A stretch of DNA of 64,000 nt, taken from NCBI GenBank assembly GCA_023213395.1, contig CM041465.1, positions 31,441,741 through 31,505,740 of the forward strand, read 5' to 3'. The translations under genes and the position numbers were made by a program. The notes under the pieces are model-generated. The model did not search any database. It was given only the letters and a program-made list of their open reading frames with translations, and was not told the origin of the DNA. This document shows positions 1 through 64,000 of the stretch, piece by piece; the first letter of the stretch is position 1, and every line of letters starts with the position of its first letter. The DNA is from Cycas panzhihuaensis (taxonomy: Eukaryota > Plantae > Cycadophyta).

Positions 1-542
1 AAAGGATAAGAATACCTAAGACCAATAAAATCCAAGATCATGAAGATAGTTCACTCTATTTCTAGAAATCATAAGAGCAAAACTAAAAGATAAGCAAGAC
101 TAAGATCAAAGGAGCAAGATGATACCAAAGTATGAGAAGAAGGAATTAGTCCTACTCTAAGGAATACCAGTTGATTAGCAAACTGATATCATAACATTAC
201 ACTCTAAATCTATATATGAGACATGAGGAGAGGTCTCAATATATAGACAAATTGAGGTTACCTAAAAATGTTGGATGTTTGACAAGTGGAAAACATCCAA
301 GCTACATACAATACATGTCTTGTATATTATGCATGAAGGACATGTGTCCTTTTGGGCTCTCAAGTAACCAAAGATGCATGAAGGTCCATTTAACTCTTTA
401 GTTACAATGTTATGTCACTAGGAGGAATGTGGGTGTGCACTTTATCACTTAAGTGATAAGTCACCCTATAAAGTACAAAATAATGAATGAAAGAATAAAG
501 TGAATGAAGTACATACTTAACATGTAAACATAAGGTTTAATA
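1..542 (-). repeat. LTR-like sequence related to the LTRs of element A (partial)
   Basis: The block from 425 to 542 (aatgtgggtgtgcacttt...aaacataaggtttaata) matches the ends of 7400-7497 and 23355-23463. Confidence 0.6.
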
Positions 543-569
543 GAGATAAGGTTTGAATATGTTTCAGGC

Positions 570-1300
570 CCCTCCAACAAATATTTAAACCATTTTTTAA
601 AGGATTTTAGTTGATTAAAATAAGTTCTTTAATGAGGATGATGATACTTCTTTACAAGTGCTTAAACAATTTGATATAAAAGGTTTCAAAGAGAAGCTAT
701 TTGAGTGCTAAAAGGAATACTTTAGGTGTTATACAAAGAGAACTTAAAACCTTAAAAAAGTACCAAGTGATAAATTAAGAAATGCTTTCTTATTTGTTGT
801 GCTTGATGTGGGTTTATTTTGAAGTAAAAAAATGACCACTAAATGCAACTTTTAATTAAATGCACCAAGAAAACATGCCACCAAGATAATGTTAGTTCTT
901 TTAATCAGATACCCCAAGAGAACACACCACGAAGACAATGTTAGGACTTTAAATAATTCTAACTTACTCCAAAATATATGATTTTTTTATTAAAAAAGTG
1001 ATTTTTAGGGCCCCTTTTATGACTAGGGCATGAAGGTCACCATGTAGGGAGCCTTAAAAACACCTATGCAATATGAATTTCTCACTATAAGTATAGAAAA
1101 TGACTAAAATCACTTGTTTTTAGTTAAATAACACACTTACACTTTTTTTAATATGTTAATAAGCTCAAACAATAAGAAAAGGCTAAAATTTAACTTAAAA
1201 GTGATTAAATAACATTAAAAATCACTTAAAATGAAAAACTTTATAAAATAAAGTTTGATTAAAAAAGGAATATGCTTGGTATATCCACTTTAATATAGCC
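570..1300 (-). repeat. Copy of the element A internal leader region
   Basis: Colinear similarity to 12110-12396 joined to 22162-22560, i.e. the element A leader without the B insertion (e.g. ctttacaagtgctt, aagacaatgttaggacttta). Confidence 0.7.
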
Positions 1301-1479
1301 TAAAGTTAAATTTATAAAGTCCAATGATGATAAATTATAAAATTAAATTATTCATCCTTCTAATTTGATCATTGCAAATGTAAACTAGACAAATTCTACT
1401 AAACTATAAGTTAAAAAAGTATTTCTTAGTATTTGTGATGTATAGATATATTACATTATATTTGATTTTGTTTTGAGAA

Positions 1480-4400
1480 CAAAGGCCCTTATAATTTATT
1501 ATCCCATGATCACATAGGGTATAAAGGAGTTAGGCCAGTTTCTAACTCACATAGGAGCCTATTGACAAAACAAAAAACACTTTTCTATAGTAATATTTTA
1601 TGTTCTTCACAATGAGCATGGTCATATGATATTTTTTGGCTCCTTGTGTGGTGTCTAATGAATTTGATATTTTGTCAACACTTTATGAAGTAACTAAAAA
1701 CCCATAGTTAGTACTTAATAAAAATGAGTGTATGATATCTATAGACTATTTAATGCCCACAACTCTTTTGTATTTTTCTTTTATTATTATGTCATATTTT
1801 GTATTAAATATGGGTTGAAGATACTTATTTCATTGTTCAAATGAACTACCTCAAACTTCTTATCTCTTACATTTTGGTCAATAGCATAAAAAAGGACCTA
1901 GGGATGTATGATATGACAACTCAAGTGTCTCCAAATATATGACATGTAGACTAGAATGATTCAGATGTATGTGGAAAGCCATTAGCCATACGATTGTCTT
2001 AGGTGATAAAAATATATACAGTGTCAAAGGCATAGGAGAAGTCCTAATAATTACTCTTGATTGTAATGATTACTATATGGAGAATGTCTTATATGTACCA
2101 GGTTTGAAAATAAATATAATTTCTATCAGCGAAATATAGGACAATCAGATGAGTGTTCTCTTTAAAGATAGAAAAGTTATTATCAATGATCAAGAAGGAT
2201 ACTTGTGAACCTTATATATTTGGAAAGCAGCACAAGGAAAAGTTTTCTAAAGGAAATACATGGAGAACAATTGAAAATTTGAGCCTGATCCACTATGATA
2301 TATGTGATCTTATGTTGACCACTTCACTTAGAGGTATAAAGGTTTATCCTTTGAAGGAAAAATCTTAGGCATTCGATATGTTTAAAGAATTTGAAGTAAA
2401 AGTGGAGAATTAAGTAGACAAATAAACAAGATACTAAGATCAAATAATAGGGGTGAATACAAATCTAAAGTATTTAGCTAATTTTATAATGATCATGGCA
2501 TAAAGAAGCAGTTAACAACTACATATACTCCTTAGCAAAATAAAGTAGCTAAGAGGATGAATAGAACTTTGGTTGATAAGGCTAAGATAATAATGAAGGC
2601 CAAGAACCTTTCAAACATCTTTTGGGTCAATGTGGTTTGTATAATAGCATACTTGATAAACAAGAGTATAAGTAAAGTTGTAAGGAATAAAATACCTAAA
2701 GAAACATAGCTAGGTCATAAACCTAAAATTAACCATCTCAAAATCTTTGGAAGTAATGCATATATGAATGCTCCCAAATAAAAACGTCAAAAGTTTGATG
2801 ATAAAAGTTCCAAGTGCATTCTTATTAGCTACAGTGAAAAAAGTAAAGCATACTGTGTGTATGAATTAACATCTAAAAAGATGTATATTATTTGGGATGT
2901 TATCTTTGAAGAGGAACAAGCTTTAGATCTGATTCAAAACCTCTATATTCTAAAGATATGGCAAGACAAAGGAAAGTAGATTGAGGAACAACCTAAAGCA
3001 AGTTCTTCGAGACGATAATTTATCGAACCTAAAATTGAGCCAAAAAATGAGAAAGAATTTGAAGAGGAGTTTGAAGATGCTTAGGAAACCTAGTCAGAAC
3101 CTAAGGTAGCTCCACCTATTAAAAAAAATTCTAAGTGGTTTTTAAAAATCATATGTGAATCTCACTTACCTAAGATAGAAGGTAAATGAAAGTCAAAGAT
3201 GAGGCTAGATATGATTAATTTTTCCTTAATAGTAAATGTATTAGATATTAAGAGCCTTCAAGTTTTAAAGAGGCCAACTAGCAATAGAAATTGAAGACAG
3301 TTATGGTTGTTGACATTTGTGTTGTTGAGTAGAACTAAGCTTGGAATTTGGTTTATTTACCAGTAAGTAAGCAGGCAATTGGTTGTAAATAGGTCAGAAG
3401 ACCAAATTTAGATCAAATAGAACTGTTGATAGACATAAGGCTAGATTATTAGCCAAAGGATTTAAGTAGATAGAAAATATTGATTACCATGAAAAATTTA
3501 CTCTAGTAGCAAAGATAGTAATGATTAGACTAATACTAGTTATAACTACTCAATTCAAATGGCAATTACACCAATTTGATGTCAATAATACCTTCCTTAA
3601 TGGAGATCTTGCAAAAGAGGTTTATATGGAGCAACTACTTGGATATATTTCCAAGGGAAAAGAGCACTTATTATGTCACTTAAAGAAGGCTTTATATGGT
3701 CTTAAATAAGCCTTAAGAGCCTTGTATTCCAAGATCGATCAATATTTTCTAAATAATGAATTTGAGAGATCACTAACAAGTCTAAACATGTGTATTAAGG
3801 TTCAAGAAACTTCTGTCATATTTGTAATTTTGTATGTAGTTGATCTTATGATCATAGGGAACAATACCCCACAGGTTGAAAGCTAGAAGAATGATCTTAA
3901 GAAGACATTTGAAATGATAAATTTTGGATTGCTCTATGAACTTTTGGGAATAGAAATATGGCAAAAACTTAAAAAGATCTTTATTTTATAGGTTAAGTAT
4001 GTAAGGGAAATCCTAAAGAAATTTAGAATGGAGGATTATAAAATTGTTCAAATCTCCATGGAAATAGGTTTAAAGTTAATAGCTCTAGATGATAATAATG
4101 ATGACCAAGTTGATAGCATAATGTTTGGATAGCTAGTTGGTAGTTTAATTTATTTGACTACTACTAGATCTGATATCTCTTTTGCAATTGGTATGGTGTC
4201 AAGTTTCATGGTTGAGTCAAAGTAGAGCCATTAGAAAGCTGCAAAGAGGATCTTGAGATATTCGTAGGAACACTATAATTTGGATTGGAGTTTATCCAAA
4301 ATGACAATTTCAGGCTAATTAGATATTCAGATTCTAATTATGTTAAATGTGAGAATAGTAGAAGGTCCACATCATGTCATTACTTCAGTATGAGTTCTTT

Positions 4401-5073
4401 TGTTGTCACTTAGAATAGTAAAAGATAGCCTAATATTATTTTATTGTCTACTAAGTAGGAATATAAATCTATTATTATAACTACTTGTGAGGCCATTTAG
4501 TTGAAGTAGGTACTTGGTGATTTGGAACTATATCAAGAAAAGGCAACTACATTATACTGTGATAAGCAAAGTACTTTGAAGATTACCAAGAATCTAGTAT
4601 TCCATGCATGCACCAAACACATCAAGATACATCATCATTTTATCAAGGTACAAATCCAAAATAAAGAGGTTAAACTTCGATACAAACCAATAGAGAAGTA
4701 TATTGCTGATATTTTCACCAAATTTTTATTCAAGGATAAGTTTAATAAATTTAAATTTTGTATTAGTGTTAAATCTAATGATATAAACATTAAAGGGATG
4801 TGTTAGATTAATGTTCATAAGTAGACAAAATAGGAGAGGTGAGTCATAAGAGTTACTAAAATCCTAAATGGACTTATGACAAGTGTCAAGGCAGTAATGG
4901 ATTCTTTTGTTAATCGTTACCGATACTAGTTGTATGTTAATCTACTATGTATTATGTGTAGATGAGAGAGTTGAGAAAAGGTTCTTAATGAACTAAATTC
5001 CTTCTTAGAGGTAGACTGATTCTACTTGTAAACCTGTGTCTATATGCTTATGTTTGGTTCCATCATTTGATCC
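1480..5073 (+). mobile_element. Degenerate Ty1/copia element A0 (gag missing, internal deletions, truncated 3' LTR)
   Basis: Protease-like start near 1905, integrase (LIHYDICD...), RT (WQLHQFDVNNTFLNGDL, LKKALYGLK), RNase H tail (HACTKHIKIHHHF, IADIFTK), PPT at 4792-4800, LTR starting TGTTAG at 4801. The LTR and upstream region are homologous to element E. Confidence 0.85.
1905..4800 (+). pseudogene. pol: copia pol (PR-INT-RT-RH) pseudogene
   Basis: ORF fragments 2153-2368, 3521-3709 and 4522-4806 carry copia motifs; many stops and frameshifts. Confidence 0.9.
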
Positions 5074-5074
5074 T

Positions 5075-7001
5075 TAAACCACAAAGAATAATATATAATG
5101 TAATTGGATATTACATCCAATAAAATAAAAGTAGTTTCTTGTAAAAAAACCATTCACTAATTCAAATAGAAACAATATGAGAAAAAAGTCATAAGAAATC
5201 TCATATCGATGCAAATACAACAAAATCAAGAAATAAATATAAATGACATAAAGTAATGAGATGTACAAAGTAATATTTAAGATTCAAGAAATTAGAAGGA
5301 AAGTATGAATAAAGAAAAATAAGAATTGATAAAATATCATTAACTTATGCCCCCAATTCCTAGTGAAACATAAGTATCAAAAACCAAAACTAGTGAAACA
5401 ATAGTCGAAGAAGCTACAAAAGCAATATGTATGCCTTAAAGGTAGGGCATAAAACACCCATTTACAGATAAAAAGCAAAATAATGAGGTCAACATCACAT
5501 GAAATAATATTAATTCTTTGGAATTATGGAAAAATCCACTAAAGACATGGCTTCTAATCCACCTCAATACACGAGAGTGTGGAGAGAGTCTAACAGATAT
5601 ATTATTCCTTAAAATGTGCTATATACATCTTAAAAGAAGTTTAAAACAAGTGATATTTTGAATTGGTTTCATTCTTGTTTTAAATTTTAATTTGTTTTAA
5701 TCTTTATAAAAGGTGTTAAAAAAGACATGAAACATAAAATCACCTAAGATTCCATAAATTTCCTTCTCTTAATCTACAGAAACACGAACAAGTGGCAGTG
5801 ATGATGATACGTGTATCTAGTAGAATGCAAAACTAATCAACAAGTGTATCTCAAGTATTCTATACATTATGTACAAAAATATCATCATGTGTAATAATAT
5901 ATTTTTAAATGGGAAGCATTGGAAAGATTTGGAAACTTATCATCTACATGAGTTGACAACCAATAGTAACCGTTATGGAAAATAATAGTAACAAGGAAAT
6001 AACCTACCCAAATAGAGATTAATTTGCCCTTAGATCTATCTATTATGGAATTAACCCTAATAACCAACTCACAAATATGAATAGTGGGAGGTTAAATAAA
6101 ATGGTTACAGAACACTTTAGCGTGTTTCTATTTTGCCTCAAGATTCTAATGAACTAATAAATGATACTCATTGAAATACTTCAAATTGAGTAAGAAAGCT
6201 TCTAATGCTTATGAATCTAACAAGTGATCTTCCAAGACAATATGAAAGAATAAAATTTTTATTTCAATAAAAGATATGGCCTCGACTTCATATATTAGAT
6301 AAAAATGTGAGTAACTAATGATTGTTTGCATCATGGTCGTATTAGCCGACAAAGTAGAATAAATTTAAAGGTGTTAATCATGTCTATATATGCTTACAAT
6401 TTCTATATGATTCAAACAAGAATTTTATTAAAAGCTTTAGCTTAGCCATCAGCTTTTGGATAATATGGTGAAGATTTAACATGGTTAATGCCAAACTTTT
6501 GATACAATTTCTAACCAACTTCATTTATAAAATGAGTGTCACAATCTAAAATAAATGTATTAGAAATTACAAAAAAATATATGATTAGTTTGAATAAAAA
6601 GATAACATCGGTGACTTTATCTACTTGATTCATAAACATAGCTTCAACCCATTTCATGAGATAGTTTATGCCAATGATAATGGATTTTTATCAATTAGAT
6701 AAGGATGGATTAGTGGGCCCAATAAAGTAGAGGTGTTATTTCAAAAATGGTCCTAAAATAAATACGATGAAGTTGAGATGGAGGTTTTAAAATATTATTT
6801 CTAAACTACTAACAATTAGAACACTATCAAGCAAATTTATGATTATACAAAAATAAGGTTGTACAATAATAACGAAACCTCATAATCTTTTTGTTAGTTG
6901 AGCAACTGGAAAAGTAACCATCACAAATGCTAAAAGGGCATGTTGAGTTAAGCATTCAATGCTAACATGAAATGATGAAGGAGATATGTTCTCTAATACC
7001 A
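5075..7001 (-). mobile_element. Leader and PBS of a truncated minus-strand copia-type element A'
   Basis: PBS-like tggtattagaga (reverse complement of 6990-7001) next to the LTR at about 7010. The plus strand of 5300-6930 reads as LRR-like snippets. Confidence 0.5.
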
Positions 7002-7519
7002 TAAAACAATGTAGGACCTCTTGAAGAGGAAGTATACTAAGAGATAAAAATGATTACTATCACATCAATAGAATTATGAGGACAAGCAAATAAGTAAGTA
7101 TAAACTCAAGCATATGAAGACAAAAGAAATAGAAGAGTAAGAATTATTCCTATCTCCAATTACAAGATTGATTTGTATTTAAATAAACAACATAATGATA
7201 CAACACCTTACTCTTTTAGCATCATCCTACTCTATATGAGAAATGGTTTCATTATATAGAGAAGAAGGAGGAACCTTAAGGGGCTGCATTTTTTACACTA
7301 GTTAAACATTCATGCCTTAACCCATGTGTACTCACATATGCAAAAGTATATGAGGGGTATTTGAACCTTCAAATCACAATATTATATGACTAAAAAGAAT
7401 GTGGGTGTGTACTTTCATATATTAGGTGGTAAAACACTCTTACATAAAGTTATAATATAAAGTGTAACACTTAATATTTAAACATAGAGGTCTAATACCC
7501 CCTCCCCCTTAATGTTTAC

Positions 7520-10500
7520 AATATTAAGTTTAACACCAAAACCACCCCTAAATTTTTTAAAATTTTCTCTACCAAGTGTCTTAGTAAAAATATTTGAAAG
7601 TTATTAGTCTGTGAGCTATAAAAGAGGTCGATCTCACCATTCTATACATGTTCCCTAATGAAGTGGTGGTGGACCTCAATGTACTTGATTCTTGCATTAA
7701 ACATTAGATTTTTAGTCAACCTGAGTATGCTTTGGTTGTAATAATACAATCTAGTTGAGTGGTCTTACTCGAATCCAAGCTCACTAAGAATCCTCTTTAA
7801 TCATATAGCCTCATAAGTTGTGATCACTACAACTTTATATTTTACTTCTGTGGAAAACAAGGTAATATTAGGTTGCTTCTTGCAACTGCATCAAACAACT
7901 CCTAACCTAAGGTTGAAGTAATATCCCAAAGTCAATCATCAATTATCTTAGTATCATACCCAATCAGAGTTCGAGAACCCCTTCAATGTAAAGTTTTCAT
8001 TATGTGTATATTATAGGCCATGTTGCAATATGCCTTTAAGAATATTACAATATATATTTGTCTATATTCTAATGCTTTTGATTAGGTTAAGACATATACC
8101 TAGAATAAATCCCAACTAAAAATGAAAGATCTGATCTAGTATTAGTCAGATAGATGAGACTACCCACTAATTATCTATATAATATAGGATCTATTGGTTC
8201 TGCTTCCTCATCAAGTGATAATTTTACATCATTCTCTATGGGTGTAAGTGAAAGTTTTCAATCCTTAATTCTAAATCACTATAAAATATCTTAAGAAGAT
8301 TTAGCTTGGGAGCTAAAGAGATAGCCTAGTTGTTGCCACACCTCCATGCCTAAAAAATAATAGAGAAGTCCAAGATCTATCATCTTAAAACTTCTCTTAA
8401 GGTCATCCTAAAGATCTTGTAGCATCTTAGTGTCATTCCCAGTGATCTTTAAGTCATTAACATACAAAATGATGAAGACAGTATGGTTATCCCTAACATT
8501 TATGTATAGATTAGGGTCTAATGAGGGTCAATGATATCCATGTCTCTAAAAATAATCATCAATTTTTTAATACCATGCTCTAGAGGCATGTTTCAATCTC
8601 TACAATGTCTTTTTAAGGTAACAAACTAAGTGTTCTTTTCCATGTAAAATATAATTAGGAGGTTACTCTAAAATATAACTCCTCTTCAAGATCACCATTT
8701 GAAAAGGCACTCTTCATGTCCATTTGATAAATTAGCCACTTACATTAAGCAGCTAAGGCCAATATTAATCTAATGGTATTTATGTTTACCACAGGTGCGA
8801 AGGTCTTCTTATAATTAATGCCTTCTTTTTATTTGAATCCCTTAGCAGCTAGTCAATCTTTATGATGCTTGATTAATCTCAAATTAGAATTTAGCTTTAT
8901 TCACCCATCTATAGCTTATTACTTATTTATCTTTATGCAATTCTACTAAATCCTAAGTTCCTTTTTTTTCAATAGAGTGAATTTTTTTATCCATGGTAGC
9001 TTTCTACTTTTCATTTGTGCATGCCTCCTCAAAATTGAAAGGCTCATCTACACAAAGTACTTCATCTGTAAGTGTATAATTGACTATTTGTTACCTCATT
9101 TTTTATAGATGTTTTCCTTCAAGTACTTGTACATCCTGTACTAACTAAGTATATAATTTTGGTAACTTCTTTATGGTTATAACTTATGCATCAACATCCT
9201 AAGCCTATAATGGCTGAACAACCTCAGAAGGACTAGCAGGTTCAAGAGGAACTGTTGAGGAAGATGGAGCTAAATATGATAAACAAGTAATAAGAGTAAA
9301 AGATAAACATGATATGGAAGATTGAGAGGGAAGGAAGTCTTCTACAATCTATTTGTCTTTATTAAGAGAAAAATGGATGGATGTCGATTCTATCTCCTCA
9401 TTACCTTATCAAAGATGGCATCTCTAAATATATGTATTTTCTTTATAATGGGATCATACAGTCTATATACTTTGCTACTAATAGAAAAACTAAAGAAATT
9501 ATATTTTAGACTTTTATCATCTAATTTCTTCCTTTGTTGTTAGAGAATGTGTATATATGCAGTGCACCCAAAAGTAGGTCAATAGATAACATTTAGATTT
9601 TTGCCATTCCAAGCCTCCTCTGGTATTATATCGGTGACTATTGTAGTAGGCCTCTTATTGGAGACATAAGCTCCTATATAAAATGTGTCTACCTAATAAG
9701 AAAGTAGAAGGACTTTTGCATGCATCATGGAGTTGACTTTGTTTGCCAAAGTCCTATTCATTTTCTTAACCACTATATTTTGTTAAGGTATGTATAAAGC
9801 AATAAGTTGTCTTCTAATCCCATTATCTTTATAAAATTTGTTGAATTCCCATGAGATAAATTCACTGCCATTGTCAAATTATAGTATTTTAATTGGAAGA
9901 TCTACTTCATTCTCCATAGCAAGTTTGAATTCTTAGAGTTTGCCTAAAGTTTCATATTTGTATTTAATAAAATAAACCCAAAATTTGTATGAGAAGTCAT
10001 CAATGAAAGTGATATAATATAATGCTCCTCCAAGAAATGGTGTGGACATAGGTCCACATAAATTTATACGTACTAGCTATAATAGTTGAGATGCACACTG
10101 TGCCTTTCCTTTAAAAAAAGACTCATAATGTTGTTTCCCTATTATATAAGCTTCACAAAGCTATTTTGATGCTAAAATATTTAAAAACCCAAATACCATA
10201 TCTTTACTAAATATTATTTTGGTGTTTTTTAGGTTTAAACAACCTAGCTTGTTATACCAAAGTTGTTTTTAGTTAGTGACTGAGAGACACAAGATGGTGA
10301 AGTATCAAGCATTATGTTTGAAGCATCTAATTTGTAAAGGCCATGGTCTTTTATGACCAATAGCAACCACTTGATTATTCTTATCATTCATAGTTATATT
10401 TCCCCTCTTAAAATAAAACATTCATCTATTGCTTATCTAACTGGCTAACAAATAGTAGGTTTTTATGATTTAAAGTCACCAAGTATCACCTATGGGAAAT

Positions 10501-11650
10501 GTAAAAATAAGGCAATCTAATGAGTAAAAGGAGGTAAATTTGTCTACTCCATATATTTGTATAGTCTTATTATTTTAAAAAATGATTATTTGCTATTTTT
10601 CTTATTTAATATCATAGAGTGAATTCTTGTCACTAGTCATATGATGACATGCTCCCAAATCAATAATCCAAGTGCTATCATTGTTTGTGATGTGATAGGG
10701 ATAAAATAGTTTGTCATCATCATTATCAAACTAATTAGTGTGTTGTTGATCACTACTTTTAAATTCCCCCCTTTCCTCTGTGACCTCTGTAAAATCCACC
10801 TTGATTTGGCTTATGAGGAGGTTGTTACTATTGTAATTGTTGTCTTTATTATTGTTATTAAGGTTGGTACTATTATCACTGCATGCCAAATAGACACTTT
10901 TGACACTCTAGATGAATGTGGCCCTTTTTGCTACAATAATGATAAATAATGTCATTAGCTTTTGAAGCGTTAATATTTAAATTGTCAAATTATTTATTAA
11001 AGTTTGATTTGAGAGTTTGTTTATCTTTGAACTTGGTTATAAATGCTCCTAAAGTAGATGGTTCATCCCAACGAGAGTAGATTTGTTGCTCTTGTAATAA
11101 AAGACTTTCAAGTTTATTGAAAATTATTATGCCAAGTGTGCCTCTTCTTATGATCGATGAAATGAAGTCGTCGTAATCCCATGGTAGTATATGAATTATG
11201 GTAGTCACAAGGTCTTTATTTGAAGTTGGTTTTCCCAATATTATTAGTTTATTATTGATACCTTTGACTAAAGACAAGAAGATAGTCATTAGCTCAACAA
11301 ATCTTAAAGTACACAAATTTGCCTTAGTCATTATAATGTGAGCATCATCTCGCCTTTTATACAAAGCAATTAAAGTATCTCAAGCTTATTTAAAAGTAAA
11401 AGTAGTTATAATATTCTGATTAATAATATTATTAATAGTTATATAAATAAATGCTAAGGTTATTTCATCCTTATCTTCCCAAGTAGTAATAAAAATAGTA
11501 TCATGATAGATAATTACAATATCATTAGTTGAACTTTTAATGGAATCATGTTTGAGATTTTCACTTGATAAGCAAATTATTTTATGATAAGTAAATTTTT
11601 TATTTTTTTTTTTCTATTCTTAAAAATTATCTTATTTAACCAACTTAATG
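7520..11650 (-). pseudogene. copia gag-pol pseudogene of element A
   Basis: Gag fragment 10990-11364, zinc knuckle near 10890-10945, integrase/RT/RH motifs on the minus strand with many stops. Confidence 0.85.
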
Positions 11651-13846
11651 TGGCTTGCATTAAGCATATTTATTATCACTATTATGTTAAAGTTATTTAA
11701 AATACTCTTGTAACTAAAAAATAACTTGGAAACTCGAGGTATTTACCACTTAAGTTCCACCTATAAACATACCAAACAACCTTGATTTTATAAGAAAGAT
11801 CTAACAACTGAAGAGTGTAATTTGAGAAGTAGAGGGCTAGACAATGAGTTAGTCCAACCTTGATCTTTTAAATAGATCTAACAGTTAACTAAGATCAATT
11901 TTAAAACAAGTGAGGTAGGGTTGATCTACAAGGATGCATCGTGCTTTCCCTAGAGTTTATAACTTTAATAACACCATTTTTCTAACCTCCTTTCCTTTAA
12001 AGAATCTCAATTGTCATGCATTGACCATATGATCAATTGGTCCCCTAGGGAATGCACCAATCTTGAGATATACAGTCAAGGTTTTAATCTTTTTTAGGCC
12101 TTTATAACAAATATTTTAAGAAATTTTTTTAAGAGTTTAAGTGCATTAAAAGAAATTGCTTAAGAGAGATGATGATGATGATGCTTTACAAGTGCTTGAA
12201 AATTTAATATAGAATGCTTCAAAAAGAAGTTGCTTGAATGTTAGAAATGATACTCTAACTATAAATAAAGAGAGTATTAAAACTTTTAAAAAGTACAAAG
12301 TGCTAAATGAAGAGATGTTGCTTACTTATAGTGCTTGAAGTAGGTTCATTTTTAAAGTGTAAAAACAACCACTTAATGCTCAATTTAATCAGTAACTATT
12401 AACATGGTGGTTAATTGTTAAGCCACTATGTTAATGTGAATGTGGTTTAACTAAGGTGATTAAGTAAAAAGATGTGACTTATTCAAAGGGTCACAACCCT
12501 AATTGGGTGACACCTCTTGCAAGAATATAAATGCCTTGAGCCCATCAGTATTTAATATACCAAATCAATTATGTAATAATCAATGTGATTTATTAAGGAT
12601 CCTTTTATCATGGGTTTTTTTCCAAAAGGGTTTCCCCACGTAAATCATGTGTATTGTACATCTATTTTTTGTGTGTACTTTTGTTTGCTTGTTGTGTATG
12701 GTTAAAGATTCTATAAACGAAAATATTTGTGTATGATTTCATATTCTCGAATATGGTATCAGATTCGTAGGGTTCTACACAGCTAAAGCCTAACATTAAG
12801 CAAAGTGGTGAGATCATTAGTTGCCAAGTGAAGTCATCAAACCCAAGACTTGTCTTGAGGGTCCATTAACTCTAACAACGTATAGAAGTAGGTATAGTAT
12901 ATCAGTGGTGGTTGAAGCCATAAAAATCATTATTCAACAAATCATAAGGGTTTATTGGAGTCAATATTTAGGTGTGAATACCATGATTGTAGTGTAAGTT
13001 AACTTGTTGAGGGCCATAAAAAGATGGTTAATAAACTATAACAGTAATTCAAGCCAGCAGAGCATGCATTAATGGTGATTCACTGACTATAAAGATAGCT
13101 AATCATGTTACACATAAGTAGGTTTTCTTTCTTAACATAGCACTGATAAAATCAAGCATTCTTTTACTATCAATATTATAATTCTATTCTAAGAGAGATT
13201 GGAGCCTTAGTCTACTATTTTTCTGCCCTTAAGATGATGGTAGGCTACACACATAGTAGTAAATACTGATATTAGATGGAGAATGAGCTTGTGCTTGAAA
13301 GTTGGTGACTCTGTATGAGTGTGAACCCATAGTTAGGCAACTATCCAGTTGATTTAAGCTTGTAATAGCCATGTAAGAGTTGGTTGGCAACTTAGTAGTA
13401 TAGTTGGGCTTGTTGCATCCCTTGTTGAGGCTTGTTTATACTAGATTAAGCATAGAATAACACTTAAGGAGTTGATTAGGTAATTTTCAAGCTATTTGAC
13501 AATCGTGTATATGTGAACAACCTTTTTTTTCCCATCTATTTATATGTGTAGGTCCATATGTGGTGTGCTGGTCTGTGGGGACATCTATGGAGTTTTACGG
13601 CTACTGCAAAAGTCAAAGAGAGTGTGGGATGTCTTTTAGATGTTAAAAGATGTGTTTTTTCTATAGTATAAACCTTAGACTATATAAAATATATTTTAGC
13701 ACATGTTTATTGGGTATTTTACCCATGTGTGTTAAGTGAAAATCCATAGGAGTATTTTAAAAAGTCACATTACTTGGGAATATGCCTTTTGGAATCTTTC
13801 CCTTTTAATATAATCTTATAAAATGACCCTTTACCATTGATATTAC

Positions 13847-16800
13847 TATTAGAAAATAGAACCTACAATAAGATATTGGCAAACAGAATAGAATAGAATA
13901 AAAGCACCTCCACAGGATCAAACGGTACTCTTAAGGTACCTCCATTGTATTAACCAAACATCCTTACAACATATATGATATGATACACTATGTTATGTAT
14001 TTATAATACATGTCAATATAGAGAGAGTAAGACCCACTTACATGTGGGACAAAATAAATGTGCATTAATATTCTAACACTCCCCCTTAATATACATTTGA
14101 GTCATTTGCATTTGTAATGCCTTATCCTTAGAAATGTCTTGAAAATGATGTCTTTAACTTAATCCTTGTCTTTGATCTTGTAGTGATGTCTTTGCTGCAG
14201 AATGATATCTTCATCTTGATTTTCATCTTTAATTCTCTATTAATACCTTTGTAAGATGATATCCTCATCTTGATTTCCATCTTCAATTCTGTAGTGACAA
14301 TGTTGATGTAGCTACTTTAGCAAATGTAAATCTTGATTCTTTATTACGACTGGTCTAGTCTAATTGTGATGAAGATCCTGTAAGTAACCATCTTCATATA
14401 TAACTTGCTTGTCATCATTATCTTGTATAATTTCTTGATCACCATGTACAACAATGATTTCTTCAACCTTAGGAGTGGAGTCTTAATCAACTTACATACT
14501 CTTTGAACTTGAATCAATGCTCAAAGAAGGAACATCATTCAAACTTGAATCAATACTTAAAGTAGGAATATCATCAATATAGGACTCATCCTTTATAGGA
14601 CCATCAGATTCATATCCAATTTCTCTTGAAATCATGGTGTCATCTATATAAACCTTTATCAACTCACCACTTTCAATGTCTTCATCAGTAATTATGGTCT
14701 CATCAATGCATTTAACCATTGTTTCTTTACATTCAGTAGAAATTTCCTTAGTACTCATACATTCCTCATCTTGACATGTCATTTCATCAGTGTTGATGAT
14801 ATTTTCTTCATTCATTGTACTTGTACCATAACCATAATTGGCCTTAATTGCCTTTTCAATCATTCGTTGTGTCTCTTTAGGAGTTTGTTCAAATCCTTCC
14901 TTTAGAAAATCCCAAGCTTCTTTAGCAATACTTGCATGTAGAACCATAGGAATCACAAAATGGTATTCAGAAGGAAGATCAGCCTTGTTGAATGCAGCAT
15001 GAATCATAATTAATGTTGTTCTATCTTTCTTCTCAAGTATTTCCTTTTCGTCTTCATCCTTAGGGATATCATATCTATCAGTAATAATCTTCCATAAACC
15101 TCTAGCTATGAATAAACATCTCATTTTAATTATCCAAAAGAAGTAGTTTTCACCATAATACTTAGGTACTGGAAGAAACAAATCCATTAGGTAGTATTTA
15201 TTCATTTGTTTCAGGAACAAACATAACCACATAATTATCATCCATGATTGTAAATGCCATTTCCACACACCACGTCCCTTTTCAATCAATTAACTCACCT
15301 ATTAATCAATCTCATCAAACTTTTTCATATCTTATGTCTCTCACATCATTGACTTTATCATCACATCATTGCCTTATGTATCTCCCATATTATCAAATAG
15401 TCATATACAACAAGTATCTAAAACTCTTATCAAGTCAATGCCTAAGCCACATACATCCCATGGGAATCATGCTAAAAAACACAACTCATGCCACTACACT
15501 TACACTTCAGGTAACTTCAACAAACAACTCATCCTTCTTTGCATTCAGTTAATTAACAAAGCAACTCTAATTTCGTCCTTAACATGCCCCAACAAATGTC
15601 CAATCTTGTCATGTAACCTCACATGTTATAATTGCCTTATATCACTAAATCATCACCTCACTCGTTCCCTCATGTAAACACATACAAGAGAAACAATAGA
15701 CATCTCTTCGTAAAACACCTCATATTACGTCATTACCAAATTTATTCTTCCATGTAGATTACATACTAGAGAGCAATGTAAAGCCTCAAACTTCATCTCA
15801 TGTCAACACATCAAACCAAGACCTTACTTCAAAAAATTACTCACTCATATCGCCATAAAGCCATAACTGTAAGGACTCCACTATCAACTCAATGCCAAAG
15901 ATTGCTTCCTTGTAACAATAACTCGCTTTCTTATCAATCATTACCTTGATCGCAATGCCTTCTTATTACCCTTCTCTTGCCCTTATCATGCCCTCAATTT
16001 TTCCTGTCGAATTGATTAAAGAATACACCATCAAAATATGTCAAATCTTGCCCTTAACATGTTCAACAAATGCCCAAACTTGAGATGTAATCCTAATAGC
16101 TTTTAATTATTGCCTCTCAAGCATACCTTATGTTATTAAAGTACTCCCTCATATCACCCTATAATATTAGCATTACCCAACTTATTCTCTTATGTGCAAC
16201 ACACGTAAGGGAGCAAACAATCACCTCAAATCACTCACTAACATTGCCCCAACAAAATGTGCTCTCTTCATCTCAACTTATCATCATATCAAAACAAAGT
16301 CTCACAATATATTTACGCCACTTTCTCAGAAAATGATACACTTATATATTCATCACTATGTTGGTAAATAACATCCCATAATATCATATATCAATGCATG
16401 TCTCTCAAAGTGACTTGAAGGTACTTTATTGATGACAAAGATAAAAGGGCATCTTAAAACCAAAACCCTAAATCGATTAATAATAAATAAATAACCAATA
16501 AAACAACATTGGGCAGCTTCATATCAAATAAAGTGACTTGCATAAGTGACATTATAGCTCATCAAACGTCATTCAATATATGTCAAAATATATATCAAAG
16601 AAGATATTATGGATAGGTGACTGCAAGCATTCACTGTAACTGTGTATTCATATGGCAGATTATAAAATGCAAATTAATAGGGCACAAATATGGATGTATT
16701 CAGGCAAAAATAGTGACTATAAATGACAGTGTAAACATGAAACTGTGATGCAACGAATTTCACGAGACAATGGATAATGGATGACTTTAATCAAACAGCA

Positions 16801-18002
16801 GTTTAAACAATAAATCACGCAACAGGTGTTAATATCATGTAGATAGCTTGTTAATATCATGCAAAGTAATGGGCGTCTCAATGACATTATAAGGGACGAC
16901 ATCTGGTTGTAAAAGAATATCATGCAATCACCATTCATGCGAATACAAACTACAATGTAAATGTTAATTATGCGAGTGGTGATTTCATTACGTGGATATG
17001 GGCAACTGCAAATCTATATAACCAGGCGAGTTAGATGTACATTACGGATACAACTGGGCATAATATAAGACACAGATAATTACATGTCACATTAGCGAGT
17101 AGATAATAATCTATGGGAGAAGATATAAATCATATGAAATGTAAAGAGTGCCAAATATAATAATGGATGACTACAAATTATATACAGATGATATGAGACA
17201 AAAGAATGGATGCAATATTAACGAAGAGTTAAACAGAGGGTGAACAGTGAGTTAATGCCAACGGCTGATTAAATACGCAAACACCATTTTATGTAAGGTA
17301 AAGAATACAATACACAGGCTGAAATATTATTATTACACATCAATAATATAATAAATCTAACGGTCTATATGTGCAACCCCAAAAGGTGAAAATATTAATG
17401 GCATAAGTTCAGCACCAATTGTGGCATAAGCATGACCAGAGTATTTCAGCTGTTATAGTAGAGACATCGATAAAACTAGAAAATGAAGAATAACACATGA
17501 TGAAATAAGAGATAACGGATAGCAAATATCACACAAACAACAAGTATTTAGTAAATATATATTTGAATATAGCTTTAAAAATGATCATATTATGACTTCA
17601 CAATTCTACAACTAGGGTTTGCATTCTTCCAGAGCTCAACTGAGGGTTGATAATATCTCTAGGTCATACAAATGAAAACGGGCATGAACAACTCTATGAA
17701 GCCACCTCCTCAAAATACCTCTCTCAATTGGGCACTCATAACCTCTCTCAACCTGGGCACTTTGATACAATGTTGGAAAATAGAATGTGCAATAAAATAT
17801 TGGCAAATAGAATAGAATAGAACAAAAGCACCTCCACAAGATCGAATGGTACCCTTAAGGTACCTCCATTGTATTAACCAAACATCCTTATAACATATAT
17901 GATATTGTATACTATGTTGTGTATTTATAATATATATCAATATAGAGAGAGTAGGACCCACTTACATGTGGGACAAAACAAATATGCATTAATATTCTCA
18001 CA
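13847..18002 (-). mobile_element. Non-autonomous gag-only (TR-GAG-like) LTR element C, nested in the leader of B
   Basis: 232-bp LTRs at 13847-14078 and 17771-18002 (about 23 mismatches by manual count, mostly transitions), degenerate PBS at 17759-17770, PPT aagggggag at 14079-14087, no pol. Confidence 0.92.
14492..15245 (-). pseudogene. gag: Truncated copia Gag (DUF4219/UBN2-like N-terminus) with acidic tail
   Basis: PVPKYYGENYFFWIIKMRCLFIARGLWKII...AKEAWDFLK. The likely true start is near 15245 with a frameshift. Homologous to the D and H proteins. Confidence 0.8.
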
Positions 18003-18426
18003 TATTTTCCTTTCAATATAATCTTACCATTGATATTACATGTGACATTGTATAGTGAAGAAATTTGGTGTATTTGGAGCGTCCTTGACTCATTTTAAGC
18101 ACAAATTGAGGAGAATTTTGTGTTTTTTGACTTGGAGACCATGCATTACTACCCTACGGAGCCATCCTTTGTACTTGGAGCACTGTTTTAAGTGCTTTAA
18201 GGGTTATTTTTTGACCTTTTCTAAGGATATTTAAAGGTGTTTATTGGTTATTTAGAGGAAAAATAGTCAATGTCTTGCTTAACACATGCATAAACTGAGT
18301 TTAATGCCTTTTAGAGTGTGCCCTTAAGCTAAAGGAGGACATAGAGGTGTTGTTTTGTTCTGCAGACATTCTTTTTTGGTGTCATTTAATTCATATTGAA
18401 GCTTGTTTCTCGAGATGGAGCACATT

Positions 18427-21400
18427 ATGCCCAAGCTTATCTTCAATGGTAACAATTTCAGCGAGTAGAAGGCCAATATAGAGCTCATTCTGATGGTGAA
18501 TCAACTCTAGGGTATCACTAAGGCAAAGGTAGATGCGATTCCACTAGACCATATAGAACATATTTATCTCGAAGAGAAGAAATTTATGGTCATAGGACTA
18601 TTGAAATTGTCACTAATACCAGACCAGAGAGCTTTGGTTCATAATCTAAATGAACCAGACAAAACTATGTGATATGTTTGAGAAGAAGAAGATGAACATA
18701 CATCTTGCCATGATGTTGGAGTTGCTCAATTTGTGTGTGAAAGATGAGAATAACATCAACTCCTACTTTAATAAAATAACAAACTTGAACAACAAGCTAG
18801 AAGAACTAAAGTAGAACTCAATCGATGATGCCCTGTTATTCTTAATAATCATGTCAAAGTTGTCATCTATGTTCGCCACTTTCTAGACCATTTATGGTAG
18901 AGACAAAGTGATGGAAGTAGAAACATTTGACAGGCTTAAAAACCTAATTCTAGGGGAGGATGCCAAGCTTAAACATAATGGAATGTTTGGAGCTTCTAAT
19001 TCAAGTTAGGCCCTAGCCATAAAAACTCAGAGGAAGGAGGTTATTAACGAGCAGAAAATCACATAGAGGTTAGGAGAAAGTTCTCAAGACAAGAAGAAGT
19101 TCGATAGAAAATGCAATTACTACAAGAAGGATGATCACTATAAAAGGAATTGTTGGTTCAAGTGTCATGACAAGCACAAAGTTAACTAGGATGATAAAGG
19201 GAAGAGTGTTGCTGCTCATTGCATCATAGCACAGACCTTATCAGCCGAGTTAGATCAGAGAGATTATTAGGTGCTTGACTCTAAACTATAGAAGCATATA
19301 TCTTACCAAAGGTAGAACTTTGATACGATGACTGAAAATCATAGTGGTGTTGAAATTATCCTTGGAGATGCTTGTGTCTTATTAATGGAAGGTATCAGCA
19401 AAGTATTCATTGCAGGAGGTAAGTTTATTAGGGTATACTATATACTCAAGATGCAGTTGAACCTTCTTTTAGCCTAGGAAATATGTAAACAAGGCTTGAA
19501 GATGAATCTTTGTTGTTATTGCTACTAGGAAAGTCAGGGATACCTTTTGGATGTTTGAAAATTTTCAATCTCAGAAGAAGCCCTATGCTTTATTACCAGT
19601 GTAAATGAAGTAAGTAAATTATGGCACAATTCCCTAGGGCACCTTAATTATAAGATCATTACACTACTAAAGAGGTTGAAGATGGTGGAAGGATTGCCAT
19701 CAATTTCCTGCTCAAATGGCATTTGTGAAGGGTGTATGTATGGTAAGCATCGCTGCTGCCCTTTTGCTTAGGATAATGCCTAGAGAGCCAAGGAGAAGTT
19801 GGAGCTTGTGCACTCAGATATAATGGGAGCACTCCCTAATCCTTCTATATCAAGAGCTCAATATACCTTTGTGTTTATAGATGATTATACTAGGAAGTCA
19901 TGGGTCTACTTTTTCAAGAACAAATCAGATATGTTCGATCACTTATGGACTAGAAAGCAATGGTAGAAAATAAATATGATAAGAAAGTAAAATCTTTAAG
20001 AAGTGATAATAGTAAGGAATACGACAACCATGTGTTTAATCATTTCTACTATAATCACGGTATAAAGCAAAAATTTATGGTCCCATATACCCCATAACAA
20101 AACAAAGTTTCTGAAAGGAAAAACCATACCATGATGGAGATGTTAAGGTGTATGGTGCATGTTAAAAACCTACCACCGAAGTTTTGGATAGAAGTTGTAG
20201 TGACTGTTGTTTAGATTTTAAACCAAGTACCCATTCAAGCAATTCGTAGCATGACCCCCAAAGAGAAATGGACTAGTTGGAAGCCTATCCTTAGCTATTT
20301 AAGAACTTTTAGGTGTATTGCATATGGCCATATCTCATATAATACCTGTAAGAAGTTAGATTAGAAAAGTCTGAACTGCATATTCATGGGGTATTGCATT
20401 AAGAATAAAGCCTACAAATTATGGGATCCATAGGGGGAGAAGATTGTGGTTAGTTAGGATGTAAAATTTAATGAGTCATCAATGTATTATGTTGATAAAT
20501 CATCAAAGGAGCTTTTTACCCCCTCCTTCTCCTATTCCTAGATTCATCAAGCAAAGAGGACGATAAGCCAATCACTGGAACACCTGAGGAAGAAGGACCA
20601 AGTGGGATGAGTAATAGTGAGGAGTTTCCACAAGATGAAGTACCTCCAGTAATGGGTCCTCAACACCTTTATGGGCAAGGAAGATTCTTGAATATTTTGG
20701 TGTGGCAATGCATACCTTGACTAATGATAGAATAACAAGAAGTCAGTATGATAGTCGAACTATGATGGTAGACACTAACGACTCCAGTGAAGATTTATTC
20801 GATGAAGCGAAAGGAGCTTCATTTGACATGAAAGACCTCCAGAGACTTCACTACTTCTTAGGTATTCAAATTAGGTAAATAGATAATAGGATCATATTGT
20901 TGCAGTCACATTATATGAAGAACTTATAAGAGAAATTTAAAATGTAGAATTGTAAACTAGTTGCAACACCATATGTAAAAAGCACAAAGTTGCAAAAGGA
21001 TATGGCCAAACCCTTTGTAGATGGCATAAAATATTGCTAGTTAGTAGGGAGTCTAGTCTATTTGACTCATACTAGGCCAAATATCACATACGTTGTTTGA
21101 TTGGTTTCCCACTATATGCAGAATTCTCAAGAGCCTCATTTGGTTACAACAAAGCAAATTCTAAAGTATTTGAAAGGGACAATCAATCTTGGTCTCGAAT
21201 ACCATCGAGGTGAAGAGATAAGATTGTATGGCTACACAGATGTTGATTGGGGAGGAGACTCTAATGATAAGAAATCCATTATTGGATACTTATTTGATGT
21301 TGGTAATGTATTTATTTCATTGCAGTCAAAGAAGCAACAGATAGTAATGTTATCTTCTACAAAAGCTTAATATCAAAGACTTGGTGCTGGTGTAAAGGAA

Positions 21401-21690
21401 GTTGTATGGTTGCAAGGTCTCTTAGAGTTTCTTAGAGTTTCTAATGGACATCAAGTTATATTTATTGATAATCAAAGTACCATTCACATGTCGAAGAATC
21501 TAAAGTTTCATGCATGTATGAAGTATATCGAGATTCAACACCATTATATTTGTGAACAGATCAAGTCAGGAAAGCTACATATCAACTATTATCTGAGTGA
21601 ATTCTAGTTTGTAGATGTGTTCACCAAGCCACTCACTGAAGTTCAATTCACAAAGATGTGTACCAGACTAGGACTTACCAATATTATCCT
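18427..21690 (+). pseudogene. copia gag-pol pseudogene of element B
   Basis: ATG at 18427 (MPKLIFNGNNF), knuckle near 19110, integrase, RH fragments at 21101-21607. The N-terminal part of RT is deleted near 20815. Confidence 0.9.
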
Positions 21691-24123
21691 TGATGGGGGA
21701 TGTAGTGACAAGGATAAAGAAGCTGTAGGATAGTCCCAACCTTTGCGATAACATAGTTGTTGTAGTTGGAAATCTCTCCACATTCACATTAAGAGGGGAT
21801 GTTAACATGGTAGTTAATTATTAAGCCATTATGTTAATGTTAACGTGGTTTAACTAAGGTGATTGAGTAAAAAGATGCAACATATTCAGAGGGTCACAAC
21901 CCTAATCGGGTGATACCTCTTGGAAGAATATAAATGCCTTGAGTCCTTGAGTATTCAATGTATCAAATCAATTATACAATAATCAATGTGATCCATTAAG
22001 GATCCTTTTGTGGTGGATTTTTTCTTGAAAGGGTTTTCCCATATAAATCCTATATACTATACATTTGTTTTATGTGTGTACTCTTGTTTATTTGTTGTGT
22101 ATGGTTAAAGATTCTGTGGATGGGAATATTTGTATATGATTTGATATTCTTGAATAGTAACACTAAGTAATCATGCCACTAAGACAATGTTAAGACTTTA
22201 GAATAGTCCTAACACACTCTAAAAAAAGTGATTTTTGTATTAAAATAATGATTTTTAGTTCCTTTTTATGACTAAGACTAAGAAGCACCTCACATGGACC
22301 CTTAAAATTACTTACACAATGTGAATTTTTATGAAATAGTAAAAATGACAAGTTAAATCACTAACTTTTAAGCCAAACAACACACCTGTAATTTTTTTTA
22401 ATATTTTAATTAACTCAAAAAATTAAAGAAAGTGAAGTTTTAGCTTAGAAAATGATGAAATATCATTAAATCACTTTAAAAAAAGGAAAACTTTAAAAAA
22501 CCACCCTTATATTAGAAAGGGGATATACTCGAATATACTAAATGATATATCATAAGGTTTATTTTAAAACGATGAAAAAAGAAATTTTTAGTTGAAAATC
22601 AAAATCCTGGTGGTAGGCACAAATTCAAAGACATAAGTGGATCGTTCTTCTCACAGAGAGCTTTGTTTGTCACAAAATTTTAGAGGCAGCTTGGCGTGGG
22701 ATAAAGGAAGGCATGTCTTAATTTCTGTGTCATTTGATGAAGTGTGTGATGAAATCTTAGCAGAAGTTCATAGACGAAGGTCGCATGGCCAACACATGAT
22801 TAATTAGAAAATTGAGCACCAAAATGACTCTGAGTTTAGTGTTTCTCACTGGAACAAGGGTTGGAAAGGCCTAAGACACTTGTATAAAGCCTTAACATGT
22901 GGCTCAATAAATGCTATGAGAAAAAAAAAAAAAAGGGTAAAAAACACCCAAAAACCCATGAGAAATATACCCAACACTTGTGAAATCTAGCCAAGTGCAC
23001 TCTAAGAAAGATGAGCAAGTTTTGAGACTAACAAAGAAGAATCACACTAAATACCTATAGATTAACTGAGAAATCCTACAAAAATAATTTTTATTTATAA
23101 GAAAATAAAGAAAAATAATGTATTCTAAGTCTTTTCTCTATTACAGACACAAACCTACATAACAATACAAATACCTCAGTCTCTTATCATCATCTTATCC
23201 TACATGACAAATGGTCTCATTGTATAGAGAAAAAGGAGGAACCTTAGGAGGTTGCATGTTAAACACACACGCCTTGACCCATAAGCACTCACATGTGTAA
23301 AAGTGTATGAGGGATAGTTTAACACTCAAGTCATAACATTACATGACTAGAAAGAATGTGGGTGTGTGCTTTAGTACATTAGATGGTAAAGCACCCTTAC
23401 ATAAAGTACATAAAGTTACAATATAAAGTATAACACTTAACATTTAAATATAAAGGTCTAACAAGATAATCTATCAATATTTGTTTAGGTTCACTCTCAG
23501 AGACACATCGAAATAGAATATTGTCATGTGAGTGATAATATAACTCATCACCAAGTATACATCACTTCTCTTCCTTAGATAATTTTAATTTATATAATTA
23601 CTTCTATAAATAGGTGATGAGATCACCATGCTATGCAAAATCCATATCAAGTAAAATCCATATCATGTAAGAGAATGTATTCATTAGGAAAAGAATCATC
23701 TAAGAGTTGAATAATATCCTTTTCCAATATAGGCATATTGGTGATATGCTTAACAATAACCATCTCCTATTTTGTATTTATAAGATAAATTTCAAGGTGA
23801 AACTCCTACAAGAGAATAACCTATCTACTAGGTTGACTAAACAAATCTGGTTTAGTAAGTAGATACTTAAGGGGATTAGAACTCACCATTAACTTAGTGT
23901 GGGTGAATAGTAAGCAATATCATAATTTTTTAACTACATAAATAATTATGAGATCTTAACATTTGATTTTAGAACAATTTCACTCTAAGTTCATAAGAAT
24001 TTTACTGATATAGTAAATCTCACATTCTTTTATGAAATTATCAAATTATGCCAATATAGTTGAAACAAAATTTAAAGATGAAGCAATGCAATAGATAAAA
24101 TTTTGCTTAAAATAGGTGGTGAG

Positions 24124-27100
24124 TGTTAAAATAACTTAGTTCATGCTTCATAAGGCAAAGTGTAATGCATAATTATATAATTAAATTTATTATTATGTTG
24201 ATATTTTGTGGTGAGTCCCATGCATAGTCAAGTTGTGTATTATAAATACACACTTAATTTATCATATCATATAAAGTTGTGATATTATTCTAGTGTTAAT
24301 CAAAGGTACCTTAAGGGTACCATTGTGATCTTGGTGTATGTTTGTTTTTATTTATGCATTATTATTTTTTATCAATTTCATTTTTCTACATGGTATAAGA
24401 GCTATGATGAAAAGAAAAGTACATTGTTAGACCATCATTCTATAGGTTTATTAGTTGGTTGTTTGCCAATTGATCGTAGTATTTAAGGTGAAACCCTAAC
24501 CCTATTTAGAGAACATTCTTGGTGTCATTTATTTCTATTTGAGAATTCATTCAGGTTTATTTAGACGATTTGTTCAAAGTCATTTCATTCCATTATGATG
24601 CTCATTTTGGTTCAATTCATTGTTACTCTGAGTATATGTCTGTTTCATTGAAGAACTTTGTTCATGATCTATTTTGCTACTTGTGGTATTCATAACCCTA
24701 ACTGTGTGATAAGAGTTGACTATTTGAGCTCCATCATTTGTATGACTACCTCTATTGGCAATGGCAATATAAAAATTTAGGGTTCATCATTCATTGTGCC
24801 TATTAGCTCATCACCCCAACTACATGATCCTTCCTGGAGTCATTTAATTTCCCTAATCTACATTGATTGGCCATTGTAAATACCTATGAGATCATTATAA
24901 TACCTCTGGTTTTTAAGTATCCACTTTTATCATCCTTGATTATGCTTATTCTGCATCTTCTATGTGAAGCATTTATATGAATTAAAGAGCTATCATCGCT
25001 CGACCTACTCCAACCCCTTTGATATATCAATCCAAGTATAACCAACCACCCAGCTCCATGATTAATCCTAAGCACCTAGGTCACCTATTAAGAATTTGAT
25101 CAATTTGTAGTCAAATAGAATCATGCACGAGAAGTTTTTTTTTTGTTTTTACCTAGGGTATATATTTCCCTCAATAGTTTTTAAAAAATTAGTTAAATTA
25201 GATTATTTTATGGAATCCACTAGCCCCCTTACGACGTAGCCCCCTGGTCACTTGAGGAGTCCATATGACTAGCAGTTAAGTAGTGATGGGTGTTGAAATC
25301 CTAAACCTTCTTTTTTTTTTTCATAAAGGGCTACCTATGTATTTTCTTTAATATCTTAAGTTCTATGAGTCTAGTTTTCGAGAAATTAGAATCTTGACTT
25401 AGAGATGGTTGTTTTAGTATATGATTTAATATATTTTCATGTTGTTTTCATAGAGAAATTTTAGCCCAAAGTTGAGTCTTTATGTTAGATCCTTGTTTGG
25501 TGACCAAACGAATTTTCTTTTGTACCATCTACATCATCTTTTTGCCTATTTCTTAACCCTAAGGTAATTGAATTTTAAACCCTAGAATGCTATTGTAAAG
25601 GATACTTCTAAGAAATTTATTGTAATTTACATATTGAGTCTTATAAAGGGCTAAGAGGCAGAAGGTATTTCTAAAATTAAGGACAAGCTTATTATCATCA
25701 TGTTGGTATATCTATATGACTATGTAACCTATCTTGTGTGCATTTGAGATGAGTTTTTACACTCTTGGTTGTTCATTTGATTAGTAAAATGGCTTCATAT
25801 CAAATACTAATTGTTAAACCCAAATTTAATAAAAGGAACTATTTAGGGTGGTCTACAAGAATGTAATTTTCATTAACTGGTAGAAGTTTTTGGGATATCA
25901 TGTCAAATGGTTTCACTCTTTTAACTCTATAACTTGAAATGAAGAATGTTCTTGCAGTTGAATTTATTTATACAAATCTAAAGGAAGAAATATACCCTCA
26001 TCTTCTAAGTGGAATAATAACTAGGCAAACTTAGGATATTTTAGAAACAACTTATAAAGGTGAAATAAGAATAAGATTACAAACAACTAGAAGGAACTTT
26101 GAGAACCTTAGAGTGTGTGCTTCTAAATCAATCAATGATTTTATTACTAGAATTCAAGACCTACTGAATTAAATACAAGTTCTAAGGGAACAAGTCTTAG
26201 AACAAAATGTTGTAGAGAAATTTTTAAGGTGTGCAACCGAAATTAAGAAGTTTAAGAATATTATAATAACTATAGAATTCACTAAAAACTTGTCTACACT
26301 TACGATTGATCAACTGCTTGTCATGTTATTCATAGTAAAGGAAAGAAAGTAAAGTTCTAATGAGAATTTGGAGCAAATGTTTGTCTCGATAGCACGCTTA
26401 AAGGAGAGATTTAGGAGACTCAATCCTCAAAATTTTCAAGCTTAAAGTTCTAGAAATGCTAGAAATTCTGAAAGATCTCATAGAAGAAGCCCCATGAGAG
26501 GAAGAGAAAATAACAAATCTCTTACACCTCAAGGAAGAGGTAGAGGAAGAGGTTTTTTGATAACTTACTATAATTGTGAAATCCATGGACAATATTCAAA
26601 TGAGTATTATGGTAAAAGGAATAATTCAATGAATACACTACAAAGACAACTATAGAGAGGTTGAGGAATGAGAATCTATTCTATATTAGTTTGAGTATTT
26701 AAACAAAGAATAATATATGGTATATAGATTTTGGATGTTCTACTCACATGTCTTACAATACTGACTTATTTTAAAAAATTAAAAAAGATGACAAGAAAAT
26801 GACAATAACCTTTAGAGACAATAATATTCAAGATGTCTAAGTGTAAAGAGTGGTGATACTTCAAATAGATTCAAGTGAAACCAAAAATATTTATAATGTA
26901 TTATTTGTTCCCAGTTTGAAGAAGAATTTATTATCTATTGGTCAAATGATGGAATAGAAGTATAGAGTTATCTTTGATAATGGTGAATATGAGATTAGAG
27001 ATAAGGTGAGAAATTACATATTGGTTGCCAAAGATGAAATGATAGAAGATATATTATTTAAGTTGGTCCTTTGTCCTTAAATTTATTCATTTAGTTCTTC

Positions 27101-30038
27101 GATTAATGATAAGAGTGTGTTATAGCATCATTGATATAGTCACCTAAATTATGGTAGTCTTGTTAATCTTAGAAAGAACAACATGGTAATATAGAGAAAC
27201 AAAGATTTGTGTAAAGGTTATGTTTATGGGAAGTAGCATGGAGATTCATTTCTAGATTCTGAGCACCAATCTAAGCATTCTCTCAAGATTATACATATTG
27301 ACATATGTGGACTAATGAAGACACCATCCATTGGTAATTCCAAGTATTTTATGATTTTGGCAAATGATTATACAAGAAAATTTTGAGTATACTTTCTTAA
27401 GAAAAAATCAGAGACCTTGAGATTTATTGAATTTAGAACTATTACTAAGAGATAAAGTGGTTATAAGTTGAAAATCTTTCAATTGGATAATGGGAGAGAG
27501 TTTATTTCTAATGACTTCAAAGAGTTTTACAATAAATTAGGAATTAAAAGGCAATCATCAACACCTTATGCTCCTCAACAAAATGGTGTTGTTGAGAGAA
27601 ACATAAGGACTATTGTATATGATTAAGGCTAAAGAATTGCATGATGAATTTTGGGTGGAAGTAGTAAATATTGTTGTATATTTATTGAATAAAAATCCCA
27701 CTAAGGCCATAGTAAACTCAACTTCTAAAGAAGCTTGGACTAGACACAAGCTTAATATCAATAATTTGAAAGTCTTTGATTGTATAGTATATGCTCATGT
27801 TCCTACTAAAAAAAGAACAAAACTAAAGAGCAAGAGTGTGAAATCTATCTTTATAGGCTACTCTAGCAAACAAAAAACTTATCATTTGTTTGACCTAAAT
27901 ACAAGAAAGTCCTTTGTGAGTAGATATGTCAAATTTCATAAACATGGTACATACAAAATTGATGTGGATAAAGAAAAATAAATTATAATCAAGCCTATTC
28001 AGTATAAAAAGTGAGAGTCAGGTACTACTTTTAGCTCAAGACCTAGTACAAGTCAAGAAGAAGTTCTACGAGAGTTGACAAGAAGCCATAACATGCCTAG
28101 TTCAAGTGAAGATTCTAGCACAAGCACAAGTCAAGGTCCAAAATGGTTAGTGAGAAATCACAATACAGGTAATATGTTTGACACTGACTTTGAAAGAATA
28201 ACAACAAGGTCTCAAATAAAAGTGAATTATACATTGATGACACAGGTGATGCAAAATGATGAACCTCACATAGTTGTAGAAGTAGTTGATCATGAAAATT
28301 AGGTTCAAGCCATGGAGGCTAAATGTGATGTTCTTGATAGGAACTAAATATGGAATTCAGTTGAATTTCCAAATGGTAAGGAGGTTATTAGAACAAAATG
28401 GGTGTTCAAGACCAAGTATAAGGTTGATGGTTCGATCAACAAGTACAAGGCAATACTTGTTACAAAGGAATATGCAAAAAAATAAGGTATTGATTACAAA
28501 TAAACTTTAGCCATAGTAGCTAAGATGGACACAATCAGGAGTGTTCTGCCCTTGGATATACATCAGAGTTGGCCAATTCACATATGGATGTTAAATCAAC
28601 ATTTTTTAATGGATATGTTAATGAAGAAATCTATGTGTTCCAACGTATAGGTTTTTAAGTTCCATAGAAAGAAAATCTTGCCTACAAATTGAAGAAAGTG
28701 TTGTATGGATTAAAGCAAGCTCTTAGAGCATGGTATTCTATGATTGACAAGTATTTTCAAGATAAAGGGTTTTAGAAGAGTCCTTCTGATCTAAACTTAT
28801 ACATAAAGACTATGGATAATTCTATTCTGATCATTGCTCTATATGTTGATGATTTGATTCATATAGGGAACAATGATGATTTGGCCTAAGAATTTAAGAA
28901 AGATGTGAGTTTAGAATTTGAGATGACTGACTTGGGAGAACTACACTATGTTCTTAGTATTGAAGTATGACAAAGTGATAAAGGTATATATATATTGAAG
29001 AAAATCAAAATGAGTGATTGTAATGCTAACACTACAACTATTGAGGTTAGATTAAAGTTGAGTAAAAATAAAGGATCCCCTTTAGTTGATTCTACTTGAT
29101 ATCATTAACTGATAGGAAGTTTGATTTATCTCATAAATACTTGACCTAATATAGCCCATGCAGTTAATTTAACTTCAAGACTCATGTTGATCCTAAAGAA
29201 GAGCATTGGAATGCAGTAAAACATATTCTAAGATATATCAAAGGAATGTTAGATTATGGTTTATAATTCACATCTTTGAACGAGTGCAAGTTGACTGGAT
29301 ATTTTGGTATTGTTTGGGCCAATGATATTAAAGACAAGAAATCAATATCAGGATATATGTCCAATACAAGTTTAGTTGTGATTGCTTGGCATGCAAAGAA
29401 GTAACCTACAATATCATTATCTATAATGGAATCGAAGTATAAAGATGTTGAAGTTGCAACACAAGAAGCAGTTTGGCTTAGGATAATCTTAATAGACCTC
29501 CATCAATCTCATAGTAGATCCACAATCATTCATTATGGAAATCAAAGTACTATCTCAATGATGAAGAATCTAGTATTGTATAGTAGAGAAAAACACATTG
29601 AAATCAAGCATCATTATATTCAAGAATTGGTTCAAAAATGTCAAGTTAAATTGCAATATTACAGAATTGAAGACCAAATTATAGATATATTCAGCAAAGC
29701 CTTGTCAAAGCTCAAGAATTGTCGACTTAGAGAAGAATTAGGAGTCTTCCTAAATGTACATTATGGAGGAGTGTTAAAATATCTTGGTTTATGCTTTACA
29801 AGGCAAAGTATAACACACATTTGTACAATTAATTTTATTATAATGTTAGTATTTTATAGTGAGTTCCACACATAGTCAAATTATGTATTATAAATACACA
29901 CTTAATGTGTCATAGTATATGAAATTATAACATTATTCTAGTGTTAATCTAATGTACCTTAAGGGTACCATTGTGATTCGAGTGTCAATTTATTTTCATT
30001 TGTGTATTATAATTTTCTATCAATTTCATTTTTCTACA
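24124..30038 (+). mobile_element. Full-length degenerate Ty1/copia element J
   Basis: 267-bp LTRs at 24124-24390 and 29772-30038, TSD GTGAG/ATGAG, PBS tggtataagagc at 24391-24402, PPT ggaggag at 29765-29771. Confidence 0.95.
25789..29765 (+). pseudogene. copia gag-pol pseudogene of element J
   Basis: Gag from ATG 25789, integrase fragment 27613-27981, RH tail 29426-29765 (KHIEIKHHYIQE, EDQIIDIFSKAL). Confidence 0.9.
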
Positions 30039-31999
30039 ATGAGAGAATGGGAGCCTACAATAATACTTTTTTGAGTGATTTGAATTCCCCTTGATAAATA
30101 AAATCCCAAATGAATGAGATATTTTAATGACATGATCAATATATTGGTTGTATTTTAGAAACTAGGCCAATAATTAATCTTCATAAATAGTTGATTTTAC
30201 CTAAAAGAAATCTTATCTAGATGATGGTAAGAGATAGAGACATTTCTAATATCACTTTAATCTTATTAGGATCAATGTTTTTTTTTTTTTTTTAAATACC
30301 AAGGGAATAAACATCAACCCCACTCTATAATCGCCACTACAGATGTGAACCTTCATAGTAGTTGTCACGACTAGAACACTTGGATAATGTACAAAGTGCC
30401 TCTCTCTATACTTCATAGGTAAATTGTAAGGGATTTGACCTAGTGACCCTGGTATCAACACCATGGGTATTAACACCTATTAACTATTACACAACTACCT
30501 AGGGGGGCTTATTGGGATCAATGTTAATACCTAACACACTAGTAATAAACCCTTTCAACTTTTCAACTATTATAGTAAACACACCTTTTGTTGAGTTTAG
30601 ACAAATTAGATATTTGTTATATTTTTTAAATATTAACTTGAGGTCTTGAATATGATCAATTTACTTTAAGAAGTAACCATTTAGATCATCAACATATGTG
30701 TGCAACACATTACACAAAATTAAATCATGAAATATAATTGTCATGACTTATTGGTACAATGCAATTATGGTAACAAGTAAGAAAGGTATAACTTGATAAG
30801 CATAAATGCCCTAAGGGGTTATAAATGATCCTTTAATCTAATCATGCTTAGCTAAACAAGTTTGGTTGTAGCCAAGAAAACTATCTATTGAGAACATGAC
30901 TTCAAATCCAATAGCAAAATCCACAATTATTTCAATAAATAGTAATGGAAAGTTGTCTTTTGTATAGGCTTAATTAAGTTGTTGAAGATTGCCACACATG
31001 CAAATGGAACCATTCTTCTTCATAACTGATACAACATTCAAAATCCATTCTAGGTAATTGATAAGATAAAGAAGTTTAGTTTTCAAAAGTTTTTCAATTT
31101 CACTTTTAATCAATTTTTCCAATTGAGATTTGATAGGTCCTTTTTTTGGCCTAATAGGTTTGGCATTAAAATATATGATAATGTTGTGAACAATGATATC
31201 TAGAGCTATTATAAGCATGTCATTATATGACCAAGCAAACACCACTTGAAATTTTTAAAACAAATTTATATAAGCATGTTTTTCAAGAGGTGACCATTCT
31301 TATCCTAGTTTGATAATTTAAGGGGTCTATGATGCTATAATATCTAGAGTGTTTATATCAAATTACTCATATTTTAATTTTATGGGACCCTTCTTATTTA
31401 ATAAAATATTATATTGTAGAGAGATGAGTTGATTGGGTGACCACTCATTGTCGGAGTTAATTATCATCACTCCACTCCCACCTTCCAACCAGAGGAGCAC
31501 ACCTCATCATCTTCAATTTACACATGTGGGTGCTCAACATGTGTAGGTAAGTTAAGGTAAGTTTAATGTTGATTTAAGTTAATTTGAGTTAGTTTCATTT
31601 GAGTTAAGTTAGTATTATTTTATCATTAATTTAAATTTTAGGGGTTGAGGAATTTCCCTCCTCCCCCAAAATTATAAATATTAAAGGGTGTACAACCCTA
31701 GTGTCTTTAGATACTGCCCTCATTTGGGAAATTTGTAATGATCACTTCTTACAATGGATTGAATATAGAAGTTTCATGTGTTTATGCTACAACAATATAT
31801 TGATGTATTGATCTATTGAAGTTTATTATATATTTTGCCCTGTTCTTCTTGAATATTATTTTCTACATTTGGTATCAGAGTTACTTGGAGCTCCATATTT
31901 TTTTCAACATTTGGTATCAGAGCAGACGATTGTTGGCCTACTAAAATTTTTGCAAAGAAGGAAAGTTTATTAGCATTTTGAAGCAGATTTGCTCACAAG

Positions 32000-32800
32000 T
32001 AAAATATTGGTTACATTTATTTTCTACAAATTATTTTTCAGCAGTTTCATATATTTTTCATCAAGATTTACTTATTATTGAGTTATATTTGAAAAATAAC
32101 AAAGATATTTCAGATTTTTCATAGATTTGTGTAGATTTATGAAGGATTTCAGCTACAAGCTACATTTTTTCAAAGGTTTTTTCATATCTGAGTTATATTT
32201 TTTTATATCTGCATATCTTATCATATATTTGACTATTTTCAACAATATTTCTACCTATTTATCTAATATTTATACAGATTTGTGAAGGAGATCAATAGAA
32301 AGCTATATATTATTCAAGTTTTCTTCATATTTATGATATATTTTCTCAAATCTATATTTTTTTATCAAATATCTAGCATTTTTCAAGCAGATTTCTATCT
32401 ATTTATCAAATAATTTTCAGATATGTGAAAGATTATAGCTACATACAATATTTACTCAAGTTTTTTCTCATATTTGAGTTATATTTCTTTAAGATCTGTC
32501 TTATATTTTTTTAGATCTGTTACACTTACGTCAGATCTACAATATTTAGCTTAAGATCTATAATATTTAATAAGTTTTCTTCAAGATCTACATTTTTTAC
32601 TTTAAATCTACTATATTTCATTTTAGATCTGCTTATTTCAACAATTATTTTAACATTTTCTGGTATATTTATTGTAGGTTTGCAACATTTAGTTTAGATA
32701 TGCTATATTTCATTTCAGATCTATATTTTTCCATTATATATTTGACTATATTTTTAAGTTTTTTTATAGATCTACATTTTTTTTGGTATATTCAGCCTTC
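32000..32800 (+). repeat. Degenerate AT-rich tandem repeats (agatct-containing short units; ~140-bp units) in the F leader
   Basis: agatt.tgaagga...agcta recurs near 32131, 32274 and 32417; repeated agatcta/agatctg at 32490-32780. Confidence 0.6.
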
Positions 32801-33779
32801 TGGAGAAGCATAAATAGCATATCTCTTCTTTTAAGACCATTTTCTATTGCAAATCAGTTATAACTACGTTTTCCAGGTTCTTCAGATTCTTTTTCAAATT
32901 TAAACATATATTTTTAATATATCTGCAACATATTTGAAAAGATTTCAGAATACATATACATGCATTTCATTTGCTTGATATATTTTTATCAAAATATTTG
33001 AAATTTTCTGGTTCATTTGAACTCCATTGAATCGACAACAAAGAAAACTCATCATTTTTTCATATTTTTTTGTATAAATATATGTTTTTTTGAAATATTT
33101 CATCATATCTTTCTTCCTACATTTGGCATAAACTGACATACACATAGAGATACAGAGCCAAAAAGAAATAGAACTCTATTGTAATATGCATTCATCCCAT
33201 TAGAAGTTCATAAGATCTTGTTTAAATAAAAAAGGGGAAATAAATCCTTTATTTTGAAATAAACACATAAGATTCATTTTTAACAAAACCCCTATATAGG
33301 GCACTATATATATATTCTGGATTGCTTGTTCAAAGTATATAATATTAATAAATTGTTGAGTTGATAATCCTCCAAAATATTCTAATAAACTCTCAAATAC
33401 GTGAAAGTAGAAGAAACACATGAAGGAAGAGGAAGCGAAAAAGCTGTACGTAAATCTCAAGTCCTGAATAAGAGGAAGTGAATCCTAGAAACCCTTTATT
33501 TTTACTTCAAGGTTAATATACGGTAGCTCAGATTTGAGGTGCCTTAATCGCTTTATTCTTATACTGAACTCATCAATTATTGACATTATCTTTTATATGT
33601 CAAGTTCGACCCATAATGTGGTAGAAGTTTTTTTTGACAGCATCCTAAAAATCATCATAGACAGTGTATATTGCTGAATAGTTTTTCAATGCATGAATGA
33701 TATTTGAGAGTGCAAAGTGAGACTAGTATTAGATCTACACCTTCACATATATAGGCAATCACTTTGCTATTGCCATCTC

Positions 33780-34020
33780 ATCTTTCCTTCCTTGCAAATC
33801 CATTAAGAGAATATTATAAGTAACAACGTCAAACAACAAACCTTTCCTTGTAATTTCATTTTGTAGCACAATAGCTTCCTGTGTATTGCTAACAGTATCC
33901 ATCAATGATTACACTGTAAGTCGCAATAGTGGGTTTAATACCTCACTCCATCATTTTCTCAAACAATCATATTACCTTCATGCACATTACCTTGCTTTGC
34001 ATATTCATTAATTAAGGGCG
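33780..34020 (-). pseudogene. Captured P-class pentatricopeptide repeat (PPR) gene fragment
   Basis: Minus-strand translation with frameshifts: ALINEYAKQGNVHE..LFEKMME*GIKPTIATYSVIIDGYC..NTQEAIVLQNEITRKGLLFDVVTYNILL, about 2.5 canonical PPR repeats. Confidence 0.9.
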
Positions 34021-34124
34021 TTTCTGATTAGTGTTAAAGGCATAATCATTCATGTATTTGGATCCCTAGAATTGAGTCTACAGATCTCACCTCACGTTGG
34101 GGGCTCAGAATCTTGAAATACACC

Positions 34125-34268
34125 TCCAGTCCTCTGCTGATTCAATCCACCACTGGCTTCAATTATCAAATAACCATTGGAGTCCCTCTCAGATACAACT
34201 GATGCAAAATAAGGGATCGGATCACTACAGCCATGATAAAATTTTGAATATTTTGAATGCCATATATC
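34125..34268 (-). pseudogene. Captured plant O-fucosyltransferase-family (DUF246) gene fragment
   Basis: 48 open codons, DIWHSKYSKFYHGCSDPIPYFASVVSERDSNGYLIIEASGGLNQQRTG, containing the family motif GYL.I..SGGLNQQR. Confidence 0.9.
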
Positions 34269-36725
34269 GAGTGATCTAGCACATTCCTTTTATAGGTTAT
34301 TTGTAATACAGCATTGGATCTTTAGAAATGATATATAGGAATACTCGTTGGTAAATATTTTCTGGCTTTATTATTTATTGATGCTTATCCCAGAGAAAGA
34401 GAATGCCCAGGCATTCTAGATAGGTGTGGGAACTGTTCCAGTCAAGTAGAGGTCTCGTAATGATCGATATCAACACCAATACAATTAATATCGAGCCACA
34501 CAAAAAAAAAGAAAACGAAGGAATCCTCATCTATGACCGAATTTTCTGCTGTTGTTGTGCCATCACCATTACTCACACCAGAAATGCTTAGATAAAGAGA
34601 CTGTTTCGAATCACACTTCGCAAAAGCTTTCACCACACAGACCGAATTCTAGAGCTATGCATTTATTCATTGACTGTCCCTCCATTATGTAGAAACGGTG
34701 TCCTCTGATGCCTTTTCTGACACTCCTATTGCCATTACGAAACCTCCAATCAGCCTCTGCAAAATATTCTGCTCCGCGTCTGTATGAAACTGTTATATAA
34801 GGATATATTCCAGATTTAAAAAATACAATGGTTTTCTGATCCAGACACCTTCTATTTGATTCTCCTTAGTACCTTCGTTGACATAAGTAATTCATTTAGC
34901 ATGCCCGGTGGCACATCCTCCTTCTCCTCGAGCTCCGTTCAGGCCATATGCATGAGATCCTTCGCATCTAGATCTTCCCTCTACAAATGGCAGTCGTGGT
35001 AGGTGAAGTCTGAATAGGCGATGGCATTGCAGTGCAACGCCATTTTAAATTTGAACATTTTTTTATATTTTTTCATTTCTAAAGTTTAAAAAAAATTAAA
35101 TTATTTTGAATAATTTTTTAAATATGGGGTGTAAAAAGCCTAGCCCCCTCTTGAGCCTCAGCCCCCAGTCCCATTTAGTCACTACGTGACTGTTAGGGAT
35201 TATTAAAGGGGCCAGCACCTTTATAAACCTTTTTTTCTTTTTCTTTTTTTTTATTTTTTATTTTACATAGGGTTACTAGCATTTTTTTGCCATAACTCCT
35301 CACTAAGTCATCAGTTTCTGACAAAACTAGTTTCATTATGTCATAAATGTTTTGTAGATCAGTTTTGACTAGTCAGATGACCAATTTGAACCTTATTTGA
35401 CCCCATTTCAGCCGATTTAAAGTCAATCAGTCTTTTTTTTACCTTTTTTTAAACCTTTTACAAAATCACTTTTTGAAATGATTGTATTTTATTACTAAGA
35501 AACTATTTTCTACCCAAATTTATTCCACAATGATATACCTTCAACAAACTTTATTAACAACTATTTATTTTAATTTTTAGAATTTATTTTCATCATTATT
35601 TTAATCACCAAAGTGGCACTTTAGTGGTTTTTAGCACTTTTAAAACTTTTTACCATAAAAGTACATGTCGCTAATTTCATTGTAACTTCTCTGTTTTACA
35701 TCAGAATTTAGTCCCGTTAGTTTCGCTGGGAAAGTGACTCATTCCCCTTTGATATGGCATAGTTTTTTATATGTTTTAACATATTTTTACTAATTTTCAA
35801 ATTGCTCAAATTAGAGGTACTTAATTACCTCCAACATGCCATTTTTACACATTTTTATATATATTTCTCAAAAATTTTCAGCTGAAAGTATATTGCGTAG
35901 TCTTCTAAATAATATTTAATCATTTTTCAGTATTTTATAAAGTTTTATTAGTAAGTTTATGTTTTTTTGAGCTCCATGCTCCCTTTAAGCCCAAAAAAAG
36001 AGGCCTATACCTTTGATTCATAAAAAATTAACTTGTAAGAACCCATTTTTAAAACAGTTAGTTCCATTAGATAGATATTTTATTAATCTCCATATTGGTG
36101 AAGATTTATATTCTTCTGATATCATTTAGTATATTTTCAAAGTAGCCAAACTTGAGGTTATCCTCTAAACCTTCTTTTAAAAAGCGTTTCTTCATACTCC
36201 TTATCTTTCAAAGTAAAATATACATATATTTCAATTTTTTTCATCATTGTATATTATCATCAAGGCTAAGGATTTACTGCATTAAGAGTTTATATTTATT
36301 CATTTAAAACTCGAAAGGTTAAGATCATTTTTTATCATCAAAGTTTATTTTAAATTTGCTTAAGATATTTATTATATTCAAATTTTCTCTTATATTCATT
36401 TCATTTCAAAGTTTATTTGAAAAGCACACCTATTGAAAAGCCATTTTTATCATTATTGAAATGATCATTTCCTTATTATGTTTAGTTCATATATTTTACA
36501 AAGGCATACATATATTGAAAGCATTTATCATTATTGTAAAGATTATTTTCTTATTGCAACCTAAAAGTTGCATCCTCTTAATTTAACCTGTAAAAGCATC
36601 TTTCATTTTTTAAAGGGCATTATATCTCCTTTAAAAAGTTTATTTGAAATCATATAAATTCATTCATTTATTGACTTCTTAATTTGGTAAAAGCATACCT
36701 TTTATGTACTAAATTTTTTTTTTAA

Positions 36726-37431
36726 ATGACACAATTTCCTATTTTCGATGGGCACAAATTTTCACTTTGGTATAATACTATGCAAGACTATTTTATTGAA
36801 CATGATCTTTTGAAATATTTACAATATGAGTGTAATCTAAGTATTAAAGAAAATTTTAGAAAGGATGATGAAGTTTTATGATTATTATTTTGCACTATGA
36901 ATGATGATATTTTTTCAAAGGTTTTTTAATTAACTACTTTTAAATCTGTTTGGGATGTATTGATTTCCACTTATGGGGGAGATACCCTCAATGTATTCGA
37001 TGATATTTTTGATGAGCATATGAGACATATGACAGAATAGGTGAATCATAATGACAACACTCATGAAGATTCAGATCAAATGCAGGACCAACTCAAGTAC
37101 CTGATCCTCCATTTGAGGGGGAGAATGAATCTTATAACATGATGGAGAATGAATCTTATGATATGATAGAAAAGAGACCTAATGATATGACAGTCAAAGT
37201 TAAATTTCCAGAAATTAAAGTTAAAGTTGCAACTATTCTTTTTTGTACAAATCAAGCATCATTTACTTACAGTTTTTTTACATCATTCTATGGTAAAGAA
37301 ACATATGTGGCTATAAGGATGAGAATAGTTGATAAAGATCAAGATCAAAATTTTAAAGTTTTTTTCAAATACAAGTTCCATAAGTTCAAGGAGAAGATAC
37401 AAGTATTTGTGATGACCATTAAGGGGGAGAA
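36726..37431 (+). pseudogene. gag: Short copia gag N-terminus fused to an RNase H-tail remnant (element F)
   Basis: MTQFPIFDGHKFSLWYNTMQDYFIEHDLL...FKSVWDVLISTYGG, ending KFHKFKEKIQVFVMTIKGE at the PPT. Confidence 0.75.
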
Positions 37432-39741
37432 TGTTGGAGTTAATTGTCATTAGTCCACTCCCATCTTCCAACCAGGGGAACATACCTCATCATCTTTAAT
37501 TTATACATGTGGCTGCTCAACATGTGTAGGTAAGTTAAGGTAAGTTTAATGTTGATTTAAGTTAATTTGAGCTAGTTTTATTTGAGTTAAGTTAGCATTA
37601 TTTTATTATTAATTTAAATTTTAGGGGTTGAGGAGTTTCTCTCCTCCCCCAAAATTATAAATATTGAGGGGTGTGCAACCTTGGTGTCTTTAAACACTGC
37701 CCTCATTTAGAAAATTTGTAATGCTCACTTGCCATAATGGATTGGATATAGAAGTTTCATGTGTTTATGCTACAACAATGTATTGATGTATTGATCTATT
37801 AAAGTTTATTCTATGTTCTGCCCTATTCTCCTTGAATATTATTTCCTACATTTGGTATTAAAGCTACTTGGAGCTCCATATTTTTTTCAACACTCATAAA
37901 GTTGATAGGTTGATAATAACCACTCACCACTTACATAGGATCCATTGATCAACTTTATTAATTCACAAAAGGATCCTATATTGAGTTGGCCTATAACTAA
38001 GTTGAAGTTTAGGATTCTTTTAACTATCTTACTCGATAAATATTTCCATTAGGGATCTACTTCTATTGCATTGCTAGGGGCAAGAGTTAAAGGACCTAGT
38101 TTCTAAATTATTAACTATTCAATTATACTTTGAAGTTCTTCTTTATGCACTCTAATTTCTAATAACATCAATTATTTCCTTAATAAGCATTAGGTTACCC
38201 TTTTCGAAATATTTAAAAGTAGGGGCTAGTATATCATCTAGTCCATAAAATTATGATGATCAACTAGTGGATCTAATTTGTAGGATGCCACCTATATTAG
38301 AGATATCTAATTAAAAATAATAAAGATCGAATAAAACCATTGAATAGTTGACACGGGTTTTAGGTAGAATTAGTCTACTTATATGTTTCAGTTTTCATTC
38401 ATTAGGAATGGCTCCACTCTACACATAGTGTACATCCATATATATTTATAAATATAAGTAGGATTAGTAATGGTCCAAATAAGAACTCGTAACTACCCTA
38501 ACATGTCATAACTGCATTAAGGACTTTTGTAACTCCTATGACACATCATCAAGCTAGTGATGAATTGATGACTCACCAATACAAATTTATTCTATGTAAA
38601 TATTAGTTTCTAATAAGGTCTATTAATGTTCATATCATTGGCTTTAATGTCAATACAAGATCTCAATTTATCCAACTTTCCTCTAGCTAATAGTTTGGTG
38701 AATATATCTTCTAGTTGCTCTTTTATTGATTTATATACAAGCTTAACCTTTCTATTCTAAATATACTTCTAGATGAAATGATGATACACTTTAAGGTATT
38801 TGGTGTAATCATAGAACACTAAATTCTTGATAATTTTTAGAGTACTTTGATTGTCATAGTACAATATAGTTACCTCTTCCTAATAAAGTCCTAAATTGCC
38901 AAGCACCTATCTCAATTAGATGGCCTTATAAGTTGCTATAATAGTAACTTTATATTCTAATTTGGTGGATAACAATGTAGTATTAGGTTACTTTTCATTG
39001 TTCTAAGTAACAACAACATAACTCAAACTGAAGCAATAACCTGAAATGTACCTTCTATTATCTGCATACCCAACTTAATCAAAATTTAAATATCTCTCTA
39101 GCTAAAAATTATCATTTTGACTAAACTCTAATCTAAAGTATAATGCCCCCTGTAAATATCTTAAGATCCTCTTTATAACTTTCTAATAGCTCTGCTTTGA
39201 TTCTACCATGAATCTCAATACTATACCAACTACAAAAGATATGTCATGCTTGGTTGTAGTTAAGTAAATCAAGCTACTAATTAGTTGCTTAAACATTGTT
39301 CCATCAATACATTCCTTATCATTTAGAGTTGTTAAATCCAAATATATTTCCATTTTGGTTGGTATAGGTTCATATTCCTCTGTTTTAAACTTTTTTAGAA
39401 TTTTCCATGTATATTTAGCTTGTGGAATAAAAAATTTTCTAAGCTTTTACCATAGTTCAACTCTAAAAAAATAGTGGAGCAATCCAAGATATATTATCTT
39501 AAAGATTTGTTTAAGATCACTCTTTAGGATTCTAACCTTTAAGGTATCATTCCTTGTAATCATAAGGTCATCCACATACAGCACAACAAAGATGATTAAA
39601 TTTCCTTCAACCTTGATATATAAGCTTGGATCAGTTGACAACCTCTTAAACCCATTATCCAAAAAGTATTGATTGATCTTAGGGTACTAAGCTCTTAAAG
39701 CTTGCTTTAGACCATACAAAACCTTCTCTAAGTGACATACC

Positions 39742-42700
39742 TGTTGAAATATACAAATAGATCATCCAAGGTACAAGAACCATAGAGTAAATAACATGAA
39801 CATAATATGATATCATTAACTCATAATGAAAGAGATCACATCAATAATATCATAATGGACTCCATCTTAACTCAATATATTATGCTCTATCTTAGCCACT
39901 TATTTATACATATTAGGTGGGAGAGAGTAATATGACTTGTGTTACATGTAGGATAAATGATCTCCAACACAATCAACCACATAACACTTATTCATTGACC
40001 AATAATCTAATAACTACTTAGTTGCACATATGTGCAGTACCCCTAAATATATTAGGATACATATATATTAAACATTATCCTCCAACACCTCCCTATAATG
40101 TTTAATATCAAGACTATAAAAAAAAATAACTTAATACTAAAGACTAATATGACACTTGACACTAGACTTGCGATATTAAACATTTGACCAATATGTACTC
40201 TACATTCTTTGAATTTGTAGCGTCTTGATCTTGGAATAGTCTTGAACACAATGTTTTCACCTTGATCTCTGTCTTTATTCTTGTAGTGTTATCTTTGAGA
40301 TAGTCCTTTAGAGTGATGGTCCTTGAACTTTGCCTTCTTCATCTTCATATGCAATAGGGAATCTTTTGTCATGCAAAACGTGCGATAAATCATGGCCAAA
40401 TCAACTTGAGCCTAATGTAGACTTGTCAGGTGATCCTGTATGTACTCATCAAAAGCATCTTCAAAGTGTACATCAAGTGTATCTTCAATCAATGTTTTAG
40501 TCATTGCCTATTTACTTTCATTTTCATCAATATATGATTGATCAATAATTATTGAACAAATATCAACATTTGAAGATAAGTCAATAAGAGAAGAATCAAC
40601 ATCATCAACATCCAAATATGAAGACAAGTCAGTAAACGGTAAATCAATATCACTTAAAATATAAACATCAACATCTTATAAGCCATCATAATCTTGTATG
40701 TATTCCTTCTTAACAATTCCTTCAACTTTAAGTGGAAAGTCTTCATCATCTTGAGAGCAATTAGGATTAAAACTAGTAACTAAATTAGAAATGGAAATAG
40801 ATTTTACTTCATCAACTTCATCCTCCCCTGAAGTAATGAATTCATCTAGAGGAATTTCAATTGCTTCTTCACAATCACCTGCAGTAGGTTCAACATGCTC
40901 TTCAAGTTCAAGAATACATTCAACAATAGTTTCATTAGTAATCTCATCAATTTCTTCACATACTTTTTCATTTGCATCATCACTTTCCTTATCTATATTA
41001 CAATCATCAATAATTATGTTTGCCCTTTCAAGAGTCTCTTGCACCTCTTTAGGGATTTTTTCATATATATTCTTTAGAAGATTCCATGCCTCATTAGCAG
41101 TGTTAGCATTATGAATTATATGAACAAGAAATTGATATAAAGAGGGAAGGTTTTCTTTATCAAATGCTGCAAGAATCACATCAATGGCTACCCAATTCTT
41201 TTTCTTAAAACTTTCCTCCCCTTCATCATTAATCTCTGAAGTGCCATGCCAAATAATTTCCCATAACTTTTTTACCATAAATATACACTCTATTTTTATT
41301 TTTTAAATACAAAAATTAGTTCCAATATACTTGGATAAGGCCTGGGGAATATCTGTTAACTAAAATTCATTCTTTTCTAGCACAAAAATAATAATGTCCT
41401 ATAGATCTATAATGAAAAGAGTAACTTGATTACAAGCACATTACTCAAATTTATGCATCAACTTTGAATAATACTAACTCCATCAAAATAGCAAGATATT
41501 GCCCCAAATCATATACCAACATATTCGTCTCTGAGATACAATTTCAATGCCTTAGATGGATTAGAACGTAGGTCTCTAAATAGAGAGATATTGTAAAATT
41601 TATACTAAGAACTTCTTAAGCACTAAAACTAAATAAAGGTAATCTTAAGCCCCTTAAGAATAAGTTGCAGGTCGTATTAAAGTTCCATGAGACCAAAAGA
41701 CTTAGTCGCTAGGGGGCTAACAAGTTCCAAACCATATTTCAATATGACTTTGCAAAAATTATAAAAATTTTCTTAATAATCTTCACATATGCATCCTTAA
41801 GCTCGAAATAACTTGCCAATTAGTAAATTTCAGATTTGGACTTGGTCCTACGCAGGTCTCTCAACTTCTTTATAGCATTGATGAAGGGTTGCAGGTTGAC
41901 TTGAGCATCTCTTATTTTGTCATCTTGCTTAATCAGGTCCCTGTCATTGACTTCCAATTTGTGGCTGGTATCATGACCTATGGCTGATATCTTGACCTAT
42001 GTTGACAAATGACTCAACTCTCTAGTGGTTAGCAACTCGTCCACTATGATGCAACCTCTACAAATATCTCACTAGGTAGCATGCAACTTCATCCATGGCT
42101 CAGAAGTAGGTTTGACCAGGGCAGGTATCTATCTTATGGTTAATGCCTTTAATATGACCCACACAATGTAGATACGACCCTGTGTATGAAGGCTCAAACC
42201 ATAGGTACCTACAATAAAAGAAGAGCAACCTTCATCGCCCCTCTGCTCACCTCCAAAGATTAATGCAATGCTAAACCCAAATAAGTAAGACACATCAGTA
42301 TTTCCATATTCTATCCATTAAGGGTGCAAACAAAAACATTATACATTCTGAAGGTCATGGATAGATATAACTGGCCAACTCCCTGCAATATCATTGGGAT
42401 GATTGGAACGTGATGTGGATGAGGTGTGGTGTTAGGGATTTTTTTGGCACATTTGTGGCATATAGTAGAAAATGTCTTCCTCTCTTTTTATATACAAAGT
42501 TTTGATAGTTATTAAATCCCTAACTGACTAGGGGAATTTCTATTATACTAAACATTTCTCTACAATAAAACCTTCTAGATCCTTGAACTATATGTAATAA
42601 TAGATAAATTATAGGAATAACTATAATATAGCAATACACAGTAATCCTTGGTGAGGAATTATAGCCATGATAATGCTAGTATGTATATAAGGTTGGTTCT

Positions 42701-43846
42701 ATTACAAAGAAGATTTAGACTTGCAATGTTCTAATGATAGTGTACCTACTGGTACTACCATCTATGATCTTATATTATCACTTTTATATCCATTTTCTTC
42801 CAACAGTTCTTGTGCAACTAATAAGCTTTCTGGTGCATATTAGACCACACAAAAACTTGCCTAAAACTAAATCAATAGTCCTACAACTATTGATGGATTG
42901 CAGTGGCTAGATTTCTATAGACAACTGCCCTCATGGTGGGTGACTTCTCCCTATTTTTCATGTAGAGATCTTATATACAACAAGCTCTTCATAGATTTCA
43001 TAATCTATAGTTGGGTGTTTATTCTTCACATATCTAATCCTATTGTCTTTTTTTTTTTATGCATGCATGCAAGATAGATTTTTCAAAGAAAATAATTTGT
43101 ATAAATTTGATAATTATCTTTAATTTTCACCAATCAGATCCTTAATGATTCCAACACAAACCCTTGTATGTATGAAGTCAATACTTCAACCAGTGGTTCA
43201 AATTCATGAAGATAATTTCATGTCATCACCAAATTAAAACTTTTATAAATTCACATAATAAACCCCGACACGTAGCTTTCTTCTTATACTAAGGTGGGTG
43301 AATGATATTACCTAAAAATAATCTTATCTGGCATCATCAAACATGGTTATTAGTTTGGCAACAAGGATGGCTTCAGAATTTCATCTTCTATAAGTGAACC
43401 ATAGACAATACTCAGCTCTACGAAGCCACCTCCACCTCTAAACATAGAAATGATGAACCTACACAAAGATAAACTTGGCAACCAACCTGCTCTGATACCA
43501 TATTGAAACATACAAAGAGATCATCCAATATACAAGAACCATAGAGTAAATAACATGAATATAATATGATAGTATTAACTTATAATGAAAGAGATTACAT
43601 AAATAATATGATAATGGACTCCATCTTAACTCAATATATTCTACTGTACCTCAACCACTTATTTATACATCTTAGGTGGGAGAGAGTAGTATGACTTGTG
43701 TTACATATGGGATAAATGACCTCCAACACAACCAAACACATAACACCTATTTATTGACCAATAACCTAATGACCACTTAGTTACACATATGTGCATTACC
43801 TCTAAATATATTGGGACACATACACATTAAACATTATCCTCTAATA
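39742..43846 (-). mobile_element. Non-autonomous gag-only (TR-GAG-like) LTR element D, inserted in the RT of E
   Basis: 346-bp LTRs at 39742-40087 and 43501-43846, TSD ATACC, perfect PBS (gctctgatacca at 43489-43500), PPT at 40088-40094. Confidence 0.95.
40676..41400 (-). pseudogene. gag: Truncated copia Gag with acidic tail (element D)
   Basis: KKLWEII...AAFDKENLPSLYQFLVHIIHNANTANEAWNLLK, homologous to 14492-15245. The upstream part contains stops. Confidence 0.8.
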
Positions 43847-46800
43847 ATACCAAGTGTTCTTTGTCTTAATAATATATCTAGATGGTTATTCCATATAGAC
43901 TTCTCCATGAGATCTCTATTAAGGAAGACACTTTTGACATCAAGTTAATGTAGTTGCCATTTAAACTGAGTAATTATGTCCAGTATTAATCTTATTGTTA
44001 CCATCTTGGATACTAGAGTAAATGTCTCACAATAGTTAATACCCTCTATCTACTTGAATCCTTTGGCTACTAATTTAGCCTTATATTTATCAATAAAGCT
44101 ATCAAATCTGAACTTGGTCTTATAGACCCATTTCCATCTTATCCCATATTTGCTTGGGGTAAATTAATCAAGTCTTAAGTCTTATTCTATTGAACAAACT
44201 AGATTTTAACATCTATCGTTGTTCTCTACTTCTACTTCTAGTTACCCTCCTTAAAACATGAAGGCTCTTCAACACTCAACACATCTTCCATAAAAGTAAA
44301 ATTAATTTAATTAGGTCTCATCTTTGATTTGTATTTTCCTTCTGTCTTCAGAAATTAAACTTCTATAATGGTCTTCAAGTACTATTTAGGAAGTTTTTAG
44401 TGGGTGCAATGACCTCAAACTATATATTTAATTGTGATTCCTAAGCATCTTTATATTCCTCATCCTCACCTACCTCTTATTCTTCCTCCTCATCTCCATC
44501 TTCCTACTTTGGCTTAGTTTTTGGCTCAATAAACTATTACCTTGAAGAACTACATTTAGGTTGTTCCTTAATCTACTTCCCTTTATCTTACTAAATCTTC
44601 AAAGTGTCCAAGCCTTGGTCCTAATCTGAAACTTGCTTATCAACTTCTTAAAAAATGATGACCTAAGTTGTATGTACCTTCCTAGTTGCCAACTCATATA
44701 ATTGATATGCTTTGCTCTCTTTATTATATCTTACAAGAATGTACTGAGAACTTTTATTATCAATTTTTTTGTGTTTATCCTTAGAAACATGCATATATAT
44801 TATGCTTCCAAATAGTCTTAGTTGGCTCATTGTAGGTTTTTGTCTTGTCCATGCTTCTTCAAAAGTTATATTCCATACAACTTTTGTAATGCTCTTGTTA
44901 GTTAGATATGATATTGTATAAATAACTTCAGCCTAAAAGATATCTAAGAAATTATTTTCTTTCATCATTGACTTGGCCTTTTCGACTAAGGCCCTATTCA
45001 TCCTCTCAACTATGCCATTTTTCTATAGTGTGTATGTTATCATCAATTGCTTCTTAATTCCATGGTCCTTGTAGAATTAGATAAATTTATTAGAGGTGTA
45101 TTCTCCCCCATTATCTACTCTAAGTATCTTCACCTTTTTATACTATCATTTTCTACTTTTACCTTAAATTCTTTGAAGTTATCAAATACTTAGGATTTCT
45201 CCTTTCTAGGATATATCCAAACCTTCCTTAAAAGAATGTAGTAGTCTTACAGCTTCATCTATAGGGTTTATGAATAGAATACTCTTAAAAATAGATAACA
45301 ATCCAAAGATATACTAGCAAGAAGGAAAATTACAGCAATACATAATGAACAATAACCACTGGATAATATCTCAAGTTTAGAAAGTAAAATGCATGAAAAG
45401 ATAACCAATAGAATAAATATAAGTTACCAATTACTCCTACAAGTTATGCTAAAATAAATGGTCCCTCTTCGAGGTAAGCTACCCTCCACAATTACTACCC
45501 TAAGGCCAAAATTATAACAGTCCAAGTTTTTCCTCTTGATGATCCACATGAAACCCATAACCACCCTTAAATAGGTAGCCAAAATTCATAAAAGTAAGTC
45601 AACCAAAAAAGTTATAAAAACTTTTTTTAATAGAAATATGAAGTCAAATAGAAACTCCTTTAAAAATAAGTACTTAAATATCTTCATGGAAGTCAATTTT
45701 TCTACTCATCAAGAGATCGTCTAAATAGCCTTCTAAAGCATTTAGAATACTACAAGTCCCTCCTCTTGAAAGTGTGTTTTGCCCTTAAAGCATAGGTAAG
45801 TGTAGATATTTCCGAAGCCATCTTTTTATTTCTAAGTGGCATTGTTATTATCCCCTACCTTCTATTTTATAAGATATTCCTTGATATCTCTAGAACGAAG
45901 TCTTTTGGCATGCATCTGTAGAATACTTTCTGGCTCTACTATAATTTTTCCTTCATCATCTAATATAGGTATGTTTGACTAAGGAAAAACACCTTCCCCA
46001 AGTTTTTACTTGAGGAAAGAAATAGAAATATATTTTGGATGCAACTGGTAAGAGAAACTTTTAATTGGTATGCTACTTCCCCTATTTTAGCCAGAATTTT
46101 GTAGAGCCTAAAGAATATAGGTTGTAGTTTGTATTGGCCCAATTGTTTTAAGTTAGTTTGCTTGTATGGTTAAACGCAAAGAAATATCCAATCCCCTAGC
46201 ATAAAAGTTCATTCTATTCTATGTAAACTAACTTGTTATTTCATTCTATTTTTGGCCAAATTCAAATTGTCCATTAAAATTTCCATAATGTGATGTATCT
46301 ACTATTGTTCCTCTTAGACCATATGGACTTTAGATGTTCGAGTCTATTTAAGAAGTGATAGTGGTTCAAAACCATATAGGGCTTGAAATGGTGTCATCTT
46401 GGTGATGGTATAGTATGGGGTGTTATACCACCATTCAACCAAAGGAAGCCATTTATACTATTGGTGTTATTTATTAGTAGTGAAGTTTTGTAAATATCCT
46501 TGTAAACATTTATTAATGGCCTCTATTTACCCATCGATTTATGGATGATATGTCATACTCATATTTATCTTGGTACCTACAACCAATTGTACCATATTAG
46601 AGCTTTTCCATAAAGGTGAAGAGTTACTACCACCAATAGAGCTTTTTCCAAAAATAGATAACAACCCAAAGATATACTAGCAAGAAGGAAAATTATAACA
46701 ATAGATAATGAATAATAACCACTAAATGATATCTCAAGTTTAAAAAGTAAAATGTATGAAAAGATAATCAATAGAATTGATACAAGTTACCAAGTACTCC

Positions 46801-46900
46801 TTCAAGTTTTGCTGAAATAAATAATCCCTCTTTGAGGCAAGGTACCCTCCATAATTATTTCACTGAGGCTGAAATTACAGTAATCCAAGCTTTCCCTCTT

Positions 46901-49900
46901 TGTTAGAAATAATATTTATGTTAATGTAATGTTATCTTTATAAAGTTTAATGTATTTAATTATTATATACTAAAAGTTTTGTGAAATGGATTGTTTCCAT
47001 TTCAATGAACCTTACCTATCTTCTCGAATAATTATTCGATAATCTTTCATGTTGGGTTGGCTACATGGTTTCATGTCCCTAGTCAGGCTGACAAAGTAGA
47101 GAGAGAGGACGAGATCCTTATATTCCATTCATATACTCTAATTTTATTCTAATAATATTACTATATTCTGAGGTGGTTTTTCATCCCCTGTAGGGGTTTT
47201 CCACCTATCAAATATATTGTATAATATGTGATTAAGTTTGTGTTCAATATACTTGTTAATATGCCTATGGTTTGTTCATGATACCCTCTCTCCAATATGG
47301 TATCAGAGCAGGTTTCAAAGAAACATTTTTTTAAACAAGTTGAGTATAAAGTCTAAGGTGAAAAAGTCATTTTGAATACATGGAGTCTATGATGAATAGT
47401 AGAGAAGATTAGAAAAACCCAGTCAATCAAACCTAAAGCAGAAATAGGAAATAGAAATTGTATGTTGAGCAACTACTACCCAATCATCATCAACTTCCAT
47501 GGAGGAGACTATAGACTACAAAATGCATGAACAAAAATTCAACAAAGGATATTATAGACTATAGAACACATGAATGAATAGAGATCAAGTCACATGTAGG
47601 TCTCGTGGAAGGTTTACGACTGCCATTAGAGAAGGAGAAATACAACCACGCACATTACCACATAGCCATTCCATGTCATACAAAGCATGTCATCTGTAAC
47701 AAACTCTACCACGGAGATGATGGAATACCCATATCCATAGCTAAAAGATAAATAAACGCCTATTAGAATAGCAAATTGCATGAATAAAAGCCACTAATAT
47801 AGCTCTAGGTTGCATGAAGATCAACACAGAGGAATACAAATGCCCATATTGAGATTTTGATAAAACTCTTAAATAAATCATCTGCTTGAAGGACTTTGTA
47901 CCTACTCGTTGTTGTAATCCCTGCAGAGATGCAAAAGAAACTTGACAAAGGAGATGCAGGTCATCATCACAGATAGAGAATTTCACCAACAAAGAGATGA
48001 AAAGATCAAAATCACTGAATCATGTAAAAAATATTGATATCAAAGAGAAATCACCATTGTAAATCTATTCAAAACCTTAAGATTAAGCTTAAATAATTTA
48101 ATCCTTTATTTTTTGCATCAAAATAGACATAAAAAATTTATCAAATCCTATTTATTCTTCTTGTAATTACAAAAGGAATCAAATCTAGTTAATTTATTTT
48201 TTAGCTCTATAACCCCTTTACCCACTAGCCCCTAGTCTTATCTCCCTTTCATATGACCTCATACTTAAATATAAAATAGGATTAACCCCTAATTTTTAGT
48301 CCCCCTCATATTTCAAAAGAGGTACCTAGACTATTTTTTGCATAACTTCTTCATCCAAAGTTAAAATTCAATTTCAGAACTTGCATTGGAATCCCAATTC
48401 ATACATTGACGTTTTAATTGATCACTTGAATACTTTTGACGTCGTTTTTATAGAGAAAACATCGTGCAAAGTCAACGAAACCAACCACAACTAGGTAAGT
48501 TTAGGTACGTGACTTAAACTAGTAAATTTTAATATAAATTTTTAATGTTATTATTTCAATTCAATATATTATTAATCATTTATTAATTTGACAAGTTAAT
48601 TACATTAATTTATCACTTATTTTTTAATAAATTCATTCAATTTATTTATAAGTAATTCAACTATTATTTTAATGTTATTTATTACAAATGATATTATAAT
48701 CAATGCAAATATTTACAAATTTAATTTAATTCTTGATATGTATGATTAAAAACATAATTTCAAATTATTTACAATCAAATTTTAATGTGTTAAAGGGTCA
48801 ACTTTCTTATTTTATTCATAAAATTTCATAATTCATTCACAAACACTTATGTATCTTTATCTGTATTAAATCAATGTTATTTTTCCTTAATTATTGAAAT
48901 AAAAATGTTGTGATTATCTTTATGTAATATTTGTGGCTTAAAAGTTTTAATTCTAAATATTATTCTTTCTTTATAATCACCTTATCCTTTCTTTTATTTT
49001 TCATCAAAAGAGGATCTCTAGATATAGATTTCTTTTCCCAAAATGACAATTATACTAGGCACAACCACTTTTGTGTAAATTATAATTTTAAATAGGATAA
49101 ATTATGCTAACTAAAAAGTCAAAGTATATGACCATCTCAAACAACAAAAGATTTGGCAGTATGTGACTGGAGAGTTTATGAAACCTACTGACAAAACATC
49201 AAAAGCCTGTATAGTTTATCTGATAAACTGTGATGGAGTCTTATGCACTATCTTAACCTCTCTTTCCCCAGACATACATAGGTAGTTCTCTAACACAGAT
49301 GATTATGCCTCAGTCTAGGCTAAGGAAAAATATGATAAGGTAGATACATAACAAGTGGCTATTCTTAAACAAAAAATATATGATTTGAAATATGAAGATT
49401 TCTCTAAAGTTAAGAAATTCTTATCAAACCTTCAACTCATAAATATAGACTTAGGAAATTGTATTAAATTTTTAACAAAAATATATAATAAAATCATAAC
49501 TACTACTCATGCAAAAGATGACAATACACTCCTCTATCTAGCCATTAACAAACTTCTTAAATATTTCAATCAATATAAAACTACTAGGCAATAGTGTGGA
49601 CACCCTCCCATTACATTTAATCAACTAACAAACTAACTAGTTGAATATTAAATTATGTTAATCCAAACTAAAAAAACTCAAGATCCTTCTCAAGCTCATT
49701 TTTCCAAGTCTAAGCCACAAAACAAACTGAAAAACCAAAATAATTATCAAAACAATCACAATAGTCATTCTAAATTCCAAAAATCTCATAAAGGTTCTAC
49801 TTCAAATAATTGTAATCAAAATATTAAGTACTTAGGACCACCAAAAAATTAAAATTCACCTAATCAAACATTCTAAAAAATAAATAATTTCAATACCAAT

Positions 49901-52900
49901 AATAATTAAAATGTTAGTTGTACCTACTGCTATAAAAAGGGGCAAATAATAGACGTTTATAGGAACAAAATCACTTTTGAATCATGGAAAGCCTCAAAAG
50001 GGGTCCAATTGTAATTCCATAATTCTAATATTTCTCTAACTACCACTACATCTACTTTTTCTTCTCATACTTTATAACCATCCTTGTAAATTTTAGATTC
50101 TAGTGTTTCCTACTATATGACGAGTCGTCAAGAATATTTATCCACTAATCAACCTGATTCTAATTCTGAAGAAAAAATCTTTTTTGGAAGTGGTTCTTCA
50201 TTAAATGTCAAAGGAACTGGTGGTGTAAACTTAAAAAATAGTTCCATAAATGATGTATTTTATGTTTCAAATTTACTACCTAGTCTTCTATCAGTTTATC
50301 AAATCTACCAGAAGGACCTTATTATTGAATTCTAAAAAGATAAATTTGTTATCAAACAACCCTTTAATAAATTCAAATATATTGCTTCAGGATCTACTGA
50401 CCACAAAATGGGTTTGTGTAGCTTAAAAAATCTAAATCATTCTAAAACTAAACTCTCCATTGCTTTCATAGTTAAATCTAACCTAGTTAGTAAACTCTAA
50501 CATCTACGATTCAACCATACAAGTTATGGTAAATTATCGTACTTAAATCAGTATGATGTGATTCATGGGCTCCCACCTTAATCAACAATTTATGGTATTT
50601 GTGAAACTTATATAATAGGTAAATAACACATAGATCCCTTCCCTCATCAAACCTTATTTTTAATAAAATTACCACTCGAACTTATGTATTCAGACGTCTG
50701 TGGTCCCTTCCAAGTATCATCATACTCTAGAAGTAAATATTTTATTGCCTTCATCAATAATATTTCTAGAAAGTATTTGCTCTATATGCTAAAATCTAAA
50801 AGTCCAGTATTTGATATCTTTGTTGAATTCAAAATTTTAGTTGAAAATCAATCCAACTTAAAAATTAAAATATTTAGATCTAATAATACCAATGAATATT
50901 TGAGTAATAAATTTACTTTATTATGCTAAAAATATAAAATAAGATTTTAATATTCTGTTATCTATACTCTTCAATAAAATGGTGTTATTGAATACAAGAA
51001 TTGTACCATAATTGAAATGACCATATGCATGTTATATACAAAAGGTATTGACTTAAAATTATGGGCTGAAGTAATAGCTTACTCAAATTATTTGTTAAAT
51101 TAATTACTAAGTAAATATTTATAGAATGTTACACCAAAATAAAAGTCGTCTAGTCATAAATCATCTGTAAAGCATCTTAAAATCTTTAGAAACATTACTT
51201 GAGGACATGTTCCAAAAGAAAAATGTAAGAAACTAAATCTTAAAAGCTCTAAATTTATCTTCATTATATACAACAAAGAAAGTAAAACTTATAGGTTACT
51301 AAATCCTATTACGCATAAAATCTTAATTATGTCTGATATCATTTTTTATGAAGAGGGATATTCATCAAATTCCAATCAAATTAAACTTCCTATTAAAATT
51401 TTGTTAACTAATAATTACTTAACAGACCCTTCAGAAAAATAAACAAATAATGAAGTAATTAAAAGCTTATCCACACAAGTCCAAAATTAGACTCTAACTG
51501 AACCTAATATACCGTATCCTTTTACTTCTTCCAACTAATCTTCTAAAAATAAACAAATAATTTAGGCTTAAAAAACCCTTTTTGATGTTGGTTTTGATGT
51601 TGGTAATCCATCAGATACCAAAAGAACTCGATCACAAAAGTTACAAGCCAATTTTATTTTAATGGCTAAAGTAATAGTTAATAATAATCCTAAAATATCC
51701 AATGAAGCTTATAATAATCATGTATGGTAATAAGCCATGCAAATAGAATATGAAGCTCTTAAAAAGAATTTAACTTGGGATTTAGTTCCATTACTACTAA
51801 GTAAAAATTTAGTAGACTATAAATGGGTTTACCAAATTAAATATAACTCTAAAAGAGTTATAGAAAAATATAAGGTACATTTGGTAACTAAAGGTTTTTC
51901 TCAAATTGATGATATTGACTATACCAAAATTTTTGCTTCTATTATAAAAATGAATATAATCAAAATTATTATTGCTCTTATAACTAAATTTGGTTGGCAA
52001 ATATATCAAATATATGTAAAGAGCACTCTTCTTAATTGTGACCTTAATGAAGAAATATATATGTCTAAACCTCCTAGTTTTGTGTCTAATGTCAATCTCA
52101 TTTGTAAACTTAAAAAATCCTTATATGGTCTTAAACAAGCCCTAAGGCTTGATACATCAAAATAAATAACTATCTTTTTCATAATGGATATACTAAATAC
52201 ATTAGTGATCTTAACTTCTATTTCAAATAATAAGATAATAATATCACTATTCTAATTTTTTATGTTGATGATATTATCATAACTAGATCTCTACTCTCTG
52301 ATGTTCATCTAAGTCTATTCTAATGAATAAATTCGAAATGACAAACTTAGGTCTTCTACACTATTTTCTTAGTTTTCAAATCTGTTAGTCTGAATCTATA
52401 ATTTCTATTTCATAACTTAAGTGCATACTTGACCTAATTAAAAGGTTTAACATGGAAAATTTAAAGCTAGTACTAACTCCTCTATAATTAAGTGTAAAAT
52501 TGTCAACTGATTGTCAAAACCCCCCTTGCGATCCCATGTTATATCATTAGTTAATAGGAAATCTCATTTATTTAACTCACACTCATCTAGATATTTCTTA
52601 TATTGTTGCTTTGTGTTCTAGGTATATGCAAAAGCCCCATGAATCACACTAAAAATTAGCAAAATGAATTCTACAATATTTTCAATGTATAATTTATTAT
52701 AGTCTAATTTATAATTACTATAATACTAATCTAAAATTAACATATTATATAAATTTTGATTTGGTAGGAGATTCAGATGATCGAAAATCTATAGTTAGAT
52801 ATATCTTTTTTCTCTAACTCTTCTCCTATCACATGGTCTAACAAAAAGATGTAATCATTGGCTCTATCTATAATAAAAACCTAATATCGAGCCTTAGTAG

Positions 52901-53668
52901 AAATCAATAAGAAATTTCTTTGGATTAAAGATTTATTAAATGAACTTGGTTTATTTTCTATCTCCTCTATTTAGATAAAAGTTGATAATTATTGTTCCAT
53001 TTCTATCGCAACTAATTCTATAGTACACTCTAGAACTGAATATATAGAATTGTAGCAATATTTTATTCGTAATCTTGTAAATGATAATACTATTAATCTA
53101 TCTTACTATCCTATAGATTTGTAGATGGCTAGTATACTAACAAAGCCATTGACAGAAGCTAAGTTCGTTAAGTTACGAGAGCTATTAAAGATTGATGAAG
53201 TCTTCATCAAAGAGGGATTGACATACTGAAGTCTTCATCATCCTCTATTTGTATTAAAGATGACATTAAAGGGAGATATTAAAAATAATCTTTAAATTAA
53301 TATAATGTTATCTTTATAAAAGTTTAATGTATTTAATTATTATATACTAAAATTTGGTGAAATGGACCATTTCTATTTCAACAAACCTTTACCTAACTTC
53401 TCTAATAATTACTCAAGAATCTTTTATGTCGAGTTGGCTACGTGGTTTCATGTCCCTAGTCAGACTTGTAAAGTAGAGAGAGAGGATGAAATTCTCATAT
53501 TCTATTCATGTACTCTGATTTATTCTAATAATATTACTATATTCTAAGATTTCATCCCATGTAAAGGGTTTCCACTTGTCAAATCTGTTGTGCAATGTGT
53601 GATTGAGTTTGTGTTCAATGCACTTGTTAATATACCTATGATTTATTTATAATACTCTCTCTCCAGCA
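46901..53668 (+). mobile_element. Full-length degenerate Ty1/copia element G
   Basis: LTRs at 46901-47297 and 53277-53668, TSD CTCTT, PBS tggtatcagagc at 47298-47309, PPT aaagggaga at 53268-53276. Confidence 0.95.
49043..53220 (+). pseudogene. copia gag-pol pseudogene of element G
   Basis: Fragments 49355-49852 (gag), 50117-50335 (PR), 50684-50929 (INT, YSDVCGP), 51737-52165 (RT). Confidence 0.9.
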
Positions 53669-54890
53669 CTCTTCATGATCTAAATGAGGCCCATAACCAC
53701 CCTTAAATAGGTAGCTAAAATCCATAGCAAGAAGTTAGCCATAAAAGTTATAAATTTTATTTTTAACAAGAATATGAAGTCAACTAAAAACTCTTCTGAA
53801 AATAGGTACTTAAATGTCTTCATGGAAGTCAATTTTTCTACTCATCAAGAGATCATCCAAATAGCCTTTTAAAATATTTAGAATACTGCAAAAGCATTAA
53901 TGAATACCAAGAAATATCCTACACATCTAAGAGAAGTGGTTACCATAGGGCCATAGATATCTGAGTGGATTAGGCTTAGCTTTTCAATTTCCCTCCAAGC
54001 CTTCACTTTTGAAAACTTCTCTCTATGATACTTTCCACAAATACAAGGTTCACAATTACCAACTTCTTCTTTGAACTTTAGGAGACCATGTATTATATTT
54101 AGCATATGCATCAAATATAGGTCAGGGAAATGCAAATGTCCCATTCTCTCATGCCACAACTGAATTTTATTAGACACATCTATAGTTGATACTCTTTGAT
54201 TTATAGATTTACCTAAGAGCCTATAAAAAATACCTTTCTTTATACCTTCTATAATCGTTTTCCCTTCACAATCACTGGCAGCAGCCTTTCCATCCTTGAA
54301 GAGAGTACTCATATTATTGTCTTCAATTTGATTGACTAAAATTAAATTCATCTTCAGTCCTAATGCATACATCACATCATTAATATGGTAACCCTCCCCA
54401 TCAAGTTTGATAAATAAGACCTTCCCTATGCCTTTAGCATCTAACATTTTATCACCTCCCAGAGTTATAATATACCTAGTTACTTCCCACATGTATCTAA
54501 AATAGTCAAATATATTAGTCATGTGCCTAGAAGTACCTAAGCCTATATTAGATATCACTTGGTTTTAACCCTATTAGTGAGACAGCTAAGTTTTGTTGAC
54601 CTACAACATTCTACTGACTACTTTTGTGCTACTATTGATCATCCTATAACACCCTACAATTCTTACTAAAGTGGCCTTGTTTGTTACAGTAAAAGCAAGT
54701 CTTTTGGGGCAACTTCTTTATGTGGAAACAAAACAACTTTCCACCTATGATTAATGTAAAATAATAACATAAAATTATACAAAAAACACACAAAAAAATG
54801 GGCATTAAACAACACTAACATAATACCTGCTAAAATTTTATTATATTTTAAAATATTTAGTTCTTTGGTTACTTCGCAGAACATTGAAAA

Positions 54891-57800
54891 TATTAGAAAT
54901 AATGTTTAATGTAAGTGTTGTCCATAGGGTTTAGTGGTCTAATGTTTAGTAGTCTAATGTTAATATTAGATGTGTATATGTCAAGTATTAGGAAGTATTT
55001 AATTATGTCATTAACTAGTGTGCCTGGCAGTTATCTTAATAATTTGATTATGTAGTTGGTTGAACATACAGTAGACATACACTATAAATATGTGTACTCT
55101 CATTCATTAATATAATTAATAAAGATCTTTCTTATGCCTTACTTATTATTATAAACATGATGAATATATTAGACCTATATATTTCACATGGTATCAAAGC
55201 AAGTTAGGTGAATACAAAAGACTAACCTCTGTGAGGTGTCTTTAGATAGAAGATTGAAAGAAATGCTTGGTCATTGAAAATGAAATGAAAGAGAGAATAG
55301 AGATCACTCGATCTACACTAAGTTAAGCCGTGGAGATAAAAAGAAGCCCGTCGTTGCCTTAGGTTAATTCTACGAAAGAGAGTCAATGGTTGTGAGCCCC
55401 TCTTGTTGATTATATATGTAAGTTGCCTATCTGTTCATAAGGAGAGAATACATGGAGCATAGATGCCCATTATGGAATAAATGCATGTCAAGCATGGTTT
55501 ACATAGCCACCATGAATAGAAAGAGAAATTGAAAACCTACTATTGTAATGAAAGGATCTAGATGATAAAGAAGGGTTGTTCACGCCTAGTCATAGTTTGA
55601 AGAAGGAAGAGTTGTAAAATAATTGGCAAGATATCTTGCTTAAAGGATGATTCATATAGACCCTAAAGAACCCACCTCTACATGTAAAGGGATAGCCCAG
55701 TCGTGGAAATAAAGTCACTCAAAGATGCCTGGATGTAAAGATGCACCTAGCAATTAAGAAAAGAAACCCATGTATATGAGCTAATTTAACATGAATCCTA
55801 ACTACCGGATTAAGACGTGTCAACCCTCGATTATGTGTTTTCCCCTAAGCAACCCTACCTTCATGCATGGCTAATTTTGGAACCTTCATAACCCCCTTGC
55901 GACCCTATATGAAAGATTAGTGTTTTATGCATGTGACTGTACTCCTCCATCTGTCTAAGTTTAGCAATAAATAATCATGGAGTTTGTTATTGCGTTCATT
56001 TGATTTTGAAGCTTGTGCTCATAAATTTCTGTCGCCACCACGATTTGTTCACCTGAAGACTATGATATTTGTTGCATGAAGTTAATGAAAAAATACAATC
56101 ATTTATGCCTCTGCTTATAGTTGTCAACTCGTATAGTGTTCCTATAGTTGACTTGACTAATCAAGCAGATTTTTGTAGAGAAATTTGATTAATGTAATAT
56201 GTTGCTTTGTGGAGAAATTTGATTAATGTAATTCATCAAATTGCAAAGAAATTTAATCGATATAATTTATCACTTCAAATTGTTGATACATATAAGTGAT
56301 TTTTTAGTACAAAATTTATTTTCTAAAGTTCATATCTAATTAAATCAAATTAGAGTTCTCTTCAAATCTATAGACATCAATTTGAATAGGGTGAATTTAA
56401 TTAGTTTTACAAAGTCAAATTTGGATTTAATAAGATTGGAATGCAATTTGGAGTTTGTTAACCCCTTAGCAGTTAAGTGTTTGGTCCTATGTAGTCTCAA
56501 TGTGACCTGTTGTTAATTTGTTAAGGGGGCTAAAGTCTTAACAACTTCAATTTATTTTTCATAAGGAGGTGTTTGTATGTTTTCCTTCATATCTTTACAT
56601 TTAGGAGTTTGATTTGCAAACTATTAGAACTGTATTTTAGAGACAGTCATTTTGATATATATTTTGAAGTATTTTGGTGTTGATTTAACTAAGTTATTTC
56701 AATTTAAAATAAGTGTATAAATCTTGTGTAACTCTTACTTATAGCCATGGAGGTGGATGACAATGGTTTTTGTACCTGAAAAGGATGAATATTACCTTAC
56801 AATTTTTTCCTTCCCTTTGCCTAAGTACATAAAATCAAACTATCGCCATTAAGCAAATAGAATGAAGAGTATATTTTTGTATAAAAGGGTTATAGGAAAT
56901 TATTACTAATGGATATGATATCATCACTAATGTAGAAGAAAGAGAAAATTAGGAAGAAGAATAAAACAATAATTGATGTTATTCTTACTATATTAGATAA
57001 AGATAAACTTCCTTCTTCTTATCATTTTCTCATTTATGCAATTCGTTATACTAGTACTACTAAAGAAGCTTAGAAACTTTTGAAGGATGTATTTGAAAAG
57101 ACTCTTGAAGAAATACAAAAGGTTGTTGAAAGGGCAAATAAGACTACTAATAGTTGTGATATAGGGAAACAAGATGAAAAAATTACTATTGAATTAATCA
57201 ACCTACAAAAGATGCTGAAAAAAAAGTTACTCTTGGGGAGCAGGCTACATATAATAACTTAACCAAAAATTAGAAAAAGAAGATGAAAAAGAGAGCTAAA
57301 AGGACAAATAGACTAACCATTTTAAATTTAGATAATGATAAAAAAGAATCCTTTGTCACTAATGACCCATACGAAAATGTTTCATTTTTTGAAGGAGAAA
57401 AGATATATGAATCCATTATTAAGGTTCATGATCATTGTGATGAAGTAACTAAAGTTCTTGTTGAGTCTATTAAAAGCATAGATATTTCTAATGATTTGGT
57501 TTTGAATTATCATTCAGAATTTGAAACAAGAGAAAAAAATGGGAAAATAGAGACAAAAAGGAACCATGTTAAATTGCCCTCACATATACTCTATCCTAAC
57601 TTTTTGAAGTACATTCTCCTATAAAAGGATGTTGTGATGCAGGTACTCAACGAATCTGAAAGTGTTATAGGAGATTTAACTCTAATCGCCAAACATTTCT
57701 TTCCATTAGAAATACAACATAATCATGGGGATACTTTGGTGGAAAGATTAGATGTCATAGTCACAATTGTAGCTGAAAATATCCTTGTTAGACTACATTT

Positions 57801-59083
57801 GTTGATTGGCCTTATAATTGAATGTATTTGTATAAAATTCCTTATACTTTTGTTTAGCATTAATGAATTCTTCACTTTCATTGATAAGGAAATTCATGTT
57901 GTCTTGGCATACTCTACAAGAATAGTGGAGATCAGTTTCAAAGACAATAAGATTACAATAAGATGTGTTACAACAAACTTAGAGGTTAATGGTTGTCAGA
58001 AAGTTGCATATGCAGGATCCCTTAAGATAAAGGTGGAATCGCTAGAGTCTAACCCTGCAATATAAGTTACATCAAAAACTACCTTGATATCTCATAATGT
58101 TGCAACTTATCAAGGAAGATGGACATCATTAATAACAAATAGTTTAGGATCCCTAATCATGATTAATTTAATGATTAAAATAGGAAAGTTTATTCGTGCT
58201 AGGTCTTTTGAATTCTCTCTAGGCATAGCATATGCAATTTTAGCTATGGTGGAAAGAGAGTTCTCTTTCAACAAGCATCAAGAAGAAATTATTCCTCCCA
58301 TACTTTTCTCTTTATAATCAAGTGTTGCTTTCAGAATCTTATTTCTCTAGCTTATATTCCTGGTTGATGAAAGTTGATCTCATAACATGTTTTTTTTATA
58401 GGATTGAGCAATTCAAACAGGTTGAAGTAAAACGCTGTAGAGAAAATGATTAAAGAAGTTTAATTTCTTTGGAAGAATCTATTCTGTTGGACATCAGGTT
58501 GAAGAAAGTCAAATTCAAGAATCATGTTCTACAATAGTAAGAACTCCATTAGAAAACCAAAGCAATAAGACAAGTTGAAGACTTCACACTTAAGAACTTT
58601 CTAAGGATGAAGTGCTACAAGTTTAAAAGGACTCCATTACACATTCTAAAGGGGAACTTTAAAAATTGTGTAGTACACATATGCCAATTATTTGTCTGCT
58701 AGTAGTTGGCCTTTAGGCGTGTTGGTCATTATAAAGCATATCTTTAGTACATATTGTTGTGTTGGCATTAAACATTAAAAGATAGTGTTAGAAGTAATAT
58801 TTAATATAACTGTTGTCCATAGGGTTTAGTGGTATAATGTTCAATAGTCTAATGTTGATATTAGAGGTATATGTGTCAAGTATTAGGAAGTATTTAATTG
58901 TGTCATTAATTAGTATACCTAGTGGTTATCTTAACGGTCTAATCATGTAGTTAGTTGAACATATGGTAGACATACACTATAAATATGTGTACTCTCATTC
59001 ATTAATATAATCAATAAAGATCTTTCTTATGCCTTACTTATTATTGTAAACATGATGAATATATTAGACCTGCATTTTTTACA
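54891..59083 (+). mobile_element. Non-autonomous gag-only (TR-GAG-like) LTR element H
   Basis: 298-bp LTRs at 54891-55188 and 58786-59083, TSD GAAAA, PBS tggtatcaaagc at 55189-55200, no RT or INT. Confidence 0.95.
56747..58650 (+). pseudogene. gag: Truncated copia Gag (C/D family) with a long novel C-terminal extension
   Basis: VFVPEKDEYYL..PLPKY..NY...DKLPSSYHFLIYAI...KEA*KLLKDVFEKT, followed by acidic and hydrophobic segments. Confidence 0.7.
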
Positions 59084-60029
59084 GAAAAAGCATAAAAAAC
59101 TTTGGGCACCATATAAGGAGCTAAAAAATGATCATACAATCATGCTAGATAGGAAGAGCATGAAAAGTGTTGTACAAAGGTGATCTGGGGCTTTTCAACA
59201 AGCTTTTAATTTACTCTAAAAATCCCTTAACATCCTATCTGGTATATGACTAGGGCTTGCTTATAAATAGGGGCTAGAAGATTGAACTTCAATAAATTAT
59301 TAAAAAAGATTTAATATAACCACATTGTAAAAAATAAATATTTGTCCTAAGTCTTCACCTCATTGAATATGCCAGAAAATAATTGTCTATGTCGAGATTG
59401 TAAATCAATGATTCTCGTCTTTTACCTTCTCATCAATCGAGTGCTTCCATGGCATTTGAGATTCTACTACTTTCATCATCCTCATCTATGTTTATATGTG
59501 ATGATCAAGATATTAGTCCTCATGGCTTGTTAGTGTGGGATGATCGAATCGTAGCAAAATCAATAGCCAAAATATGGCGTTTGACCAAGATTCGTGATTG
59601 TTAATGCATATATTTATGTGTCTACATTTAGCATATTCTCCCATGACAGGTGTTTATCAACTCCCATGTATGTACAACTTATTTCCTCAATGTTGGCATC
59701 TAACAAATAGATGGGTATCTTTGGTTTTACTCTATGTGAGTTGTATGACCAAACTTTATTTGACTAGGGAAAATTTATAGGAATTCAAAACTAACATGGA
59801 TGAAGAACCTAAATAAGTGGATAAACCTAATCACTTATGAAAATTAATTTCACAAGATGACATAAATTTCTCTCATTTAATTTTTATAATTCATAATATG
59901 TACTTTTATATAAACCTTATTCGAATATTGATCCTAAAAGGATTGACACATGAGCTGGGTTGACACGCCTTCAAGCTTGAGGATAAATGTTTTTTGAGAT
60001 TTTAGTAGAAAAATGCCTTTAGGTCTGTG

Positions 60030-63000
60030 CTTGGATAGGAATCCTAAATTTGAGCCAGAAAAAGATGAATCAGAAATTTCTTTCTTTATTGATTTGTTTA
60101 AAGAATAGCATACAAATTTATACCAACTTTAGATTGTTGTATACAGAACCTATAGGTGTTACATATAGGACATATCATCTATATACCTAACCATTAGTTA
60201 AGTCTTTTAAGTACTCTCTAAGTGATACATAAAAGAACCTAAAGAATATTATGAATATTAAGACTACACATATATATTAGGACTACACACAAATATTTAT
60301 CATTTCCTCCCTGCTTAGAAAGAAAGTGGCCCCAATTTCTATTATAGATGGGGAAACTACTCTTGGAGAACTATTTCAAAAATCCATTTGGATTTGGTGA
60401 GGAGAGTCTATTTCCTGCCAATGAGATATGTAGTAGTAGACTACTACCTAGTTTGCCATCTCCAAGTATCAAGAATGGTGTCTTCTTGAAGGAACAATTG
60501 AAAATCATGAATCGTATGAGGAGGATGAGCAGCTACTAATTCAGCTTCAAGTTGTGGTAACTCATACAATTGAATTGATTGATATCAATGACATCATGAA
60601 TGCCTAGATAAGCAGGCAGGTCAAGTTGGAAAGCATTTGGTTTGATACATTGAAGTATAATGTAAGGACCAAAATAGATAGGTTTAAGTTTATGGTGATG
60701 CTTAAATCTCTTACAGTCCAAATGAAGCCAAACTTATCATCGACTTGAAAGGAAGCTTTAGAGTGACGTTGATCTTGAACTCATTCATATTTGGCTTCTG
60801 TTTAGTAGAGTATGTGCTTGATTATAGAGTTTATCTTAGCCATGTGGTCAATAAAGGAGAGAGTTTTTCGTTGTTCATTATGTTTGTGGGCCATGAAGGA
60901 AGAAGGAACTATAAGGGGAAATTCATACAAGACAAGTGGTAAATATCCATAACAAATTTCAAATAGAGAGCAGCCAATGGAAACATGAGTTACTCTATTA
61001 TAACTATGATGGATATGGTGGATATGGGAGCCCCATTATTTATTTTTGTACTGGTAGATACGAAGTGCATATACTAATATCCTATTAATCACCTCTCTTT
61101 ATCCATATTTGGGGGTGGAAAGAGGTGGAAAACTTTAGCTGGTAGCTAAGTATTTTCCATAGATATTGCTAGAAATAACTAAAAAAATAATTATCTATGT
61201 CAGAAACTATAAAGAGGAGAAGACAATAGTGGGTCTTGATGTGTTGAAAAAATAATCTGATAGCTTAAGGTACGAAGATGTCTTTATTGCAAAGGATGAG
61301 AACACCCATTTTGGAAAAAATGACAAACAATGACAAAAATACAGTTGTGGCCTCATTGAATTGTGGGTAACCTACCTATAAAGTTTATCGAAATATATTC
61401 CCATGATCAGTTGAGAAGTTAAGAATAAAAAGAAACTCTAATCTTTCGATTAGAAGGCTTGGATTGGTTACATAAAGGGCAATTTTGGATATAATCCTCC
61501 ATTAACTTTGGCATGGATGGCTAGTAGAAGTAATGTTGGAGATGCAGAAGTGTTTTATGTGTCCCAAAACGTCTATCGTACATCGACGAATGAGCCTCCT
61601 TGAGTAGTTATTGACATTAAGCTCCCATAGCTATGCATAGTTAATTAAATTTATAGAGGAGACCATTTTTAATGTGATAATCTAGAAAAAGTTCTAGATT
61701 AGTTTATGTGTGATGAAATAAGGTAGTCAGTATAGGTCTAAATTATGGATTGGAAGGGAACAAATGCTACCATTTAGAATGTTCGCTGAAAGTAGTGTCT
61801 AAGAAGGTAGGCTAAGGTATGGAATGGAGGTCGGTTGAGAAAGTCGACTACTTTGTTTGACATACCTTTTTTGTATTTGGTCATGAGTTGAAATTGTTGT
61901 CTGTAAGAGGCCCATTTAAGGTGTCAATGCTCCTAGATTTTAAATTAGGAACTCAAAAAATAGAGAGGTTGATGATAAGTATGAACAATAGTTTCTTTTC
62001 TAATGAGAAAATGTCATCAATGATGGAGGGTTTATGCTAAAGCATAAAATTCTTTATCATAAGTACTATAGTTGAGCTTGGCTTGAGAAAACATTTCAGA
62101 ATGATAGGCTATTGGATGTCCCCCCTACTTAAGAATAGCACCAAGGGAAAATTGGGAAGTATCAGTCTTAAGTTTAAAATGTTGATTGAGGTTGGAGAGA
62201 TGGAGAATAAGTGCAATACATAAGGCAATTTTCAATTTTTGAAAAGTTGTTTTAGCGAATGAATTCCATATAAAATCTTTAGTACTTTTAGTAAGGATGT
62301 TGAGGGGATGTATGATGCTAGAAAAGTGGGAAATAAATTTTCTATAAAAGTTGATGCCACCAAGAAAACCTTTGCGCTCAGTGAGAGCAAAATGTGTGGG
62401 CTAACTTTGAATGTGTAAACCTCTTTTGGATTGACATAAATGCCAGCCTCATCAATGATGAATTCAAGGTGTAAGATAGATTATTATGCAAAGAAATATT
62501 TCTTGAACTTCACTCTAAGTTGATGTTGTCATAATAAAGCCATTATTGTGTCAGCATGTTGAAGATGCTCTTTAAAGGTGTCACTGAAGATCAAAATATC
62601 ATCGAGATAAACAATGACAATTTTTCCCAAGTGGGGGCAAAAAATATTGTTGATAAACTGCATGAAAGTGGTGGGGATGTTGGTTAAACCAAAAGGCATG
62701 ATTAACCATTTATAGAGGCCACTTTAAGTCTTGAATGTTTTTTTCCAAGAATTATAAGCTTCAGTATGAACTTAATGATAACCAAAATCCAAGTCAGTTT
62801 TAGTAAATTATTTGGCTCCTTTGAGATAATCAAGCAAATCGTCAATGCGAAGAAGTGGATACCAATTTTTTATAGTGATTTTATTAAGAGCTCAGTAATC
62901 AATACATAGGTTCCACTCTTTATATTTTTTTGGAATTAGAATTACAAGGGAGCCATAAGGGAAAAACTTGGTTGGACTTTTCCTTCATCAATTAATTGGG

Positions 63001-63660
63001 TAAGTCATCGCTCCAATTTGGCACAGGTGAAAGGAGTGGTGTGATATAGAGCTTAATTGGGAAGGGGAGACCCTAGAACAAAATCAATGAAATTTTGAAT
63101 AGCACATATGGAGAAAGGCCTTTAGGTTCTACGAAGGCATTAGAGCATGTATCTAAAATAAGTTTTATTGCTTTTGATGGAATTTTATTATAATTTTCCT
63201 TTTCATCTTGACAAATTACATAGAGTGTTATTTGCTTGGATGTATTGGCAAGTTTGACTGTACAATTTTCAGCAATGAGAGCTAATGATGGAGAAGCATT
63301 AGTCGCAAAAATAAGCTTATATGCTTTTCCATTTTTATGAAGTGTATAAGTATTGTAGAAGCCATCATACAATACTTGCCGATCATGCTGATATGGGTTC
63401 CCTAAGAGAAGGTTGTTGCAATCCATAGAAGTGACATCATAATCAATTGTATCTATAAATGTTAAAACAACAAAAGTGACATTAAAAATCTTGTCCACTA
63501 TTATTGTATGACTATACTATTAGCCATTATACACCCAAGAGTATAAGGTTTGGGATGTGGCTTAGTAGGTAACTATAGAGAATCAACAAGAGATTGAGAG
63601 ATGAGATTCTTCATGATATCATTGTTGATAATACAAAGAGCTGGAATTAACAAGTAGGTA
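60030..63660 (-). mobile_element. Degenerate Ty3/gypsy (CRM-like) pol with 3' LTR
   Basis: Protease region DVTSMDCNNLLLGNPYQHDR...DGFYNTYTL, RT, RH, INT end KLKPIYFGPYIIL...NAFQLDLP, PPT gcagggaggaaa followed by TG at 60302. The left LTR boundary is uncertain. Confidence 0.85.
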
Positions 63661-63689
63661 TTATTTTTTTCTTGGGTTAATAGCAATTT

Positions 63690-64000
63690 CCTAGAGCAGT
63701 AAAAGGCAACCTACAGTTGCCCTCTCATTCATAAAAGTTCAGTATAAGTCTATAGTCAGTGTAATATGTGAAGCAGTTTGGTTACGACAACTTCTAGCAG
63801 ATTTGGATCAGCGCCTAAAGGAGTCAATAATGTTATTCTGTAACAAGCAGAGTGTCATCAAGTTAACAAAAAATTTAGTTCTCCATACTCGAATAAAGCA
63901 TATTCAAGTATATTATCACTTCATTTGAGAAAAAGTTCAAACCAAAAAAAGAGATCTAGCATACTGTCCAACAAATGAGCAGATTGTTGGCATCTTAACA
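63690..64000 (+). pseudogene. copia RNase H C-terminal fragment
   Basis: SKRQPTVALS...CEAVWLRQLLADL...HTRIKHIQVYYHFI...CPTNEQIVGILT. Confidence 0.85.

What the first reader, a model, noticed from the sequence alone, without database searches (positions are those of the whole stretch)
41850..43420. LRR-receptor snippet array in the leader of gag-only element D
Plus strand (antisense to D): QVDLS, LSLTSN, LTYVD, TNISLGS, NFIHGS, ITGQLPA (42367-42387), LNIS, NKLSG (42820-42834), GLQWLDF (42895-42915), DLIYNKL (42967-42987), IDFSK. D has the same Gag as C and H but an LRR-type rather than PPR-type array, suggesting the array is a swappable, target-specific module.
Basis: partly seen in the sequence, partly recalled or inferred. 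Interest (0 to 1): 0.8.

Follow-up and report, generated by a model that had tools for sequence, protein, structure and literature searches.

The report
Gag-only retrotransposon with variable leader
This old plant jumping gene has a variable stretch ahead of its only gene, but the supposed receptor-gene snippets there are no commoner than chance, so it is likely an ordinary decayed element; a neighbouring element does carry a real reversed piece of a host gene.

Summary
Element D is real: a 4,105-bp minus-strand LTR element (39742-43846) with TSD ATACC, iMet-type PBS, PPT, 89%-identical LTRs, a decayed copia-type gag and no pol. All 11 quoted words are present. They are not enriched, however. 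In a likelihood test built on plant LRR receptors, 51 of 62 control stretches score higher than D's antisense strand, and 0 of 40 simulated arrays of 11 decayed 21-nt snippets score as low. Pfam, PDB and 1.8 billion proteins give no LRR hit. One post-hoc hint remains: the best words crowd into one reading frame (2-19 of 300 codon shuffles). The 'module' idea is half right. The leader middle (about 41840-43430) is shared with neither C nor H and is roughly 100-fold less covered than gag and LTRs in related genomes. The gags are related, not the same (35-45%). Best reading: a TR-GAG-like non-autonomous element with a hypervariable leader and chance LRR-like words. The better lead is element E (31449-37892), also gag-only, which carries a true antisense PPR gene fragment in its leader.

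The parts
39742..40087 (-). 3' LTR of element D (346 bp)
   Evidence: 307 of 346 columns identical to the other LTR; TSD ATACC at 39737-39741
40088..40100 (-). polypurine tract
   Evidence: sequence next to the 3' LTR
40676..41302 (-). open part of a decayed copia-type gag with an acidic tail; the frame runs on, with stops, to about 40180
   Evidence: PF14223 E 0.0033, 17.3 bits, under the 27-bit cut-off; 35% identical to C gag; strong codon periodicity p 1e-19; frame read-through
41303..41840 (-). gag-proximal leader, alignable with element H
   Evidence: local alignment scores 88-140 against a null maximum of 70-75
   Evidence: no match to the C or H leaders; summed contig depth 9-274 against 2,300-30,000 in most gag and LTR bins
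42510..42887 (.). 378-bp unit, single here but head-to-tail in relatives; matched by two contigs of a run guessed to be RNA
   Evidence: back-joints 42887>42510 in runs X1 and X11, 42875>42509 in X3, 42835>42510 in X19
42806..42856 (-). imperfect hairpin on D's sense strand (stem of about 19 bp, extendable); NKLSG lies in its loop and arm
   Evidence: z -3.8, 0 of 200 shuffles (window chosen after looking); 5th best locus of the whole window
43488..43500 (-). primer-binding site TGGTATCAGAGCA (tRNA-iMet type; label recalled)
   Evidence: sequence
43501..43846 (-). 5' LTR of element D
   Evidence: TSD ATACC at 43847-43851
33804..33978 (-). comparison, outside the finding: P-type PPR coding fragment, antisense, in the leader of gag-only element E (31449-37892, + strand)
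   Evidence: Pfam PPR_2 E 7.3e-6 and 0.013 in two adjacent frames; PDB PPR domains i-E 1.4e-5; forward score +11.3 bits, 0 of 62 controls

Best explanation
D is an old LTR retrotransposon with a copia-type gag and no pol, likely copied in trans by an autonomous relative, and the middle of its 2-kb leader is a variable segment whose LRR-like words are likely chance. Shown: termini, TSD, PBS, PPT, gag, no pol hit, a leader middle unshared with C and H, tandem copies of part of it in relatives, and C>T/G>A decay of this copy. Inferred: the segment was gained or replaced by template switching between co-packaged RNAs or by recombination, tolerated because only the PBS-proximal and gag-proximal ends of the leader are constrained. 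Its source is unidentified.
For: Structure. Variable middle. D and C share a short motif just after the PBS, D and H share 41300-41840. No LRR enrichment. No LRR hit in Pfam, PDB, or 1.84 billion proteins for the richest frame. The positive control works: E's PPR piece scores z 10.8. Power: 0 of 40 simulated arrays of 11 x 21 nt score as low as D at either decay level. No codon periodicity (p 0.14) and no 24-residue phase in the segment. Decay: 27 of 36 differing places in run X19 are window A or T against contig G or C. Modular reshuffling and internal tandem arrays are described for non-autonomous LTR elements (PMC13570524, passages).
Against: The one-frame excess of LRR-like words is unexplained. 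With the top-8 statistic on real backgrounds, D's score is compatible with a decayed array (7-60 of 80 simulations of 11 x 21 nt scored no higher), and power for 15-nt snippets is low (12-42% for 11-20 snippets). Read by eye, less-decayed contigs keep NKLSG as NRLSG and one shows QLTGVI where the window has a stop. Element E proves that gag-only elements of this genome can carry antisense host-gene pieces in the leader. The LRR reference is 22 angiosperm proteins, not this plant's genes. Contig depth is not a copy number.
Confidence: 0.68

Rival explanations
1. The segment holds one or a few real but eroded pieces of an LRR-receptor exon, captured antisense like the PPR piece in E. They would be passive cargo that feeds cross-talk siRNAs only as a side effect of silencing.
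For: The best words crowd into one frame (2-19 of 300 codon shuffles; lead over the second frame reached by 0-2 of 76 bins). Near-consensus runs such as ITGQLPA..SLG and PTTIDGLQWLDF. Precedent next door. TE gene capture is common in gymnosperms and maize (PMC13477047 passages; 10.1101/777037 abstract).
Against: No 24-residue phase and no codon periodicity. Chained-repeat score is mid-range. Best tblastn hit ranks 59 of 1217 and best HMM hit 156th in the window. E's capture, of similar LTR age (91% against 89%), is easily found; D's is not. The frame statistic was post hoc.
Confidence: 0.17
2. One reading: a decayed array of about ten short antisense LRR-receptor snippets, a swappable module that would yield small RNAs against host receptor genes, while sister families aim at PPR genes.
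For: Variable segment between shared ends. Relatives of 42510-42835 occur in two deep contigs of a run guessed to be RNA. A hairpin lies in that unit. Mild PPR-word excess in C (0 of 66 bins, 1 of 100 shuffles) and a real PPR piece in E. Functional precedents: Athila siRNAs (PMC3817159 abstract), TART-A/nxf2 (PMC7785250 abstract).
Against: Forward test: -5.0 bits, 51 of 62 controls higher; 0 of 40 simulations as low for 11 x 21 nt, and 0 and 4 of 40 for 11 x 15 nt. Independent snippets should fall in random frames. H has no PPR signal, and C's is on the sense strand. In run X19 the match ends at 42835, so the second hairpin arm is not kept there.
Confidence: 0.1
3. The segment is a 5'-UTR intron or a captured non-coding tandem-repeat RNA, which would leave it free to vary.
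For: A donor-like site near 43313 and a pyrimidine-rich acceptor-like site near 41420 on the minus strand, seen by eye. The 378-bp unit is tandem in runs of three organism labels.
Against: No splice joint among the 15 of 123 joints shown; no Rfam hit. Not exclusive of the main reading.
Confidence: 0.05

Closest known systems
TR-GAG non-autonomous LTR retrotransposons (Chaparro et al. 2015, PMC4350172; passages seen)
   Same: LTRs, PBS, PPT, 5-bp TSD, one copia-type UBN2/PF14223 gag, no pol.
   Different: D is 4.1 kb, just over their 4-kb filter. It has a 2.1-kb leader with a variable middle, an acidic gag tail, no zinc knuckle seen, and only a weak Pfam score.
Modular non-autonomous LTR elements of sugar beet (PMC13570524; passages seen)
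   Same: Internal regions reshuffled between families; internal tandem arrays.
   Different: Those passages do not mention captured host-gene pieces ('captured' 0 hits).
TE gene capture with siRNA cross-talk (maize, 10.1101/777037, abstract seen; gymnosperms, PMC13477047, passages seen; review PMC13317346, passages seen)
   Same: Element E fits: a host coding fragment inside an LTR element.
   Different: No donor gene can be shown for D. These papers describe exon-size captures, mostly one per element, not arrays of 15-25-nt snippets.
TE small RNAs aimed at host genes: Athila siRNAs (PMC3817159, abstract seen) and TART-A capture of nxf2 (PMC7785250, abstract seen)
   Different: There the target match and the small RNAs are shown; here neither is.

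Membership tests
TR-GAG | two LTRs over 200 bp | tested here: met
   346 bp, 307 of 346 identical
TR-GAG | PBS, PPT and 5-bp TSD | tested here: met
   TGGTATCAGAGCA, purine tract, ATACC on both sides
TR-GAG | gag domain (UBN2/PF14223) at E < 1e-5 | tested here: inconclusive
   PF14223 is the best hit, E 0.0033, under the curated cut-off; 35-45% identical to C and H gags
TR-GAG | no protease, integrase, RT or RNase H | tested here: met
   no such Pfam hit across the internal region (41300-41700 scanned on the minus strand only)
TR-GAG | length up to 4 kb | tested here: not met
   4,105 bp; so 'TR-GAG-like', not filed as a member
TR-GAG | two or more copies | tested here: met
   over 7,000 contigs laid per DNA run at 80% likeness
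TE with captured host exon | significant homology to a non-TE host protein | tested here: not met
   D: none. E: met
TE with captured host exon | nucleotide match to a donor gene in the same genome | not testable with these tools
   no genome held
Trans-acting small-RNA snippet array | excess of target-family words on one strand | tested here: not met
   one-frame hint
Trans-acting small-RNA snippet array | 21-24-nt RNAs from the segment, and target cleavage or methylation | not testable with these tools
   only contigs were laid; no small-RNA reads

The most novel reading that the evidence does not exclude
Gag-only LTR elements of this plant carry an exchangeable leader cassette filled with antisense pieces of large host gene families (PPR in E, perhaps C; LRR receptors in D). 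Expressed, partly tandem and hairpin-forming copies turn it into small RNAs against those families: a mobile, reprogrammable trans-silencing module. D would be an eroded copy in which the snippets have fallen below detection.
Probability: 0.12. Interest if true: 0.75.

Novelty: new member of a known kind. Interest (0 to 1): 0.3.

Why it matters
As it stands, little: one more decayed gag-only element, and a reminder that LRR-like 5-7-residue words arise by chance in 30-36% GC DNA. Two points are worth keeping. Several gag-only elements in one 64-kb window have long, unrelated leaders, and one of them (E) holds a real antisense PPR fragment. If young copies showed many such pieces and small RNAs, retroelements would be carrying swappable silencing cassettes against PPR and immune-receptor families, a route to the origin of TAS/PHAS-like loci (recalled knowledge).

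Tried and rejected
No genome is held. No gag relatives in the protein collection at near lengths or in JGI metagenomes. A pol query gave one distant hit and no lineage, so 'gymnosperm' is only a guess. The protein atlas gave no answer. No RNA holder was listed for D; runs X17 and X24 laid nothing on 42300-43060; neither is evidence. Rfam: 0 hits. D's leader has no internal repeats above the null except a 19-bp doublet. An array of hairpins: 9 weak stems against a mean of 5, reached by 2 of 38 bins, none strong; rejected apart from one hairpin. A contiguous LRR exon: rejected on phase, periodicity and Pfam. An open antisense frame: stop counts are ordinary. The first power simulation used shuffled backbones, overstated rejection and was replaced. 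A P-class PPR reference could not be obtained, so the PPR tests on C and H use a PLS-class profile and may miss P-class words. Rows left out: 22 of the 120 proteins (those named as plants) built the LRR profile, all 120 served; 40 of 121 PPR loci passed the ORF filter. Our earlier findings held nothing for this place or sequence. Paper searches for such arrays found no description; the library is partial and no supplements were read.

Full report
Setting. The window is AT-rich (31% GC), CpG-depleted DNA made of nested, decayed LTR elements, most likely from a large plant genome (inference from copia domains and a PPR fragment; the lineage was not established). No genome is held.

Anatomy of D. 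D spans 39742-43846 on the minus strand. Its 346-bp LTRs agree at 307 columns, ATACC flanks both ends, the PBS reads TGGTATCAGAGCA and a purine tract precedes the 3' LTR. It sits in the pol region of an older copia element. The only gene is a decayed gag (open 40676-41302; PF14223 E 0.0033; periodicity p 1e-19) with an acidic tail. No pol domain was found inside. The gags of C and H are related but not the same: 35-36% and 45% identity.

The leader is modular. D aligns with H from gag to about 41840 and shares a short post-PBS motif with C, but 41840-43430 matches neither. In three DNA runs laid at 80% likeness, summed contig depth is in the thousands over gag and most LTR bins, about 200 and then 100 at 41511-41804, and 9-93 over 41805-43127. 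Depth is no copy number and solo LTRs inflate the LTR bins, but the hundred-fold step says that most relatives carry another leader. A 378-bp unit (42510-42887) is head-to-tail in runs of three organism labels, and two contigs (depth 48 and 125) of a run only guessed to be RNA match it. In that run 27 of 36 differing places are window A or T against contig G or C, so this copy is the more deaminated one.

Are the words LRR snippets? All 11 are there. To test chance I gathered 120 LRR proteins and built a 24-position profile from 594 repeats of the 22 named plant receptors. D's antisense strand was ordinary in PSSM peak counts, against its own shuffles (best 51 of 200), in BLOSUM 8-mer matches, after composition control (9-60 of 76 bins), in chained-repeat scoring, and in tblastn and HMM ranks (59th, 156th). 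A forward-likelihood model that sums all weak matches gave -5.0 bits, with 51 of 62 real controls higher. Simulated arrays of 11 decayed 21-nt snippets never scored that low (0 of 40 at two decay levels); for 15-nt snippets 0 and 4 of 40 did. Pfam, PDB and 1.84 billion proteins (richest frame only) gave no LRR hit.

Results against my reading. Without composition control D+ ranked high (4, 11 and 12 of 76), and by that statistic a decayed array was not excluded (7-60 of 80 simulations no higher). The best words crowd into the frame starting at 41851: its lead was reached by 0-2 of 76 bins, and codon shuffles matched it 2, 10, 19 and 15 times in 300. That test was chosen after looking and should be multiplied by at least six frames; there is no 24-residue phase and no codon periodicity. 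By eye, less-decayed contigs read NRLSG for NKLSG and one shows QLTGVI at about 42605. A hairpin on D's sense strand (42806-42856) is the fifth most stable locus of the window, but its second arm is not matched in the guessed-RNA contig.

The PPR premise. With a PLS-class profile from 40 plant PPR proteins, H shows nothing and C shows a mild excess on its sense strand (0 of 66 bins at k=5-6; 1 of 100 shuffles). Element E (31449-37892, + strand, TSD CTCAT, PBS at about 31912, weak gag at 36789-36986, no pol hit) carries a real antisense P-type PPR fragment at 33804-33978 (Pfam E 7.3e-6 and 0.013; PDB i-E 1.4e-5; +11.3 bits). It is a contiguous capture of at least 175 bp, not a row of tiny snippets. 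It serves as a positive control and keeps capture in D plausible.

Mechanism. Most likely (0.68) D moved with borrowed pol (inferred from the missing pol, the intact TSD and many relatives). Its leader middle was gained or replaced by template switching or recombination (inferred; mechanism as reviewed in PMC13317346, passages), and its LRR-like words are chance. Next (0.17): a few eroded LRR exon pieces as passive cargo.

Known kinds. D works like a TR-GAG (PMC4350172, passages) but misses its 4-kb limit and strict gag score, so I call it TR-GAG-like. Gene capture by LTR elements and siRNA cross-talk are known (10.1101/777037, abstract; PMC13477047, passages); so is TE small-RNA targeting of host genes (PMC3817159 and PMC7785250, abstracts). 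Six searches found no paper on snippet arrays in such leaders; the library is partial and no supplements were read.

Verdict. Element and variable leader confirmed; LRR array not supported; new member of a known kind; interest 0.3. Element E and young copies of these leaders deserve the follow-up.

Noticed in passing
window 33804-33978 (-), in element E 31449-37892 (+): A true P-type PPR coding fragment, antisense, in the 4.9-kb leader of another gag-only element; PPR-like sequence seems by eye to extend from about 34010 to 33800.
   Followed up: partly
window 34425-34469 (-): LRR-like run SLRDLYLTGTVPTPI in E's antisense leader, 450 bp from the PPR piece; E- scores z 1.4-1.9 for LRR (5-7 of 62 controls higher), so only a hint.
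   Followed up: partly
window 15350-17700 (-), leader of C: Mild excess of PLS-PPR-like words on C's sense strand (e.g. at 16771, 16631, 17451); 0 of 66 bins at k=5-6, fading at k=7-10. C's leader also holds a degenerate internal duplication (about 15500-15750 and 15970-16260).
   Followed up: partly
window 42510-42887: 378-bp unit, tandem in runs of three organism labels and matched by two deep contigs of a run guessed to be RNA; less deaminated there.
   Followed up: partly
window 42806-42856 (-): Hairpin on D's sense strand, fifth most stable locus of the window; no covariation data.
   Followed up: partly
window 32133-32497: 143-bp tandem repeat (2.5 copies) at the start of E's leader.
   Followed up: no
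window about 43400-43430 and 17690-17715 (-): D and C share the motif GAGGTGGCTTC(G/A)TAGAG shortly after the PBS although their leaders are otherwise unrelated; a possible packaging or dimerisation signal.
   Followed up: no
L001-L053: Plant-type LRR repeats (N.L.G.IP) are common in viral contigs, including giant-virus bins, fused to varied domains.
   Followed up: no
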